From: Ostreococcus lucimarinus
Taxonomy: Eukaryota
Direction: 5' to 3' (one strand)
Length of the DNA stretch: 64,000 nt
Assembly: GCA_000092065.1 (NCBI GenBank)
Contig: CP000587.1
The notes below the pieces were generated by a model. The model was not told the DNA's origin. It was given only the letters and a program-made list of their open reading frames with translations, and made no database searches. Shown here one piece after another: positions 1 to 64,000 of this stretch (position 1 is the stretch's first letter; every line of letters starts with the position of its first letter). The translations under genes were made by a program, and so were the position numbers.

Positions 1-612
1 CGCGAAGAAGTGGATGCGTTCTTAACGACACGAAAGTCTGAGAACCTGAGCCAGCAACTGATTCATCGCTTGATGTTGTCTCCTTCAGCCGCGCTCGCGG
101 CGGGAACAAAGTACAACGTCCCGTTGATCAACGCCTTTGTGCTCTACGTCGGCGTCCAAGCGATTCAAGCAAACCGCAGTAAGGACGCCTCGAGCGGCAT
201 CGCGCAAAGCGCTCCGATGGAGTTGTTCTCGCAACTTATCGAATCGCTCGATATGGAGGGCCGATACCTGTTCGTGAACGCTATCGCGAATCAGCTTCGG
301 TATCCGAACTGCCACACGCACTACTTCTCGTGCGTGATTCTCTTTTTGTTTTCCGAAGCCAAGTTCGCGATCATTCAAGAGCAAATCACGCGCGTTCTCC
401 TCGAACGCTTGATCGTCAATCGGCCACATCCGTGGGGTTTGTTGATCACGTTCATCGAGCTCATCAAAAATCCGCGGTACAACTTCTGGGGACACGCTTT
501 CACCAAGTGCTCGCCGGAGATCGAGCGACTCTTCGAGTCTGTCGCTCGCTCGTGCTTACCGCAACAAGACAAGGAGGGCGTCCCGAAACCTTCGCCGGTG
601 CCCGCGTCATGA
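1..612 (+). CDS. CNOT1: CCR4-NOT complex subunit 1 (CNOT1/Not1), C-terminal fragment; the gene continues upstream of the window
   Basis: Frame 1 is open from base 1. The translation ...RYPNCHTHYFSCVILFLFSEA...ITRVLLERLIVNRPHPWGLLITFIELIKNPRYNFW... is almost collinear with the conserved C-terminus of Not1/CNOT1. Stop at 610-612. The track 'M' at 10 is a GTG codon. Confidence 0.85.
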   Translation, partial: REEVDAFLTTRKSENLSQQLIHRLMLSPSAALAAGTKYNVPLINAFVLYVGVQAIQANRSKDASSGIAQSAPMELFSQLIESLDMEGRYLFVNAIANQLRYPNCHTHYFSCVILFLFSEAKFAIIQEQITRVLLERLIVNRPHPWGLLITFIELIKNPRYNFWGHAFTKCSPEIERLFESVARSCLPQQDKEGVPKPSPVPAS

Positions 613-777
613 TACCACCCTCTGTTACAACATACTCTCCCATGACCAATGAGAAACAGAAAAAGAACAAAAAAAGCTCTAGAGCTAGAAGACTCGTCGC
701 GCGTCGCCTAGGGCGTCGACGAAGTCGTCATCGGTAATTCGACGAAACATACAAAAAAATTAAATTACGTTACAACT

Positions 778-1716
778 CTAGTCTTCGCGCGCCGCGAGAG
801 ATCGCCGACGCTTCGTCGGTGACGCGTCGAGCAGATGCAACCACTTCGTCGCCGCCAACGTCGCCGCGCCGGACGAATCGACGTCGGCGTATCGAGGCGA
901 CGTCGCGACCGTCGTCAACTTTTGCGCGCAGTCGGCGTGCCATTCGTCCACGCGCGCGCTCAGAGAAGCCACCCACGCGCGACCCGCGTCGCCGTACCGC
1001 GAGATATACTTTTCTTTCACCTCCTCGGCTTCTCTACGAAGAAAATCCGCTTCGGCTTCGGCAACTTTCGCCCGACACTTGGCGCGAGCCTCCTCGAGCC
1101 TCGACTCCCGAGCGAGCTCGTCGTCGGCGTCGTCGACGAAACGCAAATCCCGCACGCCCGCCGCCCGTCGCGCCCGCGCGCACTCTCGCGCTAATTCTTT
1201 CACGCTTTCAACGTCGAATCGTCGCGAAATCGCGTTTCTCGACGCCAAGTCCACCGCGTCCAGAGCCCCTCGCAGCGCGCCTCTCGCTTCGTCGTCCTCC
1301 GCCTCCGCCTCCGCCGCCTCGTCGCGCGCCGCCTCCTCGTCGAACACCGCCACGTCGTCGTCTCCGCGCGCCGACCGCAACCGCGACGTCGATGACGCAC
1401 ACGACGTCGTCGTCGACGCCGCCGCGCCCTCCCACCCCCCGCCGTCGTCGTCGTCGAAATCCAACGCGCGCGCGACGCCTTCGCCGTCCCGTCGCGCGTC
1501 CCGCGTCGCCTTCCCCCCTACTTCCCAGATCCCGCCCGATCGCGCGCCCGCGCTGTCCAGATCCCCCGCCCACCGCCGCGCGCGTCCGTCGTCGTCGCCG
1601 TCGTCTCGCCACAGCCGAAACCGCGTCCCGCGTCCGTCGCCCGCCGTCGCCGCGCGCCCGTTCGCCTTCGCGCCCCGTCGCGTCGCGAATTCGGAGTAGT
1701 CGTCGCCCGCGTCCAT
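778..1716 (-). CDS. hypothetical protein; acidic low-complexity N-terminus, plausible coiled-coil C-terminal half
   Basis: 312-aa ORF. The C-terminal 150 aa (VESVKELARECARARRAAGVRDLRF...EVKEKYISRYGDAGRAWVASLSARVDEWHADCAQKL) is not Arg-junk-like. The N-terminus is compositionally biased. No family recognised. Confidence 0.3.
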   Translation of the reverse strand: MDAGDDYSEFATRRGAKANGRAATAGDGRGTRFRLWRDDGDDDGRARRWAGDLDSAGARSGGIWEVGGKATRDARRDGEGVARALDFDDDDGGGWEGAAASTTTSCASSTSRLRSARGDDDVAVFDEEAARDEAAEAEAEDDEARGALRGALDAVDLASRNAISRRFDVESVKELARECARARRAAGVRDLRFVDDADDELARESRLEEARAKCRAKVAEAEADFLRREAEEVKEKYISRYGDAGRAWVASLSARVDEWHADCAQKLTTVATSPRYADVDSSGAATLAATKWLHLLDASPTKRRRSLAARED

Positions 1717-1854
1717 CGCGTCGCGACGCCGGAGACGTCGACGCGTCGCGAAACGATTCGCGTCGCGTCGGCGCGTCGTCTCTGAACGCGCGCGCGTCCG
1801 TCTCTCGCCCGGCGACGCGCGACCCGTCGCGTCGACGCGGCGGTTTCAAACGCA

Positions 1855-2070
1855 TCGCGTGTCCGACCGACCAATCTATGTACAAACAGTCACGTACCAA
1901 GTATACATCAACGTCGGTTTCGAACGCTCGCGGGTCCGACCGACCGATCTATGTACAAACAGTCACGTACCAAGTATACATCAACGTCGGTGTCGAACGC
2001 GTCGCGTGTCCGACCGACCGATACCGACCGATCTATGTACAAACAGTCACGTACCAAGTATACATCAACC
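1855..2070. repeat. tandem repeat, 3 copies of a ~74-bp unit (copy 3 carries a 10-bp internal duplication), locally AT-richer
   Basis: The core atctatgtacaaacagtcacgtaccaagtatacatcaac occurs at 1874-1912, 1947-1985 and 2031-2069, each preceded by (c)gtccgaccgacc. It lies between the start of the minus ORF (1716) and the AGPase start (2434). Confidence 0.9.
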
Positions 2071-2433
2071 GCACGTACACTACTCACGAAAACGCCCATC
2101 GCGCGTAAAAGTCAAAAAAAAGCGACGCCCGCGCGGATATTTCGCGCGTCTCGACCCCCCCCCCGTCGAGTCGTGACTCGTCGTGACCCGATTTCGGGTG
2201 TCCGCGTCACCGCGTATCTCGACGGCCCGCGCGGCACACCGCGACGACGCGGCTCGACGACAGCCGACGCGCGACGCGCGCGACGCTCGACCGCGACGCG
2301 CGACGACACGGATTCGCGACCGAGGGTACGACGACGATAACGCGACCGCGCGACGGCGAATCGACGGCGCGATCGACGGCGATCGCGCGATCGATTAATC
2401 GCATCGATTCGCGTCGACGCGAGATCGAACGCG

Positions 2434-4140
2434 ATGATGACGGCGCGAGGCGCTTCGACGCGCGCGAACGGCGCGCGAACGACGCGTGGGAACGCGGGAA
2501 GGCGCGCGAGGGCGGAGGGACGACGGGGGGGGACGCGAGCGCGGAGCGCGGGGGGGCGATTCGACGCGAAGAGCGCGAACGCGACGGATTCGGAGACGAC
2601 GACGACGGCGGCGACGCGAGAGACGGTCGCGGAGGACGGTGATGGGGCGAATGAGGCGGTGCGGAGAGTGGCGGAGGATCACGTGCGGGCGATGGAGGCG
2701 CTGAAAGATGGTGGGGTGGGCGGGCGCGGGACGAGGAAGTCGAGGGAGGCGGCGTCGACGAGACGGGATTTTCGAGCGCGGGACGCGAGGTGCGTCGTGC
2801 TCGCGGGGGGGGCGGACGAGACGAATCCGTTGACGCGTGGGCGCGCGCGAAGTGCGGTGCATCTGGGGGGGGCGTATCGAGTGATTGATTTTCCTTTGAC
2901 GAATTTAATCAACTCGGGCATGCGTCAGGTGTACGTGCTGACGCAATACAACAGTCACTCGCTGGTGACGCACGTCAACCGCGCGTTCCCGATGGAGATG
3001 TTTGGAAACAACAACGAAGGGTTCGTAGAGGTGTTGCCGACGTCGCAGACGCGCGAGCACGGGGAGACGTGGTCGATGGGGAGCGCGGATTGCGTCGCGA
3101 GGCACCTCACGCACGGTTCGCTCACCAAGCATAGTTTCGACATGCGCTTGGAGGACGAGTGTTTGCAAAGACACGGATCGCTCGAAGCGTGCGCGGCGAA
3201 CCAAACCGACGGGATCACCATCGTGTTGGCCGCCGAGCAGTTGTACACGATGGACTTCAACAAGCTCTTGGAGGCGCACTTGAAGTCGGAAGCAGACGTC
3301 ACCGTCGCGACGTGCGATCAAGTCACGGCGGAGAACGCATCGAGATTGGGCATCATGGACGTCGACGAGCACACGTCGAGCATTTTATCCTTCATCGAGA
3401 AGCCTTCGGCCGATCAGTTGCTCGAGTTTATGCAGTGCTCGACGGAGAATGAGCTTCTCGAGTGCAAGCTCAACGCCAACATGGGCGTGTACGTCTTCAA
3501 CAACTCAGCCCTGGAAGAGCTTTTGAGAGATTCAAAGAATCCGGCGGAAGAACGACACGAATTCGGCAGGGACATCATTCCGCACGCGGTGAACGCGGGC
3601 TACGACGTACGTTCGTACAAGCACTCTGGTTATTGGAAGCCGCTTCGAACGCTCGCCGACATTTATGAGGCGAACATCTCAGTCGCCACCGGCGGCGACG
3701 CCGCGTCACTGATCGACTTTGATCGATTAGTGTACACGAAACCCAACTTTTTGCCGCCTAACACATTTTACGGATCTTCGTTGACCGAGCGTTCAATCAT
3801 TTCGGACGGGTGCGTCATTCGCGACGGCGCCAAAATCATCAACTCCATCGTCGGTCCGTGCACTGTGATCGACAAAAACGTCGATTTGGAAGGAGTCGTC
3901 GTGGTCGGTCGCGACGAAATCCTGAAGCGGTCCGGAGGGGACAAAGTCGCCGATATCGGCGCGAATACCATCATTCGTAAGTGCATGGTTGATTCCGACG
4001 CCGTCATCGGAGCCAACGTTCGCATTCTCAACGAGGCAGGCATTCAAGAACTCGATCGCACCGAGGATGGATACATCATCAGTGAAGGCATCGTCACCAT
4101 CCTCGGAGGCGCCGTGATCCCCGATGGGTTCACAATCTAA
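2434..4140 (+). CDS. glucose-1-phosphate adenylyltransferase (ADP-glucose pyrophosphorylase), divergent, with a long Arg/Gly-rich N-terminal extension (possible transit peptide or over-extension)
   Basis: 568-aa ORF. VVLAGGADETNPLTRGRARSAVHLGGAYRVIDFPLTNLINSGMRQVYVLTQYNSHSLVTHVNRAFP matches the AGPase N-terminal nucleotide-binding region. Left-handed beta-helix C-terminus present (SIISDGCVIRDGAKIINSIVGPCTVIDKNVDLEGVVVVG...). Stop taa at 4138-4140. Confidence 0.8.
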   Translation: MMTARGASTRANGARTTRGNAGRRARAEGRRGGTRARSAGGRFDAKSANATDSETTTTAATRETVAEDGDGANEAVRRVAEDHVRAMEALKDGGVGGRGTRKSREAASTRRDFRARDARCVVLAGGADETNPLTRGRARSAVHLGGAYRVIDFPLTNLINSGMRQVYVLTQYNSHSLVTHVNRAFPMEMFGNNNEGFVEVLPTSQTREHGETWSMGSADCVARHLTHGSLTKHSFDMRLEDECLQRHGSLEACAANQTDGITIVLAAEQLYTMDFNKLLEAHLKSEADVTVATCDQVTAENASRLGIMDVDEHTSSILSFIEKPSADQLLEFMQCSTENELLECKLNANMGVYVFNNSALEELLRDSKNPAEERHEFGRDIIPHAVNAGYDVRSYKHSGYWKPLRTLADIYEANISVATGGDAASLIDFDRLVYTKPNFLPPNTFYGSSLTERSIISDGCVIRDGAKIINSIVGPCTVIDKNVDLEGVVVVGRDEILKRSGGDKVADIGANTIIRKCMVDSDAVIGANVRILNEAGIQELDRTEDGYIISEGIVTILGGAVIPDGFTI

Positions 4141-4303
4141 ACAATAAACAGAACACAGCGCCGGGCTCAAGCCATTTTGAACCCGCCGCGAGCGAAATGA
4201 AAATAGGGACGCAGGCGGAAACCGTAGAGCGCGTCAGAATTTGTTGTACCAAACCGAAGATTATTACGCTGACGATGCACCATTACTATCATCAATACGT
4301 CGT

Positions 4304-4308
4304 TACAA
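4304..4308 (-). terminator. candidate green-algal poly(A) signal TGTAA (minus strand) ~45 nt downstream of the transporter stop
   Basis: Plus-strand ttaca at 4304-4308 is TGTAA on the minus strand. TGTAA is the usual poly(A) signal in green algae. Confidence 0.35.
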
Positions 4309-4349
4309 CGCGTCTAAGAAATACTAGTAGAAATAATTGCTAAATGGAC

Positions 4350-5435
4350 TCACAAATCCGCCGAGCCGTTGCTCGAACGCGGCGAGTCCAAGAGCTTTTC
4401 GCGCTCGACTTCGCCGTCGCTCGAAGCCGTGATTTTGCTCACATCCTCGTCTGTTTTATACTTTTGATAATACGCGAATCCCAAGACGTTCATCGCGTAT
4501 CCGACGAGCTGCACGGGCGTCGTCTTCTCGCCCATGAAGACGACGCTAAACATGATGATTGCGACGTTGCGAACTTGACCGGCGGCTTTAAACGTCAGCG
4601 ACCCGCACGTCTTGATCACCCCCAAAGTGGTCACCATTACGAGAAACCCTAACACTGACACCGCGACGAACGGCCAAGGGTTGGCGCGAACGATGGCTAA
4701 GTCTCCTCTCAACGTAATCTCTCGCTGCTCGAAAATCGCCACGCCGACGGAGAGAAAGAAGAAATTCGCGGGACACGTGTAAAACAAACCCTCCAGTAAC
4801 CCAAACCCACGATTGCCCATGAAATGTTGAAACAACACCATGCGCATCGCCTCTGCACCTTCGCCTATGATCATGAGCGACAACCCCAACACCGTAAACG
4901 TTTCCTCCGTCGCGCACGCCACCGCCATGCCGACAGTCATCGTACCCACCGCTATCACCTTCTCCTTCGTCGCCGTGTCTAGACCCACGACGACCAACAT
5001 TAAAAACACCACGCACGGCGACAGGGACTTCATCATCTGTATGAAGCTCACGCTGAGGTACAAATATAACTGATTCCCCGCCGCGAACGTCACCGCGGTG
5101 AAGAACCCGATCGGAAACACCGTCACGAGCCACTCCTTCAGCGAAAGCGTGCGCTCCAATTTCACCGAATTCGTCAACACTAAAATCGCCGCGATCATCC
5201 ACGACAGCAGCGGTCCCGTCGCGCTGACGGCGATCGGGTACGGGAAGTCGTATCTGTTCAACACCGCGTCGTTCACCAAGATGATCAGCCCGCTGCACGT
5301 CCCCCACGCGAGCAGGTACAGCGTCGCTTTGAGCGTGTACAGCGCTCGCGTCAGTTCCGCGCTCGGCGCTCGCGAGCTCGGACGCCCCGCGATCTCGCGC
5401 GCGAGCGCTTTAAGCGCCGACATGGTCGCCAACAC
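4350..5435 (-). CDS. triose-phosphate/phosphate translocator or nucleotide-sugar transporter family (TPT/DMT superfamily) membrane protein
   Basis: 361 aa with about 9 hydrophobic helices. Similar to the TPT/NST family throughout (..FPYPIAVSATGPLLSWM...MMKSLSPCVVFLM...KAAGQVRNVAIIMFSVVFMGEKTTPVQLVGYAMNVLGFAYY). Stop tga (revcomp) at 4350-4352. Confidence 0.8.
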   Translation of the reverse strand: MLATMSALKALAREIAGRPSSRAPSAELTRALYTLKATLYLLAWGTCSGLIILVNDAVLNRYDFPYPIAVSATGPLLSWMIAAILVLTNSVKLERTLSLKEWLVTVFPIGFFTAVTFAAGNQLYLYLSVSFIQMMKSLSPCVVFLMLVVVGLDTATKEKVIAVGTMTVGMAVACATEETFTVLGLSLMIIGEGAEAMRMVLFQHFMGNRGFGLLEGLFYTCPANFFFLSVGVAIFEQREITLRGDLAIVRANPWPFVAVSVLGFLVMVTTLGVIKTCGSLTFKAAGQVRNVAIIMFSVVFMGEKTTPVQLVGYAMNVLGFAYYQKYKTDEDVSKITASSDGEVEREKLLDSPRSSNGSADL

Positions 5436-5648
5436 CTCGCGTCAGCGTCAACACCCTCGGGACGACGCGAGACGATCTCGGGACGACGCTCGCGACGACG
5501 ACGACGCGCGCGACGTTCGCGCGTCTCGTCTTCGTCGCGCGTCGACGTTCGCGCGCGCGGCGCGGCGCGGCGCGAAGTGGCGCTCGCGCGTCTCCGCGGC
5601 TGCCTGAGGACTACGAATTCTACTACAAAGTCAAATCAATCGCCGCGC

Positions 5649-6059
5649 TCACGCCGCGCCGTCGCCGCCGCCGTCGTCCCGCTTTTCTACCTCGTCGTCG
5701 TCGCCCTCGTCCCTCGTTTCCTTGGCCTCGGCGTCTCTCGCCTTTTTCGTCCTCTTGGCGTCGCGAAACGCGTCCAGCGTCGCCCTGACGTCGTCCACCA
5801 GTTCGCCGAAATCGCACTCCTCGATCGCCGCCAGCACGTCCGCGTCGCTGATCGTCGAGCGCTTGTGATCGCGGCAGACGTCGTTCGCCGTGGCGGTGAG
5901 GTAGTGGATGAAGATTTTCGCGCACTCGCCGTAGGCTGTCAGGGCTTCTTTTTGAATGTTTGGTTCGAACGATTGGCCCTTGGCGTCGACGTTATCGAGC
6001 GTCGAGAGCTTGTGCTTGACGAGGCGCTTGATGTGCGCGCGGGGGAGGTCTTCGTCCAT
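5649..6059 (-). CDS. histone-fold protein of the NF-YB / DNA polymerase epsilon subunit 3 (POLE3/DPB4/CHRAC) / NC2 class, with an acidic C-terminal tail
   Basis: 136 aa. LPRAHIKRLVK...ISDADVLAAIEECDFGELV is the canonical H2B-like histone-fold signature of CBF/NF-Y-type subunits. Followed by a D/E-rich tail. Confidence 0.7.
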   Translation of the reverse strand: MDEDLPRAHIKRLVKHKLSTLDNVDAKGQSFEPNIQKEALTAYGECAKIFIHYLTATANDVCRDHKRSTISDADVLAAIEECDFGELVDDVRATLDAFRDAKRTKKARDAEAKETRDEGDDDEVEKRDDGGGDGAA

Positions 6060-6211
6060 CGCGAGCGATCGGGGCGCGGACGACGCGCGCGCGCGTGTGC
6101 GGATCGGAGGGACGGCGAAGCGCGAGGCGAAGCGCGAGGCGAGCGAAGGTTCGCGTACACGGTGCGACTGACGCGCGATTACAACGGCGAGGCGGCGAGA
6201 TCAAAAACACT

Positions 6212-7993
6212 CTACGAGTAGCGCCAATTGAAACCTTTGAGGCTGTTGCTCAGCTCGCCGACTTCCTTGGTGAGGACGTCGTTTTGCGCCTTCAAGTCGT
6301 TCACCACCTTGGCGCGCTCTTTATCGGTGGAATTGAGCGCATCGCGGAGACTGGCCTCGACGGTGTCGGGGTGTAAGTTGGCGTACCTTGCGAGCGCATC
6401 TTCGCGGCCGCCGTCGACCGCATCCACGTTGTAGTCGAAGATGTTGTCCCACTTGTTGTCCAAAAGCGCGAGCGCCGTTTTGAGCGGCGTCGCGGCGTAC
6501 AGGACGCCCGCGCGTTGTTCCACGAGACCCTCGCGAAGGAGCTTGATCATACTACCTTCGATGTCAAAGTCACAATCGACACCGAACACATTCCGCAAGA
6601 AATCTTCGCATTCGATGTCGATTTCCTTCAATGTCATGCTCTTACCTCTGACGGTGAGAATCACAAAGGCGAGCATCATTTCCTTGATCTCTTGATCCTC
6701 CATAGATTCCAAAAGGTGCATCAACATCCCTTCTTGTGCGTTCCTGCTCTTTTGAATAAGATCCTTTGCCATCATGCCGGAGTATCGCGTCCTGGCGACG
6801 TTGATGGCGGTGTACGACTGCCCGAGCTTACCGGCGCACGCGATGAGGAGCGTTTGCATCTTCTTCGTCCAAATCTCACCGGTAACAAACGCCCACAGCA
6901 AAGTGCCGATGGCGACAACGATGGCAATTCCGTTCTGGATCATTTCTTGGAGCTTGACCGAGACCGTCTTCTCCGGGAAAATCATCTCGAGGTCAGCCAT
7001 AGGAATGTCGACGTACGACTTGATGATGAGCGGGCCGCATCCAGAAGGTCCCGCTGCATCGTCGTCGAGCGGTCTCGCCATGCGATAGAGCAGCACGACT
7101 TCTTTGAAAGTTGGCTCTTGAATTTCTAACGTCGAGAATAATTTGCGAAAGAGGACGAAGATGTTCGGCATCAACCTTCGCAGCGTCAGACGTTCTATCA
7201 CAGATGCGTTTCTGTCCTCCACCGTCTTCCCGTCTCCAAACGTCTTCTTCGAATCGCTCGAATTCGCGTTCACGAAAACCGGTTGCTTCTGCCCGAGAAT
7301 TGCCAACAGTGGTTCTTTGATGAGCATGCTGAGAAGCATCTCAATCTTTTGCATGATGAACAACCCCTTCGCCTTGGCGAGGCCCGTGCCTCGCTTGAAC
7401 ACCAACGCTCTTTCGCTAAACTGCGACAACCCAGCGGCGAGCGCCGGATTCTTGCTCAAAAACGTCTTCAGCAACGCTTTATCGTGACAGGACCAATCTA
7501 CGTGCACGGGTAGCGTGAACAAAAAGTCCTCCGCGCTCGCCAACTCCCATTCCTTTTGCGTCAACAACGTGTACTCGGCGTCCGCCATCATCGTACAAAA
7601 CTGCCCCACAAAATCCACGCTCGCCGCCTCGAACGCCGTGGGGTTCAATCGCGCGCCATCGTATCCCACGCTTTTTTCTTCGCCCACCTTGACGTTCGCC
7701 AGCGCGAAATCCTTCTTCACTCGATCCCGTTTTTCCATGGCGCCGTAGTGAAACAAGCTCCGAACCATGCGAATCACGTCCCCGACCGCGCCTCGATCGC
7801 CCTCGGGAATCATCTCCAGCGCGGCGTCGCGCAAAAAGTTCATGCCGACCGGGATGTGCGCCGAGTGTTGGATTCGGATGAAGTTGTTCGTGCGTTCGCG
7901 CGCATCGCGCGACTTTGCGTCGTCGCTCGAACCCATCGCGGCGTCAATCGTCGAGGCTTCGGTCGCGCGCGTCGCGCGTGCGCGCGCGTTCAC
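6212..7993 (-). CDS. conserved hypothetical protein (593 aa) with one predicted TM segment; possibly DUF3754/TMEM143-like (weak recall)
   Basis: Long ORF with non-biased composition. Hydrophobic segment IAIVVAIGTLLWAFVTGEIW. No catalytic motif recognised. Confidence 0.5.
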   Translation of the reverse strand: MNARARATRATEASTIDAAMGSSDDAKSRDARERTNNFIRIQHSAHIPVGMNFLRDAALEMIPEGDRGAVGDVIRMVRSLFHYGAMEKRDRVKKDFALANVKVGEEKSVGYDGARLNPTAFEAASVDFVGQFCTMMADAEYTLLTQKEWELASAEDFLFTLPVHVDWSCHDKALLKTFLSKNPALAAGLSQFSERALVFKRGTGLAKAKGLFIMQKIEMLLSMLIKEPLLAILGQKQPVFVNANSSDSKKTFGDGKTVEDRNASVIERLTLRRLMPNIFVLFRKLFSTLEIQEPTFKEVVLLYRMARPLDDDAAGPSGCGPLIIKSYVDIPMADLEMIFPEKTVSVKLQEMIQNGIAIVVAIGTLLWAFVTGEIWTKKMQTLLIACAGKLGQSYTAINVARTRYSGMMAKDLIQKSRNAQEGMLMHLLESMEDQEIKEMMLAFVILTVRGKSMTLKEIDIECEDFLRNVFGVDCDFDIEGSMIKLLREGLVEQRAGVLYAATPLKTALALLDNKWDNIFDYNVDAVDGGREDALARYANLHPDTVEASLRDALNSTDKERAKVVNDLKAQNDVLTKEVGELSNSLKGFNWRYS

Positions 7994-8221
7994 GCGCGCG
8001 TGCGCGCCGCGTGCGCGCGTGCGGGCGCGTTTACGCGCGTGCGGGCGGGCGCGTGCGACGCGCGCGCGGGAGTGCGGCGCAGAGTCGTCGAGAATTGGGC
8101 GATCGCGCGTCTCGGCGACGCGCGCGGCGGTTGGCGGTTGCGCGCGGAGCGCTGCGGACGCGCGAGGCTACGGCTAATCACAACGTCCGATGGCTACGAT
8201 GACGAAGAGAGATGAGTGCGA

Positions 8222-9388
8222 TCACGTGCTGCGCCTGGCGACGTTCTTCAGACCGACGCCGACGACGGAGCAGAACACGGTGCCGCTCTCGGGCTCGGGC
8301 TGCACGTGAAAGGTGACGCCGAAGAAGGCTTTGAGCGCGCGCAAGGTTTCGATCGCTCGAGGGGTGAGCTGACCGAGACGGATTCTGGACACTTGCTCGG
8401 GACCGATGGCGAGGAGGATGAGGGCGAGGGATTGATGGGTGCTGTCGACGACGCCGCCGCGTTGGATCTCGGCGACGAGCGCCTCGGCGACGCGGCGGCC
8501 GACGTCTTCGGGCACGCGCGCCTCGGCGTCGTCGGCCCATTCTAAATCCGCCGCCTCGCTCATCGCGGACGCGCACGCCGTGGACGCGGCGTCGGCGCCG
8601 AGCACGCAACCCGTGGTGGTTTCGGCGACGAGGGATAATCCGTACCCTGGGCTCTTCCCCGCCTCCGGACCGACGTGATGGTCGGTGAAAATGTACACGT
8701 CTGGAATGAACGCGTTCAACACCCCTCTCGCAGCGTCCACCATGCGGTTTCCATTCTGCGGCGACACCTTGCACGTAAACGTCACCCCTCGCACCCGTTT
8801 CACCAAGCCCTCGTCGCACCAATCCAGCGTCGGCAGCGTTTTCACAATCGGCAACGTCAACCGCACGCGACCGCCGCCGTTCGGCGGACACCCTCGCCGT
8901 TCCACCTCCAGCGCCAATCCATCGTCCACGCCGAAGTGTTTCTTCAGCATCGGCAGCGTCACCGTCCTAAACACGTCCACGCTCACGTCCGCGTCGTCGT
9001 TCGTCACCCCCATGAGCGTCAATTCGATCGGTTTCTTCGCGAACAATCCCAACGCCAGCGTCGGCTCGACGTAATACCCGACGCCCCGGCTCGTCGCGCA
9101 CTCGTGCGTCAGCGCGCGTCCTCCCTTCACCACGCCCGGGTCGAACCGCACCGCGGTGCCGTCTTCGCTGATGTCCACGCGCGTGCCGTTCGTGAGCTTA
9201 TCGATCAGGCGCAGGAGCGAGACTTCGTAATCGCGCAGCCCGACGGCGTCGTCACCGCCGCCTCGCGCGGCGGTTTTGACGCGAATGTCGCGAATCACGC
9301 ACGGCTTACCGCTCAGGACGCTGATCAGGATGCGCGCGCGGAAGTCCTTGGCGCCGGTGAAGCGCGCGGGCGCGCGGGAGGGCGGCAT
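8222..9388 (-). CDS. RCL1: RNA 3'-terminal phosphate cyclase-like protein (RCL1/RtcA family)
   Basis: The ORF runs 8222..9556, but the conserved RtcA/RCL1 fold begins near MPPSRAPARFTGAKDFRARILISVLSGKPCVIRDIRV (ATG at 9386-9388). Similar along the whole length (..RGVGYYVEPTLALGLFAKKPIELTLMGVTN.., ..HQSLALILLAIGPEQVSRIRLGQLT..). Confidence 0.8.
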   Translation of the reverse strand: MPPSRAPARFTGAKDFRARILISVLSGKPCVIRDIRVKTAARGGGDDAVGLRDYEVSLLRLIDKLTNGTRVDISEDGTAVRFDPGVVKGGRALTHECATSRGVGYYVEPTLALGLFAKKPIELTLMGVTNDDADVSVDVFRTVTLPMLKKHFGVDDGLALEVERRGCPPNGGGRVRLTLPIVKTLPTLDWCDEGLVKRVRGVTFTCKVSPQNGNRMVDAARGVLNAFIPDVYIFTDHHVGPEAGKSPGYGLSLVAETTTGCVLGADAASTACASAMSEAADLEWADDAEARVPEDVGRRVAEALVAEIQRGGVVDSTHQSLALILLAIGPEQVSRIRLGQLTPRAIETLRALKAFFGVTFHVQPEPESGTVFCSVVGVGLKNVARRST

Positions 9389-9592
9389 CGCGCGCGCGGG
9401 CGCGGGCGCGAAGTGGCGGCTGCTCGCCCCGAGCCCGCGCTGAGCGCCGAGCGGCGACGCGGCGAACGCGAGCGAATGAAACGCGAGGAATCGCCGTCGA
9501 CGCGCGCTCGGACGCGAAAAGCGAGAAAAGAGTGAGAGATGGTGATTAAAATCCACGACGCGACCGAGCGATGATGGGAAAACGCGGAGAGG

Positions 9593-10420
9593 TTACGTGC
9601 CGAAGGCGCGGTCGCCGGCGTCGCCGAGTCCGGGGACGACGTAGCCGTCGTCGTTCAAGACCTCGTCGATCATCGCCGCGTACACGCGGAGGCCCGGATA
9701 TCGCTCGCTAAGTTGAGTCAACGCCGGTGGAGAGGCGACGACGCAGATGATTCGAATGTTGGACGGAGATGCGCCTCGGGAGACGATTTCTTCGACGGCG
9801 GCGACGATGGTGCCGCCCGTGGCCAACATCGGGTCGCTAATCAACACTTGCGCGTCTTCCGCGAACGACGCGGGGAGCTTGTTGAGGTACATCTTCGGTT
9901 CGAGCGTCTTTTCGTCGCGCACGTACCCGAGATGATGCGTCACGCTCGACGGAAGCACGCTCGCCGATTCCTCCAAGAGCGTCAACCCGGCGCGTAAAAT
10001 CGGCACCACCGCCACCGGTTTCTCGGGGTTCACGAATTCAACGTCCGCGATCGCCAGCGGTCCCTGCACTTGCGCCTCGAACGTTGGCAACCAATCTCTG
10101 CCGCACTCGTAAATCAGAATCCGTCCAATCTCCGCCATGGCGGCTCGGAAAATCGGCGTCGGCGTCTGCACGTTTCTCGCCACCCCCAACCAGTGCTTCA
10201 ACAGCGGATGCGGCGGCACGAGCACGAGCATCTGATTCGGATTCGGCTGCGCGCGCGGCGGCGCGTCCTCGCTTCCCTCCCCCGCGCTCGCGCGCGCGCG
10301 CGTCGCGCGTCGCGCGAGAGGTCCCACCGCGCCCACCGTCCCACTCCCGTTCGCGCTTCGGCGCGCGCGCACCGTCAGCGCGCGCGTCGCGCGCGCTTCG
10401 AGCGACATCGCGAGCGACAT
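9593..10420 (-). CDS. UPP: uracil phosphoribosyltransferase (plastid-type UPP) with an N-terminal transit-peptide-like region
   Basis: Core MLVLVPPHPLLKHWLGVARNVQTP...VVPILRAGLTLLE...ISDPMLATGGTIVAAVEEIVSRGA...YVVPGLGDAGDRAFGT is canonical UPRT. The track ORF extends to 10807 through Arg-rich sequence and overlaps IspD. The internal Met at 10418-10420 (MSLAMSLEARATRAL...) leaves a ~70-aa presequence, as in plant plastid UPP. Confidence 0.8.
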   Translation of the reverse strand: MSLAMSLEARATRALTVRARRSANGSGTVGAVGPLARRATRARASAGEGSEDAPPRAQPNPNQMLVLVPPHPLLKHWLGVARNVQTPTPIFRAAMAEIGRILIYECGRDWLPTFEAQVQGPLAIADVEFVNPEKPVAVVPILRAGLTLLEESASVLPSSVTHHLGYVRDEKTLEPKMYLNKLPASFAEDAQVLISDPMLATGGTIVAAVEEIVSRGASPSNIRIICVVASPPALTQLSERYPGLRVYAAMIDEVLNDDGYVVPGLGDAGDRAFGT

Positions 10421-10577
10421 GCGTTTCGTTCGCGGCGAAAGAGCGTCGTTCGCGGCGCGAGACGCGCGCGCGCGTCGCACAGTGCGCCGATGTCCCGTTG
10501 GATAATGGATAAAGCGTTTTCGCACTTTTCGCCGCACTCGTCGCCTCGCCGAGCGCGCGCGCGCACGCCTCGCGACC
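10421..10577. promoter_or_regulatory. short divergent intergenic region, presumed bidirectional promoter, between UPRT (-) and IspD (+)
   Basis: About 157 bp between the two inferred start codons. Both products carry presequences expected for plastid targeting. Confidence 0.35.
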
Positions 10578-11405
10578 ATGCTCTCGCGAAGAGCGACCGT
10601 GATCGCGCCCGCGCGCGCGGCGCCCGAGAGCGCGCGACGCGTCGCGCGGACGCGCGCGCGGCGCGGCGCGAACGTCCGAACGCGCGCGGCGAGCGAGGTC
10701 ACGCAGGACGTCGCCGACGGCGCCGTGTCCTTCGTCCTGCTCGCGGGCGGCGTGGGCAAGCGCATGGGAGCGGACATGCCGAAGCAGTACCTGCCGCTCA
10801 TGGGCACGCCGATCGCGCTGTGGTCGCTTCGGAAGTTTGCGAAGATGGCTGAGGTCGGGGAGATCGTCGTCGTGTGCGACCCGAGCTACGACGACGTGTT
10901 TCAGAGCGAAGCGATCGATAAGCCGCTGGTGTTCGCGAGACCGGGGAAAGAGCGACAAGATAGTGTGTATAATGGCATGCAAGCGGCGCGGGCGGGGGCG
11001 GAGTTGTTGGCGATTCACGATAGCGCGCGACCGCTGTGCGCGGCGACGGATGCGAGGCGGTGCTTCAACGACGCGAAAAAGTACGGTGCGGCGGTTTTGG
11101 CGGTGCAGAGTAAGGCGACGATTAAGGAAGTGAATAAGGATTTGAGCATCGATAAGGGGCTCGATCGCAGTCGGCTTTGGGAGATGCAAACGCCGCAAGT
11201 GATGCGACCCGAGTTGTTGCGAGCGGGATACGATCTCGTGAATAGTAAGGGACTTGAGGTGACGGACGATGTATCCATCGTCGAAGCCTTAGGTGAGCGC
11301 GTGCAAGTGACGCCGGGGAGTTATTTCAACTTGAAGGTCACGACGCCGGAGGACATGTTCATCGCGGAACGGCTGATGACGGAGCAGGGCGACGCCGTCG
11401 CATAA
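10578..11405 (+). CDS. ISPD: 2-C-methyl-D-erythritol 4-phosphate cytidylyltransferase (IspD, MEP pathway) with N-terminal presequence
   Basis: VSFVLLAGGVGKRMGADMPKQYLPLMGTPIALWSL...VVVCDPSY...LAIHDSARPL...VTPGSYFNLKVTTPEDM is the IspD family signature. Stop taa at 11403-11405. Confidence 0.85.
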   Translation: MLSRRATVIAPARAAPESARRVARTRARRGANVRTRAASEVTQDVADGAVSFVLLAGGVGKRMGADMPKQYLPLMGTPIALWSLRKFAKMAEVGEIVVVCDPSYDDVFQSEAIDKPLVFARPGKERQDSVYNGMQAARAGAELLAIHDSARPLCAATDARRCFNDAKKYGAAVLAVQSKATIKEVNKDLSIDKGLDRSRLWEMQTPQVMRPELLRAGYDLVNSKGLEVTDDVSIVEALGERVQVTPGSYFNLKVTTPEDMFIAERLMTEQGDAVA

Positions 11406-11505
11406 ATAATTCTAATTCGCGCGAGATAATAAACAGTACCGGTAAAGTTGCACTCTCTAAACGAGACAGTAAAACTTGTCGATCTCGCGACCGCGCTCGC
11501 TGAAT

Positions 11506-12249
11506 TCACTTTTTCGCGCACTCGTACTCGACGTCGCCCGAGCATTGCTTCGTGACGGAGTCGTCCAAGGCGTGCGTGTGCGGGAAGAAAGCGCTCCCAT
11601 TCAATTTGAGCTCTTGTTCAAGCGCGCGCGAATCGACGACGAGGGTTCCACATCGGCGTCCACGCCGACAGCACTCGCACTCTTCGTCGTCGTCATTCGC
11701 TGTGAGCAAGTAAAGACCGAGTAAAACGAGAAATGAAATCGTAAAAGCCAGCGCCAATTGCCCGAGCGCACCGTCGCATATTTCGTAAGAGAATTCGATG
11801 ACGTCCCCGTCCCACCATCGCCGATCGACGATACCGAAAGGCTCAACGTCAAACGAAGTCACGAAATCAATATCACGCGGCCCGAATCGACGTGGAAAGT
11901 GCTCGTGGGAAGTGATTGTCGATCCCCCGTGAAACGCCAAATCGAGAACTTCGAGAACTGTCGCGTCGTCGACGGTGACGTCCCGCGACGCGTCGTCCAT
12001 CGACGACTCGGACCAATCCGCGCCGTCCAAACGAAAAGGGTCTTCGATCATCGTCAAGGTCACGATCGCCTCGGCGTTTAATGGATCGATGGTGTCGTCG
12101 GGTGTCGTCGCTGAATCGTCGGGTACAACGGAACTTGAACCGACAAAGTTGGTTCCATCGGTATCTTGAGACGCCGCGAGCGCGGCGAGCGCGAGCGCGA
12201 GCGCGAGCGCGAGACCCGCGCGAGATCGGCCGACCATTTTGTACGCCAT
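11506..12249 (-). CDS. hypothetical type-I membrane protein (signal peptide plus C-terminal TM and Cys-rich cytosolic tail)
   Basis: The ORF runs to 12411, but Met at 12247-12249 starts MAYKMVGRSRAGLALALALALAALAASQD, a signal-peptide-like sequence encoded by a (gcgagc)n repeat. C-terminal TM LALAFTISFLVLLGLYLLTA followed by ECECCRRGRRC. Confidence 0.45.
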   Translation of the reverse strand: MAYKMVGRSRAGLALALALALAALAASQDTDGTNFVGSSSVVPDDSATTPDDTIDPLNAEAIVTLTMIEDPFRLDGADWSESSMDDASRDVTVDDATVLEVLDLAFHGGSTITSHEHFPRRFGPRDIDFVTSFDVEPFGIVDRRWWDGDVIEFSYEICDGALGQLALAFTISFLVLLGLYLLTANDDDEECECCRRGRRCGTLVVDSRALEQELKLNGSAFFPHTHALDDSVTKQCSGDVEYECAKK

Positions 12250-12523
12250 GCTCGCGCTCACCTCGACCGTCGACGCGCGCGAGTGTGAGAAATCTTCCAC
12301 GTAAGCGTTTCTCGTCGTCTCAAACTCCGACGAAACGACGCGACTCGCGTCGAACGCGCGCGCCGCGCGCCGATCGAGACGCGCTCCACCGAACGCCACC
12401 GCGCGATTCATCGCGCATCGCTCGCGTCGCGCGCGCGTTCGCGCTCGCGCGCATCACTCATTTTAATCATCACAACGCGTCGACGCGGCGTCGCGGCGAC
12501 TTCGACGTTCGCTCGCCGCGCGT

Positions 12524-13039
12524 TTACGATTCCCCATCCTTCTTCGCCGCTTTCTTCGCGTCCCTCGCCGCGCGCTTCGCCGCCAGCGCCGCCTTCTTCT
12601 CCTCCCTCTCCCTCGCCTTTTGCGTTTCCCTCGCCGCCGCGTCTCGCGCCCCCTCGTCCGTCGTCTTCCCGTCCAGTCGCGGCCGCGTCTTCGGCGCTCG
12701 CGCGCCCACCGCGTGATCCCTCGGCAGCAGCGCCGCCGTCCCGGCGCCGCCGCCCGACCACCCGACCATCGTCGAGTCGCACACGACGCCCTCGCTCACG
12801 ACGCCGCCGACGCGTCGCGCCGTCACGCGCGTGCCGTCGCGCAGCGTCGCGCCCGCGCGCGCGACGACGATTTTCTTTCCGACGTCGACGTTCGGCGCGT
12901 TCGTCGCGATCTTCAGCGGCGCGTCGCCGCCGCAGTCGATCGTCAGCAGTCGGAGGGCGTCGTGGCCGTCGATCGCGACGCGGGCGAGGATCTCGCCGCA
13001 GCACAGCGGCGCGCCGTCGTCGTCGTCGTCGTCGGACAT
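12524..13039 (-). CDS. small tRNA-binding OB-fold (Myf/Trbp111/EMAP-II-like) domain protein with poly-Asp N-terminus and Lys/Ala-rich C-terminal tail
   Basis: 171 aa. ILARVAIDGHDALRLLTIDCGGDAPLKIATNAPNVDVGKKIVVARAGATLRDG..VTARRVGGVVSEGVVCDSTMVGW matches the tRNA-binding domain of Arc1p/EMAP-II/Trbp111/MetRS C-terminus. The tail AALAAKRAARDAKKAAKK is typical of nucleic-acid-binding appendices. Confidence 0.65.
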   Translation of the reverse strand: MSDDDDDDGAPLCCGEILARVAIDGHDALRLLTIDCGGDAPLKIATNAPNVDVGKKIVVARAGATLRDGTRVTARRVGGVVSEGVVCDSTMVGWSGGGAGTAALLPRDHAVGARAPKTRPRLDGKTTDEGARDAAARETQKAREREEKKAALAAKRAARDAKKAAKKDGES

Positions 13040-13241
13040 TTAATTTAAGAATCGATTCGCGTCGACGAATGACGACAGTGCGCGACGCTGCGCGACGACG
13101 CGCGCGCGGCGACGCGACGCGTCGGTGGATGCGCCGCAGACGCGGCGAACGACGCGCGTCGCGCGTCGCCGCGACGCGAGACGCGCGCGAAAAGCGGTGA
13201 TTCATTGACGCATTTGGAATTCGCGCAAAAGACGCGGAAAG

Positions 13242-16200
13242 ATGGCGGTGGGAACGCGACGGGAGCGCGATGCGTCGCGAATGTCGCGCGCGCACGACGC
13301 GGATGACGCCGCGGACGCGCGACCGTGGCGATGGCGGCGATGCGGGACGTTTCACGCGTCCGAGGGAGGGATTTGGGGGACGAGCGGGACGACGACGGCG
13401 CGCGCGGCGACGCGATGGGAAAACGCGCCGCTGGAGGGGTTCGGTTTGCGCTTCGCGAGCGATGCGGAGGAGGAGACGACGACGCGCGCGCGAGCGTTGG
13501 AGGCGTGCGCGAGAGAAACGCTCGGAGAGGGCGGGTTGACGAATGAGATGTTGGAGGAGACGGCGCGCGCGACGACGACGCCGAGCGCGGCGAGCGACGA
13601 CGCGGCGACGATTTCGAACATCGAGACGCGGTTGGCGTCGACGCGCGCGATGTTGAGGGGATTGGGCGTCGATGAAGCGAAAACGAAAGCGGTGATGGCG
13701 CGGGCGATGGACGCGTGGGGAGGGGAGATTCGAGAACGCGAACGAATCGTCGACGCGCTGGAGACGCGCTTGCTCGAGGGAGACGAGGACGAGGAGGCGT
13801 TGAATTACATCTTGCGTCGTGCGGTGGCGCGGTTGAGGGTTTTGAAGACGAGTGGAGCTCGTTCGAGGGTCGGCTTGCGGGCGTGTGTGGCGAGCGCGAC
13901 GGCGTCCGTCGCCGCGGCGTCCACCACCGCGGCCGTCGCGGCAAAGTCTACGCCCATCGCGAAGAAAGGCCGCGGTGGAATGTTCTCTTGCTGCGGCGCA
14001 GATTCGACGGCGATCGATGACGACGCTCAAGAGCTCGCGTACGCGCCTTCGGAAAGTGCAGCCGTTGAATGCGAACCGCTTACTTGCGTCGTACGTCTTT
14101 CACGCGTTGGGGAAGAAACGGCGAGCGCATACTCGTCGACATCTCGCGCATACTCGTCGACATCTCGCGCATCTTCGCGAGAAGGAGGCGTTTTGTTCAA
14201 CGCCACGACTCCGTTATTGACCGTTTCCGAAGATGACACGATTGAGTTCAACTTTTACGCGGGCGACGCGCACGAATCCGTCGACGAGAGTGCAGTCGAT
14301 GCGAATGATAGGATGCGCGCCAACGCCGTCATGTCGCCGCACGTCGGGGAAACAAGTGGCAAGATTAGAGGAAGCGCCACCATTTGTGTCGCAGATTTAG
14401 CAGAGACGACGAGAAAAGACGAACCGCACGTGCTCACGATTTTCATCGAGCGGCCGAAGAGTGGAGGGTCACCGGGTCAGGTCTACGGTAAAGCAATCGT
14501 ACGCATTGACAAGTTCGTCGAATCGTTTGACGACGGAACGACGCAGATCGCGACGGCGAAGGGCGACGTTCTGAAAGATGCCGCCGTGCTTTTCGCGGCG
14601 CTCGACAAGTCGAGTGTGCCAAATGTAAAACAGCTTGTGCGCAGCTTCGTGGATCAGCGCGGCGCATGCCCGTCCATTGCTGCACTGGCCGAAATGATTA
14701 CGCTTTGCATTGATTGGCGACTCGAACGCCCGCAACTTGATAGATTACGCCACTGCACAATGGAAGTGTTCGCGGCAATTGCGGTGAATCGAATTACGGC
14801 GAGTGAGAAGCAGCGGTTTGACGAACTTTCCGCGCTCATGTCGAAACAACTAGAAACAGAGCTGTGCAATATTTTGCCGACGGCAAAAGTCGCCGAGCAA
14901 GAACTCGTCGATGTGCTTGACATGGAGTATTCTGCCAGTATCGCCCGCGCGATCATTCCATTATTTGCTTTGACCCTTGGGAGCATTTCAGCCACTCGGC
15001 TCGTGTTGCGGTTGAAAAAGGTCGTTCGCGAGGCCATGCGTAAACGTTGTGTCGAGCACATGGTGAGGGAAAATCCGACAAAGGGCCCTCCCACGGTTGC
15101 GTGCGTGACGTCTATGATATGCAAACTCACCAAACGTTTGCCGCTCGACGCTGCGATTTTATCGCAGTTTCCGTCCGAAGTAGAAGCTCTTTCGGAGGCT
15201 GCGTCGGCGTCGAGTGCTTTCATCGCAAACATTATTACTGAAGTATTTCAGGCGATCGCGAGCATGCGTAGCCCGCCTGATTACGACTCCGGGATGATGG
15301 CACTAGACGATGCGCTGTGCGCGCACAGGAGGGCATTAAAGCGATATGATTTGGTGCTTGCTATGCAGCCGATTTCGTCCCGGTTCATCGATCGGCTCCT
15401 TCAGCCGGCTTTGGATGAAACGCTAGGCACAGTACACCATGCGCTGGTTGCGTGGGTCAAGCAAGAAATTGATGGCGAAAGAACAAATTTAGAGCCCGTG
15501 GACGTCGAAAGAGGAGCGATGCACAGTATGTCGTGCGTCAATCTTTTTTGTGTACTCTACAACATCGATAGAGCAGCGCAAGATCACATTCTTCACGGCG
15601 AAAGAGCGGCGTTCAACGCTACATCGTTGAGTCAAATGTGCTATGAAGTGTTTAAGACGTACGTCAATATTTATGAAAGAGCGTGCTTGGAGGCGATCCA
15701 GAACGCGCGCTTGCATTTGATGCAAGACTCAAAGGGGCAGAATACGAAGACGGCGAATGTTTCGGACGTAAAGTCTCTGATGGTTGGTAACTTTTACACG
15801 CGTCTAAGTAATATTCATCAGTGCATCCTCGCGATCGAACCGTTCATGGAAGAGATGCCGTTACTGTGGTGTTCGTCAAAGTCGGAGTTCGACGAGACAC
15901 TCAAGCGTCAAGCGAGCTCGGAGTATGGTATCGATGACGATCAAGTGATATTGTTTGAGGACGATGAAGTCCATGTCTTCGACGAGAAAAGAATGCTGGA
16001 TACTGATTTCTTCGCGAACAGAATTGTACAGAAACTTCGCACCGTTCGCGCAAACGTCATTGCGTCATTAACGGAGTTGATCGAAGAACGGATTGCACCG
16101 TTTATTCGTGTCGCTATTCTTGACAAGGAAGAAAAGACACGTTCTGCGGCGGTACGCATAGTCTTCATGATGATTGACTCGGAGCTCAAGCTTATGAACG

Positions 16201-17498
16201 AGAGGCTTGCGCCAGGGGCGTTTCGACTGGCGTTGTCTTCGATGCACAAAGGGGTGTGTGATGCGATCGAACAACTCATCCTACACAGACCGATAGAGGA
16301 GGGAGCGCTAGAAGCCAGTGAGCGTTGGAGAGGATTACCAACGCTCACAGAAATGCAACATTCCTTAGTCGTCGAGCTCATGGCAGATGTCAGAGAATTC
16401 TTCCACTGCGACGGTGCCGGCGAGCCTGAGTCAATTCTCAAGGATGGCGAAGGCAGACTGCGCCGTTTGTTGAATTTATGGTTTACGCCCACGATCGAGA
16501 TTATGCGAGAATTCTGGCAGTTGAAAGAAGTATTGTCCCGATCGATCGTTTCGGCGCATGGCAAACAAATCCGACTGCGGTCGATCGGTGGAGTGGCCGT
16601 TCAAGACATCTTGCGCTTTTTGCGTCAGCGTTCAAACGACGCAACAGCAATGGATCTTTACAACGAACAGAGCATGCTGATTACGAAAATGAGTCTAAAA
16701 GCACTCTTTGGCGAACAGTTAATGAGTATCGACTCTTTACTCGGTGCCTGGGTTTGCCGCGATGGTTCTGGCTTAATAGGACGATTCTACATCACGGCTA
16801 CGCAATTGGCGTTTTCGACATCTGGAATGAGCATCGATCACCCGCACGACAGCCAGACAGCGGTCGTCCGAGAGATTCGCAGAATCGCGAACATCTCGCG
16901 TATCGATGCTGCTGATGGTACGCCTGGGCTTCGCATCACATTCGACGATCGTCGATCATTCACTTTCAGTGAATTCGGTGGAATGCACACCGAGTTAAAC
17001 ATTCAAGCTCGAGAGAGGGATTCGTGCGTCGCGGTGATTCGCACGAATCCTTGCTTCTTGCAGCGTCCGGTATTCATGCACGATATTCAAGTCGCACAAA
17101 TTTCAGATCATGCGTGCGAGACTTTAGATGAGGTTGTCAGCGTAGAAACGGCGCAGCGAATGGAGCCACCCACTCTGCCGGCGGATGAGGAAGTGATCGC
17201 CACGTGCGTCTGCGCGCGTGCGAACGGCTTAGCACGCGACTTGGGGAAGTTTACGGTGGCGAGCCAATCGTGCGTGTTTTTACCAGTCAACGGGTCAGGT
17301 CGTGGAGTGTTGTATAAGACTATGACGTCAACGAAGAGGATGCCACAGTTGCGGCCATTCGGTTGGAAGAATGCTGATATCATCATCCCGATACGACATT
17401 ACGAAGAACCCGTGTTGCGCTTGACGGGGATGACGCTCGTTGAAGCCCAGTCGGTTTTCGACGCACTGTCGAGCGCCATTACCGCTTACAAAAGTTAG
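13242..17498 (+). CDS. large uncharacterised protein (1418 aa); possible C2-like region, long helical middle, C-terminal PH/GRAM-like domain
   Basis: Uninterrupted 4.26-kb ORF with ordinary, lower-GC composition. C2-like stretch HVLTIFIERPKSGGSPGQVYGKAIVRIDKF. C-terminal LIGRFYITATQLAFSTSGMSI...GLRITFDDRRSFTFSEFG resembles PH/GRAM folds. The N-terminal 300 aa are low-complexity, so the true start may be downstream. Confidence 0.6.
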   Translation: MAVGTRRERDASRMSRAHDADDAADARPWRWRRCGTFHASEGGIWGTSGTTTARAATRWENAPLEGFGLRFASDAEEETTTRARALEACARETLGEGGLTNEMLEETARATTTPSAASDDAATISNIETRLASTRAMLRGLGVDEAKTKAVMARAMDAWGGEIRERERIVDALETRLLEGDEDEEALNYILRRAVARLRVLKTSGARSRVGLRACVASATASVAAASTTAAVAAKSTPIAKKGRGGMFSCCGADSTAIDDDAQELAYAPSESAAVECEPLTCVVRLSRVGEETASAYSSTSRAYSSTSRASSREGGVLFNATTPLLTVSEDDTIEFNFYAGDAHESVDESAVDANDRMRANAVMSPHVGETSGKIRGSATICVADLAETTRKDEPHVLTIFIERPKSGGSPGQVYGKAIVRIDKFVESFDDGTTQIATAKGDVLKDAAVLFAALDKSSVPNVKQLVRSFVDQRGACPSIAALAEMITLCIDWRLERPQLDRLRHCTMEVFAAIAVNRITASEKQRFDELSALMSKQLETELCNILPTAKVAEQELVDVLDMEYSASIARAIIPLFALTLGSISATRLVLRLKKVVREAMRKRCVEHMVRENPTKGPPTVACVTSMICKLTKRLPLDAAILSQFPSEVEALSEAASASSAFIANIITEVFQAIASMRSPPDYDSGMMALDDALCAHRRALKRYDLVLAMQPISSRFIDRLLQPALDETLGTVHHALVAWVKQEIDGERTNLEPVDVERGAMHSMSCVNLFCVLYNIDRAAQDHILHGERAAFNATSLSQMCYEVFKTYVNIYERACLEAIQNARLHLMQDSKGQNTKTANVSDVKSLMVGNFYTRLSNIHQCILAIEPFMEEMPLLWCSSKSEFDETLKRQASSEYGIDDDQVILFEDDEVHVFDEKRMLDTDFFANRIVQKLRTVRANVIASLTELIEERIAPFIRVAILDKEEKTRSAAVRIVFMMIDSELKLMNERLAPGAFRLALSSMHKGVCDAIEQLILHRPIEEGALEASERWRGLPTLTEMQHSLVVELMADVREFFHCDGAGEPESILKDGEGRLRRLLNLWFTPTIEIMREFWQLKEVLSRSIVSAHGKQIRLRSIGGVAVQDILRFLRQRSNDATAMDLYNEQSMLITKMSLKALFGEQLMSIDSLLGAWVCRDGSGLIGRFYITATQLAFSTSGMSIDHPHDSQTAVVREIRRIANISRIDAADGTPGLRITFDDRRSFTFSEFGGMHTELNIQARERDSCVAVIRTNPCFLQRPVFMHDIQVAQISDHACETLDEVVSVETAQRMEPPTLPADEEVIATCVCARANGLARDLGKFTVASQSCVFLPVNGSGRGVLYKTMTSTKRMPQLRPFGWKNADIIIPIRHYEEPVLRLTGMTLVEAQSVFDALSSAITAYKS

Positions 17499-17575
17499 AC
17501 GTCAAAAACGCGAAAGAACAGCAGAGTAGCGGTGTGATATATCATTATGTAGTCGTAGCAAATCGTGTTTCATAT

Positions 17576-20500
17576 CTACGCTGCGTCCAATTCAACAGTC
17601 AACACGGCGAGGTTGTCGTTTATGATGGATGAGTACGTTTCGACGGCATCTGGCAAAATCTCTTCGAGCGCTGAAATGAGCTTTTGCGTTTGTTTGAGCC
17701 AGTCGATTGCTTCCTTCGTTCGCATCGATCTCTCATGTCGAACGGCACGGTTGAAACAAGTTGAGAGCAACCACTGCGCTTCCACTGGGGGATATGAAGG
17801 ATGCAGTGCGAGGAACTCTTCGGCCGAGTCGTAAAGCGAGTGAATCACGTCGTCTTTGCTTTTGTACACTCGCGAAGCGAGTTGAATTTGTTTACGCATT
17901 AATCGCGCGATGAGAGCAACGTCTTGAATCAAATACTTCTTCATAGCTTTCCCAACCGCTTCATATGCTCTCGAAACGGTGACCAAATCAGACGTTCTCA
18001 TCGCCGCGCCGCGGTCGGCAATCATCAAGAGCGTGTTTATTGAAGCTTCGTCATCCAACGTCTTTGTCGATAATATTTCGATTATTTTGCCTTGCAACGC
18101 GACGTCACGCTGGGCGCAAGCGATTTCATATTCAAGGACACTCGCAACCTTTCGCAACTCTTCGTACCTTTCCTCTTCAGCGTTTTTCAACAAGCTGTGG
18201 AGATTGGCCATCGCACCCTTTGAGCGGGCGATATTCTTCGCTTCGCGTTCTTTCCGAGATTGTTCGTCTCCTACATCAGTAGCTGGGTTATAGCTGGTGA
18301 GCGATGCGATGGACAACAGAAGCGCGACTGCTTGTCGATAGCCATACTCTGCACGATCGTCTGCATCCAAACCTTCTGGAATCTTGTTTAATTTGGAAAT
18401 CACAAGCGCACATAAAAACATAAACTGATAGGCCGCTTCTGTTTCTGACGACTTTTCGTACGCGTCGAGGCCAGTATTCCACGAAAAGTCGGCGAGATAC
18501 CGTGCCTGTCGAACATCTGTGAGAAGATTCAAATTCGACGCTCGCTTCATGAACTCGCTGAACAACTCGGCTGATTCAGAAAACGTCTTCGAGTCAAAGT
18601 CACCCATTTTGGCCATTTTTACGTGTCGCAGATAACTGCAAAATATAAAAGTCTCTTGCTTCATCATATTATCGGTACCCATATTGTTCAAAATCATATC
18701 GTAAAGGCTACGAAAAGCGTCTGCGGCCGTGGCGTGGTGCTTTGAGCCATCGAGTTCTCCCGCAACGTATAACAACGCATCAGATTCACCTGCCTTTGCA
18801 AACGTTCGAATCGATTCTCCCAGGCCCGAGACGTCGTCAGAAATGAGCTGAAACTTTACGTTCAACAATGTTGTGGACACATCCGTCGCGGTCTTGTCCG
18901 CCAGCAAACTTCGCAGCGACTCCTTTGCTTGTTCGATATCGCCATTCTCGAGATCGCACATCACTTGCAGCCGGATAACCGGTACCGCTGCGTTGCTCAC
19001 GGTCTTCGACTTTCTTTGTGACGATAATGGGAGCGTCATACCAAACAGTTTTCGTGCCAGTGAGTACTTATTTTGCATGTACATGTCAGATGCAGCGTTC
19101 CAGATGATGGCGTATGCACGAGATTGCCCGTCGCGAGAAAAACCGATTTCCTTGAAACTATCGGTATCTGTAAGAAGTCGATCCATATAAGACAGAACAT
19201 CGTTTGCTACTTGTTCATCTACAGTGAGCGTCGTATCCAGTAGAGCTTCAAAGATATCAGTAATCATTTCTTGTCGTCTCGCCTTTGGACAGCCGCTCAG
19301 TCGTTTGGCGAGCGGAGCGATGCACGACGCAACGGCGCCAGCGCCGCATTCGCTCTTCGCCAGATTGACACAGCACGTATGGAGGACATTCACAACAGAG
19401 TTTTCATCGTTGAGTACATTTTCGAGTATGCTGCACGCTTTCGAAATCTCACCACTCCCTGAGAACGCTTCAATCAGCATGTTGTCCATGAGAAACGATT
19501 CGGTTAACGCCTGCAAATCGCGAGCCAAGACGTTATCACTATTTTCACACTTTTTCGCGTAAGACTTGATTATTTTCATTTTATCCAACACTTTAAGAGC
19601 CTCGTTGTACCTTCTTCCGTGAATGAATAGTCTGGCAAGGTTATGCAAGATGCGAATGTACAAACCATCGGCGCGAACCAGGCGGTGGTCCTCGCACACG
19701 AGTTTCTCATCTAAATCAAAGTGCGCCGCGTTATCTTGATGGGAAGACGTCGACCAAGAATTCGGAGTGATCGTGAACAAGTCGTAGTATGCTGCGATTA
19801 GCTCTTTGACGAGGAAACCAACTTTTCTGTCGAACACGGCTTCGTCATCTGCTGATTGAAGCTTTTCTGAAACCACGAAATTCTCAGCCAAGTTTATCTT
19901 CGCGCTGATCAATGTCGTTACGCACATAGTCTCATTTCCTTTATTCTTTTCGCTTTCAGAAAGCGATTTGGCGTCTTGAAAAAAGTCCCGAGCACCGGCG
20001 ACGTTGCCGAGATAAAAACAGTTCTTTGCGCGTGACGTGGCGGCTTCAATCGTCTGTAACATTGTCTCGGCGTCGAATTCGCCATTTCGGTTCAAGAACG
20101 AATTACCGTATGATTCACCGATCACGAACTGCTCTTCCGCCGCCTTGAACTCACCCGCATCGTGCAGCAACTTTGCGAGCGTCAAGTGATTTGAAATGCC
20201 GACAGCGAGACTCGAAATTTCAGGCGCCCCAGCGCTCACAGCGAAGCCATCCGCAAATCCCAACGCGGCGTCCAGCAACTCACACGCGAAGTACCTCAAA
20301 TCAAGCAACGGACCAATCATTTCCTTCTTCACAATCCCGCTTTCCGCCGTCGTCTCCAACGCCGTTTTCTCGATTGCGAAATTCCAGCATCGTTGCGACA
20401 TGTGCCTCGCTAAATCGCTCGCCTTCGTCGCATTCGTCGACCACAAATCTCGCAATCGCTCACTCACCCGCCGCACCTCACTCACCGTATTCGTCATCTC

Positions 20501-20938
20501 ATCCTCGCTCGATATTCTCTTCGCCAATTCCGCGCGCTTCAAAGAATCATGAAACGTCGTCCAGACATCATCCATCGCGTCGCGCTCCGGCGTCTCCGAT
20601 CTCGCCGCGCCGCGCGTCTTCGTTGTCTCCGAGACGCCACCATCCTCCGCACCCGCTCCGTCGCTCTCGCGCCGCTCCAGCCCCGCGCCTATAGAAACTT
20701 CGCTCAAAGAAATATCCATCAGCGCTTCCGCGCCTTTTCGAGCGCCCGTCGGCGTCGCATCGCGCGGTGCCGTCCTCGTTTCGTCGCGTTTGCGTTTCGG
20801 TCCGGAATCGCTCCCAGAGTGCGTGGTTTCGCTTTTCGACGCCGCGGGCGACGCGGTCGACGCGGGTGCGTCGTCAGCGCGAGGTGGATCCGATGTGTCG
20901 GTATCGGTTCGTTTGAACGGGCTCTGGAAACCCGGCAT
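17576..20938 (-). CDS. large helical/TPR-like repeat protein (1120 aa), uncharacterised
   Basis: Uninterrupted 3.36-kb ORF of normal, lower-GC composition, predicted all-alpha with repeated amphipathic helices. The N-terminal 120 aa are S/T/P/D-rich and disordered. No catalytic motifs. Confidence 0.55.
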   Translation of the reverse strand: MPGFQSPFKRTDTDTSDPPRADDAPASTASPAASKSETTHSGSDSGPKRKRDETRTAPRDATPTGARKGAEALMDISLSEVSIGAGLERRESDGAGAEDGGVSETTKTRGAARSETPERDAMDDVWTTFHDSLKRAELAKRISSEDEMTNTVSEVRRVSERLRDLWSTNATKASDLARHMSQRCWNFAIEKTALETTAESGIVKKEMIGPLLDLRYFACELLDAALGFADGFAVSAGAPEISSLAVGISNHLTLAKLLHDAGEFKAAEEQFVIGESYGNSFLNRNGEFDAETMLQTIEAATSRAKNCFYLGNVAGARDFFQDAKSLSESEKNKGNETMCVTTLISAKINLAENFVVSEKLQSADDEAVFDRKVGFLVKELIAAYYDLFTITPNSWSTSSHQDNAAHFDLDEKLVCEDHRLVRADGLYIRILHNLARLFIHGRRYNEALKVLDKMKIIKSYAKKCENSDNVLARDLQALTESFLMDNMLIEAFSGSGEISKACSILENVLNDENSVVNVLHTCCVNLAKSECGAGAVASCIAPLAKRLSGCPKARRQEMITDIFEALLDTTLTVDEQVANDVLSYMDRLLTDTDSFKEIGFSRDGQSRAYAIIWNAASDMYMQNKYSLARKLFGMTLPLSSQRKSKTVSNAAVPVIRLQVMCDLENGDIEQAKESLRSLLADKTATDVSTTLLNVKFQLISDDVSGLGESIRTFAKAGESDALLYVAGELDGSKHHATAADAFRSLYDMILNNMGTDNMMKQETFIFCSYLRHVKMAKMGDFDSKTFSESAELFSEFMKRASNLNLLTDVRQARYLADFSWNTGLDAYEKSSETEAAYQFMFLCALVISKLNKIPEGLDADDRAEYGYRQAVALLLSIASLTSYNPATDVGDEQSRKEREAKNIARSKGAMANLHSLLKNAEEERYEELRKVASVLEYEIACAQRDVALQGKIIEILSTKTLDDEASINTLLMIADRGAAMRTSDLVTVSRAYEAVGKAMKKYLIQDVALIARLMRKQIQLASRVYKSKDDVIHSLYDSAEEFLALHPSYPPVEAQWLLSTCFNRAVRHERSMRTKEAIDWLKQTQKLISALEEILPDAVETYSSIINDNLAVLTVELDAA

Positions 20939-21013
20939 CGCGCGCGAGTCGCGCGTCGCGGAGTGGTGATTTGGGTTGATTGTTACAGTGTCTCGGCGCG
21001 CGTCGGCGTGACC

Positions 21014-22075
21014 TTACGTCATTCCAGCCATGCTCCCCGCGAGATTGAACGCGGGAAACACGATGTTGGGGAACTTTTTGGACAGCGTCGTGAACTCTTC
21101 GAACGATATGTTCCCATCGCCGTCGGTATCGCACTGACGCATGAGCCATTCTACCTTGCGTTCGATTTGCTTGTCGGTGCTCATATTCGTCGCGCAAATG
21201 ATTTTGCGCAGTTCGCTCGAGTCGATGTACCCCGAACCGTCGAGATCGTACACGCTGAACGCGAACTGAATCTTATTATCGCGTGCCTCGCCACCGACGT
21301 TGGCCATACCGACGATGAATTCCTTAACGTCGATGAGACCGGTGCGATCGGTGTCAAACATGGAAAACAGACGCTCGACAAACGGCGTGCGATCGACGCG
21401 CAACATGCGCACGAATTCATTCACGTCCACGCGCCCGCTCCCATCCTTATCGCTCTCCAAGAACGCCTTGTATATTGCTTTTAACGCGTCCGTACCGAGC
21501 CCTTGGGACCTTCGGAACGACTCTAAATCATGAATCCCGCCCGATCCGCCGACGCCGACGTCGTCCATCCCGCCCATCGGCGCTCCGCCGCCGCCGACGC
21601 CCATCATGCCCGCACCGCCCGCGCCCATTCCCACGCCGTACGTTCCGCCCATCTGATGCGGCGCTCCACCGTACGCGTTCCCATACTGCACTCCCGGCGC
21701 GTTCCCGTACCCATACCCTCCTCCCGGTCCCGGCGCGCCGCCGCGATTCAACGCCATATTCGGCGGTTGCCCGTACTGTCCTCCTTGTCGCCCCACGTTC
21801 GCGCCGTAGCCCCCCGCGCGCGGCGCCACGGGCGCGCCGCTCAGCTGCGCCATCAACCGGTGAAATTCCTCGAACGATATCTGCCCATCGCCGTCGGTGT
21901 CAGCCATTAAAATCATCTCATCTATCTCGTCATCCGTCACCTTCTCGCCCATGGATGCGAGGACGTGCGCGATCTCCGCGGCGCCGACGTAGCCGTTGCG
22001 GTCGAGATCGAACTCGCGGAACGCTTGGCGGATGTCGTCTTTCGACAGGCCGCCGGCGTCGGGCTGGGCGTACAT
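21014..22075 (-). CDS. EF-hand calcium-binding protein: N-terminal calmodulin-like EF pair, Gly/Tyr/Pro-rich linker, C-terminal calcineurin-B/recoverin-like EF-hand module
   Basis: EF loops [60 protein letters not shown] and [12 protein letters not shown]. The central linker [18 protein letters not shown]...[20 protein letters not shown] resembles penta-EF-hand-type Gly/Tyr-rich regions. Confidence 0.8.
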
Positions 22076-22229
22076 CGCGCGCGCGCGACGGTGACGCGCG
22101 ACGGCCGCGGCTTTTTTACGCGCCGCGGTCGAGTGAGTGACGTTTGAAATCGAGGGCGCGGGAGGAAGGTTTGATTCTTTCGTCGGTGAGTGATGTGACA
22201 GAGAAAGAACGACGCGCTAAGCGCTGAGG

Positions 22230-25200
22230 CTACTTGGAGACGGTTTTCATGGTGAAACGAAGTTTTGGCTTGGGAGCGCCTTTGTCGGCGGGCGGGCGCC
22301 AGCGCGGCTCGACGCACTTGGCGGCGTCGTACGGAGAGTCGCGCTCGGGAACGGGATGACCAGGGTACAAAGATTGGATCGTCTTCGCGATGACGCCGCG
22401 TAAGACTTCGGCATCTTTGTACAGCGTGCTGCTCGATTCGTTGAAGTTTTGGCAGTTGGAAAGCATGAGCTCGAGGGCGACGCAAAACATCCACGTCGAG
22501 GGGTAACCGCCCGCGTTCAAGCATTTTTGAATGCTGCCGAGATCGATGGGCGCAGAGATGGCGCGATAGTACTCGGGTAAAGCCTTACGCGTAGGAAGTA
22601 ACTCGAAAGGATCCGCGCGTTTGCGTCCTTTTTTGTCCTTGCTCGCGCGAATAGCGGCCAGAACGCTCCGACACGCGCTCGTTTCTTGCTTTGTCATCTC
22701 TATCTTTTCCGGCGGCGGAGACGCCTCCGCGGTGTCTTCGCTCATCTCTTCTCGACCGTCATCCGCGAGGTAATCGATTTCTTCATCGGTATCGACATCC
22801 ACTTTGTTCACCAGTTCCCAGACTTCCCCACCTCGAGCGTCACGAAAGACGAGCGGGTTTTGTCGCAATAGCGCGCCAAGCGCCGCGAGTGGTCTTCGTC
22901 CCCAAAGACCACAATCCACACCTTTCTCGACCATGATTTCATAAAGCGAATTTAATGGCATTGCGTTTCCGTGAACACGAGAGAGGACGTAAATCGCGCA
23001 GTCGAGCGGGTTCTTCGGCACGCGACGATCTCTCGGCGCGCTGCGTTGAGACTTTCGCTTTGGTACATATTCCTCAGAATCCGAATCATACCGCGCACGA
23101 CGCTTCCTTTGCGGGGCGGCTTGTGTGTTTGATTGTCTGAGCTCTGGTTGAACGTACTTCTGCGGAAATGGATCGTCTTCGTCTTCAATCACGCCATCAT
23201 CGACTGGTTTATCCCACGCTGGCTCATCTACGTTGTCGTAAATGTTCTTTGATGGCACCGGGTGGCCTGGAAACCGTTCCTGAACCGCCTTGAGATAGAC
23301 GCCTCTCAGGACTTCGGCGTCTCTGTAGAGCATCGAAGCGGGATCGTTAAAGCGCTGACAATTGGTAAACATGAGCTCCATCGCGACGAGGAAGAACCAG
23401 ACATTCGGGTAACCAGCCATGGATTTCCGAAGCATTCGCTCGATCGCCGCACAGTCGACCGGACACTTGATGATTTCGTAGTAATCAGGTAGGGTGAAGC
23501 GCGAAGGGAGCCTTTCGAACGGTTCAGATAAGCTTCTACCATCGGCTTCGACTTTGCGAACAGCTTGTAGAATTTCGAAGCACTTACGACGCTCGCTATG
23601 CTTCATCGTCGTCGTCGATGGTTTCAAACGCGTGTAAACGCTAAATCCTCCTAGTGGAACTCGAACGGTGGCTTCTTCAGAGCCTGCAACGCCTGGCGGA
23701 CGCACGTGGAGACGAGAGGGCGCTTTTTCGTCCTCGGCTTCCTCTTCGTCGTTCGGAACAAGCACGTCCGAATCGAGCCACTTCACGCGTTGCATGCAGA
23801 GCGCGACGTCCTCCAGTTGACCATCGTCGTACCTAATTGAATGATCGCCGTTCGCGACGTTGTAAGCTTCAACATTCCCGAGGTAGAACAGCTGCTCTGT
23901 CGCCCACCAGACCGCTATGCGCCGTCCGATGACATCATCGCCCTTTTCATCGCCGCGTTCGACCAAGTGCGCGCCGATAGTAATGCCAGGCGTGTCGTCG
24001 GGATTGAGAACGCGGCACGAATTTCGCCATTTTTTTGAGCTGCCGCAGCCAGACATGCGTTCGAATTCGCCCCCACCGACTATTTTGTCTGAAGCGACAT
24101 CGTGTATGCGTTCAGCGCGCGATTTGCACATTGTTTGTAACATGCCTACGTGACCGGCACAGGTAATGGCGATTGGATCCGGAATATCTTCCTCGCCTTC
24201 GTAGGCCGCAAGATCTTCGGCGCTGTAGCCGATGGATTCCTTCATGCACACCACGCGCCTCCCTCCGTGCAATTCCATCTCAGCCTCGCGGCGAACCTCT
24301 TCCTCTTCAGCATCTCTACGTCGACGTTCGCGCTCACGCTCGCGCTCAGCATCGCGTTCTGACTTCTCTGCAGCCTTTTCAAAAGACTCGATGCTTCGCA
24401 GGACCTGGTATTCAAACGTTCGCTTTGCGTCGAGATCCTCCAAAGCAATGTTTGCGAGCATTTCTCGTTTCGTCTCGTCGGCGTCGTCCATGGCCGCAGC
24501 TTCTACTTTCCGCTCCATGTGCGCTTCGAGGGAGTCTTGCACTTGCTCTTCCGAGTACCCGAATAGCGTGTCACCATCTATTTGGTCTGGCTTCCATTCG
24601 TACTCGACGGGTTTGTACCGCTCCGATTCGGTGAGATTGAGTTGATACTTTTCGTATCTCCCCGTTTCAACCATGCGCTTGAGGTGAGAGTGCGCGGCGT
24701 AGGGTACCGCTCGCTGGTACAGTCGCTCCTCCGGAAGTTCGTCCGCCATGACCTGTCTATTGGTAATCAACCCCGTACTCGCAAGAGTGACGAGTTTAGT
24801 GAAGTGCGGCAAGGACGACCAATCGACAGCGTCAATGGGGTAGTCCTCGACCACGCCTCTAGTCGTCCTCATGAGCATCGTGGAAGTGGATACCGGTGCA
24901 CCTGGTAAGAAGCGATTGACAGCCGGATACTGGGTCGATAAGGGTTCTGAGTGTCGCTCCCAATCCTTTTCGGTTCGCTCGTAGCGACTCAAACCGTCAT
25001 CGGCGGCGACGTCCACTTCCATCCTGTCATCCTCGACGACGTCCACGTTCAACACTAGGTCGCCAGCGTCGGATACGGATAACGTGACCGCCACGCGCTC
25101 GCATCGCGCCTCCGCATCGTCCGTGACTTCGACGTTCTTCTCCTCTTTCACCTCGACATACCCATTTATTTGAAGGTCCTTGAATTCAACAGTAGAGTTC

Positions 25201-26219
25201 AAGTTATCCGCGAATCCCATCGGCCGATACGTGTGACCCATGCAAGCATAGAACAATCCGCACGCGGTGCACAAAGAGCGTCGCTTATCTGGACCGAGAC
25301 GCATCTTTGGTGTCTCTTCTTTGCTGATGCCGCATTGTACGCAGTGGGAGGCGATTTCACCGTCTAAGACGTCGATCTTGTCCACTTCCCAATTCTGGAA
25401 CTTGTTCTCTTTGAACTGCTTGCGAAACGCCCGTCGTGTCTTTTCTTCTTCGTCAAGTTCATCTTCTTTCACGACGGGAATCGGTGCGTGCTTGACAATC
25501 GGCGCCCACAACGCCCTCGCGCGCTCGTCAATGTACGTCGGGTAGTACGGACGGTACCAGCTCGGCGTTGGACTACCCATCAACAAATCTAAGGCCTTCT
25601 CCGCGCGTTCAACAATGAAGTCTTCGTAAAGTCGCCGCCGACGTCTTGCGCACTCTTGCAAAATGATCACCGCCGCGCCGCTCGCCGTCGCGCTTCCTTT
25701 CTCATCCGTTCGCACGTGTCGTTTATTCTCCTTCACACGATCATTCCCCCATATCAAATGGTGCCAACCCACGTCATCCGTCCACGCCGCGTACGGTTCA
25801 TCACCGCAGTACCCTTCGACGAAGTAATTCTTCGGCACCAATCTTCCATTCAAACCTCTATCCTCCTCCGTCGCCGTGCCGAGACTCCCCACGTCCGCGT
25901 CCACCTCAAACGCCCAATGCGTCCTCAACGGTCGCTCGATCCGCGTGCCGCGCCACGACGTCAGCCTCGACTCTTTCCGTAATTTCTCCACTCGCGAGCT
26001 CTGTCTCGCCGGTTCTCTCTTCACTCTCGGTCCTCGTCCTCTTCCGCGGCCGCGTCCGCGCCCTCGCCCTCGTCCGCGGCCCGGCCCGTCTCCCTCTCCA
26101 CCGATCCCCGCCTCGCTCGCCAGCTTCGCCAGCGCCAAGCGTTCCATCAGCGCTTTATTTCTTTCGATTTTCGCTTGTCGCTCGCGCTCGTACTCGGTGA
26201 GCTCTTCTTCGCGCGCCAT
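22230..26219 (-). CDS. chromatin-associated protein with two Brg1/polybromo-type bromodomains, a GATA-type zinc finger, a Tudor/Agenet-like module and an N-terminal (Gly-Arg)n repeat
   Basis: 1329 aa. Bromodomains ..LPDYYEIIKCPVDCAAIERML...VAMELMFTNCQRFNDPASMLYRDAEVL.. and ..LPEYYRAISAPIDLGSIQKCL...VALELMLSNCQNFNESSSTLYKDAEVL.. GATA finger CVQCGISKEETPKMRLGPDKRRSLCTACGLFY (C-x2-C-x20-C-x2-C). (GR)8 repeat near the N-terminus. Confidence 0.8.
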   Translation of the reverse strand: MAREEELTEYERERQAKIERNKALMERLALAKLASEAGIGGEGDGPGRGRGRGRGRGRGRGRGPRVKREPARQSSRVEKLRKESRLTSWRGTRIERPLRTHWAFEVDADVGSLGTATEEDRGLNGRLVPKNYFVEGYCGDEPYAAWTDDVGWHHLIWGNDRVKENKRHVRTDEKGSATASGAAVIILQECARRRRRLYEDFIVERAEKALDLLMGSPTPSWYRPYYPTYIDERARALWAPIVKHAPIPVVKEDELDEEEKTRRAFRKQFKENKFQNWEVDKIDVLDGEIASHCVQCGISKEETPKMRLGPDKRRSLCTACGLFYACMGHTYRPMGFADNLNSTVEFKDLQINGYVEVKEEKNVEVTDDAEARCERVAVTLSVSDAGDLVLNVDVVEDDRMEVDVAADDGLSRYERTEKDWERHSEPLSTQYPAVNRFLPGAPVSTSTMLMRTTRGVVEDYPIDAVDWSSLPHFTKLVTLASTGLITNRQVMADELPEERLYQRAVPYAAHSHLKRMVETGRYEKYQLNLTESERYKPVEYEWKPDQIDGDTLFGYSEEQVQDSLEAHMERKVEAAAMDDADETKREMLANIALEDLDAKRTFEYQVLRSIESFEKAAEKSERDAERERERERRRRDAEEEEVRREAEMELHGGRRVVCMKESIGYSAEDLAAYEGEEDIPDPIAITCAGHVGMLQTMCKSRAERIHDVASDKIVGGGEFERMSGCGSSKKWRNSCRVLNPDDTPGITIGAHLVERGDEKGDDVIGRRIAVWWATEQLFYLGNVEAYNVANGDHSIRYDDGQLEDVALCMQRVKWLDSDVLVPNDEEEAEDEKAPSRLHVRPPGVAGSEEATVRVPLGGFSVYTRLKPSTTTMKHSERRKCFEILQAVRKVEADGRSLSEPFERLPSRFTLPDYYEIIKCPVDCAAIERMLRKSMAGYPNVWFFLVAMELMFTNCQRFNDPASMLYRDAEVLRGVYLKAVQERFPGHPVPSKNIYDNVDEPAWDKPVDDGVIEDEDDPFPQKYVQPELRQSNTQAAPQRKRRARYDSDSEEYVPKRKSQRSAPRDRRVPKNPLDCAIYVLSRVHGNAMPLNSLYEIMVEKGVDCGLWGRRPLAALGALLRQNPLVFRDARGGEVWELVNKVDVDTDEEIDYLADDGREEMSEDTAEASPPPEKIEMTKQETSACRSVLAAIRASKDKKGRKRADPFELLPTRKALPEYYRAISAPIDLGSIQKCLNAGGYPSTWMFCVALELMLSNCQNFNESSSTLYKDAEVLRGVIAKTIQSLYPGHPVPERDSPYDAAKCVEPRWRPPADKGAPKPKLRFTMKTVSK

Positions 26220-26522
26220 GCCGCGTCGTCAATCGCGTTCGAGCGGTGAATCGCTTTTTGAATTTGTTTTTTAGTCTGCGCGCCCGGTGCCGGCGCGGAA
26301 ACCGAACCGTCGTTTGATTGGACGCGCGTCGACGCGCGAGCGATGCGGTCGCGCGCGCGCGCGCGCGCTCGGCGGCGCGAGCGGGACGAGCGCGCGCGAC
26401 GTCGGCTCGATCTGCGGCGCCGCGCGACGCGGGGACGAGGGGACGACGGGGTGAAATCCGTGTGTGAGATTGAGACTGGGCGCGGCGCGCGAACGCGCGC
26501 GAGGACGACGGGCGTTACATCG

Positions 26523-27413
26523 CTAGAGCGGGACGAAAGGAAAGTCGGGGGAGCGGCGGAGCCAATTGGTGGGGCGCCAAGTCGCGGTGGCGTCGACGTA
26601 GTGGACCGAGTACGCGTGGCGAGACGCCGGCGAAAGATTCGGGCGACTGTAGTGCACGTTTTGGCCGTGAAGCACGACCAAGGTTCCGGCGGGGACGTCC
26701 AAGGGTTCGGCGACGGTGAGGTCGTGCGTCGGGGCGTCGCCGATGAATTCGACCGCGCGAGTGCCGTCGTGGTCAACGACCATGCGTCGCGCGACATCGG
26801 GCGTGCCGGAGAGCGCGTGCAGGCAGCCGTTTTCCAGCGTGCAATCCTCGAGGGCGAGCCAAATTCCGACGCACGTCGGTGGGTCGGTGTTCAAAAAGGT
26901 TGAGTCTTGATGCGGCACCACTTCACCGCCGATGGACGGTTGTTTGAATATGTACATGGACTGCACCGGTTGCGGATTCCGCGGCGAGCCCAGCGTTTTG
27001 AATAGATTCTTCACCTTTTCCGAGCGACTCCACGCGCGAAACACTGGATCTAAATCGTGCAGCGCGTGTCCGATTTTGTTGATCGAGAGGTGTTTCGGCA
27101 CGCGCAGTTCGCCCCGTTCATCGAACGCTCCCTCTTCAAAGAAGCAACAGACTTTGTCGGCCGACCCCAAAAAATACTCGTCCGTCGCCCGTTTCTGCCC
27201 GGACTGATTCACGGTAGAGAAGATCGACTCTCTGTTTGCGTTGGCGTCGAATTTGTCGACTATTTCCGCCGCGCGCGCGCGCATGGCGGAGATTTCGGTG
27301 GGGCTCGCGAAGTCAGTGAGCACCAAGTATCCATGCGTTTCGAACGCGCTGACGTCTTCGGGTGCGAGCGAGCCGCTCGTCGAACACTTCGACCAGGATG
27401 TCTTCGCGCGCAT
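26523..27413 (-). CDS. phytanoyl-CoA dioxygenase (PhyH) family Fe(II)/2-oxoglutarate oxygenase, PHYHD1-like
   Basis: 296 aa. ..FETHGYLVL.., the HxD iron ligands in VVPHQDSTFL and a distal His in ..VVLHGQNVHYSRPN.. are arranged as in the PhyH family. Confidence 0.75.
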   Translation of the reverse strand: MRAKTSWSKCSTSGSLAPEDVSAFETHGYLVLTDFASPTEISAMRARAAEIVDKFDANANRESIFSTVNQSGQKRATDEYFLGSADKVCCFFEEGAFDERGELRVPKHLSINKIGHALHDLDPVFRAWSRSEKVKNLFKTLGSPRNPQPVQSMYIFKQPSIGGEVVPHQDSTFLNTDPPTCVGIWLALEDCTLENGCLHALSGTPDVARRMVVDHDGTRAVEFIGDAPTHDLTVAEPLDVPAGTLVVLHGQNVHYSRPNLSPASRHAYSVHYVDATATWRPTNWLRRSPDFPFVPL

Positions 27414-27628
27414 CGTGATGCGCGCCGAACGGGGGGGCGACGGGGGCTCCAGAAGCGACGCGCGTGACTGTGATGCTTTTAACCGTCTGCATTTTTTGTA
27501 AAACAGTGGCGTCGCCGAGGAGTCGTCACCGAGGAAAGGAAACTAGCAACTCAATTAGTGATTACAAGGTTTTAATGGTAACAAGACCGGTCGGTCGCGT
27601 CGCGTCGCGTCGCGTCGCTCGCTCGCCC

Positions 27629-28720
27629 TCACGCGCGAGGTTCGAAGTTCTTCTTGAAAGTTTCGGCGACGAGGATGGGAAAAGCAATAGTGGCGTCGAC
27701 GTAACATTTGACTGGTTTGGCATCCATGGTGATCTTTCCCCAAGACACTGCCTCGTCCGGGCGTGCACCGGAGTCGCTTCCATCGAACTCTTGCGCGGTG
27801 TTGATGAACACGGCGTAATCCGCGCCGTTTCGCATCAAATTACTGTTGCAAATGTGGTGCTTGGCGACGCCGCCGCCGAGAATAATGATGCCCGTCTTCC
27901 TCGGCCGTTTAACCTTGATCGACTCATCGTTCATCGCTCGAACGTCCGCGACGACGTCAATGACCAAGCCTGGGTTCTTATACGAGTGAAAGTACAACAT
28001 GTCGCCGATGGAACCATCCGTCAGCGCCGGACAATAGCAAGGAATATCGTTCTTCGCAGCCCAATAAAAGATGGAATCCTCGTGATTAATCTCCATACCA
28101 AGCCGCTTGATCACCGATGAGCACGTCCATTTCACGCCCTCTTCGTTTTGTTCCCTGAGCATCGCGTCCAATATCGGCATGATCCAATCCTCGAAATCGC
28201 AATAGTTGTCGTTTGGCTGAATCAAATTTCCGATTCGGTTCAATCCCTTCCCCCGCAAATCTTTCCCGCGAAGCGCGAAATCCCCCAAATACGTCGGTTT
28301 CATGCATTTTATGAAATCTTCCTCAACCCCACCCGCCGTCGTGCACAGCACGTCGATCATCTTATTTTTGCACAGATATTTAATAGTCTCTCGCGTCCCG
28401 CTGCTCGTCAGGTTGCTCGTCCATCCCAAAAATATCTTCGTTCGCACGTTCGCCCTGTGCGCCTCCCCTCGCTCGTCCTCGTCCGTCTCCTCCGTCACCG
28501 CCTCGTCGCTCAACCGCCACCGCAGCATTCGATTCACCTCCCCGATCGCTTGTCCCAGCGACGTCGCTTGGTACCCGGTGGTGTAGAGCGACCGCATCAG
28601 CGCGTCGTAATCGAGCGCGCCCTCGAAATCGTACCCTCGCACGACGCTCGCGTCCGCGGGCATGGGTTCGGACTTCACCAGCACCGCCTGCGCGGCGGCG
28701 TTCGGGACGCCGTGCGACAT
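27629..28720 (-). CDS. DHS: deoxyhypusine synthase
   Basis: 363 aa. Collinear with DHS: ..[44 protein letters not shown].., ..[53 protein letters not shown].. (NAD-binding and spermidine-site motifs). Confidence 0.9.
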
Positions 28721-28935
28721 CTCGAGACGGCGGCGTCGCGCTCTGGCGCCGGCCGGCGGCGGGACCGCACGCGTCCCGGCCGTCGTCGGTTCGCGACTCG
28801 TCCGAGTGTGTCTTCGTATTTAACGTCTCAGACGACCATGACGGGACGATTGCGAAAGGTGGCGCCAACACCATCAACAGCAGCGATTTTCGACACCTTC
28901 GACTTCACTTCCCGAGACGACGCGAGGACGAAACG

Positions 28936-29844
28936 ATGGGCGAAGACGCGAAGACCGAGACGGCGTACGGCGCGATCGCGCGCGACGTCGACGTCGAGGC
29001 GACGCCGCTCGAGGGCGAGCGGGCGCGACGCGAAACGCTCGCCGCGAAGGTGCGCGGACGAAAAACGCTCGGATTGGCCGCGGTGGCGCTCGCGGGCGTC
29101 GGCGCGGTGGCGCGGGCGCGCGCGCCGGAGATGTTCACCGCGTCGCTCGGTCGCGCGCCGCTCGTGCCGGCGCTCGGATTGGCGGACGGGGCGTATTACG
29201 CGCGGGGCGGGAAGCACCGACTTCGAGACCCGTTCCTCAACGGCGTGCCGATGAAGCAGATGACGGACGCGCAGAAGAGCGCGAACGTTGTGAACTGGTG
29301 CCGTTTTCGTAATGTCGCGAGCAACGGAAACTTTCGATGCGGCGTGACGTGTCGCCAGGACGGAGAAAACGGCTCTAACGCGCCGGAAGTCTTTTACATC
29401 GGCAGCACGCCGGCGGACGATGACGGCAACGTCTATCGCACCATCAGCCGCAAGGGTGAAGATGGAAATATGTACGTCTGTTATTCTGACTGGTCCCAGA
29501 ATAATGGCTGGAACAGAAAAGTCATGAAGTGTCCGACGAGCGGATCCAGAGCTGTTTTGACGAACAGCACCAGTCTTCCCGAAGGCGCGAAGTTAACAAT
29601 CTCGGAAGTGCCCGCGGCCAAGAAACACACCCAAAACGTGGAATATGATATGGGCACCCTCTACACGTTCGTGAACAAAGATCTCGCGAGTCGTGAATCG
29701 GGCAAAGGTCTGTGCCGGGATTTCGGCAGCTCAATTGCGTGCCACGCACGGCAGAACAACATCGCGGACGTCAACGCCCAGTTTGAATTCATCCCAGTCG
29801 TGCCAGACGACGCTTCCGGAGATGTCTCCGCTTGCCCGGCGTAA
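28936..29844 (+). CDS. hypothetical secreted or membrane-anchored Cys-containing protein
   Basis: 302 aa. N-terminal hydrophobic anchor TLGLAAVALAGVGAVARARA. Mature part has many Cys, Asn and Gly (..CRFRNVASNGNFRCGVTCRQDGENG..) and ordinary lower-GC composition. No family recognised. Confidence 0.45.
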   Translation: MGEDAKTETAYGAIARDVDVEATPLEGERARRETLAAKVRGRKTLGLAAVALAGVGAVARARAPEMFTASLGRAPLVPALGLADGAYYARGGKHRLRDPFLNGVPMKQMTDAQKSANVVNWCRFRNVASNGNFRCGVTCRQDGENGSNAPEVFYIGSTPADDDGNVYRTISRKGEDGNMYVCYSDWSQNNGWNRKVMKCPTSGSRAVLTNSTSLPEGAKLTISEVPAAKKHTQNVEYDMGTLYTFVNKDLASRESGKGLCRDFGSSIACHARQNNIADVNAQFEFIPVVPDDASGDVSACPA

Positions 29845-29953
29845 ATTTGCCGCGTGATGCGTACTAAGTCTCGCCATCCCTGGCGAATTTTGTTCTCAAG
29901 AAGTCATCGCCAGTCGACGATGAATCCCAAACTCTTACAATAAAATGCGTCCT

Positions 29954-29958
29954 TGTAA
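29954..29958 (+). terminator. candidate poly(A) signal TGTAA ~110 nt downstream of the stop at 29844, within an AATAAA-like context (cttgtaataaag)
   Basis: tgtaa at 29954-29958 in the AT-richer convergent spacer 29845-30003. Confidence 0.35.
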
Positions 29959-30003
29959 TAAAGATGATATCTCCAAATGACTAGTGCTACTGCGCGCTAT
30001 GTA

Positions 30004-30804
30004 CTATAATCTTGATCTAAGAGATGCGGTGTTCGCCGCGGCGTCGGCGACGTATCCCGCCTCGGCGTCGTCTAAATCCAAACCGTACTTGATCCTCGCG
30101 AGCGACGACAACTCTTCAGAGTCTAAAGTTCGCGACAACGCCTCGAACACGGTGAGTTCCTTGATTTCGTCGCCGCCATCTCGCACGCGTACCGCTTCCC
30201 CGCGCTCATTGATGCGAAAACCGACGTCTTCGGCGCGGTTCAACATCAAAGAAATCTCCCTTCGCGCCTCTGGAGGCGTCTCGGACCTCAGCACCACGCT
30301 CGGCAACCCATTCACGATCGCCTCTCTCAGCCCGGCGTCTCGCGTCAGCGCGTCGCCGTAACGAATTCTCCTCGATCGTTCCCATCGTCGCTCGAACACG
30401 CTCGGCACGTCGTACTCGATCAACTTGAGCGCCAAATTTAAGTGCGACGACCCGAGCGTGGCGTAAGCCCACCGCCGCGACGCCCACGTTCGCGCCGACA
30501 CCTCCGGGAGCACGCGCGCGTTCGCCCGCGAGAACGCCTCCCACCGTCGATACGCGTCTGATTTCAGCATATCTCGCGCCCGTTCGCGCACGACGACCGG
30601 AACGTCGTGGTTTTCGTTGAATCCATCCTCGCAAATCGACATCGCGATGCCGTGGGCGTGTTCAAGCGAGACGCCGCTGTTCGCCCTGTTCGTCGCGTCG
30701 GGGATGACGAGACGCGGCAAGACGCGCTGCATCTTCGGTTCTCGCCATTTAGAGAGCAGCGCGTTGAGGCGAACGACGTCGCCGTCATCGGCGTCGTGGG
30801 CCAT
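30004..30804 (-). CDS. hypothetical protein (266 aa)
   Basis: ORF of non-junk composition (..VLPRLVIPDATNRANSGVSLEHAHGIAMSICEDGFNENHDVPVVVRE..). No recognised motif. Confidence 0.4.
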   Translation of the reverse strand: MAHDADDGDVVRLNALLSKWREPKMQRVLPRLVIPDATNRANSGVSLEHAHGIAMSICEDGFNENHDVPVVVRERARDMLKSDAYRRWEAFSRANARVLPEVSARTWASRRWAYATLGSSHLNLALKLIEYDVPSVFERRWERSRRIRYGDALTRDAGLREAIVNGLPSVVLRSETPPEARREISLMLNRAEDVGFRINERGEAVRVRDGGDEIKELTVFEALSRTLDSEELSSLARIKYGLDLDDAEAGYVADAAANTASLRSRL

Positions 30805-30850
30805 GGAGTGCGGCGCTCGACGAATTCAATTCTGTTACAAACGCGCGGCG

Positions 30851-31723
30851 TCAGCCCCAAATTTTCTTGGTCATCTCGTCAGGCGTCGGCTCGCTCGGGT
30901 ACGTGCCCAGCAACACGTACTGTTCTAATTCACGAGCTCCCGTGCGCTTGTACAACTCCCACTCGTTTTCGTAGTACGCGAAGCGCAGGGCGCCGTAAAT
31001 TGGGAAAAAATACGGCTTGCGATACAACAGCCGAAAATGGTACACCTCCTTCCACGCCGCGACGGCGTCCATGCGCTCCTTCCTCCCTCGCACCGACATC
31101 ACGTTCCCCGCGGACTGCACGTCGTCCAACCTCGGATTAATCATGATCATCGGCTTATCGCCCACGACCGCCTCCATCTCCTCGATGTACGGCAGCACCG
31201 AGTACCCCACGATGTTTTGCGGCTGCACCAATATGAAACAATCCGCCCCCTCGCCGTCCGCCGCGCCGATCCCACCGCTCGGGTCGATCATTCCCTCCGT
31301 CCCCGGTTCCCAATCCATCATCCCGAGCAATTTCGACACCCCGCTCAGGCTCAGCGGCAGCGCTTGAAACACTCCCTGTCCCATGCTTCGCTGCACGCAA
31401 ATCTTCACTCGCAACCCGTCGCGCGCCAGCGCCGCCGCCGTCTCGCGCACGAGCTCCAGCGTCGTCCCGACGCGATACACGTCACCGTTTACGTTCAGCT
31501 CCGGGAACTCGCTCTTGATCTTGATGCGTCGCTCGCGCGCCGTCACCGCGGCGACGATCGACTTCGTCGCGTCCTCGTAAAACCATCGCCGCGTCGCGCG
31601 CGCGTGCGGCACGTTGTTCAGCAGCGTCGGGACGTCGACGCCGGCGTTCGCGCGCGACTTGGGCGACGCGCGTCGCGCGCGCGCCGGCCGCGCGAACGCC
31701 GGCGCGGTCGTCGACGCGCGCAT
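30851..31723 (-). CDS. DUF1995-like protein (plastid-type protein of unknown function), paralog 1, with N-terminal presequence
   Basis: The track ORF starts with GTG at 31738; the first ATG is at 31721-31723 (MRASTTAPAFARPARARR...). Conserved blocks ..CFILVQPQNIVGYSVLPYIEEMEAVVGDKPMIMINPRLDD.., ..YHFRLLYRKPYFFPIYGALRFAYYENEWELYKRT.. are shared with the second copy at 56316-57329. Confidence 0.6.
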   Translation of the reverse strand: MRASTTAPAFARPARARRASPKSRANAGVDVPTLLNNVPHARATRRWFYEDATKSIVAAVTARERRIKIKSEFPELNVNGDVYRVGTTLELVRETAAALARDGLRVKICVQRSMGQGVFQALPLSLSGVSKLLGMMDWEPGTEGMIDPSGGIGAADGEGADCFILVQPQNIVGYSVLPYIEEMEAVVGDKPMIMINPRLDDVQSAGNVMSVRGRKERMDAVAAWKEVYHFRLLYRKPYFFPIYGALRFAYYENEWELYKRTGARELEQYVLLGTYPSEPTPDEMTKKIWG

Positions 31724-31751
31724 GACTGTCGTCGTCACTCAGAGGCGCGCG

Positions 31752-31765
31752 ATGGGATCGACGCG

Positions 31766-31796
<31 letters not shown>

Positions 31797-32966
31797 GGAC
31801 GCGGCGAGGCGTCGGCGACGGCGACGCGCGACGCGATGGCGGCGCCGGAGGCGAGCGCGGCGACGGGCGCGGACGAGGACGCGTACGACGACGCGGTGGA
31901 GACGCGCGACGACGAGGCGGAGGTCGAGGCGGAGGTCGAGGAGGAGGTCGAGGAGATCGTCGTCGACGGCGCGGTCGGCGCGATGCAGCGCTCGGGTGAG
32001 CTGACGCGTGAACTTCGAGAGGAGGCGGAGGAGGAGGACGAGGCGTCGCTGGAGGAGGATATATCGCGAGAGGAGGCGCTGTCCACGGCGACGGAGATGA
32101 TAAAGTCCGTCGCGAACGGGGACGAAGCGCTGGACGCGGCGAGGTTAGGGAGCTTGTTGTGGGCGCTGAGTAACGCGCTATTGGAAGATTTGACGGATAG
32201 GGATGATTTGCGAGTGCCGGGAAATTCGCTCGAGACGTTTCCGGTGGAATTGGTGCGAGATATCATGGCAAACATCGAAACCTTGGTGATTGCGTTGACG
32301 TTTGAACCCGAAGACGCCGTGACGCAGCGAAGCGGACAAAAGATTCCGGCGATTGGGTCCCATCGCGTCGCGGCGGCGGAGATTTTGGCCGTGCTCTTGC
32401 AAATCGGATGTCAAGACATCGATGAGCGCATCGCAAAGCTCAAGCTTCCGAGCGACGGTCAGTTTGTCCTCGTGTCGCTCGTGCGCATGTTTTTCAAGTA
32501 CAATTGGAGTTCGGCTCTGCACGCGACGGTGATTCGTTTGATTCTCGCCGCGTTGGTGAGCCCACATGAACCGCTGTGGGCGCCGATGTTTGAAGGCGGT
32601 GAAGAGAGTCTTCAAGGCTCGCTCGCGAAATCCATCAAGGAAGCGTTGGCGACCAAGCCGATTTCAACGCGTCTGGGGAACGTGGGGAGTGTGATCATCT
32701 TGGCCAACGCGCTTTGTGAACTCGAAGCGTGCGACGACGTCGAGCGCGCGAGCGTTCGCACGACGCTGCAAGAGGATCCCGCGTGGCGCGCCACCGTGGA
32801 GGGCGAAAACAACAGTTTGGCGAAGCTAAACGAAGAGCAGGCGGGCGGTTTGTGCGGCCCAAAGCCGACAAAGTCGCCCGCGTTCATGGATTCGGGCATG
32901 GGCTCCAACGTCATCAGCAGCCAAGAGTTGCTGAGGATGTTGCAACACATCTCGCTCGGACAGTAA
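31752..32966 (+). CDS. SAPS-domain protein (PP6/SIT4 phosphatase regulatory subunit-like) with acidic N-terminal region
   Basis: The ORF runs from 31614, but the first ATG clear of the divergent gene is 31752 (MGSTRDDDDDDDDD...). ..ILAVLLQIGCQDIDERIAKL...VLVSLVRMFFKYNWSSALHATVIRLILAALVSPHEPLW.. resembles the SAPS family block FFKYPWNNFLH. Confidence 0.55.
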
Positions 32967-33048
32967 GGAACGGCGAACGTCTGAACATTCGAACATCGCC
33001 GTCTTTAGTTGAGAATATTGTGAACCACGAACATAGGCTAAAATTTTG

Positions 33049-34371
33049 CTATCGCGCCGCGAGCAACGGCGAGCGCGCCGGCGACTTGAGCGGCGTCTTT
33101 GATTTCGCGAACATCGACGACTGCGCGTGCGAACCGCTCCCATCCGCCTCGACGCGCGTACGCTTCGGCGTGGCTTGTGTCTCTTCAAAGCTCCACAAAC
33201 GTTTCGGCGCGAGTCCGCTCGCGCGCGGCGTCGAGACCGCCGTTTTGCTCGGTGTGGGTGAGAAGAACGACACGAGCGATGCGTACAAAGTGTTCGCCAC
33301 GGGCGTCATCGCCGCTCGCGCCGGCGTCGGCGGCGGTTCGTAGCGGGATGTCCTCTTTCGGGATGTCGACGTCACCGCGGGCGCCGGCGCCGGTTTCGAC
33401 GGGAAGTGCATTTCGCGCAACAGCGAGACGCGTTGGAGATAGGCTTCGATGTTGTCGATTGTCGACCCCGCTTCGCGAATGCACTCCACGGATGAGCTCA
33501 TGTCTTCGGCGGCTCGTATCCACGGCGCTTGCAACGCAAGAATCGCCAAAGAGCTTCGCATGATCGTCTCCCGCGGTTCTCTATCGGCGTCGACGAATAT
33601 CAAATCCCACACCCGCAGCACAATCGGCACCGACGCGCATCCGATCAGCGCGCACATCAACCACCGCGCGGTGAAGTATTTCACCGCCAGCCCCATGGAC
33701 TCGAGCTTCGCGTGCGCCTCGCTCGACACGCACCGAAACCTGTGATCGAGCGTGTCCAAGTCCGCGCGCAGCGACTTCAAACCTTCCGTGAAATACCCCG
33801 CAAACATCACGTTAACCACGACGTGAAGCGTCCAAAACGCGTCCTCCTCCGTCTCCATCACCAACAGCAGAAATCCACCGAGATAATTCATCCCCTGCAC
33901 GTATCCCGCCGCCGCCGACGTCGCCGTCGCTCGCAGCACGCGACGCAACGCCGGAAGCGCGTCGCCCGTCTCCGCGAACCTCGCGTGTTCGGGAAACGTT
34001 CGCGCCAAATCCATCTCAATCTGCGCGTCTCGCGTCGTCGCCGCCGCCGCGTCGTCGCTCAGCTCCGCCGCCCTCAGGTACTCTTCGTACGTCGTGTCGC
34101 TCGCGCGCTTCGCCGCCTCCGCGCCGCTCCACGCGAACCAAAGCCGCGGTCGCGCCTCTCGTCCGACGCCGTTCGCGCGCGCGAACGCGCGGACGAGCTC
34201 GCCGCGCGCGCGCGCGTCGCGGCCGTTCGCGACGAATGCGCGCCAGCGCCGCTCGAGGCGCGCGTCGGATTCGCGGAGCGAGGACGCGACCTCGCGCGAG
34301 GGCTCGCGAGGGAAGCCGAGACGCCACGCGTCGTCGCCGGCGTCGTCGGGCGCCGCGCGGTCGGCGCGCAT
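33049..34371 (-). CDS. TBC-domain Rab GTPase-activating protein
   Basis: 440 aa. Arginine finger IEMDLARTFPEH (IxxDxxR) and glutamine finger YVQGMNYLGG (YxQ) with the intervening helices. Confidence 0.8.
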   Translation of the reverse strand: MRADRAAPDDAGDDAWRLGFPREPSREVASSLRESDARLERRWRAFVANGRDARARGELVRAFARANGVGREARPRLWFAWSGAEAAKRASDTTYEEYLRAAELSDDAAAATTRDAQIEMDLARTFPEHARFAETGDALPALRRVLRATATSAAAGYVQGMNYLGGFLLLVMETEEDAFWTLHVVVNVMFAGYFTEGLKSLRADLDTLDHRFRCVSSEAHAKLESMGLAVKYFTARWLMCALIGCASVPIVLRVWDLIFVDADREPRETIMRSSLAILALQAPWIRAAEDMSSSVECIREAGSTIDNIEAYLQRVSLLREMHFPSKPAPAPAVTSTSRKRTSRYEPPPTPARAAMTPVANTLYASLVSFFSPTPSKTAVSTPRASGLAPKRLWSFEETQATPKRTRVEADGSGSHAQSSMFAKSKTPLKSPARSPLLAAR

Positions 34372-34475
34372 CGCGCGCGCGGGTCGCGAGATGGCGATTT
34401 AGGGGAACGAAATCGTGCCGATTCATCTTCGAGCTCGAAACGCGACGCGAACGGGAATGCGAATACAAGGAGGGG

Positions 34476-37256
34476 CTAGCGCGTCGGCGTCGGAGGATCG
34501 AGCGCGGAATCCGTGAGTTTCTGAGCGATGCGCTCGGCGGAAGGCGATGCGGTCGTGAAGGCGGCCCAGGCGTCGGGACCGCGCAGTAATAAGGAATTGG
34601 TGACGACGGCGACGGAGCTCGCCGCCATCATGGCGCCCGCGGCGGAGGGGTTGAGGGTGAAGCCGTATTCGGGGAGCAAGACGCCCGCGGCGAGTGGAAT
34701 GCCGACGGCGTTGTATGCGAGCGCCCAACCGAGGTTCTGGCGAATCTTTCCGAGGGCGTTCTTGCCTAATTGTACGGAATCAGCGACTTGGGAGATGGCG
34801 TCGTTCAGAAGGATGACGCCGGCGGCGTTGCCGGTGGCTTCCATTCCTCGAGACATCGCGATACCGACGTCAGCGGTGACGAGGGCGGGGGCGTCGTTGA
34901 TGCCATCGCCCACCATGGCCACTTTCAAACCCTTGGCGCGAAGCTTTTCGATTTCATTTGCTTTGTCGCCGGGGAGCATGCCGCCGAGTGCAACGCTGTC
35001 GGCGCCCAAGCCGAGCTCGCCCGCGACGGCGGTCACGACGGCTTGTCTGTCGCCAGAAAGAATGTGAACGGTGATTCCGGACTCTTTCAATCGTTGGACC
35101 GTCGCTGCTGCATCTTCACGAATCTCATCCGTGACGGTGAGCATACCCATAACGCCTCGACCTTCGACGCCGACGGCGACGAGCGAGCACGTCTCGCTCT
35201 CCGCCCACGCTTCTTCGAACGAGTCGCTCGACGGTCCGACGCCTCGCACCTTCTCGTCCACCCACGATGGTGCGCCGACGAAAACGCGTTCGCCATTTAC
35301 AGTCGCACTGACTCCACGACCCGGTTCGGTCTCTGACGCCGAAGCCCGCGGGACGGGGGTTAAATTATCCGTCGTCTCGAATCGCAAATCCGCCGCACGC
35401 GCCACCGCCTTGGCGAGCGGGTGCGTCGTCGTTGCCTCTACCGCAGCGGCGACACTTAAAATATTCCAATCATCGTCACCACTCGTAGCGTAGACCGATT
35501 TCAATTTCGGCTTCCCTCGAGTGATCGTGCCCGTTTTGTCCAACACGACGGCGTCGACGCCGGCGATGGTTTCCAGCACGTCGCCGCCGCGGAGGAGGAC
35601 GCCGTTGCGCGCGCCGAGAGATGTCGCCACGAGTACTGCGGTAGGCGTCGCGAGACCAAGCGCACATGGACACGCAACGACGAGGACATCCGTCGCTAAC
35701 TTTATCGGACCCATCCACGGCGCCGCACCGAACGATCCCGCTTCCATGAGCGCGCCCGGAAACATGGCGTCGCCCGCGAGCGTCCAAAACCCAAACGTCG
35801 CCGCGCTGATGCCCATGACGCCGAACACGAACGGGCCCGCGATGGCATCCGCGAGTCTTTGAACCGGTGCCGCGCGCCCTTGCGCTTCCTCGATCGTTCT
35901 CGTGATACCGGCGACGATGGACGAGTCCCCGCTGCTCGTCGCTTGAATCGTGAGTGGGCCCTCGAACACGCCCGTGCCCGCGTTTACGTCGCTCCCTCGC
36001 GTCTTGTAAACCAGCACAGGTTCGCCCGTAAGCGTGGCCTCGTCCACACCCGCGTTTCCGGCGACGACGACACCGTCTACTGGGATAATTTCACCCGGAA
36101 CGACGCGCACTAAATCTCCGGGCTTCACCGCCGCTCTGTCCACGTCGAGCATCACCGAGTGATCGGCGGGATCTTCGCCTTCTTCGCTCGCGCGATCAGG
36201 CACCACTAAGCGCGCATCCAACGGCAGTAGCGAACTTAAAGAACGCAAATCCGCGCTCGCCCGCGCGCGCGCGCGACCTTCCAACGCGCGCCCGAGCAAG
36301 ATGAACGCCATCAACAGCACCGGTTCCTCAAAGAAATCATTCGTCCACTGCCCGTACTCGTTCAGCTGCGGATTCAACGCCCCCGCGGTGGACAACCCAA
36401 ACGCCGCGAGCGAGCCCACGCCGACGAGTGAGTTCATGTTCGGCGCCCCGTTTGCAAACGCCTGCGCGCCTTCTACTAAAATCTTCCGCCCCGGTCCCAA
36501 CAGCGCCCCCATCGCGAGCGTCGCCCCGATCCACGGCTGCGCCAACGCGTTCAAAACCTCCGTGTGCGCGTACTCGTGCAGGCCAAGCGCGTGTAAGTGA
36601 TGTGTCAAATGCGTCCCTAAACACGCCGCCGTCAATCCCCAGGCTTTGTATAAATCCCACTTCGTCCGTTCCATCTCTTCCTCTCGTCGCGCGCTCGCCT
36701 CTCTCGCCGCCGCCTCCGCCGCGCGTCCGAGCTCGCGTCGCGTCATCTTAAATCCCTTCTTCCCTATCTCCGCCACCGCGCTTTCGATCGAAGCGTCTAA
36801 GCTCCCTACTATCATCGACGTCGTTTTAAACCGCACCGCCGCCGTTTCCGTCACTAAATTCACCGCCGCCGCCTCCACGTCGTCTCGCGCGTCGAGCGCG
36901 TTTCGCACCGCCGCGCTGCATCCGCCGCACCGCATCCCTTCGATCGCGAACAGCACCGTCGAACTCGACGACTCGAGCGACGACGCGCTCGACGACGTCG
37001 CCGACGTCTCTTCATCGCGCATCGCGATGGCGCGCGTCGACGCGAACGCGCATCGTCGCGAATCGCCGAGTCGCGCGCGCGTCGAGTTCGACGGTGCGCG
37101 CGCGCGGGCGACGACGCATCGCGCGCGGGAACGCGGACGCGCGAGCGATGCGAGCGCCCGGACGCACGCGCGTTGGCACGCGACGCGCGGCATCGGACGA
37201 GCGACGCGTGATGACGATGATTGATGGGCGATCGGACGGCGAGGCGACGACGGCAA
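34476..37256 (-). CDS. copper-transporting P1B-type ATPase (HMA/PAA-like) with N-terminal presequence and heavy-metal-associated domain
   Basis: 926 aa. HMA motif GMRCGGCSAAV, transmembrane CPC (VVACPCALGLATP), phosphorylation site DKTGTIT, hinge GDGINDAPAL, and a TGEP-like actuator motif. Confidence 0.9.
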   Translation of the reverse strand: MPSSPRRPIAHQSSSSRVARPMPRVACQRACVRALASLARPRSRARCVVARARAPSNSTRARLGDSRRCAFASTRAIAMRDEETSATSSSASSLESSSSTVLFAIEGMRCGGCSAAVRNALDARDDVEAAAVNLVTETAAVRFKTTSMIVGSLDASIESAVAEIGKKGFKMTRRELGRAAEAAAREASARREEEMERTKWDLYKAWGLTAACLGTHLTHHLHALGLHEYAHTEVLNALAQPWIGATLAMGALLGPGRKILVEGAQAFANGAPNMNSLVGVGSLAAFGLSTAGALNPQLNEYGQWTNDFFEEPVLLMAFILLGRALEGRARARASADLRSLSSLLPLDARLVVPDRASEEGEDPADHSVMLDVDRAAVKPGDLVRVVPGEIIPVDGVVVAGNAGVDEATLTGEPVLVYKTRGSDVNAGTGVFEGPLTIQATSSGDSSIVAGITRTIEEAQGRAAPVQRLADAIAGPFVFGVMGISAATFGFWTLAGDAMFPGALMEAGSFGAAPWMGPIKLATDVLVVACPCALGLATPTAVLVATSLGARNGVLLRGGDVLETIAGVDAVVLDKTGTITRGKPKLKSVYATSGDDDWNILSVAAAVEATTTHPLAKAVARAADLRFETTDNLTPVPRASASETEPGRGVSATVNGERVFVGAPSWVDEKVRGVGPSSDSFEEAWAESETCSLVAVGVEGRGVMGMLTVTDEIREDAAATVQRLKESGITVHILSGDRQAVVTAVAGELGLGADSVALGGMLPGDKANEIEKLRAKGLKVAMVGDGINDAPALVTADVGIAMSRGMEATGNAAGVILLNDAISQVADSVQLGKNALGKIRQNLGWALAYNAVGIPLAAGVLLPEYGFTLNPSAAGAMMAASSVAVVTNSLLLRGPDAWAAFTTASPSAERIAQKLTDSALDPPTPTR

Positions 37257-37437
37257 GCGCGGCGACGACGCGCGAGGACGACGCGCGGGAGACGGCCCGA
37301 GAGCGCCGCGCGTGAACGCAGCGATACGATTATAATACGTGTATTAAATACCTCGCGCGCGCGCGTCGGCGCGCGTGCGACGAAAATATTGTTCTTCGTC
37401 GCGAGAAGTCTTCTCGCCGCTCTCGCCAAATCTAAGC

Positions 37438-38277
37438 CTAGTCGTCGTCTTCTTGGGAAAAAGACTTTTCGAAATGGGAAACTACGCCGTCCGCTACCAT
37501 GAAAGTGATGGCTTGTCCGGGGGGGATGCGCATCAACCTCGGTAGCAGCCCCTTCCACATCGCCAACATCCCCTCTTCCTTCGGAATGAGATACAACGCG
37601 TGCAGGAAAGATTTGTACTTGATGACGCCCGCTTTGCTCTGCGCCATGAGACGCGTCTTCACGACGTCGAACGGTCCCGTGGCGACCGGCCCAATCGTCG
37701 CCGCCAACCCACCGGAAATTAAAGATTGCACCGGATGCAACGCCATGCCATCGCCGTCGTGTTTCCCCCACAAGAATGAGTCGACGTGCGCCTTGGCGGT
37801 GAACAGACACATTTGGTTCGTTCCGTTTCGCGCGATGGTCGGCCCCGCGCCGTTCCACATCGCCATCACACCCTCTTCCTTCATGATCGTTCGCGCGGCG
37901 TGTAACGTGCCTTTGTACTTCAAGTTCACGCTCCCCTTTTGTTGCTGCAAGCGAATCTTCACCACCTCAAACGGGGTCACGATGCACAGCGCCTCGACGA
38001 CGCCCGCGCCGAACCCCGCCGCCATGCGCTTACCCGTCGTCAATTTCCCCTCCTCGTCCCTCAGCGCCGCCTGAAAAGTCGCGTTCGTGCCCATTCGCAG
38101 CATGTACTTAAAGCACAAGTGCGTCGCGAACGCATTCAACCCCTTCCAAAGCGCCCCCACGCCTTCCTCGGCGTGAATCTTCTTGAAGCAGTCCACCACG
38201 CCCTTGTATTGCCCCGACTTATCCAACTGCAACCGCGTCTTCACCACGTCCACCGGTTGCAGGCAGCACGCCTGCAA
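37438..38277 (-). CDS. mitochondrial carrier family (SLC25) protein
   Basis: 279 aa, three repeats with signature PxD/ExxK/R: PVDVVKTRLQ, PFEVVKIRLQ, PFDVVKTRLM. Confidence 0.85.
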   Translation of the reverse strand: MQACCLQPVDVVKTRLQLDKSGQYKGVVDCFKKIHAEEGVGALWKGLNAFATHLCFKYMLRMGTNATFQAALRDEEGKLTTGKRMAAGFGAGVVEALCIVTPFEVVKIRLQQQKGSVNLKYKGTLHAARTIMKEEGVMAMWNGAGPTIARNGTNQMCLFTAKAHVDSFLWGKHDGDGMALHPVQSLISGGLAATIGPVATGPFDVVKTRLMAQSKAGVIKYKSFLHALYLIPKEEGMLAMWKGLLPRLMRIPPGQAITFMVADGVVSHFEKSFSQEDDD

Positions 38278-39135
38278 AATTCGCCGCGCTCGCGCGCGTT
38301 TCGTCAGTCTCGTCGTCGAGGCGTTCGATCGTCGTCATCGCTCGATCGCCCTCCGCGCGTCCGCGCCTCGGGGTCCCGTCCCGCGCGTCCCGCCCGTCCC
38401 GTCCCGCGTCGACCCCGTCGAGCGCTCGCGTCGATTCGCCGCGCTCGACCGCGCCGCGCGCCGTCAAAATTCGCGCCATCGCCCGTCGTCGCGCGCGTCT
38501 CGCACCTCGATGACGCCTCCGAACGATCCCGACACGCCCTTGACGAGCGGCAGCAGCGCGGCGGCCCGCGCCGCGCTCCGTTTCTCCGTTCGTTCGCTCG
38601 CGCTCGCCGCGCCGCGGAGCCGGCGCAGCGCCGGGACGTCGTACGCGTTCGCGGGCGCGGGCATGGCGCGCGCGAGCGCTTCGATCGCGTCCGGCGCGCG
38701 CGCGAGTGCGGCGGCGCGTTTGAATTTAAATGATTCATCGTCAGCTGGCGCGCGATGATCGACGGCAGAGCGCGACGCGCGGCGCGGCGCCGGACGCGGG
38801 CGCGACATGGCGCGAGGCGCGACGCGGAGCGAGGGTCACGGCGCGAACGGCGCGCGAACGGCGCGAACGACGGCGATGGAGGGGATTCTGAGAGCGCTGA
38901 GCGGGGCGAAGGCGCAGACGAACGCGCGCGAGGGCGACGGCGGCGATGGCTTCGCCGCGAATCTGCGCGCGCAGCTGCCGGCGCTGATGTCGGTGATAAA
39001 TCCCACGAACGGTGCGCGCGCGCGACGGCGGTTCGAGCGCGGGACGAGAGCGACGACGCGGTGGAGGCGCGCGAGGCGATCGAACGCGAGACTGACGAGA
39101 AACGCGCGGGACGCGACGAACGACGCGCAGTGTGC

Positions 39136-42100
39136 ATGGAGGAGAACGAGGTGAAACAAGCGCTGGCGCTGCTGAAGGGGGCGCTGAAAAAACATCCAGG
39201 AGCGTTCGCGCTCGGGGCGGGGACGTCGGCGGTGAGGGTGTTCGCGAACGTCTTCGCGTTGTCGGCGGTTTCGGACGCGAGCGCAGAGTTTCACGAACAA
39301 GTGCACTCGGTGTTGTACGCGTTGATGTCCGTGGCGTCGAAGAGCGATTTGGTTGGGATGCATGAGTTGTGTAAGGGGTGCGTGGAGCTCGCGAGCGATT
39401 CGAAGAGGGTGTTGGAGTTGTTTCCGGGGAAGCGGTACGGGGGCGAATTCGGCGCGGCGGACGACGATTTCGAAGACGAAGCGAGTCGTGAAACGATCGT
39501 GTTGTGTTGCTTCGACACCGCGCTGGCGCACGTGAAGCGAAGCGAAGAGACGAGTGGGCGGAATGGTGAGGCGGGAACGAACGGTTTGTCGTCGTCCACG
39601 AGCACGGGGCTGATGATTGAAGTGCAGAGTTTGGAGTGCGCGATGAACGTCACGAACACGGCGTGCAAACTCTTGGAGTGCGCGTTGTTGACGAATCCTC
39701 AAAACGTCGCACCGTTAACGACAAGTGAGTTGTTGTTCACGCTCTCGCGCTTGCTCGTCATCGGCTCGCGAGACGTGCAGCTCTCCGCCGCGGCGGTGCT
39801 GAAGAATCTCATAGCGGACATTCCAATAGTGCTGGTGCCGTGCGACACCATTTTAGCCGCGATCGCAACGTTGCTCACGGGGCGATCGCTACGACGCGAC
39901 GATAAAGTCATTTTAGAGTTGGTATACGCGCTGAAAGAACTCGCGGGTGAGGATGTCTTGCGAAAGCACGTAAACGTGTTGGCGACGTCCATACTGACTG
40001 CGATCGAATCGGCGCGCGATGAATCCGTTCGCGCAGTCCTTTTCGACGTGCTTCGGATGTGTCTGTTGATGCGACCTTCGTTGGCAATCCAGGCAATAAC
40101 TCTGCTTCCTCATGCGGTGGCGACGAAAGGTTCAGACGCTTTGGTTGAATGCCTGGCGATGGCGTTTTCCAACGCGCGCGAGCAAGACGTCGACGACGAG
40201 GACGAGGTTGAAAAACGCTCCAGACTGAACGAAGGTGAAGGTGAAGACGTGCACACGGTGACGTTCGATTACGACACTCGATCGGAGTGGATCGAAAGTT
40301 GCATCGTAACGTCAATGGAGTTTTTAGGTGGCCCAGACTCTGCATACGCGAGAGAGGGCGGTGGCAGTCAGTTGCAACGTGCCGACTCAATGGAATTAGA
40401 AAACTCGCTTCGGGATTCCGCGCCGAGCGAGTACCAACGAATTTTAGCGATCTCGGTGATCGTGCGTTCTATCGCTGCATCAACGGGATCTATGCGTATT
40501 CGACGCATCGCCGCACAAGTTACGTATAAATGGCTCGGATGGATTCGAGCGTATGATGGCGACGCTTCGGACGCGCCAACGACGCGCATGTACGCGCTCC
40601 TCGCCGAGGCTGCGAACTGTCTAGTAAACGTTCAAACAGATAAAGAGAACAAGGCTCCACCACTGTTGAGCACGAAAGACATTTCTTTAGATATTTTGAC
40701 TTGGCCGTGGACTTCGATCGCAAAGAGAGACCCGAGCGCTCTGCTCGACGACGAGACGATTGAAGGCGATCGAATGGCGAAACTCGCCGCTCTTAATCTC
40801 GCAGTTTCTCTCGCATCATCGGAAACTTCGGGGGAAAAGGTGAGCTCTGAAGCAGCTCGGCAAGTTCTCACGAGAGCCTTTGCGGATCAGGATGCAGGCG
40901 TTCGCTCGTCAGCAGCAATTGCGGTGTCTTTCGTGCACGTCCTCGCGTCCAATCCGCCCTCGGGTATCGGCGCTTTGCAGCGTCTCAGCTCGTTGAAGGA
41001 TGCCAAAGAGATCTCAGTGCGGAATGCATTTGCGACCGCACTCGGGGGGCTCGCTGCCGCCGGGGTTTTGCATGGTATTCAGAAAGCTGCCGGAAATGAA
41101 GCGATACGCAACGCCGCGAGACTTCACGGTAACAGAGCCGTCACCGCGGCGTTCAAGACGTGCAGCCACGAACTTGGGAGCGATGAAGCAAAGAATGCGA
41201 TGAAACTTCTCGCAGACTCTATGCAGGCGTTTCATGAAGTCGTAAAGCGAGAGGTCATTAAAGCTGTGCACTCAATCGACGGTGATGACGTCGCCGCCGG
41301 CGCGCCAAAGACACCCGGAAAGTTTAACAGAAACAAACGACGTCTCACTGCGGGTACGCCAAATGCAAATAGGCAAAGGAGTGACGCGCAGAAGGCGCCT
41401 TCACTGAATGCGGCGTTGACTCTGCAAGATTTAAACAGCGCAGGACAGCTTGAAGGCGTTATTTTAGATCGTGCCGATCCAGACGGTTTGGTCGCCGCGA
41501 GCGGTTTGCGTTCGTTGCGCTACGTGTTTGAGATTTTCAGCGCGGCGGGAGATTTTACCGAAGATGGTGAAACATTGAAAGGTGCCCGTGCGCTCGCGCA
41601 AGCGGCGTTGAGAACTGCACATCACAAGTCGCCGCACGTTCGCGAAGCGTTATGCGAAGCGGCGTCTGCGATCGTCTCTGATGATATCTTGCTCGAGATG
41701 GCGCCGCCAAAGAATGAGCGTCCCGAGGATCGAAGGCGCAGTAGTAGTGCGGCGTTACTTCACGCGGAGGCTGTGGTTAACGCCCAACTCACGTCAGGTC
41801 TTCAAATTCTCCGCAACTTGAAGGAAAGCATAGACACTGCCCCAGATTCATTCATTAAGGAGTCCACGCTGCGAACGTTTGCCGCGGTGGCAGAAACTTT
41901 GACGATTCCGGGTGCGACTTCGGCAGCCGTCATCGTGTACTTCAAAAACATTATCGACATGGATCTCACCGCGCAAAACTGTGCGATTTACTTATTGCGG
42001 CGTCTTGCAAAAAAGCGTCAAGTTCGAACGAGAGAGTTATTGTTTGGCGTTCAGGACGTTGCGGCGCAAATTGGCACGTTACTTCCGCTTCACGAGCACT

Positions 42101-45100
42101 CCATAGCGACGCTCGCCGAACTAGCGAAGATGTCGCCGCGGCAGCTGTTGGAAGAAATTTTGCCTCTCTCCATGATGCGCCTGATTCGCACCGCGATCGG
42201 CGCCGGTAGCGAGAAGCAAGAAGATTTGTCGATTTTACAGGCGTACGCGCATTTGTTGAACAAGGACTTGCACCAGCTTGTAGCGGACTACAGTTACGAA
42301 GCCATCGCAGAGCTGATCAACCCAAGGACGCTCAAGCCTTTGAGTGAACAAGAAAGCAACGCGTTCAAATCCTTTTTGCAGAAGTACAGCAAGGATGATC
42401 TTTTGACGCTTATTTCCAATCAAAAGTTTTACATCATGAAGGCTCTAATCACACGAGCCGGTGCGGCGATGAAAGACGAACAAGAAGACATGATAACGTC
42501 CGCAGCAACCATGATGACAGTGTTCAAGGCGCTCGCCGACGCGGCGCAGTCGGATGCCCACGAGGTCAGTGATTTTTTCCGTCCTCACTTCACACGGATG
42601 GAGATGGTCTTGTTCGATAAAAGTGGTGATACGCTCTCACACAAGCGATATATTCGCTCATTGACCATCATGGTTTGGATCATCGGTAAACACTTGCCGC
42701 AATTCGCACCAAAAGTCATGGCGCATCTGGCGCACGCGCTCAACAATCCAGAGCTGCGTCGGACTGCGTTACAGAGCTGGAAAATACTCGTTCAAGTCTT
42801 GTCCGAGCGTCCTGCGCACTTGCAGCGTGCTGCTGATCAGATAGTCGTCGCCATGTTGCCATATTTGGACGCGAACGCGCAAAAGGATGACGAGCATGGC
42901 TCGGACAAAATCGCTCAAGCGAGAGCACTCGAAGACGCGAATCAAGCGGCGGCGGTGATTGACGAACTGGTCTTGCGGCGAGGAGACGTCATGCGAGGCA
43001 ATCTGGCTAGATTACCGATGTTACCTGACGTTCAGCGTCTAGAAGCCTCGAATGCGCGTATAGCACAAGAACGAGGTCTCGTGTCACTTCGCCAACTTCT
43101 CGGCAGTTTGACGGAAAGCCTGGCGGACGAATCTCTTGCCGTTCGCACCACCGCTTTGACTGAAATTCGGCGGCGCGTGAGCAATCCCGATAACGGGATG
43201 GAGATCCAGGGACTAATCCAAGGTGTCGAAGGTACGGCGGCAGACCCCATCATGAGTGCATTAGTTGCAGCGCTTTTGAAGTGTTGCGAAGGTGAAGGAT
43301 CGAGTGAGGCGTCTCGTCGCGTTCAACGCGCTGCGGCGCAGTGTTTGAGCGAACTCGGCGCGATCGATCCAGGTCGTTTGCTCATCGCTTCGCAACAAGT
43401 ACAAGCGCTTAACAGTGAGTCAATCACGGTTGCAAGTATTCTGCTTGTCGATCATCTCGCGCGAACTGTGCGCGGGGCGAACGATTCAGATATGCTCGAT
43501 GCCGCAGCGTACGCGGTTCAGTGCGTGCTCATTCACGTCGGTTGCCGCCCAGAAAGCGTGGATGAGGACGATGCAGTTGGTCTTGAACTTCCCAAAGGGC
43601 ACAGCGCTGACGGCATTGAGTTTTGGGAATCATTACCCGATGAAGCTCGCGTGGTATTGGCACCATGCCTGACATCCATGTATTCCATCAGCGGCATGAG
43701 CAAGGAATCCAACGTCAAGCAGAGGCCACTGTACGGTAGCCCGACTGCAGGAACCACTTTCAACAAGTGGATCGTGTTTTGGTGCCGAACACTCGCGCTC
43801 GAAGCGTCTGGCGAAAACGCTCCGTTGTTCAAGGCAGCAGTTAGCGTATTTCGTCACGATATTCGTATCGCTTTGTTTCTTCTACCATACATGGTACTCG
43901 ACGCAATTCTTGACAATGAAGAACGCAAAAACGAGGTGTACTTGGAGATCGTCGCTGCTTTGACCGATGCTGCGGGTGGAGATCGCGCGAGCGAAGATCA
44001 GAACTTTTCAGGATCGAGTACGTCTCATGGTCGCACTGAACTCGCCGCGCAGACGATATTCTCTCTACTCGATCAACTTAAAGGTTGGGCCGATGCACAG
44101 CAAGACGCTAGCGGTGTCAATCCTGTGCATAGCTTGATGCGCGACTTGTCCTTCACACTTCTTGCCAAGGCTGCGCAAAGGTGCGGTGCAAGTGCACGGT
44201 CGCTGATGTACTTTGAAGATTATTTACGGTCGAATAAGATGGTGTTGAATCAAGCTACGTGCGTGAAGCAGCACGACATCATGGACGTCGACGTGAGCTT
44301 CTTGGCGACGATTTATCAAGGCTTGGCTGAACCAGACGCGCTCGTATCAATTCCGCGCTTGCGCGCCACACCTCAACCTGAAGATCAGCTCTTACAGCAC
44401 GAAGAAGCTGGAGAATGGGAAGAGGCATTGGTACATTACGAAAGCGCCTTGCAGCGCGGCGAAGAGCCCATGAATAATCTCGGCATTTCTGTCGCTGAAT
44501 GGGGACGCTTGCGGTGCCTGCAAGGCTTGGGGCATCTTCGAACTGTACAGCGCGAGGTTGAAAACCTGATTCGAACGCGCCCTGACGCCCCACCGACGTT
44601 GGCCGAGGCTGGCGCCGCCGCCGCTTGGCGACTTGGCCAATGGGACGATCTGGACTCGCTTTTAGGGAAGATTGATTCTGAAAATTCAAGTCACGTCAAC
44701 AGCGGAATGAAGCGCTCGCACAGGCAGATGCATGTTGCACCATCGGCGCTCACACCCAGTGGAATGCCACTGACGGTCGGAGTGGGTACTCAATTAAATG
44801 CCGATGTCCCGCAACTAAGCGCAGATGCCGCCATAGGGCGTGTCCTCCTCGCTTTGCACAAGAACGACGGTCACGCGTTTCAGGTGGCGTGCGCATCGGC
44901 ACGGGACGCACTCATTACACCTCTCCGCGCGGCGTCGATGGAAGGGAGTTACTTACGCGCACACGCCGCTTTGGTTCAATTGCATTTACTTCAAGAAGCC
45001 GAGTCTTCGTACAACGCCGTAGTTTTGACAGAAGAAGCCCGTAAGGCTGCCGCAGCCGCGAAGACGCGCATACCGACAGATTCGTCAGATATTCCGCTCT

Positions 45101-47466
45101 GCGCGGTGAAAGAATTTCAGTTTTGGCACGACCGACTCGATCGCACGCCTCCGAACGTCGCCACTCGAGAGCCTATATTGGCTTTCCGTCGCACGATTTA
45201 CAAGCTTCTCGGCGCAAAATTGGCGGCGTCGAAGACTTGGTTGGAGCAAGCCAAGGTGGCGCGAAGCGCAGGACACTACGGCGCCGCGCAACTCGCGTTA
45301 TTGGAAGCGCGTTCGGAGATTGGAATGTCCCTGCCCCTCGCATTGGAGCAAGCCAAGCTACTCTGGGCCGGGGACAGTCACCAACGTGCCGTGTTGGAAA
45401 TCGAAGAGGCTTTGAAGGATCAAGACGCCGTTGCGGCGCATCCCGAACACGCCGCCAAGGCTGTTTTGCGATTGGCGCGATGGGCTACCGTCACCGGTCA
45501 AAAGCAAAAGAAAGAGATTCTCACGCTCTACGCGAGTGTTATTAAAAGTCATAAGAGCTGGGAAAAATCTCATTTCCACGTCGCTCGATACATGGATGAG
45601 TGGATGAAGGACGCGACGAAGAGAGAGCTCAACGGCGAAATCGGCGCAAATTTGCCCGCCTCAGTCCGACGGAAAGGCATAGGTGGCGATGACGAGGAAG
45701 CGATCGACCTCTTGAGTGAAACTGTGCGCGAGTACGGGGCGAGTATAAAATATGGTCATAGGCACATTTACGAATCACTCCCACGCATGTTGACGCTTTG
45801 GTTCGACATCGGCGACAGAGTGTACGAGGCGGAGGCGGAGGGCATGGAGAATCGAAATTCAGCAAAGCTTAAGAAAGTGTTTGCCGAAGTTTTGTTCGCC
45901 ATAAACACCTTTTCTGATCAGCTGCCGCTGTACAAATGGCTCACAGCTCTTCCTCAGCTTACATCAAGATTGGCGCACAACGATAGAAAGGTGCGAGAGC
46001 TGGTGCAAACGCTCGTGACTCGACTCCTCATCAACTACTCTGATCAAGTCTTGTGGGCGCTCGTACCGATGGCTCGTTCGCGCGACGCAGTTCGCGCGAA
46101 GAGCGCCAAGGATGTGCTTACGAATGCAAAACATGGAAAGCAAGACAAGACGGGCATGCGTGCTGACCGAGAGCTCATAAATCAGTTTGCCCTTGTGGCT
46201 GATCAACTCGTCAAACTGTGCAATTACGCGCCGAAGACGCAAGCAAAGAATGGTCGACCTCCTAGGACCTTCAGCTTGATGAAAACCTTCCCCGATCTCG
46301 CCGCCCTCATGCCGACTCGAGTGATGATTCCCGTGCAGAAGTCGCTCACGGCGACGCTTCCGCCGGCTGGCACGAACCCGACGGATCACAGACCGTTTCC
46401 GCCCGGCACGGCGACGCTCTTCGAGTTGGGCGACGCCGTATCGGTGCTACCTTCGTTGCAAAGACCGAAGAAGCTCACGATGCTTGGAAGTGATCGGGAA
46501 AAATATGCATTCTTGTGTAAGCCCAAGGATGACCTTCGTAAGGATTTGAGAATGATGGAGTTTACCACGATGTTGAATCGCTTGCTGGCGCGAGACGCCG
46601 AGAGTCGCAAACGCAGACTGTATCTCAGAACGTTTAGCGTCATCCCGCTCACCGAAGATTGCGGTATCATCGAATGGGTGCCGAACACCACTGGCTTTAG
46701 ACACATTATTCAAGGTTTATACGCAGACGACGGGCTGTACCACAAGAACTCTCACACAGAGGTGAAGGAACTTTACGAAAAATGCAAAGGCCGCAACCCG
46801 ACGTCTTGGTCTCGAGAAGTTTTGAGTCGACACCCACCCGTGTTCCATCGCTGGTTCTTAGAACGTTGGAAAGAACCCGCGGCTTGGTTCACCGCTCGTA
46901 CTGCGTTCGCGCACACTGCGGCGGTATGGAGTATGGTCGGCCACGTCGTCGGCTTGGGCGATCGACACGGAGAAAATATTTTGTTTGATTGCAAAACGGG
47001 TGACGCCGTGCACGTCGATTTCGCGTGCTTGTTCGACAAAGGTTTAGAATTAGAAATGCCCGAGCGCGTTCCTTTCAGGTTGACGCAAAATCTCGTCGAC
47101 GGTCTCGGCGTCGGTGGTTACGAAGGCGTGTTCATGCGAGTGTGCGAGATTACGCTCACCGTCTTGCGTTCGCATCGCGAGGCGCTCATGAGTGTCCTCG
47201 AAACCTTTGTGCACGATCCTTTGGTAGAATGGACGAAGAGTTCGATTCGCGACGCTTCGCGTGGTGGACGTTCAACGTCGTCGTCCACGCGTGGCAAAGA
47301 CGCGCTCGAAAAGATTCGTTCGAGACTCGAAGGCGTCGTCGTCGGCGTCGGCGCCGCGCCGTCGTTACCGCTGAGCCCGTCGGGACAAGCGCGACGTTTG
47401 GTCGAAGAAGCCGTGTCGCTCTCAAATCTTGGCTCGATGTACATCTGGTGGATGGCGTGGCATTAA
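39136..47466 (+). CDS. ATR: ATR/Mec1-family PI3K-related protein kinase (FAT, kinase and FATC domains); intronless 8.3-kb ORF
   Basis: The ORF is open from 38755, but the first 127 codons are Arg-rich junk. ATG at 39136-39138 (MEENEVKQALALLKG...). Kinase catalytic loop GLGDRHGENILFD, DFACLFDKG, and C-terminal FATC (..LSNLGSMYIWWMAWH*). Stop at 47464-47466. Confidence 0.9.
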   Translation: MEENEVKQALALLKGALKKHPGAFALGAGTSAVRVFANVFALSAVSDASAEFHEQVHSVLYALMSVASKSDLVGMHELCKGCVELASDSKRVLELFPGKRYGGEFGAADDDFEDEASRETIVLCCFDTALAHVKRSEETSGRNGEAGTNGLSSSTSTGLMIEVQSLECAMNVTNTACKLLECALLTNPQNVAPLTTSELLFTLSRLLVIGSRDVQLSAAAVLKNLIADIPIVLVPCDTILAAIATLLTGRSLRRDDKVILELVYALKELAGEDVLRKHVNVLATSILTAIESARDESVRAVLFDVLRMCLLMRPSLAIQAITLLPHAVATKGSDALVECLAMAFSNAREQDVDDEDEVEKRSRLNEGEGEDVHTVTFDYDTRSEWIESCIVTSMEFLGGPDSAYAREGGGSQLQRADSMELENSLRDSAPSEYQRILAISVIVRSIAASTGSMRIRRIAAQVTYKWLGWIRAYDGDASDAPTTRMYALLAEAANCLVNVQTDKENKAPPLLSTKDISLDILTWPWTSIAKRDPSALLDDETIEGDRMAKLAALNLAVSLASSETSGEKVSSEAARQVLTRAFADQDAGVRSSAAIAVSFVHVLASNPPSGIGALQRLSSLKDAKEISVRNAFATALGGLAAAGVLHGIQKAAGNEAIRNAARLHGNRAVTAAFKTCSHELGSDEAKNAMKLLADSMQAFHEVVKREVIKAVHSIDGDDVAAGAPKTPGKFNRNKRRLTAGTPNANRQRSDAQKAPSLNAALTLQDLNSAGQLEGVILDRADPDGLVAASGLRSLRYVFEIFSAAGDFTEDGETLKGARALAQAALRTAHHKSPHVREALCEAASAIVSDDILLEMAPPKNERPEDRRRSSSAALLHAEAVVNAQLTSGLQILRNLKESIDTAPDSFIKESTLRTFAAVAETLTIPGATSAAVIVYFKNIIDMDLTAQNCAIYLLRRLAKKRQVRTRELLFGVQDVAAQIGTLLPLHEHSIATLAELAKMSPRQLLEEILPLSMMRLIRTAIGAGSEKQEDLSILQAYAHLLNKDLHQLVADYSYEAIAELINPRTLKPLSEQESNAFKSFLQKYSKDDLLTLISNQKFYIMKALITRAGAAMKDEQEDMITSAATMMTVFKALADAAQSDAHEVSDFFRPHFTRMEMVLFDKSGDTLSHKRYIRSLTIMVWIIGKHLPQFAPKVMAHLAHALNNPELRRTALQSWKILVQVLSERPAHLQRAADQIVVAMLPYLDANAQKDDEHGSDKIAQARALEDANQAAAVIDELVLRRGDVMRGNLARLPMLPDVQRLEASNARIAQERGLVSLRQLLGSLTESLADESLAVRTTALTEIRRRVSNPDNGMEIQGLIQGVEGTAADPIMSALVAALLKCCEGEGSSEASRRVQRAAAQCLSELGAIDPGRLLIASQQVQALNSESITVASILLVDHLARTVRGANDSDMLDAAAYAVQCVLIHVGCRPESVDEDDAVGLELPKGHSADGIEFWESLPDEARVVLAPCLTSMYSISGMSKESNVKQRPLYGSPTAGTTFNKWIVFWCRTLALEASGENAPLFKAAVSVFRHDIRIALFLLPYMVLDAILDNEERKNEVYLEIVAALTDAAGGDRASEDQNFSGSSTSHGRTELAAQTIFSLLDQLKGWADAQQDASGVNPVHSLMRDLSFTLLAKAAQRCGASARSLMYFEDYLRSNKMVLNQATCVKQHDIMDVDVSFLATIYQGLAEPDALVSIPRLRATPQPEDQLLQHEEAGEWEEALVHYESALQRGEEPMNNLGISVAEWGRLRCLQGLGHLRTVQREVENLIRTRPDAPPTLAEAGAAAAWRLGQWDDLDSLLGKIDSENSSHVNSGMKRSHRQMHVAPSALTPSGMPLTVGVGTQLNADVPQLSADAAIGRVLLALHKNDGHAFQVACASARDALITPLRAASMEGSYLRAHAALVQLHLLQEAESSYNAVVLTEEARKAAAAAKTRIPTDSSDIPLCAVKEFQFWHDRLDRTPPNVATREPILAFRRTIYKLLGAKLAASKTWLEQAKVARSAGHYGAAQLALLEARSEIGMSLPLALEQAKLLWAGDSHQRAVLEIEEALKDQDAVAAHPEHAAKAVLRLARWATVTGQKQKKEILTLYASVIKSHKSWEKSHFHVARYMDEWMKDATKRELNGEIGANLPASVRRKGIGGDDEEAIDLLSETVREYGASIKYGHRHIYESLPRMLTLWFDIGDRVYEAEAEGMENRNSAKLKKVFAEVLFAINTFSDQLPLYKWLTALPQLTSRLAHNDRKVRELVQTLVTRLLINYSDQVLWALVPMARSRDAVRAKSAKDVLTNAKHGKQDKTGMRADRELINQFALVADQLVKLCNYAPKTQAKNGRPPRTFSLMKTFPDLAALMPTRVMIPVQKSLTATLPPAGTNPTDHRPFPPGTATLFELGDAVSVLPSLQRPKKLTMLGSDREKYAFLCKPKDDLRKDLRMMEFTTMLNRLLARDAESRKRRLYLRTFSVIPLTEDCGIIEWVPNTTGFRHIIQGLYADDGLYHKNSHTEVKELYEKCKGRNPTSWSREVLSRHPPVFHRWFLERWKEPAAWFTARTAFAHTAAVWSMVGHVVGLGDRHGENILFDCKTGDAVHVDFACLFDKGLELEMPERVPFRLTQNLVDGLGVGGYEGVFMRVCEITLTVLRSHREALMSVLETFVHDPLVEWTKSSIRDASRGGRSTSSSTRGKDALEKIRSRLEGVVVGVGAAPSLPLSPSGQARRLVEEAVSLSNLGSMYIWWMAWH

Positions 47467-47500
47467 GAAGACTCAGTAAGAAGTAGTAGCTTAGTATTCG

Positions 47501-47505
47501 TGTAA
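47501..47505 (+). terminator. candidate poly(A) signal TGTAA 35 nt downstream of the ATR stop in an AT-rich 3'UTR (gtaagaagtagtagcttagtattcgtgtaagattaatag)
   Basis: tgtaa at 47501-47505. Local drop in GC. Confidence 0.4.
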
Positions 47506-47594
47506 GATTAATAGCCGGATAAGTAGTAAGACAGTGGTTGGCGACGCGCGCCGCCGAGCGCTAAAATTGGTTCAAGTGCGTCGATCGCATCGCA

Positions 47595-48158
47595 TTAATA
47601 CCGACGATCGTACGGCGGGAAATCGTCGTCCTCGCCATCGTCGCGTCGATCGTCCGCGTTCTCCGCGAACTGCGACAAGAATCCCAAAACCGTATTCGCG
47701 ACGAAGAACAAAAACATCAAGTTGAACAGGAATCCCATCCCCCCGAACCCGAATCCGAACCCGTACATCGGCATGATCGGCATCGGCATGAACACGGAGT
47801 TATACCCGTACCCGTACCCTCCGATCGGCGGCGCCGCGCGGCTCTGCGCGCTCATCCTCGGCGACGCTCGCGACCGGCTCGACGCTCGAAAGCTCCCGCC
47901 GCCCACGCGTCCGCCGCTTCTCGCCGCCTCCGCCTCGTCCGCGTCGATCGCTCCCGTCACCAGCACGCTCGCCGCCACGAGCGCCGCCAACGGCGCGTTC
48001 AGCGTAAACGTCGCCTCCTCCTCGCGCTTCGTCCCTCGCGCCGTCGTTCGCATCGTCCTTCGCGTCGTCGTCGTCGTCGTCGTCGTCGTCTTTCGCATCT
48101 TCTCCTTCGTCGTCGTCATCTTCACCAGCGGCGTCGTCATCGCACCGCGCATCATCAT
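47595..48158 (-). CDS. candidate small membrane protein with N-terminal hydrophobic segment and C-terminal Gly/aromatic 'glycine-zipper' segment; start uncertain
   Basis: ..ATFTLNAPLAALVAASVLVTGAI.. and ..GGYGYGYNSVFMPMPIMPMYGFGFGFGGMGFLFNLMFLFFVANTVLGFL... The N-terminal poly-Thr is encoded by a (gtc)n microsatellite at 48063-48090 and is likely not native. Confidence 0.3.
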   Translation of the reverse strand: MMMRGAMTTPLVKMTTTKEKMRKTTTTTTTTTRRTMRTTARGTKREEEATFTLNAPLAALVAASVLVTGAIDADEAEAARSGGRVGGGSFRASSRSRASPRMSAQSRAAPPIGGYGYGYNSVFMPMPIMPMYGFGFGFGGMGFLFNLMFLFFVANTVLGFLSQFAENADDRRDDGEDDDFPPYDRRY

Positions 48159-48538
48159 CGTCGCGCGTCGCGCGTCTTCGAGAGGTGCGTGTTTTTATTC
48201 GCGCGCGCGCGTCGTCGTCGGCGTCGCGTCGTCGGCGTCGTCGTGTGTCGCGTCGCGCGCGCGATCGGCGTCGGGACACGTCATCGGGTCCGTGTTCTTA
48301 ATGTTCGCAGAGTTCATTCGATTGAATGCACGCAATCGCGCGAACGAGTCGAAATTCAACACCCCGACGCGCCGACGCGTCGCATTTCGCGAACCCTGCG
48401 TGTTCTCGTGCGCGATATTTTAGTCCGTGTGCTAATTGTTAATTATTAATGATGATGCATACGTGGCGCGCGCGGGCGGGCGTCGCGTGGGATGGAACGT
48501 CGCGGCCGATTCGAGACGTCGGAGGATGTCGAGTGATT

Positions 48539-49015
48539 TCACGAGTGCACGCTGACGGCCTGCGTGCGATCGAGCAAGGGATGCACGATCGCGTACACCA
48601 AATCCACCGAACACGTGAACAGCACCAACGCCGCGTACAGCACGACGATCGACCTCGAATCGTCCACGCGCAAGTCGCCGTCGAAGTCGACGCGTCGGCA
48701 CGCGTCCACGCGCCTCCGGTGCAGCACCGCGAGCTCGATCGCGGCCAAGATGCAAGATCCGTAGATGATCGCCCCGAACGCGATCGGCACCTTGCCGCCG
48801 CGGCCGACGGCCGTTAATCCGACGCCCGTCAGCGTCATGACGCCGAGAAAGTTGAGCGAACTGTAAAACGTGCGCTCGAGCGCGAGCAGCGTCACGGCGT
48901 CGCAGCTCGCGCGGACGTCGCCGTCGTCGTCATCGCCGCGAATCGCGCGTTTCGCCTTGCCGAACGACCGAATCATCGCTCGTCGCGCGCGCGTCCGAGT
49001 GCGCGCGCGCGCCAA
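48539..49015 (-). CDS. DUF202 (YidH-like) small membrane protein
   Basis: 158 aa. LALERTFYSSLNFLGVMTLTGVGLTAVG matches the DUF202 N-E-R-T-F-L-A-W-x-R-T motif, followed by two further TM helices. Confidence 0.45.
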   Translation of the reverse strand: MARARTRTRARRAMIRSFGKAKRAIRGDDDDGDVRASCDAVTLLALERTFYSSLNFLGVMTLTGVGLTAVGRGGKVPIAFGAIIYGSCILAAIELAVLHRRRVDACRRVDFDGDLRVDDSRSIVVLYAALVLFTCSVDLVYAIVHPLLDRTQAVSVHS

Positions 49016-49203
49016 TCGTCATTTAATTCTCATGCGCCCGCGCGTCGATCCAGATCGCGCGCGCACTGATCCCTTAACGATGCATCATTATACGTACTCA
49101 TAATGCGTATAATGATGTATCGTAGTGCTATCCGTCTGCATCTCGACGACGTCCCGGCGCCCGCGGCGGCGCGCCGCGCACCGCGACGCGACGACGGGCG
49201 ACG

Positions 49204-50589
49204 ATGCCGCGCGCGACCGTCCTCGCCGGGTCGTACGAGCGCTTCGTCTTCGGCTACGCGCACGCGCGCGGCGCCGCGAGCGACGCGAGCGACGGCGCGA
49301 CGACGACGACGCTCGCGAAGCGCTTCACCGTGGACGCGCACCTCGCGAGCGTCAAGGCGGTCGCGTGCGCGGGCGGACTCGCGGCGAGCGGGGGGAGCGA
49401 TGACTTGATACGAGTGTATCACTGCGACGCGTCGGGGGCGATGGCGGACCTGGGGACGTGCGTGGGACACGGAGGGGACGCGCGGGCGCTGGAATTTTAC
49501 GCGCCGCGCGGGTACGCGCCGACGCGACTGCTGTCGGGAGGCGCGGACGGCGCGCTGATGGTGTGGGACGCGAGCGATAATTTTGAATTGTTGAAAACGA
49601 TGCGGGCGCATCGGGGAGGGGTGTGCGCGATCAGCGCGCATCGGAGCGGGAAGGTGGCGCTGACGAGCGGGTGCGACGCGCACGTGGCGATGTGGGACAT
49701 GCGAAGGGGACGCGTGGCGTATAAGTTTAAGACGCCGGAACGCGTGGAGGGGTTGGCGTTCACGTGTGATGGGTCGGAATACGTGAGTAGACTGACGCAG
49801 AAGATCACGCTGACGGATGTTGAGGCGGGGAGCGTGGTGACGTCGTTCACGACGCCGGCGAAGACGTTGACGTTTGACGCGCGCGGGCGAATGGTGTACG
49901 TCGGGTGCGAGGGCGGTGACGTGCTCGTGTACGACGCGCGCATGGCGGCGAAGGAGGGAGCGGTGAGTCGCATTGCCAAGGCACATCCGCAACGCGTGCG
50001 CGGATTGGCGATCACTTCGGCCAAGGGTGACGAGACCGTGGGAGACTCTGGGCCGAGCGCGCTCGTCACCGCCGGTTCCGAAGGCGTCGTGCGCGCGTGG
50101 GATTTGCGTCGCGCCTCTGGGCCGCGCGACGAAAACCCAGGAACTCCCGTCGCCGAGATCAACTCTGGTGCTCGATACACGTGCTTATGCGCGATGCCAG
50201 CGGAGACTGTACCGGACGCACCAAAGCCAAAGTTGCCCGCGCCGAAGCCGCGCGCCGACGCGCCGGCGAAGAAGCAGGCGGACAAAAGCTCAAAGGTTTC
50301 GACATCCAAAGACAACAAACCCGCGTCATCGAAGCGACATGATATGAAGCAAAAGAAGCGTCCAGATATCGGTGGCGACGATGACTTCGAAGTCGTTCCC
50401 GAAGAGCACGAGCCCGCGGCGAAACGCGAGCCGAGTCGGTTTGATTCCGACTCTGACGGCGACGCGCCGTACGCGAAGCCTGCCGGCGGCAAGAAGCGGC
50501 AGAAACAGCGTCAAGGACCGGCGTACGAAAAGACAGCCACGTCAGCTCGTCGCAAGGCGAACAATATTAAGCACAAGAAACGTAGATAG
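49204..50589 (+). CDS. WD40-repeat protein, PAK1IP1/MAK11 homolog (60S ribosome biogenesis) with Lys-rich C-terminal tail
   Basis: N-terminus ..VLAGSYERFVFGYA.. parallels PAK1IP1 ..VAGCYEQVLFGF... Successive WD repeats (..LLSGGADGALMVWD.., ..ALTSGCDAHVAMWDMRRGR.., ..LVTAGSEGVVRAWDLR..). Basic tail KKQADKSSKVSTSKDNKPASSKRHDMKQKKR. Confidence 0.75.
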   Translation: MPRATVLAGSYERFVFGYAHARGAASDASDGATTTTLAKRFTVDAHLASVKAVACAGGLAASGGSDDLIRVYHCDASGAMADLGTCVGHGGDARALEFYAPRGYAPTRLLSGGADGALMVWDASDNFELLKTMRAHRGGVCAISAHRSGKVALTSGCDAHVAMWDMRRGRVAYKFKTPERVEGLAFTCDGSEYVSRLTQKITLTDVEAGSVVTSFTTPAKTLTFDARGRMVYVGCEGGDVLVYDARMAAKEGAVSRIAKAHPQRVRGLAITSAKGDETVGDSGPSALVTAGSEGVVRAWDLRRASGPRDENPGTPVAEINSGARYTCLCAMPAETVPDAPKPKLPAPKPRADAPAKKQADKSSKVSTSKDNKPASSKRHDMKQKKRPDIGGDDDFEVVPEEHEPAAKREPSRFDSDSDGDAPYAKPAGGKKRQKQRQGPAYEKTATSARRKANNIKHKKRR

Positions 50590-50607
50590 GAGATAGATAT
50601 ATCAATA

Positions 50608-51366
50608 TTAATACAAGTGGCTGACGTGCACGGGTTCTTCGGCGTCGAGGTCAAACGGTACCAGGACAGAAATCGCCGGTTCGCCGTCGTGCGTTCGCAC
50701 GTGGTGCCAAAAGAAAGGCGGCGTGTATATCATGTCGCCCGGATAAAGTGTGAACGTCAATGGTGTCGCGTCTTCAAAGTCTGGAAACCGATCTCGCTCG
50801 TCGGCGTCGCCCGCGTACCACGCGTCCAAATTCACGCGCGACAGTTCCGGGCGATCACTCCGCTGATACATCGCGCGAAAGTCATCCTTATGAAATATCG
50901 TAAAGGTTTTTACGCCTCGAATCATGATCAAAAACCCATGGCATAAATCATAATGCAAAGGCGTCACGTTACCCGCCGCGCCGAACCAAACGCCGCAATT
51001 TCTCAACGCGACGTCTTCCGCGAACACCTCACCCACCGCCCCGACGTTCGCCTCGACCGCGAGCGTCGTCGTGCACTCCGCACGCGCGTACACGCGCTCA
51101 CCGTGCTCAAAAATAGCCTCGCAAGCCTCCTCGAACGTGACGGATTCATTCGCGTCGCAGTCCGCTTTGATGAACGCGCCGCGAGCGCCCTCCCGAGACG
51201 TCAGCACCGTCGTCCGCGCTCCCTGGCCCGCGTCGGCGAAGCGCTTCGCGTCGCGCCACGTTCGCACCGCCGTCGTTTCGCTCGCCTCTGAAGACGTGCG
51301 GCGCGCGCATGCGCGTCGTCGTCGCGAACGCGTCGATGCCTTCGTCCCGACGCGTCGAAATCGCAT
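50608..51366 (-). CDS. JmjC/cupin-fold domain protein (small JmjC-only type)
   Basis: ..GNVTPLHYDLCHGFLIMIRGVKTFTIFHKDD...LYPGDMIYTPPFFWHHVRT.. gives the JmjC His/Asp iron-binding arrangement. The track ORF extends to 51591 through Arg-rich sequence; the internal ATG at 51364-51366 (MRFRRVG...) is the first plausible start. Confidence 0.65.
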   Translation of the reverse strand: MRFRRVGTKASTRSRRRRACARRTSSEASETTAVRTWRDAKRFADAGQGARTTVLTSREGARGAFIKADCDANESVTFEEACEAIFEHGERVYARAECTTTLAVEANVGAVGEVFAEDVALRNCGVWFGAAGNVTPLHYDLCHGFLIMIRGVKTFTIFHKDDFRAMYQRSDRPELSRVNLDAWYAGDADERDRFPDFEDATPLTFTLYPGDMIYTPPFFWHHVRTHDGEPAISVLVPFDLDAEEPVHVSHLY

Positions 51367-51736
51367 CTTTTCGAGCGACGACGTCGCACATCGACGCGAA
51401 CGGCGCCGCGGCGGCGGGAAACGATCGGGCGCGGCGTTCGTCGCGCGCGCCGCGCTTCGCGCGCGCGATGTGCGCTTCGCGCGCGCGCGCGGACGTGTGT
51501 CGAAACGCGCGAGATAACCCGGGTGGCGGTTCGGTTCTCGACACAGTTTACCCTGAGGCGCGGGGAGTCGGCGGCGCGACGTTCGTTTCATCGGTGTCGG
51601 GGTGTCTACGACATTGGCAAACGCGAGGAAATACTCGCGTGGAATATTGTGTGGTGCTAATCGATGGACGAACGCTGGTTCGTTCGTCGGATGGAGCGCG
51701 CGGCGACGCGCGGAGCGTCGCGCGACGGCTCGCGTC

Positions 51737-52987
51737 TCAGTCGTACTCGCCGTTGGCCTCTAAGATCTGCTGCGACGCTAAACGAATGGCTTGTTTCTTG
51801 CTCGTCGCCTCAGCGCGAGCTTCATCGTTGCCTAAACGCACGGTGGCGACGTAACGCGCAGTTTCGTTCGTTGAGGCGGTGTTGATGCACTCTCCGACGA
51901 GGACGCCGCCCAAGGTGAGGAGATGTCCGTACGCGTTTTCCATTTTCAAATCTTTTTTCTCCTTGAGCTTGGCCGACTCTTGCGCCGGGGCGTTGTAAAT
52001 CTCGTGACCGTAGATTTCGAGCATTTCTTTCGCCGCGTTCGCCTCGGCTTCTTTTTTGCTCTTCCCGATGGCTGTCGTCTCCCGCTGCTGTTCTCTCGGC
52101 GCTTCTTTTGGCCAAACGCATCGCGCTTGGAACGCGGGCTCGTGATCGGCCGTGCCCTCGATTCGATGCGACATCGTGTGACCGTTGAGTTCGATAATCA
52201 ATCCTTTCGGGTTGGTGAATCTCCTTTGTTTTTTTCCCTCCACGACGACGTTATAAACGAACCACTTCGCCAACTGCTGCACCGCCTGAGGTCCGCCGGC
52301 CATTTGATTCACCATGTACACCGCCGCCTCGACTAGCGTTCCCGCGCTGTGTTCTTCAACCTCTCTGCCTCCTTGCACGTGTTGTGGCAGACATTCAGAC
52401 ACCAACTGCGCCATCGACGCATTACTCGCTACCTCTGAATACTGCCTCGTCGCCTCTCCCGTATCCTTGCACAGTCTGTTCCCGACGATTTCCTCCAACA
52501 ACGCCGCGCCAAATATCTTATCCCCGATCAACGCGTGCATCTCCACATCGCTCGTGCTCACGTGCTGTTGCGTCACATCTCGCAATCGCGTCGGCACGAT
52601 GTCGGCCTCGATCAACCGCGAGCTCAAATCGTGCCAAAGTTCCAACGACGGCTTTTCGCGATACGCATCCTCGCACTTTCTTTTAAACCACTGATCTCCC
52701 CCGAACACGTCCAGCTTCAGCCGCTTTTGCGACTTGGCGGACGGCCCGAGGCGCGGTGGCGGCGCACCTCCCATCAGTCGTCGACTGTCGGGGACGAGGA
52801 CGCGAGAGAAGGACGGCGGCGACGCTCGAGTGGACGCCCGAGGGCGTTGACTGCAGGCGGCGGTGACGCGGGAAAAGGCGCGCGACGGCGACGACGACGC
52901 GCGGAGGACGGTGCGTGACGGCGCGGTGCGCGCGGTGCGGTCAGTGGTCGACGTCGATCGCGTTGACGCGGCGAACGCGATGCGCAT
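51737..52987 (-). CDS. RNase III-like domain protein with two dsRNA-binding domains (plant RTL / organellar RNase-III-like)
   Basis: EMHALIGDKIFGAALLEEIV matches the RNase III signature (ERLEFLGDA) with substitutions. dsRBD-like segments ..EPAFQARCVWPKEA...GKSKKEAEANAAKEMLEIY.. and ..YVATVRLGNDEARAEATSKKQAIRLASQQILEANG... N-terminal presequence-like region; start uncertain. Confidence 0.65.
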   Translation of the reverse strand: MRIAFAASTRSTSTTDRTARTAPSRTVLRASSSPSRAFSRVTAACSQRPRASTRASPPSFSRVLVPDSRRLMGGAPPPRLGPSAKSQKRLKLDVFGGDQWFKRKCEDAYREKPSLELWHDLSSRLIEADIVPTRLRDVTQQHVSTSDVEMHALIGDKIFGAALLEEIVGNRLCKDTGEATRQYSEVASNASMAQLVSECLPQHVQGGREVEEHSAGTLVEAAVYMVNQMAGGPQAVQQLAKWFVYNVVVEGKKQRRFTNPKGLIIELNGHTMSHRIEGTADHEPAFQARCVWPKEAPREQQRETTAIGKSKKEAEANAAKEMLEIYGHEIYNAPAQESAKLKEKKDLKMENAYGHLLTLGGVLVGECINTASTNETARYVATVRLGNDEARAEATSKKQAIRLASQQILEANGEYD

Positions 52988-53070
52988 GCGCGCGAGAGAG
53001 TGGCGACGGGAAGCCGAGAAGACGCGGCGGAGAGGCGGCGGCGACGGTTAAGAATAATGTTACACGCGCG

Positions 53071-53982
53071 TCAGCCGCCGAATCGTTCGGGGCCGTGACC
53101 GGCGAGGGTTTTGATGGCTAAACTCAACTCCTCGGCGAAGAACGGGTTGTCTTCGTCCGATTGCGCGAACTCTTCCTCGGTCCAGAGCTCTCGCAGCGCG
53201 TTCAAGCCGACGTTGACGTCGAGCAGTAGCAAGGATGGATCGTACTCCACCAGGCGAGCGACGTTGACGCGAGGAAAGGCGTCGCGAAGGGCGCGGAAGC
53301 GCTCTTTAATCTCTGGAATGTCGCGCTGAAGGAAGCTCTTGGAGTCTTGTCGCAAAATCGCGCCGACGTCGGCGCCAGGAATCATAGTCTTCAGCTGCGA
53401 CAATCGAGCCACGATGGCGCTCGAGCTCGTCAGGAGTAACTCTGGATACCCGTAAGCCATCTTTGCCGCATCCGCCGCGGACGAGCACAGACAAATTTGC
53501 TTGATTCGCTCCAGCGCTTCGCACAGCGCGCTCAACGTCGGTTCGCCGAGCATAGCCTCCACGGCTCTCGAATCCTCCTCCATTTCGCACGCGATCACCC
53601 CTCGCTCAAGATCCATCACGAGCGCCATCGTGTACTCGGCGGCCATCTGATCGAATCCCGTTCGCGTCTCCCCCCCCGCTCGCCAGAAATCCCGCACCTC
53701 TCGCTCCGCGTCCAATCGACGCGCCTTTTCGCTTCGCTTCAGCCTGCGCACCGCGTCCTCGATCGTCCGCTCGCCTCCCGGCGGTAAGCTCCCATCCTGT
53801 CGTCGATACGGTAAATCATACAAAAATTCCCCGTACGCCGCCGCGAGCGCGTCCAGCGGTCCCTTCACAAACTTTTCGCGCGTCTTTCGCGCGCCGAATG
53901 AAATCTCGCTCAGCCAATTCAACGTCGTCGCGATCCCGGGCTGGAATCCGCGCGCGCGCTCCGACATCAGCGCCGCGCGCAT
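53071..53982 (-). CDS. hypothetical helical protein (possibly mTERF-like repeats)
   Basis: The track ORF extends to 54534 through Arg-rich sequence. Non-biased composition begins near ATG ~53980-53982 (MRAALMSERARGFQPGIATTLNWLSEISFG...). Repeated ..P.LL....(20-30 aa)...L... periodicity; no firm family call. Confidence 0.4.
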   Translation of the reverse strand: MRAALMSERARGFQPGIATTLNWLSEISFGARKTREKFVKGPLDALAAAYGEFLYDLPYRRQDGSLPPGGERTIEDAVRRLKRSEKARRLDAEREVRDFWRAGGETRTGFDQMAAEYTMALVMDLERGVIACEMEEDSRAVEAMLGEPTLSALCEALERIKQICLCSSAADAAKMAYGYPELLLTSSSAIVARLSQLKTMIPGADVGAILRQDSKSFLQRDIPEIKERFRALRDAFPRVNVARLVEYDPSLLLLDVNVGLNALRELWTEEEFAQSDEDNPFFAEELSLAIKTLAGHGPERFGG

Positions 53983-54255
53983 GGCGTCGTAGTCGTTGTC
54001 GAAATCGTCCGGGTTTTTCGGCGCCCGCGTCGCGCGGCAGCGCGCGCGTTGTCGTCGCCGACGATGCCGCTCTGGACGACCGCGCGGCGCGACGGACGCG
54101 CCGCGCGACGCGCGCGCGACGCGCGACGCGGGCGGCGACGACGTCGTCGTCGTCGACGACGACGTCGACGCGACCGGGCGCGCGCGCGCGCGCTCCATCG
54201 CGCCGCGCTCGACTCTGCGGCGTCGTCGTCGAATCGACACTCGCTGACGCGCGCG

Positions 54256-54834
54256 ATGGCGCGCTCGAGCGTCGACCGCGCGCTCGACCGCGTCGCGCGC
54301 GTCGCGAGTCACGTCGACGCGTCGTCCGCGACTCGCGACGACGCGCGCGACGCGCGCGCGCGCGCGATGGCGGCGTACGTCGCGGAAAACGCCGCGGGCG
54401 CGGTGGTGCACGCGAGCGACGACGCGACGCCGTGGATCGACGTCGATCAGCGCCGCATCGACGCCTTCGCGACGTGCGCGAACGATCATCAATACATACA
54501 CGCGCGCGACGCCCCGGGCGGGGCGATCGCGCACGGATTCTTGACGCTGAGCCTGCTGACGCCCGCGACGGCGGCGCGCACGACGCCCGCGTGGTCGACG
54601 CGCGCCGTCAATTACGGCCTCAATCGCGTCCGTTTCGTCCGACCCGTGCGCGCGGGCGCGCGCGTCCGCGCGCGGGCGATCAAAATCGTCGCCGCGCGCG
54701 CGTTACCCGACGCCGCGGGCGCGGAAACGGAGTATTTAGTCGAATTAGAAACCGCGCCGAGCGCGTCGTCGGCGTCCGCCGAGCGCGCCGAGCTCGCCTT
54801 GGTCGCGTCTTGGATCGTCCGTCACTACGTCTGA
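54256..54834 (+). CDS. MaoC-like (R)-hydratase / hotdog-fold protein
   Basis: IDAFATCANDHQYIHARDAPGGAIAHGFLTLSLL is the MaoC dehydratase motif (DxN/HxxHxD...GxIAHG). The ORF is open from 54049, but the upstream part is poly-Arg junk; ATG at 54256-54258 (MARSSVDRAL..). Confidence 0.7.
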   Translation: MARSSVDRALDRVARVASHVDASSATRDDARDARARAMAAYVAENAAGAVVHASDDATPWIDVDQRRIDAFATCANDHQYIHARDAPGGAIAHGFLTLSLLTPATAARTTPAWSTRAVNYGLNRVRFVRPVRAGARVRARAIKIVAARALPDAAGAETEYLVELETAPSASSASAERAELALVASWIVRHYV

Positions 54835-54970
54835 CGTCCCGCGCTCGCGCGTCACCGCGTAACCAAATAACCCTAGTTTAGCTCTGTTTCGTTTCGTCTT
54901 CGATCCATCGTTCGTCGCGTGCCGTTCGGCGCTCGCGTCCGCCGCGCTCGCGTCCGCCGCGGCGTCTCCA

Positions 54971-55014
54971 GATGTGACGAATGTGCCGCGGTGACGCGGC
55001 ACATTCGTCACATC
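54971..55014. repeat. perfect inverted repeat (20-bp arms, 4-nt loop) forming a strong hairpin, preceded by a 15-bp direct repeat x2 (54931-54960)
   Basis: gatgtgacgaatgtgccgcg (54971-54990), gtga, cgcggcacattcgtcacatc (54995-55014). It lies ~137 nt after the MaoC stop and ~210 nt before the next plus-strand ORF. The six-frame track reads the same peptide (RCDECAA.TRHIRHI) on both strands here. Confidence 0.85.
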
Positions 55015-55224
55015 GAAGTGCCGCGCCGCTCGCGCGCGCGGCCACGACGACGGACGCGCGCGCGCGCGTCGACGACGACGACGACTCGAACGCGCGTCTC
55101 GACGCGGCTCGCCACGCGCGCGCTCGACCGCGCGGCGACGCGCGGCGCGCGCGTTCGTAAAACGGCACGCATTCGCGAGAATTGAATTGAAATTCAAGAC
55201 GCGCTCGACGACGACGACGCGCGG

Positions 55225-56238
55225 ATGGACGCGACGCGCGCGCGCGGAGGCGCGCGGATGGACGCGTGGCGCCCGATGATGACGCTGGACGCGCGAGACG
55301 GAGGCGCGATGGGCGCGGTGAGGACGATGCGGGACGGGACGACGCGAGGGGAAGGCGAGAGAGACGCGCGCGAGGGGACGCGCGCGAGAGGAACGACGAC
55401 GACGACGACGACGACGACGAGTTTGGACGCGTTCGACGCGCGGTTAGCGCGGGCGAGGGAAAGAGCGATGCTCGCGAGGGAAGAGACGGAACGCGTGGAG
55501 AAGTGGTTGCGAGACAGCGCGGCGGCGACGCGGCGAGGGGAAGGCGCGAGAGGCGAAGGCTCGAGAGGACGGCGGTCGGACGACGACGGAGGCGTGAAGA
55601 TGGCGATGGCGAGCGAGGAGGACGTCGAGGTCGAAGAGTATGATTATGGGGTGGAAGAAGAACGCGCGATGCGCTCGTCGATGGCGACGACGTTGGTGGC
55701 GAGGGAATCGATGTCCTCGTTGTTCGTGCCGCAGCGTTCGCCGGCGAGGTCGGTGATACACAGGCCGATACCGAGGCGGCCGCTGAGCGCGAGCGTGGAG
55801 GGCACGGAGTGGACGACTTTACGAGCGAAAGCGACACGATCAGGCGACACGCGCACGAACGTGTCGATAGTGAGCGATGAAGATGGTAGGAGCGCGTTTC
55901 AATCGCTCGCCAGGGACAACCGCGCCGGGCTGGACGGACTAGGCGACATGGTGGCGAGGACGACTATTTCGAGCGGCGTGCTCGACGACGGAGGGTTGGA
56001 CGGAGGAATGAGTACGCCGCCGCGACCGCACCGATCGCCGCTACGTCCACCGGTGGCTCGTCCGAGGAATCGCACACTGAGCGAGGATTTCTCTAGTCCC
56101 GTTCGCCTGTCGTCGTCGATGGAGCTGAGACATTCCACCAGCTCGCGCATGACGTTGTTAGAATCCGTCGCACACGAGGCAGAGTACGAACGCGCGCGTA
56201 TGTCTGAAAAGTCTTACGACGATAGCGAGCCTCGGTAA
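55225..56238 (+). CDS. hypothetical disordered protein (337 aa), low confidence
   Basis: ORF with mixed composition. The poly-Thr stretch is encoded by (acg)n at ~55393-55420. The C-terminal half is Ser/Pro/Arg-rich (..[39 protein letters not shown]..). Could be real or compositional. Confidence 0.25.
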   Translation: MDATRARGGARMDAWRPMMTLDARDGGAMGAVRTMRDGTTRGEGERDAREGTRARGTTTTTTTTTSLDAFDARLARARERAMLAREETERVEKWLRDSAAATRRGEGARGEGSRGRRSDDDGGVKMAMASEEDVEVEEYDYGVEEERAMRSSMATTLVARESMSSLFVPQRSPARSVIHRPIPRRPLSASVEGTEWTTLRAKATRSGDTRTNVSIVSDEDGRSAFQSLARDNRAGLDGLGDMVARTTISSGVLDDGGLDGGMSTPPRPHRSPLRPPVARPRNRTLSEDFSSPVRLSSSMELRHSTSSRMTLLESVAHEAEYERARMSEKSYDDSEPR

Positions 56239-56315
56239 TGGTAGCGACAAAGCTTTTCCAAACTTCACAAGATTTAGTGGCCAGAAAACTAGTAAACGTA
56301 TTTAAAAGAGCCTAT

Positions 56316-57329
56316 TTAGTTCGATAACGACTTCGCAAATCGCTGCATCTCACGCATCATCCCCAAAACCTTTTCAGCCGCAGTCTTTTCCGTCGCCTCG
56401 CCATCCTCGCCCACGGGTCGAAGCGCTGCGTCGACGATATCGTCAAGTTCCTCGCCCGCCGGTCGCTGCGCGTACTCATCAATGAGCTTGAACCGTCCCG
56501 GCTCCTCTGGGTCTTCCAAGAAAAGTTTCCACGCGCTCGGATACGACTTGTACAGACTCCCATTGCACCACGGCAGAGGTCTCAAAGAGTACGTGACCGT
56601 CATCTTTCCTAAAAAGTTGTCTCTCATGCGCCGAACGTTCAATCCAACCCCGGCGTCGCCGCTCGCCAATCTCGGATTCAACAGCACCACCGGATACCCC
56701 AACTCGTTCGCTCGACCCGTGGCCTTTTGTACCTTCTCTAAAGACATCGGATCCGGCGCCGCGAACACCAAAACGCCCTCGAAATCATCCGTCACCAAAT
56801 TCCTATCGTCCACGCTCGCCACCTCAAACGCGACGTCGTCTCCCCACCGCGCTCGCAACATCGCCGCCGCGCCCGCGTCCGGGAACACCGCCTTCACCCC
56901 AGTCGCACCACTCGCGCTCAATTTCGACAAAAACTCTCGAGAGATCTCCCACACTTTCAGTTGATCACCCGATTCGCTCATCACGTTTCCGCTCATCGGG
57001 TCCCAGAGCTCTGGGATGAGCAGCTCGACGATGCTTCCCGCGACCCCACGCTGCATGGCGTCTCGCGTCGCCTTCGCCGCTTGCCCGACGGCGTCGAAGA
57101 GGTTATCCGGCAGCACCTCGTCCTCACGCGGCGCCGGCGCCGCCGCGACCGGCGCGAGCGAGCGATCGTCGTCGTCCCCGCTCGATGTGGATAAACGCGC
57201 AAACTTTTGCGCCTTCGTTCGCGTCGTCGCCGCCGCGCCGCGTCGCGAGCGCGTCCCCGGCGTCGCGCGATGCGATGCCTTGGTCAGCGTCGCGCATCGC
57301 GTCGTCGTCGTCGTCGCGCTCGAAATCAT
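56316..57329 (-). CDS. DUF1995-like protein, paralog 2, with N-terminal presequence
   Basis: 337 aa, true ATG at 57327-57329. Blocks ..GVLVFAAPDPMSLEKVQKA...PVVLLNPRLASGDAGVGLNVRRMRDNFLGKMTVTYSLRPLPWCNGSLYKSYPSAWKLF.. align with 30851-31723 (NPRL, Y.FR.LY, G.L.R.Y...W.L). Confidence 0.6.
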   Translation of the reverse strand: MISSATTTTTRCATLTKASHRATPGTRSRRGAAATTRTKAQKFARLSTSSGDDDDRSLAPVAAAPAPREDEVLPDNLFDAVGQAAKATRDAMQRGVAGSIVELLIPELWDPMSGNVMSESGDQLKVWEISREFLSKLSASGATGVKAVFPDAGAAAMLRARWGDDVAFEVASVDDRNLVTDDFEGVLVFAAPDPMSLEKVQKATGRANELGYPVVLLNPRLASGDAGVGLNVRRMRDNFLGKMTVTYSLRPLPWCNGSLYKSYPSAWKLFLEDPEEPGRFKLIDEYAQRPAGEELDDIVDAALRPVGEDGEATEKTAAEKVLGMMREMQRFAKSLSN

Positions 57330-57361
57330 GTCGTCGTCGTCGCACTCCGAGGCGCGCTGTG

Positions 57362-58417
57362 ATGTCTGCGGTCGCGCGAAGCGCGCAGGGCACGCCGCTC
57401 GACGGCGCGCCGCTCGCGACGACGGCCGTCGTGATCGCGGTCGCGATATCTTTCGCGCTCGCGCTCGCCGCGAACGGCGATTTCGCGCGCGTGTGCGCGT
57501 CGCCGCGGTTGGCGTTTGAACATCCGCTGTCGAGCTATCATCGCGTCTGGACGTCGACGTTCTCGCACGGGAGCTTCCCGCACGCGCTGCTAAATTGTCT
57601 AGCGTTCGTTCCGATGGCGTCGGCGCTCGAGCGATCGATCGGGACGACGCACTTCGCGTGGTTATTCGCGACGTTCGCGCACGCGGCGTACGCGCTCTCG
57701 GCGAGCGCGGCGACGGCGCTTTGGATGGCGCTCGGATATCGCGCGTCGTACGAGAGCTGCGCCATAGGAATGTCTGGGGTGGTGTTCGCGCTGATCGTGT
57801 GCGAGACGAACGTGAACGACGTGGAGCGGCGAAGCGTGTTCGGGTTGTTCACAGTGTCGAGCGAGTATTACCCGATCGCTCTTCTGCTTTTCATTCAACT
57901 TTTGATGCCTGGCGTCTCTTTCATCGGTCACGCGGGTGGTATCGCGGCTGGATGGTTGTACGTTCGCGGATACTTGAACTTTTTGCTCCTGAAGGAGACG
58001 CACGTGGAGTATTTAGAGAAATTAGCGATTTGCGCGCCCGCGCGCGCCCTGGCGTCGTTCGTGCCGTCAAACGCCGATCGGGGCGCGCGGCCGAACGCGG
58101 AGGCGAGTTCGACCGCATTTCCCGCGTTTTCGACGGTTAGAGCGATCCCGACTCGTATGAGTGAGGTGACGCGCAACGCGTTCGCGGGTAATTTCCCGGG
58201 CCAAGGACGGAAACTTGGCGGCGACGGGTCCACGACGGGTGAGATGGCGAATCTCGTTCGGGTCGATCCTCGGGCGTTGGATACGTTAGTAGAGCTGGGA
58301 TTCGCAGAACACGCCGCGCGGCGAGCGTTGCAAGAATGTGACGGCGACTCGCAGCGTGCGATCGAGTTGTTGACGGAATCAGCGGCGCACGACGCGAATA
58401 GCGACGAAATAGTTTAG
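57362..58417 (+). CDS. rhomboid-family intramembrane serine protease with C-terminal UBA domain (RHBDD1/plant RBL-UBA type)
   Basis: Active-site GMSGVVFAL (GxSG) and a downstream His in FIGHAGGIAAGWL within about 6 TM helices. C-terminal UBA ..LDTLVELGFAEHAARRALQECDGDSQRAIELL... The ORF is open from 57185; ATG at 57362-57364. Confidence 0.8.
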   Translation: MSAVARSAQGTPLDGAPLATTAVVIAVAISFALALAANGDFARVCASPRLAFEHPLSSYHRVWTSTFSHGSFPHALLNCLAFVPMASALERSIGTTHFAWLFATFAHAAYALSASAATALWMALGYRASYESCAIGMSGVVFALIVCETNVNDVERRSVFGLFTVSSEYYPIALLLFIQLLMPGVSFIGHAGGIAAGWLYVRGYLNFLLLKETHVEYLEKLAICAPARALASFVPSNADRGARPNAEASSTAFPAFSTVRAIPTRMSEVTRNAFAGNFPGQGRKLGGDGSTTGEMANLVRVDPRALDTLVELGFAEHAARRALQECDGDSQRAIELLTESAAHDANSDEIV

Positions 58418-58968
58418 CTCGACGTAGAGAGTTGTATTTTTTGTATCGATATTTTGAAAATTTGCTGCTCGTATTGGTGGATTTCGAGAGTCAAAAGTGC
58501 AGACAGCAACGTATGCGTCTTAAAGTCTTGATACTGCGACCTGTTCTTGGCTCAAAAGCGCAACAGCGTCGCCCTTTTTTTTTCGTTTTTTTCATGCACG
58601 TGATGGAGTCCATCACGCTAGTTTCTGGTCCGCAGTCGGCTCGCGGCGAGAGCATTCGTGATTCTCGCGGCGGCTGTGGACACCATGGTCGCGGTTGAGC
58701 GCATAGACAAAAGAAATACCGTCTCGCACCCCCCAATGGCGCCCGCCTATTGGTGCTATCGTATCGTTGCCGCGGGCCGCGTCAAAGCGTCGACGAGACG
58801 TCGCGATGAAATATCGCGACAGCTCGCTCGCGCTCGCGCGGCCCGCAGCTCGCTAAAAATGTTGTGCCTCTTCTCGTGCGCGCGCACGAGAAGACTCGCC
58901 AAAGAATTCTCATACCAAACGTATCCTCACTCACTGAGTTTGAAGTGCATACTTCATCGACGGAGCGA

Positions 58969-60786
58969 TTACGCACCTTCCTCGGCGGCAGCCTTCAGCA
59001 CAGCGAGGGCTTCTTGAACCTTGGAGGTGAGCGCGTCCGGAGACTCGATCAAGTGAAGGACCTCCGACTGGTCCATCTCGAGCAACATACCCGTGATCTT
59101 TGCGGCGTTGGCGGCGTCCTTGCTCTCAATGAGCGGGTAGAGGGCTTCACCAAGAATCATGCGCTGTTGATCCGGAGCGGCGGCGGAGAGCTGAGAAGCG
59201 AGAATAGCCATCGGGTTAGCCGCCTCCGCCGGCATCGGCGGCATCGGCATAGCCGCGGCGGCGTTGTATCGCATGTTTTGACGCTGGCCACGGCCACCGG
59301 CCGGGCCACCTCGGCCACCACGGCCACGCTGGGCGCCCGGAACGCCTTGGCGTTGCGGCATCGGCATGCCGTAACCCGGCATGCCCGGCATGCCCGGTCG
59401 CGGTCCGCCCGGCATCACCGGTTGGAAACCGAAGCCTGGTTGCGGTTGCGGCGGCATCATACCCGGAGGCGGTTGGCCGTAGTACATAGGAGCACCTGGC
59501 ACGCCCGGCGGCGGCATGTACGGAGCCATGCCACCCGGCATACCGGCGCCCGGCATGCGCTGCGCGAATTGCGCTTGGAGACGCATGCGGCGTTCTTCCT
59601 TGCGTTGCGCGAGAGCGACATAGAGCGGCTTGGCACCGACCATCTTACCGTTCATCTCCGTCACCGCGCGGGTGGCTTCGTCGGGAGAAGAGAAGGCGAC
59701 GAACGCGGAACCGCGAGAAACGCCCGAGGCGTCACGCATGACGCGGCAAGAGGTGATGGTGCCAAACTCCTTGAACAATTCGCGAAGCTTTTCATCGTCG
59801 GTGCCGTCCTCAAGATTTTTGATGTAGAGGTTGGCGCCCGCCATCTTTTCCATGCGTTCACGGCGTTCTTGGTCGAACTTGGCCTTCAATTCGGCTTCGC
59901 GCTCAGCCTTCTTTTGCGCTCGGCAGACAACCCAAGTCTTTTCATCCTCGGTGTACCCGTCGAGCTTTTCGACCGCGGCCGCCGCGCCTTCAGGTTCTTC
60001 GTAGCACACGAAGCCGAAGCCCTTAGACTTGCCTTCTTCGTCGCGCATGATGACGCAGCTCGTCACCGCGCCGTGCTCGGCAAACTTTTCACGCAACTTT
60101 TCGTCGCTCAAGTTTTCGCTCAAGTTCTTAACATAGACGTTGTTAAACTTGGCTTCGCCGGTGTTCGAGCGCTCGGCACGGCGTTGGAACGGACCGACGT
60201 ACACTTGCTTGTCGTTCAGTTCCATACCGTTGACGTTGTCAATCGCCGCCTGCGCCGCCTCTTGGGTCTCGAATTGCACGAAGCCGTAGCCCTTCGAGTT
60301 CCCTTGGCCATCCATCGCCACCTTGGCGCTCGTGATCGTCCCGAACTGCGCAAAGGTATCGAGCAACGCCTTGTTGTCGATCGCCTTATCGAGATTCTTG
60401 ATGAAGATGTTCCCCACGCCAGATCTTCGCACCGCCGGATCTCGCTGCGAGTACAACACGCGAATCGGCTTCCCGTTGATGACTTGAAAGTTCAACACAT
60501 CAATCGCGTGCGCCGCATCGTTCGGCGATTGAAAGTTCACGTACGCGTACCCGAGCGATCGTCGCGTGATCAAATCCCGGCACACCCGAATCGACACCAC
60601 CGGTCCGATGGATGAGAACTTTTCGTACAGCTGCGCCTCGGTCACCGAGGTCTCCAGGTCCCCGACGTACAGCGAGCTCGTCCCCGCCCCCGGTTGTTGC
60701 GCCGCGGGCGTCGTCCCATCCGCGTTCGCCGTCGCGTTCGACGCTTTCGCATCGTTCGTCACGTTCGTCGCCGTCGCGGCAGACAT
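58969..60786 (-). CDS. PABP: polyadenylate-binding protein (4 RRMs plus a C-terminal MLLE/PABC domain)
   Basis: 605 aa. RRM1 SLYVGDLETSVTEAQLYEKFSSIGPVVSIRVCRD...YAYVNF, then three further RRMs (..NIFIKNLDKAIDNKAL.., ..NVYVKNLSENLSDEKL.., ..NLYIKNLEDGTDDEKL..). Pro/Gly/Met-rich linker. PABC ..KITGMLLEMDQSEVLHLIESPDALTSKVQEALAVL... Confidence 0.9.
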   Translation of the reverse strand: MSAATATNVTNDAKASNATANADGTTPAAQQPGAGTSSLYVGDLETSVTEAQLYEKFSSIGPVVSIRVCRDLITRRSLGYAYVNFQSPNDAAHAIDVLNFQVINGKPIRVLYSQRDPAVRRSGVGNIFIKNLDKAIDNKALLDTFAQFGTITSAKVAMDGQGNSKGYGFVQFETQEAAQAAIDNVNGMELNDKQVYVGPFQRRAERSNTGEAKFNNVYVKNLSENLSDEKLREKFAEHGAVTSCVIMRDEEGKSKGFGFVCYEEPEGAAAAVEKLDGYTEDEKTWVVCRAQKKAEREAELKAKFDQERRERMEKMAGANLYIKNLEDGTDDEKLRELFKEFGTITSCRVMRDASGVSRGSAFVAFSSPDEATRAVTEMNGKMVGAKPLYVALAQRKEERRMRLQAQFAQRMPGAGMPGGMAPYMPPPGVPGAPMYYGQPPPGMMPPQPQPGFGFQPVMPGGPRPGMPGMPGYGMPMPQRQGVPGAQRGRGGRGGPAGGRGQRQNMRYNAAAAMPMPPMPAEAANPMAILASQLSAAAPDQQRMILGEALYPLIESKDAANAAKITGMLLEMDQSEVLHLIESPDALTSKVQEALAVLKAAAEEGA

Positions 60787-61414
60787 CTCGCGTCGTCCTC
60801 AAAAACTCGTTCGCTCGGAACGTCAAGAAATTCGGCGGCGCGATGCGATCGCGTCCCGGGGCGCGTCTCGAGGCGCGCGTTCGCTGTGTTCGGCGACCGT
60901 CGAGCGCGTCGACGTGCGCGAGCGCGTGATGTGCGAAAACGACGTGCGTCCGTCGGCGTCGCGTGAACCGTCGTTCGCGAGCGCGCGCGCGACGTGGAGT
61001 GTCGCGCGCGCGCGCGCACGATGCGCGATGCCGCGACGTCCCGGCGGCGCCGACGCGACGTGCCGTTTAGGGCTTGCGCGCGTCCGCGCGTCCGATCGTT
61101 CGCACATCGAGGTTTTTCGCACAGTGTACGCGATTCGAGTCGACCACGCGCGCGACGCGCGCGATCGCGATATCCGATGCGATCCGCGGACGGCGCGCGA
61201 CGACCGCGAAAAACCCGCGTGGGTCGAGCGACGGGTCGCGACTCGAGCGTTCGGCGCGCGTGTGCGACCATCGAAACGCGCCGTGTGATATCGGCGCCGC
61301 GCGCGGTGTGATTTCGGACGTCCGACGACGCGCGTCGACGCGACGCGCGACCGCGTCGCGCGCGAGTGCGCGACGCGGCGGCGGCGCGACGACGACGCGG
61401 AGTGGTCGGGCGCG

Positions 61415-62803
61415 ATGACGCCGACGACGGCGCGCGCGAGCGCGCGCGCGCGAGCGACGAGGGCGCGTCGCGACGAGGAGGCGGTTTCGGAATCGTCCTC
61501 GGCGATGGACGCGGGCGCGCGCGCGGACGCGGGCGCGCGGACGCGGGCGCGTGGGGGGGGGAGGGGCGCGCGAGAGGAGGTTTTGGAGGAGGAGGAGTAC
61601 GCGGCGCGGTTGGAGGCGATCATCGAGAGGGATTATTTTCCGGATTTGCGAACGAATCGGTTGAAGGCGGCGCTGCTGGAGGCGACGAGACGGGGAGACG
61701 CGCGGGCGATCGCGGCGGTGCATCGAGAGATGAACGTGGAGAGGATGCGAAGAGTTGGTTCTCGGGGTGGGGTGGTGGGGACGCCGAGCATCGGGGGATC
61801 GGGGACGACGGCGCGCGACGCGGAGGCGAGCTGGGAGACGGAGACGCCGCAGAGGGCGAACGATTTTGAAGACGACGACGAAGAGGAGGAATTCGTAGAC
61901 TACGAAGACTACGAAGGACGCGGGATCGAGGGCATGCGTGGGAGATCTACGGCGTACGAGGAGGACCGTCACTTGAGCGTGAATGGGTTTTTGGCCAAGT
62001 ACACGTCGGAGGACAACGCTTCGTTTACCGAAATTGTCAAACAAAGCGAGGCGAAGCGGGCGTTAAAGAAGCGGCATTTGGAAGCCGTCACGGCGCCACC
62101 GTCGCGTCGAGCGGCTTTAATCGCCGCCCTGGCGTCTCATCCCCAGCCGTCATCCGCGTTGGCGCTTGTCGAAGGCGCAGAGGTTGCCGAAAGTGATCCA
62201 TCCGCAGCAAAGGTGGTCGCCGTCGTCGGTCACGATAGCCTGTACACCGCCCCAAATGGTGTGGCTTTGTCGTTAAAAGAGCGCCAACGCATCGTGGCGA
62301 GCGAACCTAAGGTCACGATTGCGGCGAACACGCGATTTGTGGCGCCAAAGCCACGCACAGACGGAAGCGAAGGTAAGCGCGCGGCGCTGAAGCGCTACGA
62401 GCGCGTGCACACACCGAGCATGACTCCGGGCGTCGAAGGGAGCCCAATTATGACGTGGGGTCAAATCATATCGACACCATTACGCTTGGAAGATACGGAA
62501 GAAGAACTAGCGGGCGCGGGGAAGTTTTCGATGAAAGGTTCGAGCGCGAGAGAGCGAAAATTGCGCGAACTCACCGCGCGAAACGCGAGCGGTTCCGCAA
62601 CGCCGACGCCTCGGACGCGACGCGGCGCACCTACGCCGAATGGACTGTCGAAAGCGGGGAAGAGTTTACTCCGACGCGTCACGACACCCGCTCGACGCGC
62701 AGCGACGACGCCGAGAGATAGCGATTTGCGAAAATCATATAGCGGAAGGACGCCGCGAACGACGCCGGCGAGCCATGGCGGGTTACTTAGATTAGACGAT
62801 TAG
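61415..62803 (+). CDS. ESS2: splicing factor ESS-2 / DGCR14 (ES2) homolog
   Basis: ..VLEEEEYAARLEAIIERDYFPDLRTNRLKAALLEA.., ..LSVNGFLAKYTSEDNASFTEIVKQSE.., ..TPSMTPGVEGSPIMTWGQIISTPLRLED.. match conserved ES2 blocks. The first ~30 codons are Arg/Ala-rich, so the start may be the downstream M (MDAGARAD..). Confidence 0.7.
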   Translation: MTPTTARASARARATRARRDEEAVSESSSAMDAGARADAGARTRARGGGRGAREEVLEEEEYAARLEAIIERDYFPDLRTNRLKAALLEATRRGDARAIAAVHREMNVERMRRVGSRGGVVGTPSIGGSGTTARDAEASWETETPQRANDFEDDDEEEEFVDYEDYEGRGIEGMRGRSTAYEEDRHLSVNGFLAKYTSEDNASFTEIVKQSEAKRALKKRHLEAVTAPPSRRAALIAALASHPQPSSALALVEGAEVAESDPSAAKVVAVVGHDSLYTAPNGVALSLKERQRIVASEPKVTIAANTRFVAPKPRTDGSEGKRAALKRYERVHTPSMTPGVEGSPIMTWGQIISTPLRLEDTEEELAGAGKFSMKGSSARERKLRELTARNASGSATPTPRTRRGAPTPNGLSKAGKSLLRRVTTPARRAATTPRDSDLRKSYSGRTPRTTPASHGGLLRLDD

Positions 62804-62874
62804 GTAGTTGCAATGTACTAGTTACATCGAATGCGTTAAGTTATTCTATAGTGTGGAGTCAATCGTGTCACTCC

Positions 62875-63933
62875 CTATACGAGCTCATCGAGCGGGAACG
62901 CTTGCGTGAGCAGTTCTGGAATCGCCTCTGGGTTGTCGAAACGCTGGCGCAGCTCCGTCTCTTGCGTGGGCACTAAGTGCACCGAGTTGCGCAAGTACGT
63001 CGGGTTAACGTCGATGTCCCAGCCGTATGCTTCTTTGATTCTCTTCAACGTTTGTACTTGGCGAGCCGCGGTTGCCAAATGCTCTTCGTACACCAAGTGC
63101 ACGTATTGCCGCTTGCGCGCTCGCATTTCATTCATGAAGAACTCAATCCAGTCGTGTCTTTCTTGGAAAGTTTGCTTGAACTTTTCAAAGTCAAACACAA
63201 CTTGTGTCGGTATGGTTTCGTCCTTCGATTCCGGTTTCAACGGATCCGAGAACTTCATCCAAACACCCGTCTCCTCAGCCGCCGCCAACGAAGCGTATTG
63301 GGCGAGAATGTTCGCGCGCTCAAGGAAGAAGACGTTCGCCTTGGGGAATTCATCCAAGATCGTACGTGCGATGCGTCTGGTCGCTCGAGCACCACCCAAG
63401 GCGTTGTTCCAACCAATTCTCGTCATCACGTACCGATAACCGTGTCTCGCCGCGCCCAACAAAAGCTGATCGAGGAACGTACGCGGGTGGTTCACCAAGT
63501 TGTTGAAGACGTCCTCGTCGACGCCGAGCTGCAAAATCTTCGGCTTCATGTCCCGCGTCACCCAGTCCATCTCTAACGCACGTTCTGACCACAAATCTCC
63601 AATGTCCAAGAATCTGTTGTACAAAGGAATATCAGAGTGGAAACCGGTGTCATCTTCCCAAACCACCGTGTCTTCGTCGGCGTTGAATGCTTGTCGCAAG
63701 AGTTCAGACATCAGCTGTGCGCCGGAACGCGCTGTGTTCGCTAACACCACGAGCTGCGCCGAGACGTCGGCCGTACCGAGCAAGCCCATGCGGCGATTCA
63801 CGAGCTTTTCAGTCATGACATCTACGTTATCAGCCTCGGACCAACGAACTTGATCGAGAATGAAATCGAAAATGAAAGACGAAGGATCGTGCACGTAGTT
63901 GAGCGTCCAGTCTACTAAACGCTGCGTTTTCAC
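62875..63933 (-). CDS. hypothetical protein, possibly a P-loop sulfotransferase (Stf0/Sulfotransfer_3-like)
   Basis: 352 aa of ordinary lower-GC composition. C-terminal ..RKRQYVHLVYEEHLATAARQVQTLKRIKEAYGWD.. resembles the 3' block of Stf0-type sulfotransferases (hl.YEdL..dP...l..i..FLG). Assignment is tentative. Confidence 0.4.
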   Translation of the reverse strand: MKTQRLVDWTLNYVHDPSSFIFDFILDQVRWSEADNVDVMTEKLVNRRMGLLGTADVSAQLVVLANTARSGAQLMSELLRQAFNADEDTVVWEDDTGFHSDIPLYNRFLDIGDLWSERALEMDWVTRDMKPKILQLGVDEDVFNNLVNHPRTFLDQLLLGAARHGYRYVMTRIGWNNALGGARATRRIARTILDEFPKANVFFLERANILAQYASLAAAEETGVWMKFSDPLKPESKDETIPTQVVFDFEKFKQTFQERHDWIEFFMNEMRARKRQYVHLVYEEHLATAARQVQTLKRIKEAYGWDIDVNPTYLRNSVHLVPTQETELRQRFDNPEAIPELLTQAFPLDELV

Positions 63934-64000
63934 CTCGGGATCGCATCCCGTCCACGACTTGCCGAGACTGAAATGATCCAGCGCAGTCGCATCGGGGTAG

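What the first reader, a model, noticed from the sequence alone, without database searches (positions are those of the whole stretch)
56316..58417. Second DUF1995 paralog in the same head-to-head configuration, with a 32-bp ATG-to-ATG gap (rhomboid-UBA partner) and a similar junction sequence
The two DUF1995-like genes (30851-31723 and 56316-57329) are both on the minus strand. Each is divergently paired with a plus-strand gene, at 28 and 32 bp. Their junctions share the sequence catg(ac/t)cgtcgtcgtc(g)cactc(c)(a)gaggcgcgc, which partly encodes the poly-Thr N-terminus (MTTTV.. / MISSATTTTT..). This suggests a segmental duplication that carried the 5' end and upstream sequence, and then acquired or retained a divergent partner at each site. 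It could alternatively be a conserved compact bidirectional promoter module.
Basis: seen in the sequence. Interest (0 to 1): 0.55.

Follow-up and report, generated by a model that had tools for sequence, protein, structure and literature searches.

The report
Look-alike promoters of two old paralogs
Two very distantly related chloroplast-type DUF1995 genes in an Ostreococcus-like green alga each sit back-to-back with an unrelated gene across a roughly 30-base gap, and the resemblance between the two gaps comes from short promoter words common in this genome, not from a shared duplication, so the finding is ordinary.

Summary
DUF1995-A (30851-31723, minus) faces a SAPS gene (ATG 31752) across 28 nt. 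DUF1995-B (56316-57329, minus) faces a rhomboid-UBA gene (57362-58417) across 32 nt. Both gaps read (GTC)n-CACTC[A/C]GAGGCGCGC-ATG. The shared string is non-coding and does not encode the poly-Thr.

The duplication reading fails:
- The paralogs share 18-21% protein identity and have no colinear DNA similarity.
- They fall in clades that split before chlorophytes and streptophytes diverged.
- A relative with 91% CDS identity has a 217-nt A junction without the motif.
- A 99.3% identical strain already varies in the GAGG piece.
- Sister-species B junctions (61-116 nt) lack the 15-mer in this orientation.

The string is built from generic promoter-proximal words of this genome: GCGCGC just before ATG (9/36 genes), CACTC (8/36) and GAC/GTC repeats. 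A third, unrelated short divergent pair (54199-54255) has the same layout. CACTCNGASGCGCG also precedes two other window genes.

Among 630 promoter pairs the A/B pair scores highest (21, against 19 for the next), so it is not an outlier. After repeat masking the residue is unremarkable. Best reading: two independent compact bidirectional promoters that converged in composition. Interest is low.

The parts
56316..57329 (-). DUF1995-B gene (337 aa). The N-terminus is rich in Ser/Thr/Ala/Arg and looks like a transit peptide. It belongs to the clade that includes land-plant DUF1995 proteins.
   Evidence: Pfam PF09353 E 7.6e-46. Orthologues are 72-79% identical in other Ostreococcus-like contigs and 35-40% in land plants. 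NJ tree.
57330..57361 (.). 32-nt divergent junction B: GTCGTCGTCGTCGCACTCCGAGGCGCGCTGTG. It is non-coding. It probably holds the rhomboid gene's transcription start and short leader.
   Evidence: Sequence. Identical in six metagenome samples. An out-of-frame plus-strand ATG at 57328 argues, under the scanning model, that the rhomboid TSS lies inside the junction (inference).
57362..58417 (+). Rhomboid-UBA gene (351 aa). GMSG and GHAGG catalytic-type motifs are visible in the sequence.
   Evidence: Pfam Rhomboid E 1.7e-19 and UBA E 1.5e-8. The divergent pairing with DUF1995-B is kept in three sister lineages. In a 52% relative it is still upstream but about 2 kb away.
57300..57342 (.). Interrupted (CGT/GTC)n trinucleotide array that spans the DUF1995-B start codon. 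The inner part encodes TTTTT and the outer part is the junction (GTC)4.
   Evidence: TRF: period 3, 14.7 copies, 72% matches.
30851..31723 (-). DUF1995-A gene (290 aa, ATG start), in the chlorophyte-only clade among the hits recovered.
   Evidence: Pfam PF09353 E 1.3e-36. Orthologues. NJ tree.
31724..31751 (.). 28-nt divergent junction A: GACTGTCGTCGTCACTCAGAGGCGCGCG. It is a young, derived state and is polymorphic.
   Evidence: Sequence. L138 (99.3% CDS identity) has ...CACTCAGGCGCGCGCGCG, 30 nt. L135 (about 91% CDS identity) has a 217-nt junction. Sister species have 255-406 nt.
31752..32966 (+). SAPS-domain gene (404 aa), a putative PP6/SIT4 phosphatase-associated subunit, with a poly-Asp tract encoded by a perfect (CGA)9.7 array at 31766-31794.
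   Evidence: Pfam PF04499 E 1.1e-10. TRF. The pairing with DUF1995-A is kept in L011-L013 and L135.
54199..54255 (.). Third ultra-short divergent junction (57 nt), between a 375-aa protein without a Pfam hit (53069-54198, minus) and a MaoC dehydratase (54256-54832, plus). It has the same order of elements: GTCGTCGTC..CACTC..GCGCGCG-ATG.
   Evidence: The composite pattern matches only at 31728, 54222 and 57330 in the window (the tool also lists an overlapping second match at 57333).
48988..49001 (-). Further copy of the promoter-proximal word CACTCGGACGCGCG, 11 nt upstream of the ATG (48976) of an unrelated 145-aa gene.
20997..21010 (-). One-mismatch copy (CACGCCGACGCGCG) 58 nt upstream of the ATG (20938) of a 1120-aa TPR gene. 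A second, two-mismatch copy lies at 20951-20965.

Best explanation
These are two independent, compact bidirectional promoters in an Ostreococcus-like (Mamiellales) nuclear genome. Each lies between an ancient DUF1995 paralog and an unrelated neighbour.

The junctions look alike because both are assembled from the same small vocabulary of promoter-proximal and leader words used by many genes in this genome:
- a GAC/GTC trinucleotide microsatellite next to the minus-strand gene's ATG;
- a CACTC word, which fits the initiator consensus YANWYY, about 16-19 nt upstream of the plus-strand ATG;
- an alternating GCGCGC tract directly before that ATG.

Inferred mechanism: the plus-strand gene (rhomboid-UBA, SAPS) initiates inside the junction near CACTC and has a leader of about 15-18 nt. 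The DUF1995 gene initiates in or beyond the junction, so the two transcription units abut or overlap at their 5' ends.

Shown:
- gene identities, distances and ancient paralogy;
- absence of the motif in orthologous junctions;
- within-species polymorphism;
- recurrence of the words at unrelated promoters.

Inferred:
- TSS positions;
- the initiator role of CACTC;
- any regulatory consequence.
For: Ancient paralogy:
- 18-21% identity, BLASTP E 0.01.
- B has land-plant orthologues at E about 1e-45.
- The tree shows two deep clades.
- There is no colinear DNA similarity.

Young and unconstrained junctions:
- Junction A is 217 nt in L135.
- Junction A is 255-406 nt in L011-L013.
- Junction B is 61, 71 and 116 nt in sister lineages, without the 15-mer in this orientation.
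- L138 differs from the window exactly in the GAGG/(CG)n piece.

Generic vocabulary:
- GCGCGC lies within 10 nt of the ATG in 9/36 genes, against 2.8% expected (p 4.5e-7).
- The related GCGCG word lies within 8 nt of the ATG in 7/33 sister-species genes (p 3e-4).
- Sense CACTC occurs in 8/36 upstream regions, against 5.2% expected (p 4.6e-4).
- GACGCG occurs in 18/36, against 3.6 expected.
- CACTCNGASGCGCG with at most 1 mismatch has 6 hits in 137.8 kb, and 5 of them lie within 58 nt upstream of an ATG in sense orientation.
- CACTCNGAGGCGCGC with at most 2 mismatches has 9 matches, against 2.3 expected.
- A third unrelated short junction has the same layout.

Ranking and background:
- The A/B pair is top of 630 promoter pairs but not an outlier.
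- The masked residue is ordinary.
- In my map of 36 ORF-predicted genes, 18 sit in 9 head-to-head pairs (ORFs, start regions).
- O. tauri is reported to have 2288 bidirectional transcript pairs (PMC4035068).
Against: - The A/B pair is still the single best-scoring of 630 promoter pairs.
- The exact 15-mer pattern occurs nowhere else in the window.
- Both DUF1995 genes fall among the only three junctions under 60 nt (about 2% by chance).
- CACTC and (GTC)3 are not enriched upstream of the 33 sister-species genes sampled. Part of the 'vocabulary' may therefore be specific to this lineage, or driven by the three short junctions themselves.
- No transcript or TSS data were available.
Confidence: 0.72

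Rival explanations
1. This lineage uses a real, reusable compact bidirectional core-promoter cassette, (GTC)n-CACTC-GC leader, whenever two divergent start codons come within about 60 nt. The A/B likeness then reflects selection for that cassette and not just shared composition.
For: - The composite GTCGTCGT-N(0-12)-CACTC-N(1-10)-GCGCGC maps to three sites in the window, and these are the three shortest divergent junctions (28, 32 and 57 nt).
- None of 100 dinucleotide shuffles gave a match.
- All three sites have the same polarity.
- The Mamiellales-like contigs L015, L108 and L067 carry the composite 17-50 nt upstream of long-ORF ATGs.
- L010 has GTCACTCTGACGCGCGC in the orthologous B junction.
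Against: - The pattern's spacers were set after seeing the third junction.
- There are only three cases.
- The cassette is absent from the orthologous junctions of L007, L009, L011-L013 and L135.
- The GAGG piece varies between strains.
- In L010 the word points the other way.
Confidence: 0.17
2. A recent short-patch copy, by template switching or ectopic conversion, moved about 25 nt from junction B to junction A, 25.6 kb away on the same strand. This would have happened during the deletion that shrank junction A from about 217 nt to 28 nt. The likeness would then be true homology, but recent and tiny, and unrelated to the DUF1995 duplication.
For: - Junction A is derived and younger than about 9% CDS divergence.
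- A and B match at 22 of 23 aligned bases with one 1-nt gap.
- They are the best of 630 promoter pairs.
Against: - The patch is too short to tell from chance, given the generic words.
- There is no flanking homology.
- An internal segment of the L135 junction (GTCTTCGTCGTCGCCTTAACGCGACGCGC) already resembles both junctions (scores 10 and 14). Local descent by flanking deletions is therefore enough.
- The third junction has the layout without sequence identity.
Confidence: 0.07
3. One reading: a segmental duplication copied a DUF1995 gene together with its 5' end and upstream sequence, and each copy kept or acquired a divergent partner.
For: - Both genes belong to the same Pfam family.
- They lie on the same strand and in the same head-to-head geometry.
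- Their junction strings are similar.
Against: - Protein identity is 18-21%.
- The two clades separated before the chlorophyte-streptophyte split.
- There is no colinear DNA similarity.
- The junction string is absent from orthologous junctions, even at about 91% CDS identity.
Confidence: 0.02

Closest known systems
Bidirectional (head-to-head) gene pairs with short shared promoters in Ostreococcus and other compact Mamiellales genomes
   Same: - The genes are divergent with a very short spacer.
- About half of the window's genes sit in such pairs: 9 pairs among 36 ORF-predicted genes.
- 2288 bidirectional transcript pairs are reported for O. tauri (PMC4035068).
- The partner genes are functionally unrelated.
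   Different: - At 28-32 nt from ATG to ATG, these are at the extreme short end. Other pairs in the window are 57, 202, 215, 227, 628, 651 and 717 nt.
- Orthologous pairs in relatives are 61-406 nt.
DUF1995 (PF09353) plastid protein family, whose characterised member is LPA3 (Low PSII Accumulation 3), a PSII assembly factor. Chlamydomonas has three paralogs: LPA3, Cre06.g281800 and Cre08.g369000 (PMC8448359).
   Same: - Both window proteins match the full DUF1995 profile.
- Both have N-terminal extensions rich in Ser/Thr/Ala/Arg, as expected for transit peptides.
- The presence of several ancient paralogs per green genome matches the Chlamydomonas picture.
   Different: - Which window paralog, if either, is the LPA3 orthologue was not determined.
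- B groups with land-plant proteins of about 336-347 aa named only 'DUF1995 domain protein'.
- A's named relatives are labelled 'adenylate kinase' by JGI, presumably by transfer from AK-DUF1995 fusion proteins (my knowledge, not tested).
Initiator (Inr, YYANWYY) elements of TATA-less core promoters
   Same: - CACTCC and CACTCA fit YANWYY at 5-6 of 6 positions.
- They sit 16-19 nt upstream of the plus-strand ATG.
- Sense CACTC is enriched in the 60 nt before start codons in the window (8/36 against 5.2% expected).
   Different: - No TSS data exist here.
- The enrichment was not reproduced in 33 sister-species genes.
- The Inr assignment is a resemblance recalled from general knowledge, not a test.
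Rhomboid proteases with a C-terminal UBA domain (the plant RBL15 / animal RHBDD-type architecture)
   Same: - A rhomboid domain plus a UBA domain.
- GxSG and a downstream His-containing motif are visible in the sequence.
   Different: - Orthology to a specific named member was not tested.
- This is relevant only as the neighbouring gene.

Membership tests
DUF1995 (PF09353) | A full-length match to the Pfam profile above the gathering score (26 bits). | tested here: met
   B scores 157 bits over profile positions 1-196 of 197. A scores 126.9 bits over positions 2-196 of 197.
Recent segmental duplicates (paralogs that share flanking DNA by descent) | A colinear nucleotide alignment extending through the CDS and flanks, with protein identity well above family background. 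| tested here: not met
   - blastn with word size 7 gives only short low-complexity hits in both orientations. The best colinear junction hit is 78% over 50 nt, E 0.002.
- Protein identity is 18-21%.
Recent segmental duplicates (paralogs that share flanking DNA by descent) | The paralogs are each other's closest relatives in a phylogeny. | tested here: not met
   In the NJ tree, B clusters with chlorophyte and streptophyte proteins (Capsella, pea, Chlorokybus). A clusters with Pyramimonas and Bryopsis proteins.
Conserved cis-regulatory module | The motif is retained at orthologous positions in related species while the flanking neutral sequence diverges. | tested here: not met
   - Junction B in L007/L008 and L009 lacks it. 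L010 has a similar word in the opposite orientation.
- Junction A in L011-L013 and L135 lacks it.
- The GAGG piece is polymorphic in L138.
Recurrent promoter-proximal motif (generic core-promoter or leader word) | Positional enrichment just upstream of start codons of unrelated genes, in sense orientation. | tested here: met
   - 5 of 6 hits of CACTCNGASGCGCG (at most 1 mismatch) in 137.8 kb lie within 58 nt upstream of an ATG.
- There are 9 matches against 2.3 expected at up to 2 mismatches.
- GCGCGC and CACTC are both enriched upstream of start codons. The sample is small.
Initiator (Inr) element | Transcription starts at the A of YYANWYY. | not testable with these tools
   No transcript 5'-end data were available. 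Only the sequence fit and the position support it.
Bidirectional gene pair | Adjacent genes on opposite strands, head-to-head, less than 1 kb apart. | tested here: met
   The gaps are 28 and 32 nt. Both pairings recur in sister lineages.
Bidirectional gene pair | Co-expression of the two partners. | not testable with these tools
   No expression data were available.

The most novel reading that the evidence does not exclude
This uncultured Ostreococcus-like lineage has evolved a minimal bidirectional core-promoter cassette of about 30-60 nt: a (GTC)n run, an Inr-like CACTC and a GC-rich leader. The cassette would appear whenever divergent genes collapse onto each other. Junction A would have acquired it within the last ~9% of CDS divergence, by deleting about 190 nt. 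The three shortest junctions in the window would then be natural examples of the smallest eukaryotic two-way promoter.
Probability: 0.17. Interest if true: 0.4.

Novelty: new member of a known kind. Interest (0 to 1): 0.15.

Why it matters
It matters little. The result removes a false lead: there is no duplicated DUF1995-plus-promoter module.

It also gives a caution for reading compact, GC-rich algal genomes. Start-proximal regions share so much low-complexity vocabulary (GCGCGC-ATG, GACGCG, GAC/GTC repeats, CACTC) that unrelated promoters can align over 20 or more bases.

The only modest point of interest is that 28-57 nt ATG-to-ATG junctions exist and can arise quickly. If TSS data were obtained, they would be convenient natural test cases for how small a eukaryotic bidirectional promoter can be.

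Tried and rejected
1. MAFFT alignment of the B junctions across sister lineages. The sequences were too diverged to align, so I read the junctions directly instead.

2. Metagenome-wide scan with the composite pattern. About 10 Mamiellales-like loci were picked out by tetranucleotide correlation. It gave no genome-wide frequency.

3. Searching the extra Mamiellales-like loci for more independent copies of CACTCNGASGCGCG. This added nothing useful.

4. E2F-like GCGCGAAA in the L007 and L010 junctions. I considered this as a conserved element, but it is absent from the window junction, so I dropped it.

5. A bZIP/CRE-like TGACGTCA in L010, and TGACG in junction A. It is not shared by junction B, so I dropped it.

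6. Rfam and tRNA scans of the whole window. Both found nothing.

7. Literature search for Ostreococcus TSS or promoter motifs. It found nothing directly usable.

8. The GTG start ('MTTTV') for DUF1995-A. I rejected it because it follows an in-frame TGA, is a non-ATG start in a eukaryote, and is not conserved in L135.

9. The upstream in-frame ATG at 31722 for SAPS. It is unlikely to be the start, because the L138 junction is 2 nt longer and puts it out of frame.
Full report
**What the window is.** The window is a compact, GC-rich (about 60%) eukaryotic nuclear segment. It carries back-to-back intron-poor genes (PABP, ATR kinase, TBC/RabGAP, SAPS, WD40 and others). The exact proteins occur only in marine metagenomes, where they are very common (859 index blocks). 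The nearest named relatives are Ostreococcus: an O. mediterraneus cluster at 75% identity. I therefore treat it as an uncultured Ostreococcus-like Mamiellales lineage. Rfam and tRNA scans found no RNA genes.

**Checking the observation.**
- DUF1995-B is the minus-strand ORF 56316-57329 (337 aa; PF09353, E 7.6e-46).
- DUF1995-A is 30851-31723 (290 aa from its ATG; E 1.3e-36).
- B faces a rhomboid+UBA gene (57362-58417; Rhomboid E 1.7e-19, UBA E 1.5e-8).
- A faces a SAPS-domain gene (31752-32966; E 1.1e-10).
- The ATG-to-ATG gaps are 32 and 28 nt.
- Junction A reads CAT|GACTGTCGTCGTCACTCAGAGGCGCGCG|ATG.
- Junction B reads CAT|GTCGTCGTCGTCGCACTCCGAGGCGCGCTGTG|ATG.
- They share CATG, a (GTC)n run and the 15-mer CACTC[A/C]GAGGCGCGC (14 of 15 bases, no indel). 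That pattern occurs only at these two sites in the window.
- N-termini of orthologues support all four start codons.

One detail of the finding is wrong. The shared string is non-coding at both loci. 'MTTTV' at A requires a GTG start right after an in-frame TGA. B's TTTTT is encoded by a different (CGT)5 run inside the CDS. TRF sees the two runs as one interrupted array, 57300-57342, that straddles the start codon.

**Is it a duplication? No.**
- The two proteins align at 21% identity over 94 residues (BLASTP E 0.01) and at 18% over a trimmed family alignment.
- B has clear orthologues in trebouxiophytes, in Chlorokybus and in land plants (35-44% identity, E 1e-43 to 1e-71).
- A's recovered relatives are chlorophytes such as Pyramimonas and Bryopsis.
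- A neighbour-joining tree separates two deep clades, with streptophytes inside the B clade. The gene duplication therefore predates the chlorophyte-streptophyte split.
- At the DNA level, blastn with word size 7 finds only short low-complexity hits in both orientations. The strongest is the SAPS (GAC)n tract against B's (GTC)n in reverse orientation.
- Neutral upstream DNA cannot have survived from so old an event.

**Is the junction string conserved? No.** Both head-to-head pairings are old.
- The rhomboid-UBA/DUF1995-B pairing recurs in three sister lineages with 73-75% protein identity.
- In a 52% relative the rhomboid is still upstream and divergent, but about 2 kb away with other ORFs in between.
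- The SAPS/DUF1995-A pairing recurs in L011-L013 and L135.

The junction sequences, however, are not kept.
- B's orthologous gaps are 61, 71 and 116 nt and lack the 15-mer in this orientation.
- A's gaps are 255, 406 and 390 nt.
- In L135 (DUF1995-A 95% aa, about 91% CDS DNA identity, SAPS 91% aa) the gap is 217 nt, with no CACTC..GAGG word. The 28-nt junction at A is therefore a recent, derived state.
- In L138 (867 of 873 CDS bases identical) the junction reads ...GTCACTCAGGCGCGCGCGCG|ATG (30 nt). The GAGG piece that makes A resemble B is polymorphic within the species.
- Junction B is identical in six samples. Those were chosen for an identical protein, so this says little.

**Why the junctions look alike.** I listed the 60 nt upstream of 36 ORF-predicted start codons.
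- GCGCGC lies within 10 nt of the ATG in 9 of 36 genes, against 2.8% expected (p 4.5e-7). Only 1.8% of all ATG trinucleotides have this.
- The related GCGCG word lies within 8 nt of the ATG in 7 of 33 sister-species genes (p 3e-4).
- Sense CACTC occurs in 8 of 36 upstream regions, against 5.2% expected (p 4.6e-4). (GTC)3 or (GAC)3 occurs in 8 of 36, against 5.6%.
- A k-mer screen of positions -40 to -1 ranks GACGCG first (18 of 36 genes against 3.6 expected, p 1.4e-9). It is followed by CGACGC, CGCGAC and GCGCGC, with CACTC and CGCACT also enriched. GAGGCGCGC is a one-base variant of the generic GACGCGCGC.
- The 15-mer with up to 2 mismatches has 9 matches, against 2.3 expected.
- The 14-mer CACTCNGASGCGCG with at most 1 mismatch has 6 hits in 137.8 kb of unbiased Mamiellales DNA. 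Five of them lie within 58 nt upstream of a start ATG in sense orientation. These are A, B, a 145-aa gene (ATG 48976), a TPR gene (ATG 20938), and the DUF1995-B orthologue of L010, where the word points toward DUF1995 rather than toward the rhomboid.
- A third ultra-short divergent junction has the same order of elements: GTCGTCGTC..CACTC..GCGCGCG-ATG. It spans 54199-54255 (57 nt), between a 375-aa protein and a MaoC dehydratase. The composite pattern maps only to these three junctions in the window. I set the pattern's spacers after seeing that third case, so this is descriptive and not a clean test.

**How unusual is the A/B match?**
- Among all 630 pairs of 38-nt start-proximal segments, the DUF1995 pair scores highest (21 and 20 for the two orientations). 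The next pairs score 19, 19 and 18.
- After masking (CG)n and trinucleotide repeats, the shared residue is 8-10 nt with one mismatch. That level is reached by 2-15% of unrelated pairs.
- Being head-to-head is the default here: 18 of the 36 ORF-predicted genes sit in 9 such pairs. 2288 bidirectional transcript pairs are reported for O. tauri (PMC4035068).
- Both DUF1995 genes fall among the three junctions under 60 nt, which has roughly 2% probability by chance. Since junction A was long until very recently, this cannot be an old property of the family.

**Most likely mechanism (inferred).**
- Each junction is a TATA-less, GC-rich bidirectional core promoter made of two abutting short leaders.
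- At B, the CATG at the junction edge creates a plus-strand ATG (57328) that is out of frame with the rhomboid ORF. Under the scanning model, the rhomboid mRNA should therefore begin inside the 32-nt junction.
- CACTCC fits the initiator consensus YANWYY and would give a leader of about 18 nt (about 15 nt at A).
- At A, the corresponding ATG (31722) is in frame in the window but out of frame in L138. This again argues that it is not part of the mRNA.
- On the minus strand there is no upstream ATG for about 190 nt before the DUF1995-B start. Its TSS may therefore lie inside the rhomboid CDS, giving overlapping divergent transcripts.
- None of this could be tested without transcript data.

**Rival readings.**
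- A selected 'minimal cassette' for collapsed divergent junctions is possible (confidence about 0.17).
- A recent 25-nt patch copy from B to A is not excluded, because A is young and matches B at 22 of 23 aligned bases with one 1-nt gap. It is also not needed. An internal segment of the L135 junction already resembles both junctions (scores 10 and 14).

**Function of the genes.** DUF1995 is a plastid family whose studied member is the PSII assembly factor LPA3. Chlamydomonas has three paralogs, and mutants in two of them lose PSII function (PMC8448359). Arabidopsis At5g27560 is annotated as a chloroplast DUF1995 protein of unknown function (PMC12062884). I did not resolve which window paralog, if any, is the LPA3 orthologue. 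The partners (a rhomboid-UBA protease and a SAPS phosphatase subunit) have no evident functional link to plastid biogenesis.

**Verdict.** There is no duplicated module. The junctions are two independently shrunken bidirectional promoters built from the genome's common promoter words.

Noticed in passing
window, 40 nt upstream of the 36 ORF-predicted start codons: GACGCG occurs in the 40 nt before the ATG in 18 of 36 genes, against 3.6 expected (p 1.4e-9). CGACGC, CGCGAC and GCGCGC are also strongly enriched. This looks like a genome-wide promoter or leader word (resembling a CGCG or MCB box) whose nature is unknown to me.
   Followed up: partly
window 30804-30853: Only 46 nt separate the stop codon of DUF1995-A (30851-30853) from the ATG (30804) of the next same-strand gene (266 aa, no Pfam hit). 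CACTCC sits 6 nt before that ATG. That gene's promoter must lie inside DUF1995-A.
   Followed up: no
window 53069-54832: A third ultra-short divergent pair (57 nt): a 375-aa protein with no Pfam hit against a MaoC dehydratase. The same pair in sister lineage L007 is 103 nt apart.
   Followed up: partly
L135:2600-2900: In this close relative the SAPS start (MGSTRE.., frame -3, position 2676) and the body of the gene (frame -1, from 2639) are in different frames. This is either a real frameshift or indel in the acidic repeat, or an assembly error. The gene caller instead produced an Arg-rich false N-terminus starting in the CATG at 2894.
   Followed up: partly
window 14000-20000: A low-GC stretch (0.475-0.525, against about 0.60 elsewhere) coincides with two very long ORFs with low GC3 (0.57-0.62): 13242-17498 (plus, 1418 aa, no Pfam hit) and 17576-20938 (minus, 1120 aa, weak TPR). 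The ATR region (40-48 kb) is also lower in GC.
   Followed up: no
window 31766-31794 and L138: The perfect (CGA)9.7 array encoding the SAPS poly-Asp tract differs between strains (GAC to GGC interruption in L138). The trinucleotide arrays around both junctions are therefore hypervariable.
   Followed up: partly
L067:3983-4023: A Micromonas-like contig (GC 0.70) carries GTCGTCGTCCCACTCGAGGCGCGCGGGCGCCTC 17 nt upstream of the ATG of a 507-aa coiled-coil gene. That gene is divergent from a trigger-factor-like gene. A near-identical word therefore sits in an unrelated promoter of another genus.
   Followed up: partly
L010:3930-4000: The orthologous B junction of this sister lineage contains the palindrome TGACGTCA (CRE/bZIP-like) overlapping GAGTGAC. 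L007 and L010 both have GCGCGAAA (E2F-like). Neither is present in the window junction.
   Followed up: no
whole window versus public collections: All tested window proteins are at most about 80% identical to any named Ostreococcus sequence, yet exact copies are abundant in TARA and other marine metagenomes. The window seems to come from a common but unnamed Ostreococcus-like lineage.
   Followed up: partly
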